64,000 nucleotides of DNA from Lepidodermella squamata (Eukaryota > Animalia > Gastrotricha). The number at the start of each line of letters is the position of its first letter. The first letter of the stretch is position 1. The stretch lies in the NCBI GenBank assembly GCA_047495785.1, contig JBLDXI010000034.1:930001-994000 (forward strand), written 5' to 3'. The notes under the pieces are model-generated. The model had not been told where the DNA came from. It made no database searches and saw only the letters and a list, made by a program, of their open reading frames with translations. This document shows positions 1 to 64,000 of this stretch, piece after piece. Both the position numbers and the translations under genes were made by a program.

Positions 1-1181
1 ACGGGACAAATGGCGATATGGCTTTTATTTATCCGTTCAGTAACGAAGGTCCCTACGCAATCGCGTCATACTCAAGGCGCATCGACACGTCTTGCACGTC
101 GTTCTCATTTCAAAAATTCCCGTTCGACTCACTGAAATGTTCGATTGTAATGGAACCCGATGAAGGTGTCGATTACGTCAATATGGATATCAAATTTTTC
201 GGCGTGGATACATCGGCCGGCGATAGCCTTATGAGTGATACTGATGTATGGGAACTCGCTTATCCCGATGACTTGGGTAGAACCTTCACTTGGGAAGTCG
301 TCAATGTTACAGAATCTGCGGATGTGATATCAAGAATGGTTCTAACGTGTAGATTTCATCGAAAGTACAACTACTACATAGCTAATATGATGATACCGAC
401 CTATGCAACTTTCGTCCTTCAAGTTGCGTGCTTGGTTCTTCCGCCAATTCTCTCAGACAGGTAAACTAATTCTTTTGAAACTTTCCCTTCACCTTTGCTG
501 CTCACCAATTTTTCTAAAATATTTCTACGGTTTTCTAAATTTTTTCTAAACTTTCTGAAATTCAGGAAAATTCAGGAAAATTGAGAATAATTCAGGAAAA
601 AATCCGAAAATTTTTAAATATTTCAGGAAAAATCAACATAAACCAGAAAAATTTATAATAAATTCAGATAAATTTAGAAAAAAATTAGAAAAATATAGAA
701 AAATTCTGGAAAACTTGGGGAAATCGGACCATAGTTTTTACAATTATTGCGATTTTCTGAACGTTCCCACTATTTTTCATAATTTTCTCTAAATTATCTG
801 TATTTCTAGCAGTATGTTGGACATTTTTTAATTATACTTCCACGCTTTTTTAGACCCGCCTTTGCTATGGCGGCAGTTCTAGCGAATTCCGTGCTACTGA
901 CCCTGGTTTTCGACAGCATTCCTCGAACTTCCGAACTGGTTTACTTCGTCGTGATGACCATCATAAAATTCGTAACCGGCCTAGCTATAACGGTATACAC
1001 GCTCGTTACAGCAGCTCTAGCTGTCCACTACAGAAAGTCAACTTTCCAACTCGCTAAATACTCAATTCGTGTTCTTCGCTTCTCCGATGTTTTAGCTGCC
1101 TCGGTGACTAGTCTTATCGTGATTATTGCTGATATAGTTTTATTTGCTAACATGCTGTCTACGCCTGACTATGAAATTTGA
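1..1181 (+). CDS. Cys-loop pentameric ligand-gated ion channel subunit, 5'-truncated by window (exons <1-460, 854-1181)
   Basis: Cys-loop CTSFSFQKFPFDSLKC, pre-M1 RKYNYYIANMMIP, four hydrophobic helices. Intron 461-853 (GTAAAC...TTTAG) joins LSD-R-PAFAMAAVL in frame, matching DRATFSVTVLL of the channels at 46 and 58 kb. Confidence 0.88.
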
Positions 1182-1191
1182 AATGAAAACA

Positions 1192-2505
1192 TCACGCAAG
1201 TACTGGGTAAACACCGTTGGTAGCTATGCCACACATGTTGTTTGCATTTCGCAGCAGTTTCATATAGCCATTCTCACCCCACCAAGTTCCCCAGCTGTTT
1301 TTCAGCAGCCAATATGGTTTCCTAGTCACTAGATCATTGCCGTAGCCGATCAATAACATCGCATGGGTAAGGGTCGTACTTTCACATAGGACCTCAGAGT
1401 AAACTCCAGACGAGTAGTATAGGAATGACGTAGGGCGGCCATCAACAGCTACAGCAACCGGTCCACTCTGCAAGGCCTCTAATAAGGCAGTCTCATTGCC
1501 GTAATCCACCTCAATAAACGGCTCATCTTTCGATAATGGGCCATATTTCGTAACCCGGTTAAAGTTACATTGATCATTCGTTTTCCCGATGAAAGGATAC
1601 TGAGTTAACGAGTTGATCCCTCCATTCAGTTGAATGTATCGATAGGACGCAGCGATATCCCCACCGGCACATCCTAAATTGCCTTGATTCGAACTGCAAT
1701 CGATTAGGTTTTGCATTGATAACTCGACCATTCGACGATTCTTGAGGTACAGCCGGCTCTCCAGAGCTCCAACCGCGGCGAAGGAGTAGCAGGCCCCGCA
1801 AGATTTCTGGTCCTTAACTGGGGAAACAGCTCCTCTAGTTCTCCAATCTAGCTCGCGAGGGTAATTCGATGCCTTCTGAGCTCCAGATGCTCCGCTAGGT
1901 CCTTTTGTCACCTCTGTATTCGGTAATTTCGACCCAGAGGTTCCAGATTTACTAGAAAATCGGAAATATTGAGATTTTAAGGTGGGGTTTTGATTCCCTT
2001 ACCCGGTTGTAGTTGTCTCCGCATTTTCCCTGGTCCTTTTTGGGGGAGAAGTCGTTCTCGGAGGTCTAGTTGTGATGACTGGTTTCGAAGTTGTTGTCGT
2101 TGATCGTTGCCTAGCTGGTTTTGTTGGCAGGAGGCCGAAGCGGGTTCTAGCCACTTCTTCCGGGTCCAAATCCGCGAGTTGGTTGAGTTTCACTTCAAAG
2201 TCAGCCTCGCCACTCTTTCTTTTCAGATTCTGCTGTAGGACGAAATTTCTGTTCCGTTTGAAGACATTGTATCGATGAACTTCTTCAGTCTCATCGCCTA
2301 AAACTCGGCTTTGGGAGTCATTGTCAAATGCAGAGTAGCCATCCGGTCGGAACTCTTGCTTCCAGGCCAGCCATTCTTGATCGATTTGAGTGGGTGGCGT
2401 GACTTGCTCACTATTTGTGACTTCAACATTCAAACCTGCGTGGTAATCGTCAGAAAAAACGTGAGCGAAAAACAAGACGATAAACAAAATGCGTGAGAAG
2501 AACAT
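1192..2505 (-). CDS. CTSL: Cathepsin L-like papain (C1A) protease preproenzyme 1 (exons 2505-2003, 1951-1192)
   Basis: Signal peptide MFFSRILFIVLFFAHVFS; I29 prodomain (EEVHRYNVFKRN, KLNQLADL); mature LDWR, QKSCGACYSF, HAMLLIGYG, KNSWG. 51-nt GT-AG intron 1952-2002 restores frame (TTG-KSGTSG...EVTKGP). Confidence 0.93.
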
Positions 2506-2933
2506 TATGATTATGTCAAGTCGACTAGTAGCTTATGGCTGAACATCTCTACTCACGTTACACGATGCGTGGTTGTAGCCATCAATGACTCATTCATTCA
2601 GCTTTCAGCTTTCAGCCAAATATTACTGCCACGAAAGCCAGTTTTTTCTTCGAAATGAGAACCGAATTATAGATTTTTGTAAAAATGTTGAAATAATTTT
2701 CTCATGAATAAGTCATGAGATGCCAGGGTTTTTACTGCGCCAGGCTTCAAAGCCAGCTAAAGCCTGCTCTTTTGATAGGCGTATCACCTTTAGTCGATGG
2801 ATGTCGTTAGAGCCATCGATTTTCCCATCAATTATTCACTTCAAGCCTCATGCTGGAGCTGTATTTTAAAGCAGCCAACCTACCAAGGATTCTGCGTTGT
2901 TTGCACTAAGCGACATCTTACTAAGGCAGAGCA

Positions 2934-3398
2934 ATGGTATCGAGTTGGGATGTTGATAAGGCGAAAATGTCCCTTGAAAGCTTCTATAGCAGGGCTGACG
3001 TAGCTGCTGATACTCGTCAGGGCGAAGCAACTTGGATAGCTCAACATGCCGACGAATTGTAAATTTCGAACTCTATAAAACTGTCTGACAAATTTAATTT
3101 TTTCTTAAAATATAGCTTTGATGATATTGACAGCGAGCGGCGTAAAGATGGGCTGCTGTCTCCGGAGGAAATCGAAATTCTCGTAGCGGCAAATCAAGCC
3201 CTAACGAAAGACGCTTGTTTCAGTCGATTTGCAAAGTTTATGAATCCGGTGGTAAAGGAGCTACATACTACGTCGGATGCTGGGCCGGTTAATCGAGCGA
3301 AATTCCGCGATGTATTCGAACGCGTTTTCACCCGATGTGCCACACAGGAATGGGGAGTTGTTATCCCACCTGGTGGAGTTTGGGCTATGAAAAACTGA
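2934..3398 (+). CDS. Small EF-hand-like protein, paralog 1 (exons 2934-3058, 3116-3398)
   Basis: Spliced product MVSSWDVDKAKMSLESFYSRADV...DEFFDDIDSERRKDGLLSPEEIE...WGVVIPPGGVWAMKN; same phase-2 intron position in all three paralogs; not in ORF track. Confidence 0.85.
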
Positions 3399-3967
3399 CC
3401 GGATCTATCTCAGAGTTGATGATATATTCTATTGAGAACTATGTTCGTTATTTACCTCAATTTCGTTATTTTTTGGTTTACTGACGAGACTAGGTAAAAT
3501 CTCTAGAAACGGGCAGATTTTATGTATTTGACTCCTAGCCGTTTTGAGGAAATGAAAATTTCAGAAAGACTCAGTGCGAACACACAGCAATTGAAACTTT
3601 CAATAAAACGCGCTTTATTCTGGTGGCTAGGATTTTCTAGTTTCTATCTGCGTACACTAGACCACTCTGGCGTGAACCGCCAGCTCAGATCTATGCCTTC
3701 AGTTATGAAATGTAAAATAAGCCTGGAAGAGTAACGAAAATCTATTGTAGATAATTGAACAGCGGATGCCAGCGTGTGTGCTCGTCTCGCCTTCGGTCAA
3801 TAATGACAGCAAAAAATTTCGCAATAACACACACACGGAATCGATAGTTCACTCAATGATTAAGCGAATGAACTGACGGAATGAAAAATCATTCTGTACT
3901 ATACAGCAAAAGCCAGCGCGCAGATTTTATTATATTGCTGAAAATCTAACGCTAGAGAATTTAAAAT

Positions 3968-4423
3968 ATGGTCTCGCCCTGGGATGTTGATAAGGCGAAA
4001 ATGTCTCTTGAGAGCTTCTACTGCAGGGCTGATGTAGCTGCGGATACTCGACAGGGCGAAGCTACCTGGATTGTCCAACACGCTGATGATTTGTAAGCTT
4101 CTCCTCTTCCTTAATCTTTCTTTAAAATTGGAGTTTTACCTCTTAGTTTCGATGACGTAGACATGAGAAAAGACGGCGTGCTTTGGCCGAAGGAGATCGA
4201 CATCCTAGCCGCAGCTAACGAAGCCTTAATGAAGGACGCTTGCTTCAGGCGATTCGCGAAATTTATGAATCCTGTGATCAAAGAGCTGGACAGTACGTCG
4301 GATGCGGGGCCGGTTAATCGAGCGAAATTCCGCGAGGTTTTCGAGCGAGTTTTCACCCGATGTGCCACGCAAGAATGGGGAGTTGTCATTCCGCCTGGTG
4401 GAGTTTGGGCTATGACGAATTGA
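3968..4423 (+). CDS. Small EF-hand-like protein, paralog 2 (exons 3968-4092, 4147-4423)
   Basis: MVSPWDVDKAK...DDFFDDVDMRKDGVLWPKEID...; 12-residue loop DMRKDGVLWPKE with D1, D5, G6, E12; 54-nt intron. Confidence 0.85.
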
Positions 4424-5126
4424 CTCAACTTTTTCCGAACTCCCAACTGCTGATATAAAAACACTGCGTTCTTGTTGTTATGTTCATACAACCTGATATA
4501 TTTTTTGAATGTTATTGAACTACTCCGTATCCAATAAACTTCGTCAGAACCTCATCTTAGCATTCAAATATCACAGCAATATCTGCAGGGGCTCTATAAT
4601 CTCCCAAAATGGCACCATTGTGTAAACCAACGTAGGGTAAAGAATCTGAATTGCCTTCAAATGGGAAAATTGGGGATAGTTAGCTTGAAATTAGCTTGAT
4701 TTGAAAATAACCAACTCCTCGAAGAAATCCAAGATTCCAAATCCAAATCCGAACTCTAACTAATCCATTGTCTTTTTTTACAGCTGAGCTTTCCAACTTT
4801 TTCTAAAAACGGATGAATGGATCTTAAATAAATAAATAAAAAACTGTACAAAGTGGTCTTAGCAGCTAGCAGCTTTATTCTAGGAAAATCACCAGAAAGC
4901 TCCGGGAAGAAAGATGAAGACCCAGAGCTTCGCGGTCAATCTTGAAAATTATGGAGATGGAAAGGAAATCGGAAAAAATCGCCAACATCTCAAAGAATGT
5001 GCCGCTTTCTTAACTTCATGGATTACTGTTGAAAAGTGACTTTCCGGCATTGCATTTTCTCGATGGGGAGAGCTTCATCCATTCATTTATCGGCATTTAT
5101 GTTAAAATTCGGAAGTCAGACTTAAG

Positions 5127-6697
5127 TTATGCCATTATAGGATAAATAGCGTTTGTTGCAATGCCACAATGATTAGAGCCACGTAGCATTCGAATGAAGC
5201 CCGTTTCGCCCCAATTAGAGCCCCATGAATTCTGGACCAGCCAATACGGCTTCGACGTTTTGCTATCTTTTCCATAACCAACAACCGTAACAGCATGGTT
5301 CTGGGCGTTCGGATCGCACATCGCGTCGTAATACACCCCTCCAGCGTAGAAGTAAAACGACTGAAGCGATGCATCAATCGCAACGGTAACTGGGCCGAGC
5401 TGAATTGCATCCATTAAGGCGGACTCGTTTTTAGCCGGCAGCTCTACATAGTCAGTTATAGCACCGAATTTCGCGCTAGCCGAGTCGTTGAACAGGCACT
5501 TCACATTCTGTTGATAGGCGTAGGGGTAGGCCAGATTCGAGTTAAGACCGCCTTTTGCCTGTATGTAGTCATAGGCTTGGCTTATATCAGCCCCGTCGCA
5601 GCCAGCTGCTCCAAACTCCTGGGCACAGTCAACTAAATTTTGGGGCGATAGAGGTATCAGGCTCTGATTCTTCGCTTTCGCATAATGGCCCGCAACAGTA
5701 TGAGCAACGCTGAAAGCCCAGCAAGCCCCGCAGTCGAGTTGGTCGCCAACCGGTGACACTATACCAGCCGCTCGCCAGTCCAACTGATCAGGGTACTGAA
5801 CCGCAATCGATTTCGGCTGTGTTGTTGTAGGCGTAGTCGCTTTCGTAGTGGTCGTTGTTTGGCCTCTTTTCGTTGTAGTAGTCGTGGTCTTCAGCGTAGT
5901 TGTTGTTGTCGTTGCTGGTTTTTTGCTGGTTCTAGTCCTAGTTCTGTTGCTTTTCTTGAATCCTAACCGCCTCTGCTGGATCTCGGTTGTATTCAAATCT
6001 GCCAGGTCGTTGAGTTTAACTTCAAAGGTAACTTCCCCGCGTTTCTTCTTTTCGTTATGGGCTTTTACGAAGTCTTCGTTCGACTTGAAATTTCGATACT
6101 TGTTATCATCATCGTCGTCATTATCGTCGTCGTTGTAATCCTTAGATGAATTTCGCTTCGGCCGGCTTCGTTTATCAGTTTTCCATTGCTGATAACCATC
6201 GTCGTTGTCCTGAGGTTTCGGCTTCTTACCAGAGTCTTGAGGTCCGGCGATTCGCTGCTGGTTTTTGCTCTGATTCGCCTGATTGTTCGCACCACTGATA
6301 GATTGTTGCTTGGGATTACTTGGGGAAGTTGGCTGATTTCGGCCGCTGCCTTGATCGCGATCGTTACCAGGTCTATCCCGATCATTACCCGGTCTATCTC
6401 GATTGTTTCCACCACCAGCTTTGAAAATTGTAGTAATGACAAAATCTCCCTTATATCCGCTGAAAAACTTTACCAACAATTACCAGGATAGCCGCTAAGC
6501 AAAGCGTTGTCAGTAATTTCTCCATTTCGGTTTGAAAATATTGAGCTCAAAATTGGAGTAATCGACTTACTGCCCATTGCGAAGAGGATTGGTTTTGAAA
6601 TGTTACACTCTTGTTTACGAAGTCGTGCTTGATACGTGGGTGTACCACGACAGAACGTTAAATTGCCATTGTTTTTTTCTGTGGTAGTGTGCGTCAT
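5127..6697 (-). CDS. CTSL: Cathepsin L-like protease 2 with low-complexity pro-region; true 5' end unresolved (exons ~6697-6484, 6418-5127)
   Basis: QLDCGACWAF, HAVTVVGYG, QNSWG; I29-like KYRNFKSN and KLNDLADL. Phase-1 intron 6419-6483 joins SGYP-A-GGGNNRD. No signal peptide found, so further upstream exons are likely. Confidence 0.85.
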
Positions 6698-8179
6698 TGC
6701 CTATAGCCAGTAAGAGAGTTCAATTGCTGGCATACATTCAATATTACAGCGGAGAAAATCGGTAGATCTCGCCATGAGACGGAACGGATTGATAGGCCTC
6801 TGGCTTATAGCTGAATGCTGATTGCTGACAGTTATTATCTAAAATAATTTATTTGTACAATACCATTTTTGCAGCACGGCCGGACCGGACGAAAAATGAA
6901 CAGAAAGCCCGCAGTTTCGTCAATTTTGAGAGGTTGTGGAGCATGTTTATGTGGAAAATCTCCGGCAGCTCCACGATTGAAGATCGCACCCCTTATGGGA
7001 CCCAAATTTCGAAGGGCTCACGATCAGACAATTTAAATATAATTCGACTCGAAATAGTCAAAGGAGACAAAGACTGATGAGTCTGAGGAACGGGTAAACA
7101 ATTTCTTTTCCCCAAATTGAAAAAGATTAGCTTTGGTATTTTGCCATTTCCTGATCAAAAGCGGATATTTAATTATTTTTTCGAAAAATCATTCTTGTGG
7201 CCTAAGCTATCCTTTTTATTGCAGATTTCAGTAAACAGCGACTTCCAGTTTCCATAAAATTCTTTAATTTTTTCCCCCTTATATCATTCAACAGTTGATA
7301 AATTGTCTTTTCTCTTTTTTCTGATTCATTGCCCGCAGGGACTCGTGGGGTAATTTATGTTGCCACGCGTAATTTGACTAACATAAAATCCGATCCTATT
7401 TATCTTTTCGCGCTCCGTGACAATGCAAGATATTCTCACATTATCGATCGCCTTGCCCCGCCTCGCCAGAAAAAAGGCCACCACGGATGTGCTAGCGGCA
7501 GCACAGCACATAAACATACATATTCCCAATTTACATAAAATTTGCCCTGTGTCCTCAATAGAACACTATAGAGTGCAAATGGCCATACTAAAATACCATG
7601 CTTGTGTAATCATTCGCTATCTTGCTCATTCTTATCGCTAGTTACATTTATATAGCCGCCGCATTCTGATTTGTTCTTATCTTTCAATCCAGGCTTTTTA
7701 CATTGTTTATTATTCCCAGCGATATTAATCAAGAAAAAATCAATTGAATAAAATAATAATACGGTTTTAATTTAGGAATCGTGTGACTTGCGATAGCCAT
7801 AAGCCTATAGATTTTGAAGATATCCGTTGCGAATGGCGCAATGTTTTCGCCATTGTTTTTCTTGTGTTTGCCATCCAAATAATTAGCACTGTGCCGGGTA
7901 ATGTAATTGCTCGATATATAGGTGAAACTATACTCATTGCTATACGCAACCCGTAATAAATCGAAGTATCGATCGCTTTCTCTCTCCCTCTCTCCCGCTC
8001 GCCATAATGAATGAGGTTCAATAGCGTATAGTGAGTGTATTTAAATACAGACGAAATATCACGCGGCGCATAAAAATCAAAATTTATTAAAAAAATACCC
8101 TCCAGTGCTAGATCAAGCGTGAGTGATTCATTTACAGCGTTTTTCCACACTTTTTAGACCGCCTGATTAACTAGCGACA

Positions 8180-8641
8180 ATGGTTTCGACTTGGGATGTT
8201 GATCGAGCTAAAATGTCTCTTGAAAGCTTCTACAGCCGGGCCGACGTAGCTGCTGAAACTCGACAAGGCGAGGCTGAATGGATAGTCCAACATGCCGATG
8301 AATTGTAAGTTCCTATTGCTATAACCAGCTAATTTTAATCGTGGAAATTTCATAGCTTCGATGATATTGATAACGAGCGGCGTAAGGATGGTCTCTTATC
8401 CCCGGAGGAAATCGATATTCTAGTCGCGGCTAATCAAGCCCTGCTGAAAGACGCGTGTTTCAGCCGATTCGCGAAGTTCATGAATCCTGTGATCAAAGAG
8501 CTGGACAGTACGTCAGATGTTGGCCCGGTTGATCGGCCGAAATTCCGCGAGGTGTTCGAGCGAGTTTTCACCCGATGTGCCACGCAAGAATGGGGCGTTG
8601 TCATCCCGCCCGGTGGAGTTTGGGCTATGAAAAAGAATTAG
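8180..8641 (+). CDS. Small EF-hand-like protein, paralog 3 (exons 8180-8304, 8356-8641)
   Basis: MVSTWDVDRAKMSLESFYSRADV...FFDDIDNERRKDGLLSPEEID...GGVWAMKKN; 51-nt intron at the conserved position. Confidence 0.85.
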
Positions 8642-9760
8642 GAGAAAATATCAAATTCTTCACGATTGATGCATCAATTATATACCATGGAATATGATCA
8701 TTTTGTGTCATAATATACACTGAATATTCAATGTGATGGTCCTTTCGTTTCTTCTGCAAAGTAAATCACTTTAATTCTGCAAAAAGAAGCAATGTTTTTT
8801 GAAATGGCGCAATGCAGTTAACAATTGCGGTTGGCTTTTTGTAAAATTGATAGGGCTTTTACAGCCGGAAGTTTCAGTTTTTCCATGGGCTCTGGATTCT
8901 AGGGAAATTTCCAATATTCTACCTGAACTTTTTTTAATTAATTTAGTTTAATCAAAAAGCAGAATATCTTTTAGCGGAACCAAATTTGCCTAATGCGGAA
9001 CCACGTTTGGCTGTAGCGGAACCAAATTTTATATAGGCAAGGGGCCGTTTTCCTAATATTTGTACGAAATTAGAGTAAATTGGGAGTTTTACAGTGAAGA
9101 ATGCGTCGAATGCAGAATTTTACGCTGAATTGAATGATGATTTATTTAAAAATTATGCTTATCCTACATGACATCCTTGAAAGTTTCGAAAGGTGGTTTC
9201 ACGCCCATTGAAAACTCCAGAATCCAGAATCTGGTTCCGCTGTGAGTGAGACTCATTTAAAAATTCAATTTTTAGGTGGATCCACTGTTAATTAGGATTC
9301 TGCCGGCTATGAATAAGCCGAACTTAACGAAAGCCGCCTTAAATGGGGTTTTACGAGAGAACAAGTTACGCATTAAGGACGTACATTGTCGGCAATTTGC
9401 TTATACCAAAGCCTTAACCGGATGCCCTTAACAGAGGGCAGTATTTGTTAGTTCAACGGCTTCCTAATCCTGAGGAAGGAAGTGAGATGAAAGATGAATG
9501 TTGATATTTTTTGTTAGGAAGCCTGATGAATGGTGCCATTTTTTGCGCAATATAAAACCGCATTAAGCTAGACGCCTTAACTTATGTGCTCGTGCCGTTG
9601 TTTCAATCTTATAGTAAAAACTCACAACAGCGTGAAAAAATAGCTGCAACAGGCAACATTTCACGCCAGCACATTGTCATTATATAAACAAACACTGCAT
9701 ATAAGACCTGGTTTATTAAGTTGCCCGGTTAGACCGACTACATCTCATCAAAACAGGAAA

Positions 9761-11024
9761 ATGCCTTACAGCGACAGGTCTATTGTTCTGCGCAACCTAA
9801 CGGGCACCTTTGACAACACTGCAGATGTTTGGTTCGCGTTTGAATTGAATTTCCCGCATCCTCAAGTTTTGGCATGGTTCCAACAAAATCGCCACCTCAG
9901 CATTTACATTGCTGTGATTTACGCAGCTTTAACGCTAATCGGCCAAAGAATAATGGCTAGCAGAAGTCCTTTCGAACTTCGAAAGCCGTTATTCCTGTGG
10001 AATGTGTTCATGGCAGCTTTCAGTCTCTTTTTGACCATCCGCCTTTTGCCCTTCATGCTTCGCAGGCTGTACCACTCAACTTTTGTGAGGAGGAATGAAT
10101 CTTAGCTTATTAGATTATCCTTCACTTTTTTATTATTTTTAGTATGGAGCAATATGCGATGGGACCTATGAAGATTTAATTCAGGTAAATCCGTGAAAAA
10201 TTACTTATTTCAGCAATCAGCATTCAGCCACCTTAAAACCCCATTTTGTTGTATGTTTCAGATTATCATGTGGCTCGAGATTTTCGCAATTACAAAAGTC
10301 CTGGAATTCGTCGATACCCTTTTCATCGTATTGCGGAAACAATACCTCCATTTCATACACTGGTATCATCACGCTACAGGTGAGTAAAACCTGAAATAGC
10401 CAAATTCAATCGATCTCTCTCTTTATTTATTTACCCAGTGATAATTGCATGCTGGTATGCTCAGGGTGCTGTTCAAGGTATATTTTTGTTTACCAAAGGT
10501 CAATGTCCCATTAATTGCCGATTTTACAGGCCCTGCCACATGTATCTATTTCGTAACAATGAACGCGTTTGTTCACTCAAGTATGTGAAAAAATTTGAAA
10601 ATCCTCTCCGTAATTTATCCCTATTTTTCAGTCATGTATAGCTATTACGGCCTTCGAGTGAGTTTTTTTTCGAAACTTCAAAATCGACTTGATCACTTTT
10701 TCTCATTAGGCTGTTCGCATCCGAGTGCCTCGGTTTATCAACATTACCATCACAAGCCTTCAAATAGGTGAATATATTTATCATAATTTTCCGGAATTTC
10801 AGGTCATAACTGGTTTTTTTGCAGCTCAAATGTTTTTCGGGATGATTATCAGCGCTGGGGCTGTTTACTACACCTTCCTACGACCCGACCTACCGTGCGA
10901 CGATGAACCGAAGCAAATTCTTGTGACATCGAGCGTTTACTTGTCGTTCTTCTTCCTGTTCTGCCGATACTTCTACAGGACTTACATTCGAAAGCAAGAA
11001 TCAAAGACTGAGAAAACTGATTAA
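9761..11024 (+). CDS. ELOVL6: Fatty acid elongase, ELOVL3/6-like, 285 aa, 8 exons (9761-10084, 10143-10184, 10262-10379, 10439-10477, 10530-10580, 10632-10657, 10710-10767, 10825-11024)
   Basis: [13 protein letters not shown] histidine box, MNAFVHSIMYSYY and TSLQIAQM all reassemble in frame across GT-AG introns; subfamily assignment rests on HWYHH only. Confidence 0.9.
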
Positions 11025-11470
11025 ATGATCATTTCAATTCACAGAAGCACGATAGTATTCCAGATTCTATTAAAAAACCGGAAATTCGTTTAAAAATAAA
11101 AAAATAGCAAAATTAATTACATTATGAAGAATTTTTTTTACAGGATGAGTACTCTAGGAATATTTTGGGTTCACGAGGAAATCGTCAAGGCCTTTGGCTA
11201 CCTAATAATTGAAGAGCTCTATTTCGATGCACAGAGATATAACTTGGACATCTAAAGCAACGAGCTTCTTTCTCTCAGAACTTTCCCTTTCAGAGGGAGG
11301 CGGAATGAAAAATCAAACCCTCAATGCTTCATCTCAAGCTTTTTCAGGATAGGCTTAATTTTACTTCATTTAACAAGCTCAAAAATCAAAGCAATAAAAA
11401 ATGACCGGGTATAGAAACAGAACGGGATTTAAAATGAATGATATGTCCAATCGATTGCAGGAACATTTAC

Positions 11471-11755
11471 TCATAATTTCGGTTCATTTCCAGAAATAGA
11501 TCTGCTGTAGCAGATGCCATCGAGGCACAAATCGCCGTCAAAGCATTCGAAGCGGTAGAGGCATCTGCCGTAGCTATGAACAGGCAGATCGCTGTAGCAA
11601 ACGCGGCCGTCGCAAAAGTCCCCGGGCAGGCACTGCTCGGTGAACATGCAATTTCCGTAGGCTCGAACAGCAACTGGCGACTCTTCAACGGGAAAACTGT
11701 TCGAAGAGCTGGCTAACAAAACAATGCAGCAAAGGCCGATAAGAACGAGCTTCAT
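11471..11755 (-). CDS. Secreted cysteine-rich peptide with two tandem C-x5-C-x5-C-x4-C modules
   Basis: Signal peptide MKLVLIGLCCIVLLASSSNS; repeats YGNCMFTEQCLPGDFCDGRVCYS and YGRCLYRFECFDGDLCLDGICYS. Confidence 0.8.
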   Translation of the reverse strand: MKLVLIGLCCIVLLASSSNSFPVEESPVAVRAYGNCMFTEQCLPGDFCDGRVCYSDLPVHSYGRCLYRFECFDGDLCLDGICYSRSISGNEPKL

Positions 11756-12566
11756 GTCTAGACGTTTTAATGTCTGAGGAAATGAGGAAAATTGGTCGGG
11801 AAGAAAAAACGAGGAATGGGACGTAATTAGATGTCATTTTCCTAAGCCAAATCCGGATCAGCGTCAATGAAGTTTCGCAATTTGAGGCATGGCGGACATG
11901 TGTATCTCTCCAGAGATCGACACCGAAATGTAATTAGGCGAAACACTGATTGGAAACGGGGATGTGAATCTGGGTTAGTTACATGTCAATGAATTAGGAA
12001 TATCAGCTAAAAACTGGTTCGTTTGCGACTTTCCCCATCTGACTCTGCTTCTAGCAGTTTCTTTGTTTTCCCAGAGTGAGATTGAAGTTATGAGGGTATT
12101 ATAAAAATTTGAAATATTTCGAATCAATGCGACCTATGCGAAAGCCAAAGCCAGGCTCCAAATAGGCTTGTGATTTCGAGCGAAATCTTCATTACCACTG
12201 TCGGCCTTCGACCTTCGACACATGCTAGCGTAACCTAACCTACCGTAACCTCCGTAGGTTCGCCGAGCCTGTTATTATCGTGAGTAGAACACTCGTGCGT
12301 TACATTTGGTGCCCACCAGTAGCGGTGTGCCACATGCAAAATTCACGGCAAATAGGGGCAAATACGTTCACACTTCATAGGTTTTATGGCATCATAAAAT
12401 GGCACAAAACCTCTCGCAACTTGTTTATTAGTAAGCAGGGGGTTGAATTTCTACAAGTTTCAAATCGACAGCAAATGTTTTCAGCTAACGGTTACCATCT
12501 TCATCCTTTTCTCACTTGTTGCTGAAACTCTCCGTTCAACTCTCGATTTGCTGCACGCATAGCTTC

Positions 12567-12902
12567 CTATGGCTCCGCTTCTTCTCGCGCAGTGCTTGGC
12601 TTGCAGGTTTTCCTGCATTCCATAAACGCCTTCTGGTCCTTACCATGTGCTTCCAGGCATTTCTTAATGTGTGCCTCCTTTTCATCTGGTTTAACGATGC
12701 ACGATTTCATGAGGTTTCCCGTTGACTTGTTGGTCTGGTTTTTCATGCATTCAATCTGCTGTTTATCGATAATGCCAGCATCGGCCAAATATATGGCGGC
12801 AGCAGCAACCTGTATCGGAACATCGTAGGTGAAAGCATTTGGGGAATTTTACTACAACAATCATACCAATAAGACAGCGGTAATGACAGTCAGCTTGGCC
12901 AT
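12567..12902 (-). CDS. Secreted REEAEP-family peptide A (exons 12902-12867, 12809-12567)
   Basis: MAKLTVITAVLL|VAAAAIYLADA GIIDKQQIEC...CRKTCKPSTAREEAEP; 36-nt first exon and phase-0 intron shared with four paralogs. Confidence 0.85.
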
Positions 12903-13536
12903 AATGTTCACAATTAAGAGAGAATTCTGAATTTTTTTAAGAGACGAAAAACTGAATAATGAACTCGGGGTGAGCTTGGCCTCTCGATAAGCAGTTTTCC
13001 AGATGTCCGCCCGCAGAGCATACAATGACTAAATTTGGCACTTGGCGGCGAAAATCATGAAAAATAAAAAGAGAAAACATTTCGCCATTATATTGTAGAT
13101 TGTACTAAGTTTTGGAAATTTCACATGCTTACGTGATCATCTCTGCCAACTTCAATCATTGTGTGATCAGCGGGCTGGCAAACAGCTTATCGAGAGGTCA
13201 GTTCTCCAGCCAGTAGAATTTTTGAGAAAATGGGTTGATGTATGTTATGCATACTTTCGTTTCGCTGACAATATGCTATGACGGCGGGTTTGTGCAATCG
13301 AAATAGACATCGAAATAGTCGAACGGCCACCCCGTGACTCGACGCTCCTTTGTTGCCTTCTCAGACGGCCTCTCGCTTCAACCCGTCAGGTTGGACTTGC
13401 CGTCAGCCCTATACCAGCCGTGAAAATCGGCCGCCTGACGAATTTATATCAATGCAAACCACGGTTATGGCCCAAGGACAAGAGCACACGGTGCTGCATA
13501 TCCTTGTCGTCGATCTGCTCTCTCAGTTCCTGCCAT

Positions 13537-14312
13537 GGAAATGTCAAGACTTGGCCAGGCCCTCCTTAAACACCTCCCACAGCTAACCATAAAACTCGTG
13601 AAGCGCGCTCCCCAGTCTGAAAAATTGCGTTGCGACCGCTATCCATGAACCATCCAACGCCATAGAACCATAATGGGGGGCTGAATTGCGGGCTGAATTG
13701 CAAGCTCCAGTGTTGAGGTTGAGATAACAAGCTGAAGTCGATAGCTTGTTGAGGCAGGAGATCATGAACAAGCAGGGACACGACAAGACAGAAATCACGG
13801 AATCGTTGCCATGACACCAGCTTGAAACAACGACAACGCCATGAAACGAAGACAGGGGCGAAGCAGTCGTAGAATCGAGATCGCGGCGCCCTGGGCAAGC
13901 TATCCAGCGAGTTACAGGCGTTGAAGTCCAACATCAGTGAGGCTGCCCCAATCATCGCTTGACCGTGAACAACAAGATTCGTAGCCATAACCAGTGAGCA
14001 GTAGCAAACCGAACACGCAAGCCAGTGCGATACCTCGAGCGTAAGGCCTGGATATTGGAGATTAACGTCTGCGGTGATGGGCTGAACGCCATAGACCAGA
14101 AATCATCGCTATTGAAGTCGATGTCGCGACACCACAAGCGGGCCAGGGCGATACCATAGCGTTGGCACTGTCGACGAATACGAACCGAATGAAACTTGGC
14201 AGGAAGATTCCGTAGTAGAGTAGTGAGTGGCCGTCCAGCAAGGATTTTGGTTCGATTCATTCTGTCAATAAAGTAGTATAGTGAAGTGCCTGGCCAAGTC
14301 CATGACAGTTCC
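13537..14312. mobile_element. Non-autonomous TIR element, copy 1
   Basis: Ends GGAAATGTCAAGACTTGGCCAGGC and GCCTGGCCAAGTCCATGACAGTTCC are imperfect inverted repeats; 14110-14310 resembles 15740-15916; no TSD seen. Confidence 0.5.
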
Positions 14313-15245
14313 CCGCCCTCCGGCCCCGACCCAGCAGTCTAGGATGACCGCCTGTTTGCGCGGTTCTCTACCTATATCGACATCCGTGGCCTCTCCGTGT
14401 TACTGCTACCCCAACTGCACGTCATAACGGTAGCCATCTAGCTACTCAGTCGCAGGTGCCGACCGCGCTGCCGACACCTGGCAACGCTCAGCACGCCTTC
14501 ATCTTTGACCCCGGAGCAACCGATGAGAACGAAGAAGCGTAGCGCTCAACCTTGCCATGCTGAAACCTGAAGTTACAGGCTCTTGTTCAGATAATTGTAC
14601 CCCTGATGTCTCATCCGCTCGCTGCTTTGTCTGGTTTGTTCCGAGTTAAACCGAGTTCCAGCCGGACCACGGGTGGCGGCACGTACGCTGATCCTGTGCG
14701 ACAGTCTAGTTGAGTTCGGGCATCCTTTCAAGATATCACTGAGCTCAGCTGATTTTGCTTCGTGCAGTTACTTGCCAATTGAGAAAGATCGATAAAACAT
14801 CCCATTAGGGGTAAAAAAACGAGCCAAGTGGTCTCGTCGTCGTCATTTATAAATAAAGCTTGGAAACTGAATCATCGTTTCTCACTGATTTCGATCATGT
14901 CCTAAGCGGAAACATTTTCCATTTCTAATTATGAAATTTCGTTTCAATGCCTTGTCAGGTATTAAACGGCCGTTTATCGGATGTGCCTGGCGAAGCGCAG
15001 CTATGATATTGATGTCAGGGAAATGTCAAGACTAGGCCAGGCACTACTCTATGCTACTTTATTGAGAATGAATCGAACATTGAGGATCTGCCAATCATGG
15101 CCTTAAATAGCATAGAGAAATAAGTAAAACGAACATGGCTTTGCATAATCGATGATCACATTATTATCACAAGCTAGTTAGTTCGATGGCGCGATGCCAG
15201 CTGGCAGATTCTTACAATTGAAGACAATTTTGCCTGCTGAAATTG

Positions 15246-15504
15246 GGGTGTACCCCACTTGCGTATTTCCCACTTGCGTATCTTTTTTTAGGGTTAGGTT
15301 TAGGGTTAGGGTTAGGGTCAGGTTTAGGGTTTGGGTTAGGGTTAGGGTTAAGGTTAGCGTTAGGGTTAAGGTTAGGGTTAGGGTTAGGGTTAAGGTTAAG
15401 GTTAAGGTTAAGGTTAGGGTTAGGGTTAGGGTTAGGTTTGAATTTTTTTTAAGTTTGGTTTTAGCTTAGATACGCAAGTGGGAAATACGCAAGTGGGGGT
15501 AATT
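15246..15504. mobile_element. MITE carrying a telomeric repeat tract
   Basis: ~33-bp inverted repeats (15251-15283, 15468-15501) flanked by a 9-bp direct repeat CTGAAATTG (15237-15245, 15505-15513). Confidence 0.8.
15288..15440 (+). repeat. Interstitial telomeric repeat (TTAGGG)n with TTAAGG variants
   Basis: About 25 hexamer units read directly. Confidence 0.95.
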
Positions 15505-15989
15505 CTGAAATTGATGAAACTTTTTGTATTCCAGTGAGAAACGCGGTGAAAGGTTCAAGTTTCGGTGCTAGCTCGAACTTAAAAAGGGGAAAAGAATCTT
15601 TGAATTAGGAAACATCTCAACATCTATGGAACCCATGCTTCTTAGCTTTTTGGTAGCAGCTTTTTGATAGCCTTGGACCCTAGACCACGAGTGCTGGACG
15701 CTGGATGACTGATTCACAAGTTTCTAATTCATCGATCGCTAGCAAATTAATGTCGCAACACCACAAGCGGGCCATGGCGATACCATCGCGTTGGCATTGT
15801 AGACGAATACGAACCGAACGAGACTTGGCAGGAAGATTCCGAAGCGTAAGAATAGTGAGTGGCCGTTCAGCAAGGATTTTGATTCGATTCAGTAGTGTCT
15901 GGCCAGTCCATGACAGATGCTCACCCTCCAACACCGATCTCAGTGGTCTCAGTAAATCTAGACACGATATGCCCGGTGTAACATCATCT

Positions 15990-16800
15990 TTCATCAGACT
16001 TCACTTCTCGATATTGAAGTGAAGCGACTACGGACTGTCTTCAAGAACCTGAATTATCCTACTGAACAATTTGATTCGAGCATGTCTAGATTTACTGAGC
16101 GAGCTGTCACTGGCGAATTCAATCAACTGAAATGGAAGGATGGAAATCAACCGATACGCATAACTATGCCATTTATTGATGAAAAAGCGTCACAAGTGGT
16201 GAAGCGTCACCTTCGAGACCTAAGTAACAAAATAGAATTGTCTGTAGAACCAATATTCCTTAGCAAGAAAGTCATCGACAATTTCCGCCCCAAGGAGCCG
16301 AAATCGTTAACCAGCAACGTGTTGTGTATCACTTTAAATGTGATCAGTGCGAAACTGATTATGTTGGGATGACATCCAAACACTTACATCAACGCGTTGA
16401 AGGTCATCGATACACGGGAGTTGGCAAACATATGGAGCATGGCGTTGGGCAGCATGGCGTTGGGATGGACGAACTTGATAAGTATTTCAAGGTGCTCGCT
16501 AAAGGACAAACTAAATGGGATTGCCTTTTCTCGAAATGCTCTACATTCGTAAGCTTAAGCCTAATCTCAACAAACAGAATGACTCGATTAAAGCTAAGTT
16601 ATTTACGGAGCCGATATTCCATGAGAAGTGCAAGAAGAAGATGAAAAGCTAATCGGATCATAATTTCAATATACTTTAAAACATCAACCTTAATGATTAA
16701 TTTAACTTCAAATTTCGATTTAATTTCTTAACTAATGCCTGAAGATGGTTATCGAGTATAACCGAAACGGTGGAATAAATGCGTTACGTTTCATAAACAA
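15990..16800 (+). mobile_element. Penelope-like retroelement 3' remnant (RT C-terminus/linker + GIY-YIG endonuclease, frameshifted)
   Basis: LNYP and ITMPFI linker, then YHFKCDQCETDYVGMTSKHLHQRVEGH and a frameshifted EMLYIRKLKPNLN, typical of the Penelope GIY-YIG domain; AATAAA downstream. Confidence 0.85.
16738..16772 (+). ncRNA. Minimal hammerhead ribozyme-like motif in the Penelope 3' repeat (probably degenerate)
   Basis: CTGAAGA-T-GGTTAT-cgagt-ATAACC-GAAAC core with a 6-bp stem II; downstream cleavage triplet is not canonical. Confidence 0.5.
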
Positions 16801-17310
16801 CATCTCCTCACTTGCTGCGAATTACTGATAATTCAACACTGTACACCCGCTGAAGCTTCTCGTACAACTCTTAAGTTGCAGTTCCGGCCACCCAATTGGC
16901 ACCCGACTTAGTTTGGGTTCAAAGCTTTTCTCATTTGCCCATGTCATTTTTGTTTTTGTTTCTGTAATATATTTTGCAGCCTGAAACTGACCCTGCGGGG
17001 CGTAGGAATGGGAGCGATAAAGACAGTGCATTTTTGAAACCCGCAAAGTGTCAAAAGCGAAAACCTACCATTTCATCAATGATATTCATGCCCAATATAT
17101 TACCTGACATTTATCAAGCATCGGTTGATTTTCCAGCCCCTGAACTGACACAAAACAGCCTCGGACAACATCTTTATTTGTCAACTCTCTCTAGCATCAA
17201 CAACTTCTAGGGTAGCGTAAGTCGTCAGCTCAAGATTGTATCTTCTCCATCTTCTTCTCACCTGTAGCTCGCACTGAGTTGTCCGCTCGCTGGATCTCCC
17301 CGAAAAGATC

Positions 17311-17660
17311 TCAATTTGCTGGCTCCGCTTCTTCTCGCCCAGTGCTTGGTTTGAAATTTTTTATGCAAGCACGCCTCGTTCTCGGAGTTCCACCTGCACT
17401 GATGCAATCCCGATAGTGTGCTTCCTCCTGAGCATCCGTCGGTAATTTAGCTTTTTGCAGGCAATCAGTGTACTTCTTCCCTATCAAATTCGTATTCACG
17501 CACAATTTCGCCTGATTTGCAGTGATAAAAGCATCTGCAAAATCTACAGCAGCAGCAACAACCTGTAGTACAAAATATCTTAGATGAAAACATGACGAGA
17601 ATAGTGTTACTACGCCAATCATACCAATAGGACAGTGAGGATAACAGCAGGGTTGGCCAT
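17311..17660 (-). CDS. Secreted REEAEP-family peptide B (exons 17660-17625, 17562-17311)
   Basis: MANPAVILTVLL|VVAAAVDFADA FITANQAKLC...CIKNFKPSTGREEAEPAN; 4 Cys. Confidence 0.85.
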
Positions 17661-18049
17661 AATGTTCACAATTTAACAAAATTATCACTTATTCAAAGAG
17701 ATGAAAAACTGAATAATGAACATTGGATGAGCTCGCCTCTCGATTAGCTGTTTTCTAGACGTCTGCCCGCTGAGCACACAATGATCGAAGTTGGCGGTTG
17801 GTAATGAAGATCATACGAAGGAAAAACCATTTCGCTAATTATCTTGTTAAAGCATTCAAGTTGTAGAAACTTAATAAATGCTCATTTCCTACTTACGTGA
17901 TCATCCTTGCCAACTTCATTTAATGTGTGCTCAACTGGCAGATTCCTGGAAAAAAGCCGATCGAAAAACGTGAGGCCAGCTCACCCTCACTTCATTATTA
18001 ATTTTTCATCTTTTTGAATAAGTGATAATTTTGTTAAATTATGAACATT

Positions 18050-18205
18050 ATGGCCAAGCTTGCTGTTTTCATCACTGTCCTATTGGCGTAGTAACAATAG
18101 CAGATTCTCAGGAGGAAGCACATAATTGTAATTGCATCAAAACCAGTTTCAACTGTGAATGTGAAACCAATCACTGAGCAAGAAGAAGCGGAGCCAGCAA
18201 CTTGA
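18050..18205 (+). pseudogene. Inverted, internally deleted copy of the REEAEP peptide gene (B')
   Basis: ATGGCCAAGCTTGCT...CTATTG then GCG TAG (splice donor lost); remnants DSQEEAH and EQEEAEPAT. Confidence 0.8.
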
Positions 18206-18641
18206 GAGCTATAAGTGAGAAGAATATGGAGAAGATCTAATCGCGAGCTGACGACTTTCGCTGTCATTGGAGCTGTTGATGCTAGAGATGAATCGTGCGG
18301 CTAACTAATAAAAATGTTGTCAGTGGCTGTTTTGTATCAGTTGAGGTGCTGGAAAATCACCGTGTGTAGACTTCGCGGTCGGGTTTTGGTCATGAATCGC
18401 AGAGTGTGAAAGGGTAACTTTTCACCCTTCACGCTTTGCGGGTTCGAAAACTCAACCGAGGAAATGAAAACCCGAGTCGGGTACATATTAACCAAAAAAG
18501 AAAGCGACACCAAGTTGCTTCTGATTACAACTTTATTTATAACGGGCAACGTTTCGGTCCTTGCGTGGACCATCATCAGGCTACAACAAAAGAAAACACA
18601 ACAAGAAATTATTACAGTAAAGGACGAAAGCACAACAAGGT

Positions 18642-18848
18642 ATCAGGATGAAAATAGAAACTAGAAACTGTCAAAATAGCTTTAATTTTATTGAGTCAGT
18701 GTGCCAAGTGCCGCAACAGGTGGGACTGCTTGGTCCACGAAAGTCTACTCATCAAGCAGACAAAGATTGCTGTGAGCCTGAACGTGCAGTCCGACTCAAT
18801 AAAATTAAAGCTATTTTGACAGTTTCTAGTTTCTATTTTCATCCTGAT
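18642..18848. mobile_element. MITE with perfect 56-bp terminal inverted repeats
   Basis: ATCAGGATGAAAATAG...TATTGAGTC (18642-18697) is the exact reverse complement of 18793-18848. Confidence 0.8.
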
Positions 18849-19954
18849 TGCCTACGACATATATTACAAGAAAGTACAACGAAGTTGCCACTTGCCACTT
18901 GGCACCCTTTCTCCACTCTTGGATGATGTGAGTAATGAGTATGGCATCCAACAAATTGAATATTTGCAGTGGAGTTATGAACGTCCCAAGATAAGACACA
19001 GCATCGGCTACTGGATGTACAGCCAGAGTATCGACTGATCGAGTATAACCCGTAAGAAACATCGACAGACAGCACAAGGATGCGGCCATCGTCAAGCCGA
19101 CCGTAGGGCCGACCGAATACTTCGGCTGTTGCCTGCGAACACTGCTTATTCATTTCCACGCTTCACGTTTAGCAGTTAGAGTTTCTACCTTCTACAATAA
19201 GAAGGTTAGTGATATCGCTGATAGAGTTGCTGATAGAGTTGCTTCACATCTCAAAATGGGTCGAGATTGAGGTCATAAAATGACCGCCCGTGAGACGGTA
19301 TCAAATCTCCAGCCAAAATATCGTCACGTAGCTGTGCAACGTCCTGGAGGATGAGCTGAGGATTGGGTTGGCTCTCCCCACGATGGGGAGGGAGATCGCT
19401 GCTGAAACAGCTGTTCGGACGAGTCGAGCATAATTACACATAACGATTCTGATTTTCCCGAAATTTACAATGGCTTTACACAGGTACTGGCTGAATCCAC
19501 AGCACACCCGGTAAGACTGAGTGACTTACAAACAAATATATCCACGACATGAACGGCGAAATTACGGCTGTAATGTATGCAGTGGTTAGCTGAATCAACG
19601 GCGACAGTATGGGGGTTCCCCACGGCATATTGTTCGTTGAAACTGAGGCTGCGGGGCGTAGGAATGGGAGCAATAAAGACAGTGCATTTTTGAAACGCAA
19701 AGCGTCAAAAGTGAAAAACTACCGTTTCATCCTATGATATTCATGCCCTGACGTTTACCGGAGTAAGCACACATTTGATTATCCAGCCCCTGAACTGACA
19801 CAAAACAGACTCGGACAACATTTTTAATAGTTGGCTCTCTCTAGCATCAAAAGCTTTTACGATAGCGTAAGTCTTATGATTATATCTTCTCCATCTTCTT
19901 CTCACTTGCAGCTCGTACAGAGCTGTCCGATCGCTGAATCTCCCCGTATAACTC

Positions 19955-20297
19955 TCAATTAGCTAGCTCCGCTTCTTCTCGCCCAGTGCTTGGTTTGAAG
20001 CTTTTGACGCAAGCAAGTCTCGTTTTCGGAGTTCCCTTTGCTTTCATGCACTTCCGAAAATGTTCTTCCTCCTCAGCATCCGTTGGTAATTTAGCTTTCT
20101 CCATGCAATCATTGAACTTCTTCCCTCTCGGTGCATTCGCGCATAATTTCGCCTGATTCGCAGTGATAAAAGCATCTGCAAAATCTATAGCAGCAACAGC
20201 AACCTGTAATACAAAATATCTTAGTTGGAAACATGAGGAGAGTGTTACTACGCCAACTCACCAACAGGACAGTGATAATGACAGCAAGCTTGGCCAT
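19955..20297 (-). CDS. Secreted REEAEP-family peptide C (exons 20297-20262, 20203-19955)
   Basis: MAKLAVIITVLL|VAVAAIDFADA FITANQAKLCANAPRGKKFNDC...CVKSFKPSTGREEAELAN; spliced form not in ORF track. Confidence 0.85.
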
Positions 20298-20529
20298 AAT
20301 GTTCACAATTAAACAAAATTATCACTTCTTCAAGAGGATGAAAAATGAATAATGAACTGAGGGTGAGCTGGCATCTCGATTAGCTGTTTTTCCCGCTGAG
20401 CACACAATGATCGAAGTTGGCGGTTGGCAGCGAAGATCATACGGAGGAAAAAACATTTCGCTATGATCTTGTATGAAGCATTCAAGTTGTAGAAACTTAA
20501 TAGCATAAATGCTCATTATTGCCTACATA

Positions 20530-21000
20530 TGTACGTGATCATCCTTACCAACTTCAGTCATTGTGTGCTCAACTGGCAGAAGCCTGGAAAAAAGCCGATC
20601 GAGAAACGTGAGGCCAGCTCGCCCTCACTTCATTATTCATTTTTTATCTTTTTGAATAAGTGATAAAAGCTATACGGGGAGCGGACAACTCAGTGTGAGC
20701 TGCAAGTGAGAAGAAGATGGAGAAGATCTAATCTAGAGCTGACGACTTTCGCCGTTGGAGCCGTTGATGCTAGAGATGAATGGTGCGGCTAACTAATAAA
20801 AATGTTGCCAGTGGCTGTTTTGTATCAGTTGAGGTGCTGGAAAATCAACGTATGTAGACTCCGCGGTCGGGTAACATATTGGCCATGAATCGCAGAGTGT
20901 GAAAGGGTAGCTTTTCACTCTCCACGCTTTGCGGGTTCAAACTCAACTGACTCTATTACCCCCATTTCTTAGCCCCGAACTAGCAGGCTCAGTTTCAGAC
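20530..21000 (+). pseudogene. Inverted companion C': upstream region and 3' flank retained, entire CDS deleted
   Basis: Matches 17893-18030 and 18205-18450, but the 5' leader is joined directly to 3'-UTR sequence near 20666. Confidence 0.7.
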
Positions 21001-22300
21001 AGCAAGCAATATTCCATATAAAAGCTGTTTGAGAAATCTTCATGCCAGCGAGATAATGCGATATGAACCAAAAGTGAAATTTTGAGATAAACAACAAAAC
21101 GTTGCCTAAAAACGGTAGAAATGATGACATTTTTTATATTTTATATTATTTTCTAACTCAGGCTTTCAAGCTTTATTTTCTGCCGTTGTGGCCTGACAAA
21201 TCTTCGTCCTGATACACTGTTCCATTGTCATCCCAGTGTCCAAGACTAGTCCCATCGAGGTGTCCGGGTTCTCTGCGGTTCTTCTTCCACATCTTAGACG
21301 TAAGTACGCGAACGTTGTATCCACCCGCTTTCGTGGGTCCATCGAGACGCGATGAACCTGCGCCCATGCTGTCGCTCGCCGTTCGCCTTCTTCGAGTCGC
21401 CGCTGTTCGTGCCTCCGAGGTATACATCATCAGCGAAGCAATGCGTTTGCGGGGCGCGGTAGGATGGTGCGGCGATTTGACGGCCGACTGCCCTGCTAAT
21501 TCCGGCATAAAAACTAGCCAGAGGGTGGGGCCTAGCGCATCCTGTCATGAAAGCCGCTTGGCCGCTGACCGTTTGTGATGTTCCTGAAAGCTCGCGAGGT
21601 TTAAATTCGGGTTTTTTGGTTACGAGCCCAGTGTAGAAGATGGACATTTTGCCGAAAGGGGAATAAAGGCAAGGGTCGGCCCCCCCTTATATCGCTCAAG
21701 TTTCCGCAGGGGCCAGGGAAAAAAATGTAAGAGCCCCCCCCCCCCTTCCCCCGCCATCTTCGACACTCGTAACGAGCCAATTTCTATCACTAATTATCAA
21801 ACAGCTAAGAACATATTCCTCCCTTTTTTCCTCTATTTTGCAAAGTAAGCTATTGGTTCTGGGTTCCGACATATTGATCACCAGTTTTCACATAGGTCAA
21901 AACACCATTGTTAAGGACTCCGATTGAAAACTCCTGGAAACACAAGAAACTTTCATAAACTTGGATTGCTGACATCCACGTTATCCACAATTCGGATTTT
22001 TTGTTATTTTTCAGCCGAAATGCGGGATCATTCGACCACGGGATCGGAGCAGGTTAACATTTCAGGTTGTAATTTCTTACCGGTGAAGCTTAAAAAATGA
22101 ACAAAAACCGACTTGAGTCAAAACAAGATGGATTTCCCGCGACTGACCTGACAAAAATCATCCTCTGACAATTTTTTTATTGGTAAACAGCAAGATTCAT
22201 CTCTACCAACAGCAGCTCCAACGACAACAGTCACGGTTATCTTCTTCAGCTTCTTCTCACTTGCTGCACATTCAAAGGTCGCTAAAGCTCCCCGTACAAC

Positions 22301-22648
22301 TCAATTCGCTGGCTCTGCTTCTTCTCGCCCAGCTGTTGGTTTGAAACTGTTGACGCATTCAACCTGCGCATTCTTGGTTGGTTGTTCTTTGATGCATTTC
22401 CAATAATGAGCTTCCTCCTCGCGATCAGTTGGTAACCTAGCTTCCTGCAGGCATTGCCTGTACTTCTGCGGTCTCATGCCTTTATTTAAGCATTTATTCT
22501 TCTGATTCACCGTTAAAAAGCCAGCATCTGCCCAATCGATTACAGCAGCAACAACCTGTAAACGATCATCATAAGAGAAAACATTCAAGGAATGAAACTA
22601 CGACAATCATACCAATGAAACGGCGATAATGACAGCTAGCTTTGTCAT
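22301..22648 (-). CDS. Secreted REEAEP-family peptide D (exons 22648-22613, 22555-22301)
   Basis: MTKLAVIIAVSL|VVAAVIDWADA GFLTVNQKNKC...CVNSFKPTAGREEAEPAN. Confidence 0.85.
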
Positions 22649-22862
22649 GACGTTCACAATTAAGAAAGAATTAAAACTTTTTTAAAAAAGGAAAATACGA
22701 ATAATGAACTCAGGGTGAGCTGGCCTCTCTCGATTAGCAGTTTTGCCCGCTGATCAAACAATGATCGAAGTTGGCAGCGAAGGTCGTACAAAACATTTCC
22801 CTATGATGTTGTAGGTGGAAGGCAAGTTCTAGATACTCCATAGCATGAGATCTATGTTCATG

Positions 22863-23050
22863 CTTACGCGAACATCCCTGGTTACTTCAATCTTTGTGTG
22901 CTCAGCGGGCAACGCATCATACCGAAAAGCCAGCATAGCTCATTATTCGTATTTTCATCCCTTTAAAAAGTGATAATTTTTTCTTAATTGTGAACATAAC
23001 GGCGAAGCTAGCTGCCATTATCGCTGTCTTATTGTTATGATTGTCGTCAA
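22863..23050 (+). pseudogene. Inverted companion D' (upstream region + dead exon 1)
   Basis: GTGAACATA-ACG-GCGAAGCTAGCTGCCATTATCGCTGTCTTATTG-TTATGA: ATG changed to ACG and GT donor changed to TT. Confidence 0.7.
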
Positions 23051-23797
23051 TGAACTAGAGATCTTTCCCAATGTTTCTTTTCGATTTGTCTCAACCCTTG
23101 TTTGCCAGCTCATGCTCTTTCCAAGGAGGGGAGAGTGGATGGGAGGGGGAGGGGCTGTAGTAGTCATGGTAGTCACATGTTCAAATTTTTTAAATGCAAC
23201 TGTGCCTCCATTTTTCTATTAAATTCAATGAAACCTTTGGACGTCATTGCATTGAAACGCGGGGAATCTTTTGATATAAATTCGCCCAAATGAATTGCAA
23301 AATCGGACCGCAATAACAAAAACCGCAGAACATGGCGAAGTAGGATTCGAAGTAGGATTCCGGAGCTGAGGTGTATTTCGGTGCCGAGACGAAGAACCAA
23401 GGTCCCCAGGTGGTTTTTCGGCTTTCCTAAGGTTTGGCATCTCGAAGGTAGGGTCTCGCGACACCCCAGCACTCCTGTACCCCGTTGACTGCGGTATAGG
23501 GTATGCGGTACGACCGTTCCGCCCTGTACTTGTGGCACACTGATCGAGAGCTTTTTAACTCTATGGGACCTAGACGATAAACCCGTAGTCATAGCAGGCT
23601 GTTTTCCAGCCCCTGAACTGACACAAAACAGCCTCTGGCAATCTGTTTTATTAGATAGCAACGGGATTCATCTTAAATAGAATCAACAGCTTCAATACAA
23701 CACAGCGACTTATCTTCTTCATCTTTTTCTCACTTGCTGCAAATTACGCCCGCGAATTCAATGCCGCCCACTCGCTGAAACTCCTCGTGCAGCACTC

Positions 23798-24113
23798 TCA
23801 ATTTGCTGTTCGGGCCACCCAATCGGCTAAGCCGGCACGCATGGCTTCCTGTGGCTCTGCGTCTTCTCGCCCAGACGGGCAGTTCTTCACGCAGTTCCAC
23901 GACGCCGCTTTCCCAGGATGGTCTCGTATGCATTTGTCATTACATGCTTTCTCCTCAGGACTAATTGTTCGGATTTGTGCTGAAGACTTCTTCTTCGCAT
24001 TTGACCGGTCTATAGCACAACCTGTAAAACGATATTAAAGGCGCATTTTATAGGGAATGTTAATGCGATGATCATACCAATAAGACAGCGATAATGACAG
24101 CTAGCTTTGCCAT
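23798..24113 (-). pseudogene. REEAEP-family peptide E, frameshifted at start of exon 2 (exons 24113-24078, 24021-23798)
   Basis: MAKLAVIIAVLL|VVL* as spliced; homologous frame reads AIDRSNA...CNDKC...CVKNCPSGREDAEPQEAMRAGLADWVARTAN*. Pseudogene or assembly indel. Confidence 0.7.
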
Positions 24114-24342
24114 GATTTTGAAATTTCAAAATTAAGAAAGAAATATCAAGTTTTGAAAGAGATGAAAAACTGAATAATAAACTTTGGGTCAGCTCGCCTC
24201 TCGATGAGCTGTTCTCCAGACGTCTGCCCGCTGTGCACACTGTAGTCGAAGTTGGCGGTTGGCGGCGAAGATCCTACAAAGGGAAAATATTGCTTGTAGC
24301 CGCCAACTTTTAAAAACTTAACAACCTGAATGCTCTTTGCCT

Positions 24343-24510
24343 TCTTACGCGATCAGCCTTGCCAACTCCGATCATTGTGTGCTCAGCGGGCAGACGTCTA
24401 GCAAACAGCTCACCGAGCTCACCCTTAGTCATCATTCATTTTTTTTTAATTGGTGATAATTTCTTTTTAATGGTGAACATATTATGGCAAAGCTAGCTAT
24501 CATTATGCCA
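24343..24510 (+). pseudogene. Inverted companion E' (upstream region + start of exon 1)
   Basis: GCCAACTCCGATCATTGTGTGCTCAGCGGGCAGACGTCT mirrors 24218-24255; ends at ATGGCAAAGCTAGCTATCATT. Confidence 0.65.
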
Positions 24511-24732
24511 ATCACCGTATTTTCCGTATTCCGTATTCGTATTTTCATTTTCGACTCGATAACGCTATGGGGCAGGGTGCGAAATACAGGGGCGCTGGGG
24601 TGTCGCGGCAACCCAGCTCCAGGACCAGAGGTATAGGCTGAAAAGAACCAAAGGGGGGGCCTTTGGTTTCTTCGGCTCGGTCCTAGAAAGTGAGGGGTTG
24701 TACCTTAGGTTTATCAGATATTGGGGCTAACT

Positions 24733-24887
24733 CAGGGCGCGAAGTATGAGGGGAATGAGGGGTAACATACCCCCAGTTCCGCAGACCAGAGTGGAAAAAT
24801 CCCCAGAAAACCACAGGGGGGACCCTTTGGTCCTAAAATTGGGGCCCAAAAATACCTCCTAGTTGGAGGATCCTACTTCGCGCACTG
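24733..24887. mobile_element. hAT-like MITE (related copies near 23336-23490, 24573-24690, 34381, 43663-43826, 59383-59532)
   Basis: TIRs CAGGGCGCGAAGTA / TACTTCGCGCACTG with 8-bp TSD GGCTAACT / GGCTAATT. Confidence 0.7.
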
Positions 24888-26886
24888 GGCTAATTAGCTC
24901 CTTATTCATTGTCCGTCCTATGTCCATCCTATGTCCTATTCCCGTCCAATCGGTTAGGGGTAGAGGATGAAAGGAGCAAAATGGGTAGATCAATGGTCGG
25001 AATGTCACTCAAGGTTGCAACGCTTCAATTTTGTTCGGAATTCGGGACATTTTTATTTGAATTCCCGGGTTTTTGGATTTCCCGCCAACTTCTATCATCC
25101 ATTATCTCCATAGATATGCAAACAATTATGTTTCAGTACAATAATTTTTCCTGTTAGTTTTTTGCACCGGATATTTTGCCTTTCACTCTTGTAATGAAGC
25201 CGGTATACATACATACATACGCGCTTATACACGAGCCACTTGGCTTCACGCGCCGGAACAAAGCGATTTGAGATTAAAACATAATATGAACGCTACACCG
25301 TGGTCAATGCCGATTTTTTCTCGCCTGTTTTATTCGGACGATGAGCTCGCAGTGGTGGGCACGCAGAAACCAAACACTGAGTAGCGAAATGAAGCGCGCA
25401 CGTTGCGGGTGGAAAAAAATGAAGCAGAACAAAAATAATAATAACAAAAATATTGATGCTGAAAATGATAATAAAGAAGAAGGCTGTATCATGATGATAA
25501 CGGTGAAACGGAAATTATGCCGCGATTGAAAATGCATAACGCTAAACGCTGGCTAATGAATATTACCAACGCGTTTCATTTACGTACTTGTGCCTGATGG
25601 CTGTTTTATGGGCGGGCAAATATCCATGTTTTAGCAACCCTGATAATAATAGAATCAATTGTTGGTCATTTTTTTAATAAATAGACCGAACTCGTATGTT
25701 TTAGATCAATAGATCGAGTTGACGAATCAAAATGCTTACACAATTTTAGTTAATTTTATAAAATTTATTTCCGATAATTTCAGGGTTTCGGATAATTATC
25801 CTTAATTAATTTCAAAATAATTGATTTTTTTGAGAAAATGAGGACATTTTATGTTTTAGCTAGGTGGGGAAACACCGTATAATGGTTTCCTAGATTGGTG
25901 ATACGGGAAAAAATCACTGATTTGTGAAATCGATACTTGGAATCGATGTCCGCTCTGGATGTTTGTGTAAACTGGCCAATCATCGCGAAAAATTCGGGTA
26001 ATACTAGTGATATCAATTAGTTAGGCTGGGTCATGAACACTTCAGATTATGTGAGCTTTTTTGGGGAAATCTAACTCTGGAGCCCCGAATTAAGTGCTAT
26101 AGACCTGAAACCATACTTACCTGAATTTCCTCACTATATATGAGCCTTTTTCGAAATCAAATTTAAATCGGCGTGGAGTGATTTAAGTTTGTTTTAAGCT
26201 AGAGAAGTTTTTTTGAATTTTTTTCGCAAAAAAAACTCTAGGATGAATCATACACCTATATAACTCAAGCACGCGAATTCATTGAAAACTGCTGCTGATA
26301 AAAAAATTTGCCTTCAGTTTTAAAATCAAGCAAGTCATTTCATTCGATTTAATACGACTTCCGTTCCAAGTCCTTTACTCATAGAATCACTCAATAAAAA
26401 TTGTTAAAATTAGCTATAAAATACCTTGAATGTCCCTGAACACCTTTAATGTGACATTATTTCCTAAATTGTATCTTTATCGAGGAAATTTGAAATTTTC
26501 TAAATTAATCCTTTCCAGCAATTATTTGAGCGAAATTCATTTTTAATCACCATAATCAATTTTTAGCATTTTCCAATCGTTTAATTTAATTTTCCAAGCG
26601 GTTTTAATAAAATAGGTTATGTAGGTAATAAAAGAATAGTTTTTGTCATTGCGAACTTACAAAGGTCACGAATTTCCTGTCCACGCGCAATTAATTAGCG
26701 TTTTATTATGCGTAGCGCTTAAAATTACTACAACTTCCTATTACACACTAAAAATTTAAAAAATTAACGTTAAATTTTAAACAGGATTGGTTCTTTTTTT
26801 CAAAATTACCTACTAAAATGTATTTTAAATGTATTTTTATTTAATTAACGAAAATTCCTTAATTTTTAGGAATTATTTTAGAAAAA

Positions 26887-27984
26887 ATGGGTAAAAATCA
26901 GTACATCTCGAATTTTCCCGCCGTCCCTATGTACCGAAGCTACGGATGCTCAACAGCTCTAAAAGTCTTTAAAGCAATAATTAGCCTGTTACTCCTCGCC
27001 ACAACTTGGTTCATCGCATTTCTACAAAATTGGAACAGCTTCCTAACCTGCATCGACTCCTCAATTTTCGGCATCGAACTACCCACCCAATCCTACCTAA
27101 CCGCCCTGAGTTCAGCCTATTTAATCGGAAACAATCGAACAGCCGATTTCGAAAATTGCCGATCAGAAAATTCGATTTCAATACTGCCGATTCGATTTCC
27201 TGTTGTCCTAACATCGCTACATGTCTGCATAACCTTTAGCCTTATTTCGAAATCGGCCTATGTTCGAAAGGCTGAATTCATCTGGACCGTCCTGATGTTC
27301 CTAATCGACGGATTTCTGCTATTCCTATCATCCATTGCGTTGCTGATTTACGTATCGAATCAAAATTTGGCACTCGGCCAAATCGATATCGCCAAATTCC
27401 TAATCGAATTCAAATCAGGCTATTACAGCCTAGAAATTTCCTATTTAATCCTAATTGATCTAGGATTATGCTTCATCGCATTCACGCTTCATCTACTCCA
27501 ATCTGTTAATTTGAAGCCGATTTCAAGTTATCAAGCAGTGTTTCCAGAGAGGACTGGAGGGTTTGTCTACCGGCCAAAGTGCCTTCAGTCGTACAGCTTC
27601 GCGGTTTTTTCGAAATTTATCCAACGATTACTGCCGATTTTCGCCTCTAATTTCGGCGTAATTTACGCGTTTCAATCAATTTACGGCCTCGCAGTGCGTG
27701 AAAATTCGTTTGACCCACTTATTGACCTCGCCGCGGCCGTAATTATGCTGTGGCATGCGGTTTTAGCCTCGGCCGTTCTACCAGCGTCGCATTGCTACAA
27801 AAGTCCTTACCATGGTAAGGCTACGCTGGTAATTTTCGTGCTTGAAACGCTGGTGCTAAGCTGCGCTGTGGCTGGGCTTGTTTTTCTATGGATTCAACGT
27901 GTTTACCTTAGCTGTTGCATCGGCTACATTGCGGTGGTTAATCTTCTCGTGTGGCTGATTGATTTCGGCCTTCATCAGTTCTGA
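26887..27984 (+). CDS. Orphan multi-pass (~8 TM) membrane protein, paralog 1
   Basis: 365-aa ORF with many hydrophobic segments; shares EFIW/EYIV, PKCLQ, WH-x6-LP-x4-YK and W-x2-DF-x-LH-x-F with the 29.3 and 44 kb genes. Confidence 0.85.
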   Translation: MGKNQYISNFPAVPMYRSYGCSTALKVFKAIISLLLLATTWFIAFLQNWNSFLTCIDSSIFGIELPTQSYLTALSSAYLIGNNRTADFENCRSENSISILPIRFPVVLTSLHVCITFSLISKSAYVRKAEFIWTVLMFLIDGFLLFLSSIALLIYVSNQNLALGQIDIAKFLIEFKSGYYSLEISYLILIDLGLCFIAFTLHLLQSVNLKPISSYQAVFPERTGGFVYRPKCLQSYSFAVFSKFIQRLLPIFASNFGVIYAFQSIYGLAVRENSFDPLIDLAAAVIMLWHAVLASAVLPASHCYKSPYHGKATLVIFVLETLVLSCAVAGLVFLWIQRVYLSCCIGYIAVVNLLVWLIDFGLHQF

Positions 27985-29309
27985 GTGGAAAAAACGGATG
28001 AGGAAAAACCGATATTATTATTATTATTATCATTACTGTACTTTAACCTAAATGTGTGCGCGTTTATGTTATTATTAGATGATATTATGTTACGGTTGAA
28101 ATAAAAGTGAGAAGATATTATTATTCTTACCTATATTGGCATTTTTACCTATAAGCTATTAAGGTCAGAAAATATCGCCAAAATAAGCTACAGCGCCTCT
28201 TTTTTCCGAGGCGAGAAACCACGATTTTTTATAGACGTAATAGGATGAATTTTACAAACTTCAAAATATTCCAAGATATTGGGAATTCAAAGGATTCATA
28301 GTCCGAATTTCAATTTTTCTGGTTTCTACGTAATTCAAATTTTTTTGAATTTTTTAAATTCTATACAGCTTGTCCTATATTAGGTGCGTTTTTTTACTCA
28401 AGTTCTCAATTTTCGCAGGAAATTCAATTTTTTTAAATTTAATTCTAGATCCTACGACTTTTTCGTCCTTCAATGGCAGTTTTGCCGAAGAAATTGAAAG
28501 TTTACCAGAGAATACCCGGAAAACCCCGACGGTAATTACTTTGGTATTTTTTCGGTATTCAGTATTTCGGAATACGGGTGGGAAACTTCAAAAATGACAT
28601 TGGAAGTCGCACCGCACATGACAAGGAAAAATAGAATAATCTAAAATGTCATAAGAAAATTATTCAAGTAAGACTCTTATGAATGGGATTTAAGGATCCG
28701 AAGAAATTTAATCGACCCAGGTGAAAACCGAAAATTACCGGACCAGTACCGAACTGGGCTTTCAGAGCTGCTTTCTCCAGTAAATTTTTCATTCCTTCCC
28801 GTAAAATCGAGGATAAATGATGGATGTTTCCCTAAGCGGGTTATTCTTCGAAAAATTACTTGAATTCATAACAAAAATCCAAGATTCCAAATGGTCACCC
28901 AACTCTTGTGGCTAGCTGTAATTCAATGCAGGACATTGAATCGAAACAATTTTTTTGTTAATAATTAATTAAATTAAATGAAATAAAAAAATATATATTA
29001 AATTGAATTATTTATAAAACAAAATCGGGGAGTCTCAACATTTTCCGTAAAATTTTTATAAATTTTTCAAAAGACGTAGTAAGGAAGCGAAAATAACCCC
29101 AAAAGTTGGAAAGCTATAAAAAATTTAAATTTCAAAAATTAAATGGATTTTTTTCATCATCGTTGTTGAAGTTTTGAAGCAGGTTTCAAATCGTGCAAAT
29201 AATTATTAAGAAATATCTGAAAATTTCGAAAATTGTCCTAATTCATTCATCCATGATAATTGATCCTAAATAGCTAATTACTGTTTTTTTTATTGTATTT
29301 TAGAAAATT

Positions 29310-30469
29310 ATGGAGCTGATTCCTATTTTTCGAAATAACATTTTATCGATATTTCTGAAAATTTTCAAATGCATTTTCGGAATTATACATATATCCTTAC
29401 TTCTCAAAGCCGCCTACGACAGCTACGTATTCTGCACCTGGGATTGCACGGATGAATTTGACCTAGTTCTACGCCACCCAACTTGGGACAAATTCAAATT
29501 AATCCCTCTGAATCACACCAGAAGAGACTTTGCAGAATCAATTCTACTCCAAGCCCACGGCAGCCAAGACATCGCTGACGAAATCGACGAACAAGAAGCC
29601 TTCAAACGCGTCCACAAATTCCGCCGGCTTTGCAGTCGAAAATGCAACGAACCGGCTAAAATTTTGATTTTCCCATTTCTGGCCGGCATTTTCGATAGCT
29701 ATCTCAATTTCGGCCTAGCTGGTGAGTCGTTATTTCTGCACGATCACGAATTTATTTGGCTAACGAGTTTTTACCTGGTCGATCTATTCGGGCTAATCGC
29801 ATCATTAATCTGCCAATTGTCCTTCTTTCGCATCGACGACGATCCATTTATAAGTTTGAAAATAATTTTTCCAGAAATTTTTAGTGTCCCAATTTTTTTG
29901 TAGATTTTTCGGTGGTTTCAACCGAAATTTTGCTGATTTTCCATCTGCTGCAAGGCGTCAATATCAAACCCTACTCGAGTTCAGTTAAAATTCCGGCTCT
30001 TAGCGGGCAGCACGTCTACCACCCGAAATGCCTTCAAAGCTACAAATTTTCGGTTTCTCTCAAATTTTTCGTCACATTTTTCGCGGCTTTGTGCAGCGCG
30101 TTTTCAGTCACCTTGTCGCTGCTTGACCTTTACGATAATTACCACGGCGATGATACATCGAAATTTCCTCAATGGCCTAAGCTTGATTTAATAACGGCGA
30201 TTTTCCTATTTTGGCACGCTATCTCAGCTGCAGCTATCCTACCGGCTTGTAATGTTTACAAGAACAAGGCCGAGGCGAAAATGACGTTTGGTTTCTACGT
30301 CGTTCAGACACTGGCGTTTTTGGGCTATTTCGGCTTTTTGTTCTACCAATGGCGGCATCGCAGCTGGTTCAATCTCGCGTATTTAGGCATGCTGAATGCT
30401 GCGATTTGGTTCGTCGATTTTCGCCTTCATTCGTTTCCTAATGACTGTTGCCCTAAATTATGCTTCTGA
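29310..30469 (+). CDS. Orphan multi-pass membrane protein, paralog 2; frame break near 29893-29903
   Basis: The two ORFs are the N- and C-halves of one paralog; one extra T in the T7 run, or a 50-nt intron 29854-29903, restores the frame. Confidence 0.75.
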
Positions 30470-30686
30470 TTCGAAAGACATTAACCCGCAACCTGACTGA
30501 TAGTAAAATAAATTTAGAAAAATTGATAAAAACAGATGGAAGTTCCACGTATCGAATATATAGGAAATCGAGCCGTTTGTGAGGAAGTTTTCGGCTGCTT
30601 TTATTTATTTATTTATTTAAGAGCTCAAGTCCGTAGCCGAACGCTCACAACAATGTTAATCGGGCAATCCAATCTTAGCCGGCAGA

Positions 30687-31010
30687 TTAATCAGAGTCAT
30701 ATTCAGTCCATTTGTCAATTTGTGTATTTTGGTAAATTTTGCTTTCAAGCAGGATTAATTCCAAGTCGTGGGGCATTTTCCGTTGCTTCCAACATCGCTT
30801 CCCGCACTTCGAAACCAGCTTTTCGAAAGAAACTATGAAAACTATGAAGCTTCTGAAGAAGACTAACCAGCCAAAATAGCCAATTTGAATTGCCTCAGGA
30901 ATTAGGAATAAGATTGAACAGCGAATTCGATTAAAAAAGTTAACTGTGATTGAAGCCAAAAGGAATCCCATAGCCAATGAATCATTAACCTGCGGACATT
31001 GACACTAAAA
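30687..31010 (-). pseudogene. 3' fragment of a convergent membrane-protein gene truncated at the palindrome centre
   Basis: Hydrophobic ORF with QIGYFGWLVFF resembling LGYFGFLFY of paralog 2; no 5' part present. Confidence 0.45.
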
Positions 31011-31579
31011 ACCAGAAACATCGCTCATCCACATTTTTAGGGTGGATCTTCAACAACTTTTGTACAGCCTACCGAAAAATGTGGATGAGCGATGTTTCTG
31101 GTTTTTAGTGTCAATGTCCGCAGGTTAATGATTCATTGGCTATGGGATTCCTTTTGGCTTCAATCACAGTTAACTTTTTTAATCGAATTCGCTGTTCAAT
31201 CTTATTCCTAATTCCTGAGGCAATTCATTGTATAGGCCTTCTAAACCCATGCTTGGAACCCGTCCCCAGGCCGAGATGTGACTCCAATGAAACAAAATTG
31301 GCTATTTTGGCTGGTTAGTCTTCTTCAGAAGCTTCATAGTTTTCATAGTTTCTTTCGAAAAGCTGGTTTCGAAGTGCGGGAAGCGATGTTGGAAGCAACG
31401 GAAAATGCCCCACGACTTGGAATTAATCCGGCTTGAAAGCAGCCGAAAAATGTCTCGCAAACGGCTCGATTTCCTATATTATCCTATACCTGGAACTTCC
31501 CTCTGTTTTTATTTTACTAACTTCAATTTTTTTAAATTTATTTTACTATCAGTCAGGTTGCGTGTATATGTCATTCAAA

Positions 31580-31997
31580 TCAGAAGCATAATTTAGGGCA
31601 ACAGTCATTAGGAAACGAATGAAGGCGAAAATCGACGAACCAAATCGCAGCATTCAGCATGCCTAAATACGCGAGATTGAACCAGCTGCGATGCCGCCAT
31701 TGGTAGAACAAAAAGCCGAAATAGCCCAAAAACGCCAGTGTCTGAACGACGTAGAAACCAAACGTCATTTTCGCCTCGGCCTTGTTCTTGTAAACATTAC
31801 AAGCCGGTAGGATAGCTGCAGCTGAGATAGCGTGCCAAAATAGGAAAATCGCCGTTATTAAATCAAGCTTAGGCCATTGAGGAAATTTCGATGTATCCTC
31901 GCCGTGGTAATTATCGTATAGGTCAAGCAGCGACGGGGTGATCGAAATCGAGCTGCAAATCGCCGCGAAAAATGTGACGAAAAATATGAGAGAAACG
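31580..31997 (-). pseudogene. Inverted duplicate of the 3' third of membrane paralog 2
   Basis: Near-identical C-terminal sequence (...HSFPNDCCPKLCF) without the 5' portion. Confidence 0.8.
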
Positions 31998-32487
31998 TGA
32001 ATGAAAAGGCAATAACAAAAGACTTTGTACTTGTAGCCTCTAACCTTCAAACTGACGTTAGCAACCGCGTTAATCCGATATATTCATTGCATTTTTTCAT
32101 GCGATTTTCTCGCATCAAAATTATTGATTTTTTTTCCTGTCCAGCTGAAAAGTGGCTAGTGTCGAGTCCCAAGTAAAATTTGGGGGTGGGTTGGGGTTGG
32201 TTGACAGTGGCTAGATAAACCCTTGTGCACCAGCTTCTAGGGCCGCCTCGTCTATCAGCTACATACTCACTCAATTGCAGAAAAGGTAGTTGCTATGCTT
32301 TTATCAGATGTTTCAGAACTTCTTTTGGTGAAAGCATGAGATATCACCACTCATATTATTCTTTGCAAAAAATGGCGCTCGACAAAAGTCGGGAAAGTGG
32401 CGTTAATAGCGACACTTTTATCACCCTTATCTATGCTGTGCCGTGCAATTTTCCGTGGCAGTTTTGAAAAATTACAACTTATCAAAG

Positions 32488-33795
32488 ATGGGTAATTCAT
32501 ACGCATTTCTCAAAGCAGAGCAGCATACCTGGAACGAGCATACATTGCTGTACGATCATAAAGTTCGGTCTGCAAATCTGCCTCTTGTTGCATCGTTCAA
32601 AAATGCAACACCGCTACTCCTGGCTTACACTGAATCAAGTTGGGGAGGATTAGCTTATCAGCACTGGTTCATCACTGACAATACCAATTATCTTGAATTC
32701 GGCAGTGCAAACCTTGATATATACTCAGCTCGCGTAGCAATTAACACTAATCCGCGGTCATTCACTATCGAAAGACGAACGCTAATGAATGACGAAATCC
32801 GTCTAAGAATGAAGCAGATTGTAGGCATGAGGAACTATTCGTTATGCCTAAGAAACTGCGAGCACGTCGCAAAGTTTGTTTTCGACGCGCGATGGGAGAG
32901 CCAGCAGCTATACCCAAAAGGTGGTTTGATGAAGACATTTCGCAGTTATTTCTTACACAATGCCAAGAGCATGGTAAACTCGGTACCAATTGCAATACGT
33001 CCATTCCGCTTCAGCGATGCGAAGGTTCCGATGTATTCATTTTTTAAGATGGGTTTCCAAGCGACGGGCATCGACTTCTACCTGGACAGCGCTGAAGAAA
33101 CGTACAACATCGCAGTTTTTGGCCCAACTGGAGCTGGAAAGTCTCATCTTATCAATGTGTTGTTCAATCAGAAGAATCTATGTGTTTCAGAGGCAGGACA
33201 TGCTTCTGTTACTAGGGAGATATACTTTGTTCGCGGGCGTGGAGAAATTTTCGATGTTGACAGGCAACAATCGCAAATGCGTAACATCACGATTGCAGAT
33301 ACTGTTGGATTTTGCGACACCAACTGGGATGACGAGGCGATTCTTCGCCTTATCGAAGGTCGGATCAGTGCGAACATGCGTTACTTAAACGCTGTTATCA
33401 TTGTTTTCAAAGCAGACCGACTTGAGCCGAAACACGTTGAAAATATCAAGCACATTCTGAAATGGCTAAAGTATGGAAGGAATACTTTTACAAGATTCAT
33501 TTTCGTCAGCACCAAGGCTGATTTTCTAAGTGATGCCGAAATCGAAAGGCTGAGAGAACAAGCAACCGCGATGCTAGGGATTTCATATGTGGAACGGCTA
33601 TATAACATAAAGAATGGAAGAGTCGAGATACAGACCGTTATGTATACAGGATTTGGTCCTGAGGAACAACTTAGCATTGTTGGCCTTAATCGTGTGAATA
33701 AGAGCCTGAAGCAAATTACACAAGCCTTGTCACTCCCGTCAGACAACCAGGATCGGATTCAAATTCCTCAAGAACGTCAATGCAGCATATTATGA
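32488..33795 (+). CDS. LRAT/PLAAT-like (permuted NlpC/P60) domain fused to an AIG1/GIMAP-like P-loop GTPase, with C-terminal CaaX box; intronless, 435 aa
   Basis: YQHWF and NYSLCLRNCEHVA (LRAT His and NCEH boxes); G1 GPTGAGKS, G2 SVT, G3 DTVG, G4 TKAD; ends CSIL*; first ATG gives MGNSYA. Confidence 0.85.
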   Translation: MGNSYAFLKAEQHTWNEHTLLYDHKVRSANLPLVASFKNATPLLLAYTESSWGGLAYQHWFITDNTNYLEFGSANLDIYSARVAINTNPRSFTIERRTLMNDEIRLRMKQIVGMRNYSLCLRNCEHVAKFVFDARWESQQLYPKGGLMKTFRSYFLHNAKSMVNSVPIAIRPFRFSDAKVPMYSFFKMGFQATGIDFYLDSAEETYNIAVFGPTGAGKSHLINVLFNQKNLCVSEAGHASVTREIYFVRGRGEIFDVDRQQSQMRNITIADTVGFCDTNWDDEAILRLIEGRISANMRYLNAVIIVFKADRLEPKHVENIKHILKWLKYGRNTFTRFIFVSTKADFLSDAEIERLREQATAMLGISYVERLYNIKNGRVEIQTVMYTGFGPEEQLSIVGLNRVNKSLKQITQALSLPSDNQDRIQIPQERQCSIL

Positions 33796-34138
33796 CACTT
33801 GTATAAGAAAATGTAGTTATCCAAAATCCAAAGGAGATATTATTTGGAAGTCGTGCGCATTATATTTCATATGCATTATGAACGTCTATTTAACTTTTAA
33901 CGCTAATTTACAAGCGCGTCATTGTCAAAGATTAAATATAACTTTGCATCCCGCAAGTGTCCGGCAGCTTTCCGCCCAAGTGCGGGATGACCTGCGGGAT
34001 GAAGTGCGGGATGTAGTCTTTACTTATCCGATTATCCGAACCGTCAAGCCGTCAAGCTTGAACATATGAATCAACGCACTCAAACCTCTGATAATAAAAT
34101 ACAATAATCATGCCGCCATAACTCAGCAGCTGAAATTA

Positions 34139-34371
34139 GACTGACTTTGAACGCAATTTCAGCGCGAACCAAGTATCGCCGGTCAATAAATCTTATAACG
34201 GCGGATAGCCCTCGAAATTCTGTACAAACCATTCGCGGCCGCTGACTATATTCGCCGCCGATCGTATCGAAATCGGCTTCAGAAATCGCGATATTGGCCT
34301 TGGCCGCACGCCAATTTGACTGACTTTGCACTTAATTTCAGCGCGAACCAAGTATCGCCGGTCAATAAATC
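34139..34371 (+). repeat. ~50-bp direct repeat pair
   Basis: GACTGACTTTG...AATTTCAGCGCGAACCAAGTATCGCCGGTCAATAAATC near 34139 and 34318. Confidence 0.6.
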
Positions 34372-35714
34372 CGGCCAATCAGTGTGCGAAGTAGGATTTT
34401 CGAGCTGGTGTGTTCCTATGTTAAGCGCCACAAAAATTGCGAACTCGACATGGAGGAAAATTAGCTGTAATTTTAACCCATGAAACGAGCGAAGCGAAAA
34501 ATGTTACCGATTTTTTCGGTAAGAAAGGGTTTCAAACCCTCCTAACAATGACTGTTACAGAATAAACTTTTATTAATTTCCCATTGTCACATTCTTATTT
34601 GGCTAAATAAGCGCCCTTTATTTACGAAACTAAAAAATGTCAAATTAGCAGCTTTTGCAGTCATAATCGAAATGCCGGTTAGACGCAACAATGGTCTTAG
34701 TCATGGATTGCGCCAGATCCATTAGCAATGCTGGATTTCTAAAACAGTGCTCCGCAAAATTTGTTACTGCCGGCCATTTTGGCGGCTGGCAAGCCACGGA
34801 ATTATCTACTATCTTACAAGCTCGAAATCAACAAAATTTCGGTTTCAATCAACTCAAGACGCTAAAAAGCAATGCTGGAACTGACAGGATTGAGAATAAA
34901 GTGCTGCATATCTCAACATTACCAGCAATTTCGGGCATACATACGAGCGGAGCGAGAAATTTTTCGAAAATTTACTCTGAAGAAGGGTCTGAAATATCAT
35001 AAAAACGGCAAGGCAATGAGATAAATGAGATAATGCGGAGCACTGCTCTAAAACAAATGGTTTCTATAACAATTACTATTAGGGTCGATAGTCGAACGTT
35101 GAATTAGCCACCGTTGCAAAATCCCCATTACAACCTTAAACCCGAATGCGAGCGCAGCGAGCTTTTGCTGTGAGCTTTTTGAAGATTGAGTGTCAGGAAT
35201 AGCCGGAAACAGCCATTGTGTCCTCACTGTGGAACCAAAAAAGGCTCTTATTATTTTTTTAGAAAATCCAATAAATGACGGAAGATGAGAAAAACAATTT
35301 TTTCATGCGAATAGTGTATGACCACGGTCGCCGACCGCTCCGACCACCTCCACCACCATGACGCATTGAACAGCAAAAAAAGTGGACTTTGACACTGCAA
35401 ATCCAGACTAAGATGTTAGGTCGAGATTGCCCTGACCGCATAAAACCCCTTCTGTCGCAAACGAAACCTAGCGTGGATGTGGTTGCGTCGTAACTCATCG
35501 CTAGAAATTGCCAGTTGAGACCCGGCGCGCACTGGTTGTCGCCTGAAGCGAACGGCCTTACAGAGAATACGCGATTCGCATAAGCACTGAATCCTAACCC
35601 GGTCTTTTCAGGAGAATACTGCAATACTACCCTGCCGTCTGATGCGAGCGTGGCGAAAAACGAGATGGTGTAGCTGCCAGTCGCCAGTTTGAGCTTCTCG
35701 CCATTCACAATGTA

Positions 35715-36471
35715 CAGTGCTCATAAGAAGTCATGTCAACTGAAGAAAAGAGGCACGCGCCGCCAAAATTTTCGAAAAAATTTTTTGCACGTGCCAGCGT
35801 GTTATTTACGCAAAATTATCACTAAATTTCATCAAGTCAATAGTAAAAGACCTAAAAAGAGTAGATTGACAATGAGAGTAAAAAACATTGGTGATGAATC
35901 TCGCCAAATATTATACCAATCCACCTAATCCACCTAATCCGCCTAATCCACCTAATTCGCCTTTACTGAGAGCTAAGAATTATGGTTTTCAGCTTTGAGG
36001 AGCTAGCTGTAGGTTTAAGGACGCCAAATCGCTGACTCAGGGAAAGATCAACAGTGAATAGACAAATAATATTTGGCTAAAGTTAATTGGTTTGAATCTA
36101 AAATGTGATGACACTGGCCCACACCAAAAAGCTTTCCAAATGAGCTTTGAAGATGGCGAAGATTGAGGGATATTACAAAATTGGAATTAAAATAGAACGA
36201 TGAATGGAGCGATAATTCAATTTGAGGAGAGATAATCGGTAATCGATCATAAAACAAAAATATTTAATTTTATCTAGCAAAAAAAAACTGCCTCTTAAAT
36301 AAAAAATTTCCGCTACAAAGCTTGTTCAAATGTATGAGATTGTGTAGTTTATGTGTTAGTATTTCATTTAAGCCGGGGCCGTGTTTAAAGAACATGTGCA
36401 AAATGTATGAATTCATGGACTTGGCACGTGCCAGTGTTCAGCTACTATGACATGACTTTTTCATGGCTCTG
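35715..36471. mobile_element. Tc1/mariner-type MITE inserted in a coding exon
   Basis: TIRs CAGTGCTCATAAGAAGTCATGTCA / TGACATGACTTTTTCATGGCTCTG with TA duplication; removal restores WDQ-Y-IVNGEK in frame. Confidence 0.85.
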
Positions 36472-38563
36472 TACTGATCCCACGTTGCGTTGAAATAGAA
36501 CGCCGTTCTCGCCACGCCAAACGGGCCTACAGTTCCAGTAGGAGCAGTTCTTGCGTTCGTATTCGCCTGTGGGGCAACGATATCGCCCAAGCTATCAATC
36601 ATCGGCCATGTCGCTATGTTCGACGGCAACAGGGGACGCAGGCCGTTTGATGGCGACCACGCTACACCAGCGTGAATCTGCAAGCACTTCTTTCGAAGCA
36701 TCCACAGCTGTTGAATGGATAGGGACTGTCGGAATACGGAGAAACACGACATCCAACCGTCGAAATAATCAATATTTTGCCCTAATTTCAGCTGAGAGCT
36801 GGTAACAGGCGGTGATTGCAGGGTCTGTGAAGATGTGAAGCTGTCGCATACTCCGACAAATTTATTCGAAGAGCTGTCGTAGGTCGCAGCGATGAGTACC
36901 CATCTCTGAAACCCGCCAAGCGGCAAGCAAGAAAAAGACGTGTACGCAGCCGCTGAATCTGGCAGAGAAAATGACATTAATCACTAACCAATAATCTGCC
37001 ATGAAATCATACCCATGAAAATACGCATTTCACTGTTTTCGATGTTTCCGAGGTACTCTATTCGAAAAAGCGCTGCAGCACTTTCACTGTAAAACGTTAC
37101 AATGGGAAAAAATTTGTCCTGTAAGCTTGAGAATCCGACGTATAGAGATATCGTGAAAGACGATTGATATAGATCGAGATTGCTGTTGGCGAGTCTGACG
37201 AAACCGTCGGCAGAGTTGATAGCTATCGCGGAGTCCGAATAGTCGAAAGGACCTGTGGTGTAGCTCGGAGAAGATCCGGAAAATGTTCCGCCCACGCCAT
37301 TTTCACTGATATCATTCAAACCGAATGATCGCGTGAGTGGCAGGTATACTACCTCAATTGGTAGTCCAAACGGCGTTTCTGAAGAAAGAAACTAAAAATG
37401 ACACCAAAGCTTCTCCACTAAAAACTCACGCTGTTGGCACAAGGAAATCGTAGCAAAGTTTAGACCTGTGCTGGATACCTATGGGGTAGTAAATTATCAC
37501 AATAACGTAATTCTAATTGTTATTAGAACTTACCCAGTCTGGGGGACAGCCGTCCAGCACAGAAACACATTTCGCTATCATCAGCAGTGCGTTCGTGCAC
37601 AATTGAAACTGTGTGAAAAAGTTACAGGATTAGAAGGGATTGAAACATTTTTTCAAAAGCTGGGACAAGGGCGTGAGACAGGCTCAGGCTTAACTAAAGC
37701 CGTTCTCCTCTCTTTTCATATGTAATCAAGGGTATAAATGATCATACGCTAGAAACACAAGCGACGTAATCGGCAGAAAAATTCTTGTTGTTGTATACAC
37801 CAGTCTAAAAAGGTTCATTTAGCAATAAAATAAATTTTCAAAAACTGTGTTACTCCAACCAATGTCGTTCCTTGCGGACATATTGGTGATTCACTGCATA
37901 TTCGAGGCTGTCCAGAAGCTCCGCATTGATAGACGCTCTAGAAAGTGATTCGAAGCAAAAATAGGACTCAATAATCTTCTTCGAAAAGCGACTAAACTAA
38001 TGTAAAAATGCAAGTTTTCCGGTGGGTCGAAATTCTGATATATTTGCGATTTGCAATTCAAACTCAGAAGTCAGAAACGTCACCGCCCACCGCAATCATA
38101 GATGGTGAACGTTAACTTGTCGAACGTTATTTCAAACAATATATTCTCTATGGCTTGGAACTGCTACAAATTTTGGCAGCATTTTGCTCGGAATTAGCTT
38201 CGATAAGGGGCTATTCGGTGAAAAGTTTGTTCAATTAGTAATTAGTAGATTGAGGATTACTCAATAACTATGAAGTCGATAACATTTTGCATGGAGCTAC
38301 CTCGATAAATGACACTTATTCAATTAGAAGTATGCATTCAAAGAGTGAATTCGAAGTTCAGCACGGTTATTTCTGTTCGGCCCGCGGGCTGAGAAATTCT
38401 GTTTATACCAAACTTGGCCAAAAAACACACATTCCCTGATAACTATGGCAAAAAACCACTAGGCTACACGTCCTTGCTGATTTACTAATATTAAGATGTC
38501 TTTACTTTTATGTGTCAATAATACCTAGCCCCACGCCTGTCCGAAAAGCCCCATCATGGGGCT

Positions 38564-39229
38564 CAGTGGCGTAACCAGCTGGTTGTTTTGGTTGTTCAAA
38601 CAACTACCAAAATGAAAACTCAAAAACCCCTCTTCGGCCTATTTTCTCTAGAAAATGCCAAAAATTGTCAAAAATTGCCAAAAATTGCTAAAAAATGTTT
38701 GCAAAATTTCACACAATTTTCTTGCTACGCTCGAAATCCCGATAGTGACCATATTTCGTATTGAAAACCGGCACTCATCGACCTTGGATTGTCCCGGGGA
38801 ATATCAATTTTCCACCCTGAGATCAGGGGCGTAACTAGCCGGGGCCCGGGGTGTAATACCCACGGAAGGTGTACAATTTGATGTCAAATATATTTTTTTC
38901 GTTGAATTCTGAAGCATTTTCATGCTAATTCTGACGCGAAAATGAAATGAAAACCGTTAGTCAAAGCTCGCATATTCAGTAATTTAGTTTTTTTTATTTA
39001 GTGGGCTGGTTGATTACTGGAAAATTCCATAGTTTTAGGAGGTTTTGGAGTATTTCTGAGAGACAAATCTTTAAAATCTTCTCGCTTAGCTCCAGTCTTG
39101 GTTCAAATTTCAATTCATTTTAAGAAAGCACACAATTTTTTTCCGTCACTGATAGATGTCGGATCCTTGAGCGGACCCTGAAAATATGACTCAGGCCACC
39201 CTAACCGTGAAAGACTGGTTACGCCCCTG
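38564..39229. mobile_element. hAT-type non-autonomous element (intronic)
   Basis: TIRs CAGTGGCGTAACCAG / CTGGTTACGCCCCTG; exact 8-bp TSD ATGGGGCT. Confidence 0.85.
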
Positions 39230-42200
39230 ATGGGGCTATTCGGAATCCGGGTACCATTCGAGTCAGGACCCTTGGAAAAAAGCCAATAAAAACGGGGTCA
39301 TTTTTTTACGCTAACCGAATAACCCCAAATGACGGAACCACGTGCCCATCTAGATTTTTTAATCCCCGCACTTCTTCGTCGATAAATCTTCGAACTTTTT
39401 CGTAATAAAATATTGCTGGTTACAAGAACTAGACTTACCTGAGAGTCACAAGAAGATTTGGTCGGATAAATTGTATAGGATTGGCCATAACCATGCGGGC
39501 CATTGTCTGTTGGGTCCTGGGGTATATTTAAAAACTTGATTAAACTGAAAGGGAAACGTGCAGTCTCTATTACAATTATTGCATCCGAACCATCGCATGG
39601 CAGCTGAGCTGGCTTACATCCCAAGAAATTCAGCTTCTGCGAATCGAAACAGTGTTGATGTGGGAAAAATGACTGCGGCGCTGAAATAATGCACTTCAAT
39701 TTAGGCAAGAATTCTTTACCATCAGTAATTTCAACAATTACCAGATACGCATTCGCCAAGATTCGAAAATGTCACGCCCGGCGACAACATGTTAGTACTG
39801 CCAGCTGGGCAACTTTCATTGCCACCTGCGGGTATACATTTCACCAAAGCATAGGACACCAAGTTCAAACAGAATTTATGCGGTTTCTGGGCAGGAAATA
39901 ATGGAAATACTCGCCAATACAGCTTTAACTATGTACCGTGTATTCATCGAGATAGGAACGGCATTCAGCATGATTCGAACCAAAATCTTGATTGCCCCTG
40001 AATGTTGCCACCTGAATAGAGGCGATAAAATGGCTGAATTCAAAATACCACTAGACTCAAACCAGACTCATAGGCGACCTGCATATTTCACGGCAAACAA
40101 ATCCGGACGCAGTTTTGCACATGGCCGCTGGCTTTAGAAGTTGATTCATGATTATTTTGCTTCGAAGAAAGACCGTCACTAACCCCAGTCGAACAATGCT
40201 TCTTGTCGATGTAAATACCACCGCTGAAGTCCTAAATGGAAAAACGAAGATTAAGGTTTGCTTCTGCGGTTTTTCAAGGGGAAGTAAACCTGTGACTGTG
40301 TTGTAGCATTGCATCCCGGAGTAGCTAATTACCACTGTCGGCCTGCGGCCTTTGACAGTTGACGGGGAACTCCGAGACTTTGTGAAGCACTCGGGCGCGT
40401 CTGACTTTAAACATGCATAACCTAAGTATAAGAATGATGGCTGACTTGGCATTAGGGTCCATATATCACGCATCTTATCAAGTTTCATAATAGCCCGGGC
40501 TATTATTTGAGATGGGCTTGCAAGTCAACGTATCGTTGCTCAGGAGCTTCAATTCAAGATGAGCTACAAATCACGAATGCGCAAGTATATGAACATTTAC
40601 GTGTTAGTCACATTTGCTTACTCAGTTAAAATAGAGCGCATACGTAGCGTAGGGATTTTTACCAAACGCGGTTCAGGGACAAGGGAACGTACCTCTAGTA
40701 CGCAGGCCAAGCCGAAAATCAGTACGAATTGCATGTGCCCGGGAGACTTTTCATAGGAGGGTTGAAAACAGGTGATAGACGACTGATGACGCCATGTCAC
40801 AAGAGTTAGCATGTTACCGGCTACCATCTTCCGTCGTTAATAATTCGTATCCCTCATTCTTGAAATATATTAAATATACTGCCGACTTGGATAAATTCAC
40901 AATTTCTGTGGTGAGGCGCCATAACCTAACATATTGCTAATCCCAAATTGCTAAATGTTGTAAAACAAAATGCAAAATAAACAGTAACAGTAACAGTAAC
41001 AGTAATGTTGTGCGCCGAAGTCGTGCGCACAACTGCAGGCAGCATGCAGCGGCAACACTGCACATTTTCTACTGGCACAACTTAATCCTGCTGAAACTGG
41101 AGTTTATTTTTTATCACTCCCTACTGATGCCTTTTGACGAGCTGTGGACCGACTGAACGACTCGCGACAACGAGAGTTCCCTGTCACTCTCATTGTTTTT
41201 GATACTTACTAATCCTCCTTGTACAAACATTCACACCTGCGGCAATCTTGAACACGCCTTTCAATCTTCAGTAATGAGAATAAGCAATAAGATGGTTGTG
41301 CGACAGTTGGACAGTCTGTTTTTTTTACGTAAACCACTATCCTCCTTCACGACACACCAAACACCAAACAACGGAATTCAGCCTGCATGGGGTAACTGTG
41401 ACTACACCGCTATTTTTTATAGGTACCCCACTATCCTCCTTGACGACCGACAGACCGACAGGCCGAACACGGCCTACGACAACGGGAGTTCCCCGTCACA
41501 GACATCCGGCAAATGAGCGATCCGATCGCGAAAAGCAACGAACATGAGGCGAAAAGTCTCGAGATTTAACAGCTGTTTTCATAATTCAAATGGTAAAGAA
41601 TTCCTAATTGAACTTTTAAATTAATACTACTTTTAATTTGAGCAAGGCAATCGCTCAAACTTCTTATTCTTGGATTCATTGTCCCCTGGAATAGCAAGAA
41701 AACATTGAGATTAAAATTTCGAGTTAGAGGTAGAATTCTTACCCATCCAACTGGACATTCGCTAACTTCTGGAATGCATGCCACAGTAGAGCCATTTGAG
41801 CACTGTTTGGCCGGATCATCCTGTTGCGGATAAAGCAAAATTCCGGCTGATTGAATGCTCAATTAGTTACCATATAGCGCTGAATTTCACCGAGGCACTC
41901 ATCATAGCGAGTCCTAAAGGTCAAGCCTATAAAGTTCTTATGCTATCAATAAAAAATAGTAAGAATTCCCGCGTTTGTAAAACTAGCAACGAATTTACCA
42001 AAACTTCGTCCTTCGAACATGACAGAAACCGAGGAAGACATCTCAGCGTGTAAAGTTTCATGTTGTAGCAGCTTTGAGCCGACTGTTTGTAAATTTATTG
42101 AAATTTATTGTCAAATTCTGGAACAAGCAGCTCGATTCGAACTCACCGATGTCTTGCAGCCTAGATAATCACTTGTTGGTCCCATCTGTTAGCGGAAAAG

Positions 42201-43662
42201 TTTGTTTTACAATTTCTATTGATTTTAGAAGTCTACTTTACCTGGACTTCTTCAAAGAAGTCGCATTCGGGCTTGCAGGCGATAAATTCGTCGTTCCATC
42301 GCGAGATGCATTTTTCGTAGCAGTCGCAGAAGGCGAAAGTGATCACAAACATCAGAAGAGTTCCTGAAAGCTTCATAGCTAAAATTAAAAATTCAAGACG
42401 CCAATCGGTTGGGCAAATGATAAAAACTTGAAAAGTGACAATTTACCGAAAATTGGGCATCGCGTGATTTTACGTAACACCTTTGATGCCAAAGAGCCAC
42501 GTGTGCCTTCGAAGCCCCTAATTGCAAAAAAGTGGCCTGGAAATGTTCGCAATATTGTCATAGGGCAACATTCTAGGGCACTTTTTCCAATTATGAGTCC
42601 ACGCGAGACGGTTTGGCATTGCTCTAACAAAATAATGACAATTATACAAGCCTTTCAGTTCATTTTGTTCTTCTCTTTGTTCATTTTGATTGAATAGTGT
42701 TCCAATTTTAATTGAACTACCTGGACAATTTTCATCCTCTCATTTTCAATAGTTTCAAATGCCTAATAAGAAATATCAGCAGCTGTATCACGTTCACCCG
42801 CAGTTCATCCTTTGTTTACATTTTTTCGTCGGTTCCGCAACAAAACACTCGAAACGTAAAATATACAGTGCGCTTTTCATAAATTTATCCTTTCGCTATA
42901 TAGCGATATGATTATCATGAGGATAACTGATTTTTCCCTCCAGTTATACCGACGCTGCGATGTTGCCAATGCTTTTTTGTCTATCATTGGGAGGGTGAGG
43001 CGCGTTTTTCTCCCATTGTTTATTCGCATTATTTCGTTTCGCCCATAATTTATCCGCACGGTCCAGCGGCTTTTTTGCGCGTTATAATGCAATAATGTAT
43101 AATGCGAGCGCGCGTGCGTGTTTTAGGAAATCGGCGCGTTTATAAAAAGAAACGTTGCGCTCGCCTACTTGTGCTGATGCCAACATGCGCACATGATGCA
43201 AATCCTTTGTACAATCAATAATTTAATCCATTTTGTTATATCGGTTAGGCGGAGAATAAAGACTAATAACAATAGTCACCCGCAGACTGATATTACTATG
43301 GAATGTTTGCAAATTCTAGAATTTCTTACTTTTTGAAATAAAGAGAAATTAGAGAGAAACTAGACTGAAATTCCATCGAAATATTCCGATTTTGCAGACT
43401 CAGAAGATTTCCAGGGAAAAATGGATCAAAACCTAATTTATCGATATTTTTGAGTTATCCTAATTATGAATTTGAAGATTGGCCAATTTTGGGTTCTATT
43501 TTTTCCTAAATTCGAATTACTTTAAAATGTTACTTCGTTTACCTCTCTCACTCCCAAATTTCCCTTAAAACCGTTTTTTATATTTCGATATTTCCAGAAT
43601 ATTGGGACCTAAACAATTTTCCAAGAATGCCCAGCGAAATTGTTCCTAACGAAGTGCATAAC

Positions 43663-43826
43663 CTTTGTGCGAAGTAGGATCTGGGAGCTGAGGTGTTTTC
43701 TACTTGCTTCCTAGAACTCAGCCGAAGAAATCAAAGGCCCCCCCCTACGGTTTTTCAGCCTACCTCTGGTTGTCCCTTTCTTCTGGTACTCCCGGACACC
43801 CCAGCACCCCTGGACTTCGCACCCTG
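43663..43826. mobile_element. hAT-like MITE, same family as 24733-24887
   Basis: TGTGCGAAGTAGGAT...GACTTCGCACCCTG; internal similarity to the 23.3 and 24.6 kb copies. Confidence 0.6.
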
Positions 43827-44014
43827 CTGCAGAACTAAACTCATTACTATTCGTTAGGTTGAGGCTAATATAGGATTCTTAAATTTTTAGAAACGGATCC
43901 ACTAAATTGAATTTCAATCTATAATTTCAAATTTACTTACAAATCAAGTTTCTGCCAGCCTTTTTTCAAAATTAATTTGTTATCTAGGTATTTTCGACCG
44001 TTTTTTCCTAATAA

Positions 44015-45223
44015 ATGGTCTGTGCAACCTGGGTTATTCTGAGCGTTAAAACCGTCAATTGTGCAGCCGGGCTCATCAATTTGATCCTGATATGCTGGAC
44101 AGCTTTCAGCTATGTAACAACGTCAACCTGCATCAACCAGTGCGTCTACGAGTACAAAGAAGCCCTGCAATACCCGACGTACGCGAAATTGGCCGAAATT
44201 AAAAACTCTGACGCAGGCCAACAATTCAGCGCATCAGGGCAAGCTGATAAGGTCGAAATAATCCTTCGACGAACCATAGGAACAGCAATCGATCCTCAGC
44301 CTGATTACGAAACTGGCTACAAAGCTGTGTTGACCCTTTACAATAACTGCAAGGACCCATGTGACGCTGCGATATTACCTATTCGAATACCAGTTGTAAC
44401 AAGCATCATCCATCTATGTCTTTGCGTTATTTTTCTACTTAAAATCTCATTTTACAGCAAAATTGAATATATAGTCCTTCTTATTCTCAATTTACTAGAC
44501 GGTGTTTGTTTGATCTTCTCGTCCTATTGTTTGATCTCACTTAAGATGAATAACAAGGAATATCACTATGGAATTCACGAGATTCAATACGTCTTCCCGA
44601 ATGGGCTTCCGATAGTTTCGTTTAATACCAGCCTTTATCTATCTCTAGTTTTCTCGGTTTTAACAATTATTTCTTTTCTTGTTCAAATGTCGCTAGCTCT
44701 CTGTAACCCTCGAATTACTGAGGTAAGTCAGACCGTTAAGGAGGAGTTTTTCGTCTATAGAATAGCTGCGTTGCAAGATAGGAAAAAGTCCGCCTTAATG
44801 AAATTTTTCAACTGCTTCTTCGCTTTGTTTAACTCGTTAAGCTGCGCCATGATTTGGTTTCACTCAATTTACGGCTTTCGGCTGGAACTCGGCGTGTTTG
44901 AACGGCAGCGAACAGCTCAGACGCAAATGTTGTGCCAATTCCCAATCTTCATCTGGCATTTAATCATGTGCTTCGGCGTGCTGCCGACATCGCATAGGTA
45001 TAAAAACATTTTTGAAGTGCGACTTGTGTTGGCTGTCTATGTGTTGGAATGCGTGGCCTTATTTGGCCTGTTCGTCGGCGTTTTGATGATTGCAGGCGAC
45101 GGTGGGCCGTTGTTACACTTTGAGGCTGCCCTTGCTTTAGGCAATCTTGTGTTTTGGGCTGTTGATTTTTTACTGCATTCTTTTCCTGGGCCGTGCTGTT
45201 CTAATACAACAGCGTGGCAGTGA
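44015..45223 (+). CDS. Orphan multi-pass membrane protein, paralog 3
   Basis: 402 aa; ILPIRIPV (ILPIRFPV in paralog 1), WHLIMCFGVLPTSHRYK, WAVDFLLHSFP. Confidence 0.87.
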   Translation: MVCATWVILSVKTVNCAAGLINLILICWTAFSYVTTSTCINQCVYEYKEALQYPTYAKLAEIKNSDAGQQFSASGQADKVEIILRRTIGTAIDPQPDYETGYKAVLTLYNNCKDPCDAAILPIRIPVVTSIIHLCLCVIFLLKISFYSKIEYIVLLILNLLDGVCLIFSSYCLISLKMNNKEYHYGIHEIQYVFPNGLPIVSFNTSLYLSLVFSVLTIISFLVQMSLALCNPRITEVSQTVKEEFFVYRIAALQDRKKSALMKFFNCFFALFNSLSCAMIWFHSIYGFRLELGVFERQRTAQTQMLCQFPIFIWHLIMCFGVLPTSHRYKNIFEVRLVLAVYVLECVALFGLFVGVLMIAGDGGPLLHFEAALALGNLVFWAVDFLLHSFPGPCCSNTTAWQ

Positions 45224-45918
45224 ATAGTCTATTTGATAATGCAATTGGAATCGTAAAATAGAATAAAGAGAACATTGAGTTAACAATCTTTAATTAATCT
45301 TTCTGTTGGCCCGAAAAAACGATAGGAGAATTTTTTGTTACTAATTTCGGGGCTGAAAATACCCTGAAATGATTCCTAATAGCTCGAGGATCCTACATCG
45401 GGCATCGGGCACTGAGGACGCGATTTTGCCAAAATAATGGCTATGGGCTATGGCTGTGTAGCCACTAAGTTTAGCGTTCCATTTAACCCTTTCATGGCCA
45501 TGAGAACGATTTCCGAGTTGTTAATTTCACAGTGCAATGCAATTTCAGCTTCATGACTTTTTGAACGCTCTTATAAGTAATATTATTTTTCGATGTTATT
45601 CTGTAAAGTCTCCGGGCAAAATTCACACTTGACACTTTATTCAAGTGTAAATGAAATAATGAAAAAAGAGCGCGTGAGAGAATAAAACAGCAATATGGCA
45701 GAGTTAGAACAGCTACAAAAATTATAACCTCTGTCCGACATTAGGACTTCTGGAAAGTGATATACAGCCGACGAGACAAATGAGATTTTGCCGGCAGTTA
45801 TCGAAGAGAGAGAATAAAATTTAGGCCATTTCGGAGAATAATCACCACTATTACTGATACTGCTATTACAATTAACGAGTTAGTATTCCTCGATTCGAAA
45901 ATGGCTTGCTGCAAGGCT

Positions 45919-48900
45919 TTAGGCAGCAATATTGAAAGCCGCTACGACAGATTCGTAGTCCAAATCTATGCGAGGAATGATAATTATATGAACAAACAAG
46001 AATACTATGACGGCACATATCAGAGAGTAAATATCAATGGTACGAACCAAGCCGATTCTGCCATTAAAGTACCGCTTCTGAGGCCTGGTTGAGGCATTTG
46101 GATCATAGTAAGATGCAGCAATCCACAAAACCACCAGGTTGTAAATGGTCGCTGCGATGCAAAACCAAGTCAGACCCTGAACCAGCTTGCCGAGAAGAGT
46201 CTCATAAGGCTTTTTAGGAACTTCATTCAAAATCGCACTCTGCATGACAGTCATTGTTAGAAGAACGGTGACAGAAAATGTAGCACGATCTGTTGAATCA
46301 GGTGGCATCATGAATAAGAATAAATTTAAAGAGGCGAGGGTCGATGATGGAATGGCGAAATTTTTTATGTAATACCACGGATTCCTTCGTAAAACCACCG
46401 TGAATTTGAATGTAGAAACGAAGAAGCCTCGATAAAAATCTTTGCCAGTCGCATTCCCGGTCGAGACTATGGTCCAGCTGTCTCCGGATTGTGAATGCTT
46501 GAAATCGAATAGAAGGTCTTCCTCATCAACAAGCAATAGATTGATGTCTCGCTCAAGGGAGAATTCGAAACTGCAAATTTGGGTGTCGAATGGAAACAAA
46601 TGAAGGGATAGCTCGCAGCTTGCCTCGAATAGGCCTTCTTTTTGCCAGTAAAATTCGAACGTTCGATTAATTTTTGGCACCTTCGAAGACATCATCATTA
46701 AATAATCATCGTTGATGATCATGTTTCGCATTTGGAGGTTCGAGTTGGCTGCTGATAGAAAGCGGATCTTCGGTAGCCATAGATTGCTGAGATTGTCGAT
46801 GTAAATGATTTCGAAGTTTCTGCCAGTTGGGAGGGCAGGCGAAGAGAACCACGGGCATGTACTAACTCGCCAATAAAGAACCATCAGAGCTTTTACAGTT
46901 ATGATTTCGCCAACTGTATCTATCTCATTCAAACCCATTACTTGAAAGCCAACGTTCACCTTGAGAGGGGCATCGTAATTAGACAAGTTTTCGCCATTCC
47001 GAGGGACGTAAACTGAAGCGTTGAAGTGGTCACATCTTCGCTGAATAGCAGTCATGTTATCGATATAGTTGAATTGTGGGATTCCGAAGATTGGTACCAT
47101 TTGCTCTGCGATAGATTTGCCACTCGAGTAGACTGCATTCTGAGAGGCCAGACGGCCACATGAGTTGCTCAAGTTGAAGACTTCTTCAGGGCTCAAAGCC
47201 ACGTTGTAGAAATGAAAACAAGCAAATTGCGTGTCCGGATTTTCAACAACTAGCTGATTTTCTCGTCTGTAGCCAATACCTATTTCCAGCGAGAGTTGGT
47301 CCATCAAACCTCCACCGATTGGCATTGCCGCATGAAAACTGTCACTTGAGCTTGAGCATTTATCTGTCGAAAAAGGGGCGAAAAATCATTACGGAAATTA
47401 TTTAGCTCTCTTCCCCGTTTGCGCTAGTATTTGGCCTTTCCTATTACAGCGAATCCGAGTAATGGCACCATAGGGTCCCTACTGTAGTCGTTTTGAATAT
47501 TTTCGCTTAGACTCGTGAGCTGGGGGTAAGACTTGGACTGAATACCCCGGTGCTTCGCACACACAATAAGATAGGCCCTTCGCCCACTTCAAGCGGTCCT
47601 ACAAGCGATCCGAAAACCCCTCCCTTCAATTCAGCGAGGGTTAAAAGTTGGGATGATTATAGTGTTAGTTGATTGAAGGAATTCACCTTCTGATGTAAGT
47701 TCTAGCGCGTAGGTCACCGCAAGTGAATGTAAATTGCAGGTTTTTGCAACAACGTCCACCGTGATTGCGAAAAACATCCAAGTTTCAAGGTATTCATATT
47801 TCACAGCGTGCTGTCCATCATCCTTTTCCTCGTACATAAAATGTGTCAGTGATGATCCATTACTACTGGGAATGAGCATGACAACCGAGTGGTCATCATC
47901 GCTGTCTCTCAGATAGCAGAATACGGTTAGGAACCCAAGAATAGTAACAATTCCGCTCCCATCCGTGTTGTCGCCGCCCCCGTCTTTGCATGCCGTTAAC
48001 TTGATGTAAAATGCGAAGGTAAATGCAGATTGCGGCCGTGGCAGGCCGTCGTAGGCAACCACGCCACGAGCTGGATTGATGTCAAAATCGGTCATATTAA
48101 AGGCAATGCTGCCGTGCGCATACGGTCCTTCAAATTTTGTCTGCTTCGCATTGTAAGAGCTGGGCTGGCGAGGTAAAATGACGTTGCCATCCCCGTCCCA
48201 GCCGAGTAGATTCGAATCAAATGAAAGTGGCCAAAATCCGATGAGGTTCTCTGGGCGAGGGATCTCCGCCATGTCTATTCCACCGATTTCGCCTATCATT
48301 GCTTTAGCTGCGTTCCGGCACGGCGTGAGATACAACGCCTTCACCTCAGCCTCAGTTAAGGCGGCTTTGTAAAATGAAACACATGATACAGTATACGCTC
48401 CGTCTTCTTTTTCTCCAAACACAAATTCCCGCGACGTCTCATTGATGTATACTTTCATCGGAATTTTCACTTCTTTGCGTGTAAGCTTGTTAATAAGATT
48501 ATTCATTCGATAGAAAAAAGCGGTATTCGTCGGATTGTCGTAAGTGACAGCCATCATGTAGCCATCCGCGTAGAGAGATTCTGGAGCTTCTGAACGGTTG
48601 CCTTGCCAACTATTTGGGCTCTTTTGCAAATAAAGGCTATTGTAAACCATCCTGAATAAGCCTTCCAACGCAATTGTGCCGAATTCGTAGGCAGTGTGCA
48701 CCGAAACCGTGAACGATCTTGTAGTTTCAGGTATCGTATAACTTGCCAGTCTTGCTCCTCTTCCCTCGTAGTAACCAGTATTTCCCACATTGTTCCGGCG
48801 AAATTTAGCCTTACTGTTTGTTTGACGCGGTCGAAGTTCTTTGTTTGTTCGCGTGTACCCGGTGAGGCCGGAATAGGCGTCCATAGGCCAGAATGCGACC

Positions 48901-48995
48901 AGTTTGTCCAGGCGTGGTAGTTGAAGCTCTGAAACATCCAAGCAGGTAGTACCTGCAACTACACACCCAACTAAAAAACAGAGGTTACACTTCAT
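45919..48995 (-). CDS. Tandem LamG/pentraxin-like domains fused to a Cys-loop ligand-gated ion channel, copy 1, 917 aa (exons 48995-47687, 47363-45919)
   Basis: Signal peptide; two LamG-like repeats (LVAFWPMD...SCVSFYKAALTEAEV; LIGFWPLS...ACFHFYNVALSPEEV); phase-1 intron 47364-47686 joins TSE-D-KCSS in frame; WLPKI, CELSLHLFPFDTQIC, RRNPWYY, M1-M4. Confidence 0.88.
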
Positions 48996-49598
48996 AGCTG
49001 CAAATCGAATATTTATCGTGGAGAAACGAAAAATGAAGCGATAGAGCTACTCAACCACGTGCTGCTGCTTAATTTCCGGTGCAGTCCGGACCAGGAGAGC
49101 TGCATTTCAAGGCTACAACTGCGCAGACCTTCGCTGCGAAATGTTATACGCCCTTGCCAGAGATATCACGCCAACTTTCATGTTGGGCTTTAATTTCCTG
49201 TACGATCCGCCGAAAATCTTTTTAGCTGTAAACATTTGTTCGGCGCAGTTATTGTGATTTAGAAACACGTTTGAATCATAGGCACACAAAATGGATGCTT
49301 GCTAGCTTCTACGATGGAGAGACTCCGGTGCAATCATTGAAGTTGGGAAATATTTGCATACTTTTCAACATGTATGCGCTCTAACTTCCGGAAAAGTGCG
49401 AAAAGCCCTGTCGCTCACAAAATAAATGTTTTCAAGCTTGTATCTCTGCGAGTATAGCTGCTTTGAAATTCACGTTGAAGATACACAATCAAAATCGAAA
49501 TGTTCCTATTTTCTGAGTCAACTCCTGCAACGCTAGGGGTGTTTTTTTTTATTCGACCCGGCTTTCCCGCGCCCGCACTGCCCGCACACGTTAATTTA

Positions 49599-50025
49599 CC
49601 GTACTGCCCGAAATGTTGGGCCTGTCCTTTATTTTTTTCAAAACAAGTCGAAACCTCGTCTTATATTTGAGACCGCCCTTTATTTGAGGTCTGACCTTTA
49701 TTATTTCGAACCCTTCTCAACTCATCACATTTCGCTATACAACGCTTGCAGTCCCTATGAGTTGGCCTCTAAAAAGATCAGCATATGCTCGGTTTTTTAA
49801 CCCGAGAAGGCGATCGATGCGATGAAGTAGTAGAATCCGAATTCCTTTAAACTATTTCGAAATTAATTGGAAATTTACCAAAATATATCAAAATGATGAT
49901 ACACGCGTGGGCGACCTGACCATTATTTGAGGCCTGACCTTTATTATTTCGAATGACCCTTGGACCCCGTCTTATATTTGAGGCCGACTCTTATACGAGG
50001 CTGACTAACTTTTCGGGCAGTACGG
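49599..50025. mobile_element. Tc1/mariner (pogo-like) MITE
   Basis: TA-CCGTACTGCCCGAAA ... TTTCGGGCAGTACGG-TA; internal TATTTGAG subterminal repeats. Confidence 0.8.
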
Positions 50026-51125
50026 TATTCAACCCAGACAGCCCGAACATACAAGGACGCCCGAACACATTTTTCTATCTACCCATCTAGCTCGCACTCT
50101 ACACATCGCCCATAACGCCCGGCCTCTCAAGACCGGGTAGCTGCGGGAAAAGTGATCACGCACGCCATTCGTAGCTGCAAAAATTGCAAAAACACTAAAT
50201 TTAAGTGATCAAGTAGTGCAATGATTTTATTTCTGCTGCTGAATACTGTATACGTACTAATTTTCGCGGTGATCTCGAATTCGCGAATTGCCCAAAAATG
50301 ACCCTTTTTTATTTTCGCCAAATTTTAAATCCGCGAGCGCGATCTTGGATAATTGCGTGATAAAACAGTAATTTTCGCAAAAATCTTGAATTCGCGAGGA
50401 TACCGCGATCTCGATAAAAGTTATATGCCTTTCGCGTAAAATTCGAATAATATTTTCTCTTGATTTGTGAGCATAAGCATAAATCAGCTATCGCAATAAA
50501 AAATCGCGAAAGTAAGAGTTTTTAGCACCAGATCCCGAATGCATGTTTTTACTCGCCCGTATTTCCCAGCTCGCCCGCGTAGATGATGATTTCATAAAAA
50601 AAATGAAATCGGCCCGCCCGCAAAGCCCGGATTTTTTATTGCTCGCCCGTACAATCCGTCGGGTCTCACGCCGACGCTAATCGCTAGTAATAAAGGTGCG
50701 GATCATCTTGTCTATCGAGCTTATGAATACCGAACGAAAGCCATACGAAGCAAGTCACAGAAGGACACGGGCAATAACACCATAACCCGGTGGCTGAAGA
50801 AGGTTGGTCGGAGCATGGGCATGAAGCAGACCAACGATAAATCGAGTGGGCGCTCAGTGCGTGGCAATTTCAAACAACGCGCTGCGACTAGCCGAGACAA
50901 GCTGCGTGAAGTGCGTACTGGTGTGATAAGCGGCGTAAGCCTAGGTGTAATTGTTGCTATTGGTTCAGAAAGAGCAACTCAACGTCTTTGTGAGCGTGTG
51001 CGAGCTAAGATTAATCCGCTGCCTGGCGCGTCGGTGTCAATGGCTGATATTGACTTGGAGTCTGTTCCGCACTTATTAAAGACAACCCGCGGCGAAGACT
51101 TCGTGTTATTCGACGCAAAGGACGA

Positions 51126-54100
51126 CCCAGACCGTCACGGCGAAGGGTGAACAACGGTGAACAAACGGGGGTGAACAAAGGGGTGAAATCGATTAGTTCA
51201 CCGTTGTTCACGCCTCCAACTGGGCGGGGAAATGTTCACTTTTGTTCGGCGGACACCACTCTTCTCCGTTGTTCACCGCTGATGACAAATTTGGTCGCCG
51301 CTGTTCATGCGCCACGTTTACACTGTTCAGCGTTGTTCATGCTTATTTTAAGCACTGTTCATCCTTGTTCCTGCCTCTTTTCACCACTGTTCACCCTTGT
51401 TCATGCTTATTTTATGCACTGTTCACCCTTGTTCATGCTTTGATACAGCACTGTTCAGGCTTGTTCATGCCTCTATTCATCATTGTTCAGCGTTGTTCTT
51501 GCGTCTACAGAGAAATTTTCACCCTAGTTCAGCGCCGAACCCGAAACACGAAATATTCATTTCAAATTAGTTTCATTTTATTTGTTCAATTATCGCAAAT
51601 TTATCACAATGTAAGGCTCTTTATAACCACAAATTAAGTTAAGTATCAATAGTCACACAAATTGCACACGAAAATAAAATCGTTCCAATGGCAGCTAACC
51701 ACTGCCGAATTCATTGCACCGAATTTTTGCCTCCAGCACCAGGGGCCCAGAGCTCGATTGAAGTGTTAGATCAACATCGGCAACTGCCCTACACAGGCTG
51801 GACAGGCGTGAAGCTGTTCTGGAAGATACAAAACATATTTAAAATTAGTTATTTAATTCAAATTCAACACAAAATTTCAATTTATAATTAATCATCAGAG
51901 TTTACCTGATTTTGAAGCTCAAGTCCTCGGCTGCCTTGCGTTTATTATTCGCCGCACGATTTCTCAAAATATCAAACCACGCTGAATAAATAATAAATAA
52001 AAAATAAGAAAATGATTAATTGAAAGATTTAATTATAGAAGAAGTAGAGGCTTTGACTTGCTTAATAGTTGAGCCGCTTCGTAAAATCCTAATTGAGAAT
52101 AAAATTGGAATGACCTTATTAATAGTAAAGAAAAGGCTATTACCGATCAGGATTCTCAGCGGTCGACTTGTCCCAAGTTAATACATTGCGAGAGAAATTG
52201 TGCCAAAACTTATTCGATAAAATGGCCTGCTTTCTAGAAGTAAAAAAGCGAGACTGAAAGACAAATTTCCTCACTCCTAGACGTCGTCATTCTGGTTACA
52301 TAACAAAGAAAGCCTATTGCGTAACAATCGCGCACCATGACGCAACACAGAAACGCGACCTCGAAAACTAGGTCAATAATTTAAACCGAATATTTAATCA
52401 AGTTTTTATTGTTTTTTTGTATCAACGCAACGTGAATCATCAAAGTTTCTAGAAAATTACAGTGCTTCAATTCATTTTTAATTTTTCTAAATTGTTGCTT
52501 AACATTTCAAGATGACAGGGCCCTGCTGGAATTAGTCCAGATTTTTCTAAATAAATCTGCCCGATAATTTTTTGAGAGAAATATCAGGAAAAAACCAGCC
52601 GATGTATTATAGAAAAATGTAGAGATCAATTGTCGAAAGTCGATCACGGTGATTTCCCTGGGAATAGGCTCATCCAGGTTTTTACAGTTTATTCATTCTT
52701 TATTTTTGAAACCTCGAAGAGCTACACAGTCTTGATTGGATCCTGCTCCTCCCTTCGGTCGTAGTAGGAGCGCCGGGTGAAACCCAGAACTAGAAATTAC
52801 GGACATGCTTTCCTTCAGCTGTCGTAATGATGGATATAAATAGTAAAAAAGACCAGTCGCCGCTATACATGTAGCTATATATGTATTACAGCTCTTCGCA
52901 TTGGCGCGCGCATGCGCATATACCGCTATATCTGTAGCAGACTGGTTACGACTGTGTTCAATTCTGATCTGAACACTTTAACTCCAAAATCAAGCGTTCC
53001 GAGCTCCAGGATTTAGATCCCCAAATTGGATCCAGATTTGGATCCGTATGCTGGCTCTAAGAGTGAGATTCAAGGTCTACATTGGCACATTAGAAGACCC
53101 TCATAAGAAACGGGCGTCAGTTGCGCCATCTCGCATTATGCATTGTTCGCGCGCACCGGGGCTTGTTGTCCCTAGCTGTAGCGTTTCTGGCGCGATATTT
53201 TTACAGGAGGTTCATGTCAATGGTCCCGGAATGAATTCATAGTCTCGGCCCTCGGCCTGGTTCGTCGATTTTTGATTTTTTAGAATTCAGATACCCTTAA
53301 AATGTTGGTATTTTTGGACATCCAAAACTGCATTCTATTGCTTTTTCTTGCTTTGCACCAGCGTATTGAGCGTGAAGACGTATATCATGCATAACTAACA
53401 TATGTCGGAATCACGGGGTGTTCTTCCCACCCCTTAATCTAAACATCGTCCTTTTTTAATTATTACTCACGGTTTTCATCTGATGGTGTTTTGTTCCTAG
53501 CCGCCTAAAGAAGCTACCAACCAGGGCTGGAAAAGGTGTCCCACCACTTCCCTCAGGTATTAGCGGTAGCGGAAGATTCGGATAATTCTGAAATTTTCAA
53601 TTTTTCTACGACTTCCCTCAGTGCTTGAAAAAACTCATGAATGAACGTCAAATTTTCCCGAGATTTCGGATCTCAATCTTAAGTAGGAACAATTTGGGCA
53701 GGTGGCAAGGCTTCCAGAGAGAAGAATGCTATCGCCAAAAAACTTCGAATTCAGAATCAGCGCGACATTTTGAGCAGAGATATGTGTTGCACGACCGATT
53801 AACGGTTAATGGCATTATTCGAGCAATACGATAAGATAAAATGGCGACTGATAAAGAGAAATGTTCAAAGTACGGGATTGATATTACTGCAGAAATAGAA
53901 CGACTTTTCCAAAAAGGAGTCGTTAGTAAGGAATAATTTCGTTTTCTGTGGATTCAACTTATCCATTTCAATCCTTGGAGAGATATAATTTGCTTTCTTT
54001 AAATTATTTCACTTAGGAAATGACCAAAAAAACCAGACCTTCACTAGGGAAAAACTGGGATTAAAATGGGATTACGCTGAAATAAAGGAATGGAAGTTAC

Positions 54101-56631
54101 TAATGCAGCGAGGCGCTTTGTGCCAGAACCCTTCGGACGACCTCTGCACAGCGAGGAAAGTAGCACCAGGGACGCCAGGGACAACGAGAGTAGTACCAGG
54201 GACGCGTACCTGGTAGGTTTGAGGGTCAAGGTGTCCCCGCCAGGGAAGCTGAAATCCCCGGCAGGTTGGCTGGCGGAGCGTAGTTGTATCGCAAAATGAG
54301 GGTAAGGCTAATTTCAGTCTTATTTACGGCAAAATATCTTTAGCTAAGTTCGCTTCGCTCGCTGTAATCACAGCGTATGCTGTTTTGAAATTTGCGCACG
54401 ACTTACTGAGTAGATCAGAAGTATTAGCTTAGTTGAATACTTTATTCGTAAACAACTTGGAAAAATGCAGTTTATTCATCAAAAGGCGATAGAATTCAAG
54501 TATTTTATAGGTGAACCAAATCGTAAGGTCGATTTTGAGTTTAATTTTTGAAGTTGTACGAGATTTGTACGAGAGTTGTACGAGAAAATAGCGTCAACTA
54601 AAGCTCGCAAAACACAAAGTTGATTACAATTTGAAGTTCTCTATCAAACGACCATTTTCGGCCAATCGGGGGCGAAAATTGAGGGGGGAAATGAAATAAG
54701 AACCGTTTAAATAAGAAATCTTTTGAAAAGGCGTTATCGGACAAATTTCCTCGAATGGAATTCGGTCAATAAAGCGCCCTCAACAGAGCAAATGAATGTA
54801 ACACCCACCAAAAAGTTCTCATATAAAATAGGTAAGCATGATCTAAAATTGCTTATTGAAAGTTGTCGAGGGATGTGCGGTGAAGCCGCAAGTTTTGAAT
54901 AATCGTACAACTTATTTTTAGGAATCTGTGACTTGGATCCGTCACGGACCATCACTTAGCAAACTCTTTCTGGCAGGGGCGATGATCATGATGGATGCAA
55001 AAATGCCAGTTCTTTTGAAAAACGAGAATTTTTAATAAAAATCGCAAAGAGCATTTTCGCCACCTTCGCGCAAATCCCATTCTAATGAGAATTTCAGGAA
55101 AGTTTAACAAAGACTAAATCTGTCGACTGATGGAAATCGCTTAAAAAACTCCTTGTTCCGGAATAATACGGGTCAAAAAAATGTTCTTATTTTATTTGTA
55201 GCTTAGAGTATAAATACGTGAACGTGAAGGCGAAGCGAGACAATTTATTTAGAAATCGGCGAAGGTAACGATATGTGAGGAATGATAATCTCATTTAAAA
55301 ACGTGGAGATCATAATGTAATACAGTGGATGAGATTCAGGATAAAATGAACAGTGACCCATCTTTTCAGCTTTAGCGCGGATAGGGCGTATATTTTCATA
55401 TTGCCCCAGCCCCCACATCCCTGGTAATGCTATTTTTGAAATGGCAAGTTTCCGAAATAATAAGACAATAAGACGGCGAGCCTTTCAGTCACTTATGTTC
55501 TTTTTGAATTCAAATTAATCAGTAATCAGTATTTTTACCACATAATAAGCTAATAACAACGATTAGCCGCGCCGACTTATGTTTATTAATAAAATTTCTA
55601 CTATGATGGCAGAGCGCATATTTGCTACCAATATTTTTGCTTGCGTTCTTTTCAGAAGAAATTTCATGGAATTTTGATCACGGATAAGATCTATCAATTA
55701 CTAAAAACCGCATCGAAAAATTCCTGATTGTTCTCGAGTAATCGGAAGAATTCGGAGAAATAAATGTGCCTCTACTCATCGCTATTTATTTTTCTTGTGC
55801 GCACACGGCATTTATTGAAGGTGTGCGGGTCAAGTGCGCGCGTGCGCGGCTTCAGACAAGCGGACGGACGGACAGACGGACAGACAGACGGACGGACAGA
55901 CGGACGGACAGACGGACGGACATTTCTGACTGTATAGTACCGGGTTTCACCCGGCATTAATTTCGCCGTGAGATGTCGCCTTGATGCTGAGAAATAGCAA
56001 AAAATCTCGAAATCTCGAAAAAACAGATGAAAAACCATGATAATAGCAAAACGCTGACGATCAAGTATACAACAAATGGGTTATATTTCACCACCGAAAT
56101 GCGACGCTGAACAAGGTAAAAGCAGGTATTTTGCGCTTACTGAAAGCAAAGCGTCGTCTGCAAATATCCCAGCCCGGTACGAAGATAGGCGATTGAAGGG
56201 TGAAATAATGTTCACCCTTGTTCATCGAAATTCCTGAGAACAGCGGTGAACAACTGTCTATAAAATATTGGGTTAAACATGTTATCACTGTTTTTAGCGA
56301 AGCCGTTGTTATTCCTTGTTCGCCTGCCGTCTGAAGGTGAACAAGGATGAACAAATTTTGTTCACCCTTGTTCACGAATGAGATGAAAATTTGGTTTTCA
56401 TTTTTTTAGCTTTTTCACCTAATCCGTTGTTCCTCATTGTGTCGTCTGTTGAGTGAACAACGATGAACACCCAAGTCGTCACATCTGTTACCCATGAACA
56501 CTAGCGAACAAATTGTTCACCCCTGTTCTCCTTTTTCTCATAAAAACGGCTAAATGTTCGCCGTTGTTCACCGCGTTTTCGTGCCAAAACTCACTGTTTA
56601 TCGTTGTTCTCCTATGCCGTGCCGGTCTGGG
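51126..56631. mobile_element. CACTA/EnSpm-like non-autonomous element (~5.5 kb)
   Basis: TIRs CCCAGACCGTCACGGC / GCCGTGCCGGTCTGGG, 2-bp TSD GA, many TGTTCACC/GTGAACA subterminal repeats at both ends. Confidence 0.8.
55862..55922 (+). repeat. (GACG/GACA)n microsatellite
   Basis: Read directly. Confidence 0.9.
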
Positions 56632-57865
56632 GAGGACTGCATTATCTGCTTCGGAACTCGTTGAAATCTTGAGCTATTGAAGGAGTGTCGCCGCATGTCC
56701 GGGGATACGACATTTTGGATTCCTCCATCTCTCCAGCCAGCCAGATATACACGTTACACGCCGTTACCGAGGGTGCCCAGTTCACTGTTGCTTACGCCCT
56801 TCTCCCCTGTAAGGATGGGCCAATCTACGACAATCTGCGGCTGTTAGTACCTGACTTGTATTTCGATCAAGTTACGCTTGACTTCGAGCAAGCGGCAATT
56901 GCAGCAAAGCAACAACTTGGCCGAATGCGATTATTTTGGCGTGCTTTTCCATCTTTTTCAGGTTGTGTAAAAAATGTGTTAAAGCCTGTTAATAAATTTT
57001 TAGGCTATTTTTAGGCCATTTTTATAGTTAACAAACCCCACCCCTCGCCATTCGAGCTTCTCTCCTTCTTTTTAAAAGAACATGATCTATGTGAGAGCCG
57101 TCTCGCGGCTGGCGAGAAATACAAGCGGTCCTACCCGGCCGAAGTGAAGCACAACCTTGCTTTGGATAAAATTTGCTCGTCGGTTGAACTGAATCACTAA
57201 ATTGTTTTAAATCTTTGGAAGCGTACCTTGTGACAATTGATTTACACTTTGAAATGAAAAAAGACAAAAATCGGAACATTCCTTCAGAATTGTTGACTAA
57301 TTAATTTATGCTAATTAATGACTAATTAATTTATGAGGCAAAAAATCAGCAAAAAATCAGCAAAAAACAGCTACAAAAATTTGAACCTCTGTCCGAAATT
57401 AGGACTTCTGGACAGTTATAGTGCGATGTGCGATATACAGCTGAAGAGAAAAAGGATATTGGGATATAGCGTACCAAAAATAATTGAATTATGTACCAAA
57501 TTATTCCAATTCCACATGTCCAATTCTGACCGTAACCCTGACCAGTTAAAAAACGAATAAAATGGTTAGCTATTGAATTAAATGAAACTTGGTACCGCCG
57601 TAAGATTTTCCCAAGAAGGCTTGGCAGTTATCGAAAAGAGAGAATAACACTTAGTCTATTTCGTGAAGTAATCACCACAGACCAGGCTATTACCGATATA
57701 TCCAGCAGCTTTAGGTTAAATAACAATTACAGAGTCAGAAGTTAGAATTTCACGATTCTAATATATATCCAGCAGCTATGGGCAAAATGACAGTTACCAA
57801 GTTATAGTTTCACGAGTTTTCTATGTCTATGGTTTCACGATTCGAACATGGCTTGCTACTAGGGA

Positions 57866-60800
57866 TCAGGCAGCGACATTGAAATCCGCTATGACAGAAT
57901 CGTAGTTCAAATCTACGCGAGAAATGATAATTATATGAACAAACAAGAATACTATGACGCCAGATATCAGAGAGTAAATGTCAATAGTACGAACCAAGCC
58001 GATTCTGCCATTAAAGTACCGCTTCTGACGTCTGATTGAGGCATTTGGATCATAGTAAGATGCAGCAATCCACAAAATCACCAGGTTGTATATAGTCGCT
58101 GCGATGCAAAACCAAGTCAGACCCTGAACCATCTTGCCGAGAAGAGTCTCATAAGGCTTTTTCGGAACTTCAATCAAAATCGCACTTTGCATAACGGTCA
58201 TGGTTAGAAGCACGGTGACAGAAAATGCAGCTCGATCTGGTACATCCGGCGGCATCATGAATAAGAATAAATTTAAAGAGGCGAGGGTCGATGATGGAAT
58301 GGCGAAATTTTTTATGTAATACCACGGATTCCTTCGTAAAACCACCGTGAATTTGAATGTAGAAACGAAGAAGCCTTGATAAAAATCTTTGCCAGTCGCA
58401 TTCCCGGTCGAGACTATGGTCCAGCTGTCTCCGGATTGTGAATGCTTGAAATCGAATAGAAGGTCTTCCTCATCAACACGCAATAGATTGATGTCGCGCT
58501 CAAGGGAGAACTCGAAACTGCAATTTTGAGTGTCGAATGGAAACAAATGAAGGGATAGCTCGCAGCTAGCCTCGAATAGGCCTTCTTTTTGCCAGTAAAA
58601 TTCGAATGTTCGATTAACTTTTGGCACCTTTGATGACATCATCATCAAATAGTCGTCATTGATAGTCATGTTTTGCATTTGGAGGTTCGAGTTGGTTGCT
58701 GATAGAAAGCGGATCTTCGGTAGCCACAAATTGCTGAGATTGTCGATGTAAATGGTTTCGAAGTTTCTGCCGGTTGGGAGGGCAGGCGAACAGAACCACG
58801 GGCATGTATTAACTCGCCAATATAGAACCATCAGAGCTTTTACAGTTATGATTTCGCCAACTGTATCTATCTCGTTCAAACCCATTACTTGAAAGCCAAC
58901 GTTCACCTTGAGAGGAGCGTCGTAATTTGACAAATTTTCGCCATTCCGAGGGACGTAAACTGAAGCGTTGAAGTGGTCACATCTCTGCTGAATAGCAGTC
59001 ATGTTATCGATGTAGTTGAATTGTGGGACTCCGAAGATTGGTACCATTTGCTCTGCGATAGATTTGCCACTCGAGTAAACTGCACTCTCAGAGGCCAGGC
59101 GACCACATGAGTTGCTCAAGTTGAAGACTTCTTCAGGGCTCAAAGCCACGTTGTAGAAATGAAAACAAGCAAATTGCGTGTCTGGATTTTCAACATCTAT
59201 CAGCATTTCTTGTTTGTAGCCAATACCTAATTCCAGCGAGAGTTGGTCTATCCAACCGCCCCAGAATGGCATTGCAACCTGAAAGCTGTCGCTTGAGCAA
59301 TTATCTGTCGAAAAAGGGGAGAGAAATCATTATAGAAAACATTTGCGCTAGTATTTGGCATTTGGCCTTTCTTCATACGATGCACTGCGCAAAGTAGGAT
59401 ACTTTTAACTAGGGAGTATTTAGCGGATCCGAATCATAGGACTAACGGATCCGTCCAGTGGTCGTTGTGAATATTTTCGCCTAGCCTCGTGGAGGTACGA
59501 AGTGGACTGAATTCCCCCGGTGCTTCGCGCGCACAATATCTACGATAGGTACCGTACATACCGGAATTAAAGAGAGTCTTTTTATTACGTTCAAGCTGTC
59601 TGAAAACCCATCCCTTCAAATCAGCGAGGGTTAGGAGTTGGGGTGATTACAATTTTATTTAGTTAATTGAAGGTACTCACCTTTTGATGTAAGTTCCAGC
59701 GCGTAGGTAACCGCAAGTGAATGTGTCGTGCAGGTTTTTGCAACAACGTCCACTGTTATTGCAAAAAACATCCAAGTTTTGGGGTACACATATTCTAGAT
59801 AGGGTTCTCTAACATCTTTATCGTTATATGTAAAATTTTTCATTGATGATCTATTATTAAGGGGAATGAGAAGGACAACCGAGTGGCCCTCATTATTGCC
59901 TTTCTCATAACAGAAAACAGTTAGGAACCCAAGAATAGTAACAATACCGCGCCCACCTATGCCATCGCGGTTCAAGTACTCGCATGTCGAAGACTTGATG
60001 TAAAATGCGAACGTAAATGCAGATTGCGGCCGTGGCAGGCCGTCGTAGGCAACCACGCCACGAGCTGGATTGATGTCATCATCGGTCATATTAAAGGCAA
60101 TGCTGCCCTGCGCATACGGTCCTTCAAATTTCGTCCGCTTCGCATTGTAAGAGCTGGGCTGGCGAGGCACAATGACGTTGCCATCCCCGTCCCAGCCGAG
60201 TAGATTCGAATCGAATGAAAGTGGCCAAAATCCGATGAGGTTCTCCCGGCGTGGGATCCCCGTCATGTCTATTCCACCGATTTCGCCTAACCTTGCTCTA
60301 GCTGCATTCCGGCACGGCGTGAGATACAACTCTTTTACCTCAGTCTCCGTTAAGGCATCTTTGTAAAATGAAACGCAGGATACAGTATACGCTCCGTCTT
60401 CTTTTTCTCCAAACACAAATTCTCGCGACGCCTCATTGATGTATATTTTCATCGGAATTTCCACTTCGTCGCGAGCCAGCTCGTTGATTAGATTATTCAT
60501 TCGATAGAAAAAAGCGGTATTCGTCAGATTGTCGTAAGTAACAGCCATCATGTAGCCATCCGCGTAGCGAGAATCAGGAGATTCTGAAAACATGCGTTGC
60601 CAACTATTTGGGCTCTTTTTCAAGTAAAGGTTATCGAAAACCATTTTGAAAAGTCCTTCCAACGAAATAGTTCCGAATTTGTAGTCAGTGTGCACCGAAA
60701 CCGTAAAGGACCTCGTAGTTTCTGGTATCAAATAGCTTGCAAGCCTTGTTCCTCTCGCCTCGTAGTAACCAGTATTTCCCACATTGTTCCGGCGAAATTT

Positions 60801-60989
60801 AGCTTTACTATTCGTTGAAAGCGGTCGAAGTTCTTTGTTTGTTCGCGTGTACCCGGTAAGACCGGAATAGGCGTCCATAGGCCAGAATGCGACCAGTTTT
60901 TCCAAGCGTGGTAGCTGAAGCTTTGAAACATCGAAACAGGTAGCACCTGCAACTAAACACCCAACTAAAAAACAGAGGTTACACTTCAT
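57866..60989 (-). CDS. Tandem LamG/pentraxin-like domains fused to a Cys-loop ligand-gated ion channel, copy 2, 915 aa (exons 60989-59681, 59304-57866)
   Basis: Same architecture and intron position as copy 1 (intron 59305-59680, GTGAGT...GACAG); start placed at MKCNL by comparison with copy 1. Confidence 0.88.
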
Positions 60990-61857
60990 AGCCGTGAAAA
61001 ATCGAAAAAATGACAGGATCAAAATCCTCCTCAACCATGTGTTGTAGCTTAATTTCCGGTGCAGTCCGAACCCGCATTTCATAGCTAAAAACACTCACTC
61101 TCCAAATATATGTTGTGATTCAATTTCCTGTGCGATAAAACCGATATTTCATTTCACCGGATATTTTGTAGTCGCATATTTGTTCGACTCGGGTATTGTG
61201 ATTTGCAACAATGTTGGAATTCTATGCACACAAAATGTATGCTTGTAAGTTTCCTCGAAGGAGAGGCTCAGGTGCGATGGAACATTTTGCGAATTCTTGC
61301 TTTTGTGTACCGGGAAATTTTGATACGAGCGCTGACGCTCAATACGATTTCAAAGCGAAGAGGCTTGGCACGCTTTTAGTGGAATATGAATGGAAATCGT
61401 ATTCATTTAAACAATTGAGCGGGACAGCGTACCGGCACATTTTCTTGAATACTCGAAGGCAGCGAAAACAACCGGCAAAACGAGCCTCCAGCTCCCTGCC
61501 CACCCCCGTACTCGAAACGTTGATTTTGGAAATTCGGGAAAATTCCAAGAATTTTCATTGGAACCAATCACACTGAAAAATTGTTTGAATAACCGCAACA
61601 TGGCATTGGCTCAGTGTGAATTAATTCGAATGCCGTAGCATTAGCTTCAGTTTGGGTGAATTCAGGTTATTGGGTTATCTTAATTTATACTTGGCCCGGC
61701 CCGCTATTGCTATTTACGATTAAAATAGCTCCACGCGCCCGATAAGACAGCCACGAGTTTTGTTTGTAACGCAACAACATGTTTTCCAAAAGATGCTCTT
61801 AAAAATATAAAAATAGAATATATTATAAATTGGTCACTATATTATTATTTGAAGAGA

Positions 61858-63320
61858 ATGAAGCCATTATCCACGTCCTTTATCGTTATTTTCTTCCTGG
61901 CCATCGACGCGGGAGTGAATGGCAATTTGGTTCGTTGCTTCTCGCAATTCGACGACACGTTCACCAGTTGCCGCGAGTTGCCAAATGGCTGTAATAAATT
62001 AAGCGAATACCGGGTATAAATTATTTCAAAATAATGCTCAGGTAATCACAGATTTATTTATCAGCTCGGCGCAAGTTCATCAGATCTATCAAATTGCATG
62101 AAGTCGGTGAGTTGTTTCATCTAATAGAGTTCGGTACTCGACTTTACTGTATTATATCCATACAGACTGCCAGATTGTGCTACCGATTCACGACAAATGT
62201 GGCAACATGTCGACCGGGCAGTCCTGGCTGTGCGAAAACAGACGAGATCATGGTTAGTCGGAATGGATTTCGTAGATTTTCAGATTTTTAAATTTTGTTA
62301 CCAGAGTTCTGAAAAAATTTGAAAAAGACAACTTGTGATTTGCCGCAAAATTTTCGGAACGCTTCCCAGTGGCATTAAATTTGAGCCTTATTTCTCATCA
62401 TCCTCAGAGATATTTTTAAATAAAAAAAACATGAGTTTAAAATTTTCATTTTAAATCGTTCATATCTAACCTAAGTGCAATGATATGATTGGTGTAGCTT
62501 TAACGATAAGCCTTCATTTCTAGATCGGCCCGTCTTACAACGGATTCTACCCACTGAAAACCAACATGAACAATTGTAACACGGATTTGAACGAATTTCC
62601 GGTAATGCGATACGACCTTTTTGCGAACTACCAAAGACTTATCAAATGAATAGAAAAAGAAATTTGACTCTTGTGTCGATTCGGCTCAGCAATTCTTCAC
62701 CTGCATTCCGAGCAGTTTTTCTTGTCCCAGCCCAACGGTCATTTTTTCCTTGGTTAATTGGGCTCCTTAAAACGGCTCTTGTTTCTTTACTTATAGGTAA
62801 AAGCAAAAACAGGCTTCACAGGCTTGGACGCGTGTCTTCAAAATTTCGGCGGTAATATTGTCCTATTTGATACTTGATTTGGCGTTTATTTTTGTTTCAT
62901 TTTTTCTGGTCAAAAATTCTTTTTTTGTCGTGTGGCCCAAATGATGTAGAATCCTCGAGCTTGAAGAGGAGGGAAATTTTGATATTTCGCTGAAATAATG
63001 ACTCCCACGGTCATGGGGTATTAGAATAGAAAATGGACCAGGAAAGTCGATTGGAAAATTCAACAAAATTGACTAATTTAGATAGAGTTTCTACGATGGT
63101 ACCCCATACCGCAATTTCTGCATCTCTCTTAAATAATTGAGCAACAAACTTTCTTTTAGGCTCAGCTGCTGATTCCGTGAAGCCTCATATTCGCTGTTTC
63201 AATGCCTCAACTAACGCGTTCACTGGATGCCGGCTGAGCAGCACGAAATGCCTGTCAGGGGAAACCGCGGAATTTTCAACTGGCGTCTACAGGAACAAAG
63301 CTACTTGCTTATCATGGGTG
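61858..63320 (+). CDS. Secreted Cys-rich micro-exon protein, paralog of the N-terminus of the 42.4-kb gene; 3' end unresolved
   Basis: MKPLSTSFIVIFFLAIDAG...RCFSQFDDTFTSC | LGASSSDLSNCMKS | TARLCYRFTTNVATC | IGPSYNGFYPLKTNMNNC match exons 1-4 of the 42.4-kb gene one for one. Confidence 0.7.
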
Positions 63321-64000
63321 AGTATTTGAGTTGGAGTATCTTCCAATTTGCGACATTTTACTGCACTCGAAAACAATGGATGAGTGACAAAAAATTAACC
63401 AAAACTTTTTTGGTTGTTAGGTTTTTGAAAATCATCAGGCGACCTTCGCGACCTCCAGCTGACTCGGCGACCCCTTCGTGGGACCCGATCCCAGTTTGAG
63501 TAGTCCTTGTTAGACAATTCGGAAATGTATCGGCCTCAAATCGAAATAGAGGGCGGGAATCGTTATTCTAAGCTTATTTCGGTATTTAAAGATAAGTATA
63601 TCAGTTTTAAGGTATTCATTTTGCCCGATTACCCGGAGAAATTTCGCGATTTACCGAATTTACTTTTGCATTCTGTACTTCTCCAAATTTGCTTATTTTC
63701 TATGTCGTACATTTCTCATCATTTCTGTAACCTTTTAAAGCCGTTAAGCGTATCTAGTCGAAATTTCAGGTTAGTATTGATTAACAAGATTTAATATGTA
63801 GTGTTTCAAACCTATTGTTTGTGCTATCTGTATAGTTTATGTTTGATTGGGATACTCTGTGAAACTAAGGTTTTCAATCGGTGTGCTTTTTCTAGAATGC
63901 TGCTCAGTGCGAAACGCGAACTGGCAAGAAGTGTTACAACATCTGCCCAGAAGGCTCCACCCAAGTAACTAGCCCGAATACTTGAATTTGACAGTATCGT

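Follow-up and report, generated by a model that had tools for sequence, protein, structure and literature searches.

Does a single open reading frame that appears to join an LRAT/PLAAT-like lipid-enzyme domain to a GIMAP-like GTPase represent a real gene, and if so, what might its product do? This question is raised by a locus on the forward strand of a 64,000-nucleotide stretch (hereafter the window) of contig JBLDXI010000034.1 from the gastrotrich Lepidodermella squamata. An earlier note, made by reading the sequence without database searches, proposed such a fusion with predicted lipid anchors at both ends. We followed it up by homology searches, structure prediction and an analysis of sequencing-run contigs.

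Gene structure and transcription

The open frame extends from 32443 to 33795 on the plus strand, with its first ATG at 32488 and the stop codon at 33793–33795, and encodes 435 amino acids. The earlier note placed the reading frame at 32488–33795; these coordinates are exact, and the frame is a single intact run of 435 codons. By our own arithmetic, a frame of this length would occur by chance with a probability of ~1e-12 per start at 42% G+C. The G+C content over the gene region (0.424) equals that of its surroundings. A tblastn search of the whole 64-kb window with the protein returned the self-match only, and no second copy of the gene. The sequence motifs originally listed (MGNSYAF, YQHWF, NCEH, G1–G4 and CSIL) can all be read from the translation, and they are selected features rather than chance strings because they are kept across the family alignment described below. 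The observation of a fusion gene is confirmed as real. The features of the locus are given in Table 1.

Table 1. Features of the fusion gene and its product, in window coordinates.
Feature	Position	Strand	Basis
Complete coding sequence, single exon, 435 residues plus stop	32488..33795	+	Full-length homologues at 43–50% identity; identical X2 DNA contig
Met-Gly (predicted N-myristoylation site) and two family-specific helices (residues 2–17 and 24–36)	32488..32598	+	Alignment, motif count, model
LRAT/PLAAT-like (H-box/NC, permuted NlpC/P60) domain, approximately residues 40–160	32605..32967	+	Pfam, hhalign, fold matches, ESM Atlas
His59 (YQHWF)	32662-32664	+	Translation
Glu70	32695-32697	+	Translation
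NCEH, residues 123–126	32854-32865	+	Translation
Cys124	32857-32859	+	Translation
Linker, residues 161–204, low model confidence	32968..33099	+	Alignment, model
AIG1/Toc34/GIMAP-type GTPase domain and C-terminal helices, residues 205–415	33100..33732	+	Pfam, Foldseek, VIA-align
G1 GPTGAGKS, residues 212–219	33121-33144	+	Translation
G2 Thr242	33211-33213	+	Translation
G3 DTVG, residues 271–274	33298-33309	+	Translation
G4 TKAD, residues 342–345	33511-33522	+	Translation
CaaX box CSIL	33781..33792	+	Family alignment
Probable 3' untranslated region, AATAAA at 34093-34098	33796..34098	+	Sequence; X1 contigs identical to at least 34071

Contigs from two sequencing runs were compared with the locus: X1, whose type is guessed to be RNA, and X2, which is DNA-like. 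Over 32551–34071, X1 provides contigs without a mismatch to the window, at an even depth of 15–20 and covering both halves of the gene, and it provides none in the flanks at 32208–32509 and 34624–34925. The X2 contigs cover every bin, and one of them is identical over 32138–34001. Coverage by X1 begins 63 nt into the coding sequence, at 32551, where one contig ends in 22 loose letters that we take to be the reverse complement of the SMART IIA cDNA primer. This match supports a cDNA origin of X1. A spliced leader at 32551 was considered and rejected, as the loose letters, read as the primer complement, mark cDNA origin, not a 5' end. The fusion gene is apparently transcribed. The earlier note required a transcript spanning both domains; cDNA-type contigs do cover both, but contigs cannot prove that the two derive from one molecule.

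A conserved family of fusion proteins

Among 5.8 billion proteins, a word-indexed search with the whole protein as query matched 31 homologues, of which most (~30) are full length, share 43–50% identity with it and agree with it in length and architecture. The named homologues are A0A914E5C3 of Acrobeloides nanus, annotated as "AIG1-type G domain-containing protein", and two proteins of Adineta ricciae. The remainder come from metagenome or Logan contigs, and none of the 31 is a named protein from a model species. A tardigrade homologue, from Paramacrobiotus metropolitanus, was recovered when only the GTPase half served as the query. In the ESM Atlas, the family forms a cluster of 67 members, all of which are eukaryotic. 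At the tardigrade locus (L005 4516–5837; BHEN01000074.1), the LRAT-like half lies directly upstream of the GTPase half in a different reading frame. The frame change, near 4970–4977, accounts for the start of the database protein LOC129595068 inside the linker, and may reflect a mistake in the assembly or a genuine break.

In an alignment of 23 family sequences, His59, Glu70, Asn123, Glu125, His126, Gly217, Lys218, Thr242, Asp271 and Gly274 are invariant. The position of Cys124 is occupied by Cys in 21 of the 23 sequences and in the other two by Ser, which is also a nucleophile. The window protein has a branch length of 1.14, compared to a median of 0.45, in the family tree. The tree is poorly resolved and gives the window protein no supported sister; it is therefore uninformative on vertical versus horizontal descent.

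Judged by these comparisons, the LRAT-like/GTPase fusion is a conserved, unstudied family with members in rotifers, nematodes and tardigrades. The papers found on LRAT/PLAAT together with AIG1/GIMAP or GTPase do not describe the fusion and only list the genes separately, and the fusion is also absent from an Aravind-group paper on conflict systems and from a GIMAP evolution paper. The view that no characterized protein has this architecture holds in that we found no publication on the fusion, but databases already contain unnamed members, and UniProt holds A0A914E5C3 and A0A815MJL8 as uncharacterized proteins.

The N-terminal LRAT/PLAAT-like domain

The Pfam LRAT family (PF04970) matches 19 of 20 family N-terminal domains. 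The window protein scores below the gathering threshold of 24.3 bits (18.3 bits for the whole protein and 19.8 bits for the N-terminal domain alone), with a match that covers the part around the NC motif only; its homologues P0021, P0049, P0054, P0067 and P0072 exceed the threshold, with 25.6–31 bits. P0091, a protein of 131 residues with a hydrophobic tail, is a clear member of the LRAT family (64 bits). An hhalign comparison of the family profile with P0091 gave a probability of 97.7% (E 1.5e-12). It pairs His59 with the H-box histidine of P0091, Glu70 with a glutamate, and NCEH with NCEH, and the RWxSxQ stretch is aligned as well. The ESM Atlas returned an LRAT cluster after the protein's own family. 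A search of PDB sequences with the domain profile gave a marginal match to HRASLS2 (E 0.078); an otoferlin match in the same search was rejected as spurious.

In the predicted structure of the domain (pLDDT 74.6), five strands precede the helix with Cys124, which is the permuted order. In the AlphaFold2 model, His59 is located on the second strand (residues 55–63) and Glu70 on the third (68–71), while Cys124 lies at the N-terminus of the helix, whose start is at 119–120 in both models. The best Foldseek matches are the 2A H-box/NC proteins of parechovirus and Aichivirus, TIG3 and PPPDE. With VIA-align, the Aichivirus 2A protein (Z 5.9) and PLAAT4 (Z 5.7, rmsd 2.9 Å over 87 residues, 20% identity) fall in the Z range of 5–6 that is middling by the program's own scale. 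PLAAT4 has both the lowest rmsd and the highest identity among the fold matches of this domain. Further matches include YiiX, PPPDE/deSUMOylase (Z 5.0), CLN5 (Z 4.0), a Bacillus NlpC/P60 peptidase and TseH. Of the top 8 matches, 7 (ranks 2–8) are permuted papain or NlpC/P60 proteins. The fold scores are modest but the list of matches is coherent, and from these matches together with the profile comparison with P0091 we place the modeled domain in the permuted NlpC/P60 class. The earlier note had proposed that the domain would model in this way, and the order of strands and helix agrees with it, as do the fold matches to PLAAT4, 2A and PPPDE.

The catalytic triad of the PLAATs is Cys-His-His, with the histidines on strands β2 and β3 and an Asn at the second place in PLAAT1, and NlpC/P60 enzymes have a Cys-His-polar triad (PMC10102619). 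The positions of His59, Glu70 and Cys124 in our model match the PLAAT arrangement given in the same study (PMC10102619). These three residues sit at the predicted triad places. The third of these places has the invariant Glu70 where PLAATs have His or Asn; Glu is polar, as NlpC/P60 allows, and P0091 also has a Glu here. In other respects the domain resembles PLAAT1-5 and LRAT: the NCEH cysteine lies at a helix start, the H-box histidine is on a preceding strand with the polar residue one strand on, the sheet comes first and the helix after it, and both profile and fold matches connect them. However, the fusion protein carries an additional N-terminal helical extension of 40 residues with a myristoylation signal, and it lacks the C-terminal transmembrane tail of PLAAT1-4 and LRAT, having a linker, the GTPase and a CaaX box there. 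The picornavirus 2A proteins of parechovirus and Aichivirus share the H-box/NC fold and are among the top Foldseek and VIA-align matches, but they are viral and have neither a GTPase nor lipid anchors. Some 2A H-box/NC proteins lack catalytic competence, according to a preprint (bioRxiv 10.1101/2024.04.06.588386).

The same fold matches bear on the nature of the substrate. The N-terminal domain might act on proteins, as thiol deacylases or peptidases of the PPPDE/DeSI or CLN5 kind do, and the GTPase would then bring it to membrane proteins that are lipidated or conjugated. PPPDE/deSUMOylase, YiiX, the NlpC/P60 peptidase and CLN5, which is described as a depalmitoylase, all appear among the matches, and weak Peptidase_C97 matches are present in 3 of 20 family N-terminal domains. 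Deacylation of proteins by PLAAT4/RARRES3 has also been reported (PMC4905368). However, the closest relatives by sequence are LRAT proteins, to which the NCEH, H-box and RWxSxQ elements align at the hhalign probability given above, and PLAAT4 is the closest of the fold matches in rmsd and identity. We therefore regard a protein substrate as unlikely.

The GTPase half

The Pfam AIG1 family (PF04548) matches residues 207–354 with 32.4 bits, above its 27-bit cut-off, and MMR_HSR1 matches the C-terminal half with 32.1 bits. The AlphaFold2 model of the whole protein, built on the family alignment, has a pLDDT of 80.7 and a pTM of 0.76. For this half, the leading Foldseek matches are Toc34/Toc33 and GIMAP2/7 (E ~1e-7). 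By VIA-align, the order is Toc34 (Z 17.4), YsxC (17.0), GIMAP2 (15.7), GIMAP7 (15.4) and septins (~14). Since YsxC/EngB ties with Toc34 in Z, the subfamily assignment rests mainly on Pfam. Comparison of the whole protein with PDB sequences detected septin P-loop regions only. We read the C-terminal half as a TRAFAC GTPase of the AIG1/Toc34/GIMAP clade, not as a strict GIMAP. The earlier label of a GIMAP/AIG1-like GTPase is thus upheld in its AIG1 part, which is above the Pfam cut-off, but the domain is not a clear GIMAP and is better described as AIG1/Toc34-like.

The G1–G3 motifs are invariant or nearly so in the 23-sequence alignment. The G4 motif of the family is T-x-A-D/E, with the lysine kept in 5 of 23 members and replaced elsewhere mostly by Tyr, Phe or His. 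As this lysine is not conserved, the specificity for GTP is only putative.

The likeness to AIG1, GIMAP and Toc34-Toc159 proteins (the paraseptin clade of TRAFAC GTPases) lies in the AIG1 score, the best structural matches, the presence of G1–G4 and the C-terminal helices that follow the G domain. In contrast to these proteins, which share only 12–16% identity with it, the fusion protein has an enzyme domain joined to its N-terminal side, has mostly lost the G4 lysine in its family, and matches YsxC as well by Z. Its predicted anchor is a prenyl group, whereas GIMAP1/2/5 and Toc34 have a transmembrane tail. GBP1/2/5 are also GTPases that end in a CaaX box, and their lipid anchor brings them to target membranes in cell-autonomous defense. 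The resemblance to them is a functional analogy only: GBPs are dynamin-like, with a large helical domain and without an enzyme domain, and no GBP match to the fusion protein was found in the Pfam or fold searches.

Lipid-anchor signals and the linker

The proposal of lipid anchors at both ends of the protein stands at the level of predicted signals, which are conserved in the family. A Met-Gly start that fits the PROSITE myristoylation pattern (G-{EDRKHPFYW}-x(2)-[STAGCN]-{P}) is found in 18 of 23 members, and most of the exceptions seem to have mis-called starts. The helical extension behind it contains the invariant residues Glu11, Trp15 and His18. At the other end, 22 of the 23 members have a C-terminal CaaX box, with a final Leu in 18 of those 22. 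A final Leu in a CaaX box predicts geranylgeranylation by GGTase-I. Conserved motifs are also present in the linker, namely VNxxP (with invariant Asn164 and Pro167) and YYLD (Leu199 and Asp200), and the model has an extra β-strand (residues 191–196) before the G domain.

Putative function

In the interpretation that we favor, the gene is functional and transcribed, and its product is a peripheral membrane enzyme, namely a tethered phospholipase or acyltransferase regulated by GTP. We give this interpretation about an even chance of being correct, and its mechanism is conjectural. The N-terminal domain would form an acyl-enzyme through a cysteine, with Cys124 as the nucleophile, His59 as the base and Glu70 as the orienting residue. 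The C-terminal transmembrane tail by which vertebrate PLAATs are targeted would have been lost, with a GTPase of the AIG1/Toc34/GIMAP type and a geranylgeranylation box in its stead, and the N-terminus would be myristoylated. Together, the two lipid anchors would hold the protein on the cytosolic face of a membrane. Binding of GTP, probably with dimerization of the G domain as in its Toc34, GIMAP and septin relatives, would then set the access of the LRAT-like domain to phospholipids, and this domain could then remodel or rupture the target membrane by phospholipase A or acyltransferase activity.

By analogy, defense or the response to membrane damage would be the most likely biological setting. 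It is favored because the genes are fast-evolving and because of the known roles of PLAATs, GIMAPs and prenylated GBPs. PLAATs reach damaged organelles only when they have their hydrophobic tail, and PLAAT4 relies on its catalytic activity to restrict pathogens (PMC10102619). In its fullest form, the proposal would be that a GIMAP/Toc34-type switch gates a PLAAT-type membrane-rupturing enzyme held by two lipid anchors, and that this effector of cell-autonomous defense or damage response is patchily distributed among bdelloid rotifers, tardigrades, some nematodes and the present animal. We put this forward tentatively and consider it possible, though doubtful as a whole.

The distribution of the family is also the basis of a different proposal, in which the protein would serve housekeeping lipid remodeling or membrane repair in limno-terrestrial micro-animals, for example during recovery from desiccation, with the GTPase as a targeting device or scaffold only. 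The animals with named homologues, namely a bdelloid rotifer, Acrobeloides (a nematode) and Paramacrobiotus (a tardigrade), all belong to the desiccation-tolerant fauna of soil and moss. PLAATs, moreover, move to the membranes of damaged organelles (PMC10102619). Against this, the long branch of the window protein and the frame change in one tardigrade copy suggest a family prone to turnover more than they do a housekeeping gene, and a housekeeping or repair role is in our judgment improbable.

If the GTP-regulated, tethered enzyme is the correct interpretation, the family would provide a natural one-protein system for the control of a lipid enzyme by GTP, with Cys124, Lys218, Gly2 and Cys432 as sites for point mutants. 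Its covalent joining of a PLAAT-type enzyme to an AIG1/GIMAP GTPase bears on the membrane targeting of PLAATs and on the biochemistry of AIG1/GIMAP proteins. The restriction to rotifers, tardigrades, some nematodes and related micro-fauna bears on their unusual shared gene content.

Origin of the gene

The earlier note suggested that the intronless gene could be a retrocopy or a horizontal acquisition, and the data speak against this. In A. ricciae the copy spans exactly 1350 bases (L002 6001–7350) and is thus intronless too, gene calling gave single ORFs for the metagenomic homologues, and the neighboring cathepsin-L and Cys-loop receptor genes of the window are single long ORFs. The sequence has no poly(A) remnant after the gene or after the AATAAA signal. 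No prokaryotic relative was confirmed among 185,579 species genomes (one per species; 600 pattern matches), and no viral relative among the IMG/VR viral contigs (11 pattern matches). With homologues and neighbors intronless, no poly(A) and no prokaryotic or viral relative, a retrocopy or recent transfer is unsupported. The lack of introns and the patchy distribution among animals, with no named match in a model species, could be cited as signs of a copy without a function of its own, whether retroposed, recently acquired by horizontal transfer or decaying as a pseudogene. Such a copy is very improbable in view of these results, the background G+C content, the intact frame with all catalytic and nucleotide-binding residues, the cDNA-type coverage, and the eukaryote-specific lipidation signals kept throughout the family. 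An old exchange among micro-fauna is conceivable, and the patchy spread of the family could reflect gene exchange among co-habiting micro-animals.

Genomic surroundings

Several other features of the window were recorded. Papain-family (cathepsin L-like) genes are located at 1192–1911 and 5127–6479, both on the minus strand and both single long ORFs, one of which has an I29 propeptide. A cathepsin is also found 2–3 kb upstream of the homologue on a metagenome contig (L001). Long ORFs without a Pfam match at E 0.001 are present at 26887–27984 (+, 365 residues), 44015–45223 (+, 402 residues) and 47631–48995 (−, 454 residues). Just upstream of the fusion gene, on the opposite strand, an ORF of 156 residues (31580–32050) is rich in hydrophobic stretches. 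Contigs of the two runs differ at 12 positions over 31750–31996, which indicates that a diverged second copy or allele of this segment exists.

Two high-copy stretches flank the gene. The shorter, at 32057–32207, lies ~300 nt ahead of the ATG and reaches an X2 depth of ~2,000, with a 1-nt deletion variant in 10 contigs. The other (~34020–34470), immediately after the 3' untranslated region, has a summed X2 depth of >17,000, compared to ~42 over the gene, and the X1 contigs have several joints between opposite strands in it. It contains a direct repeat of 59 nt (34134–34192 and 34313–34371), whose copies are 179 nt apart and 93% identical. This element looks like a MITE-like or satellite repeat.
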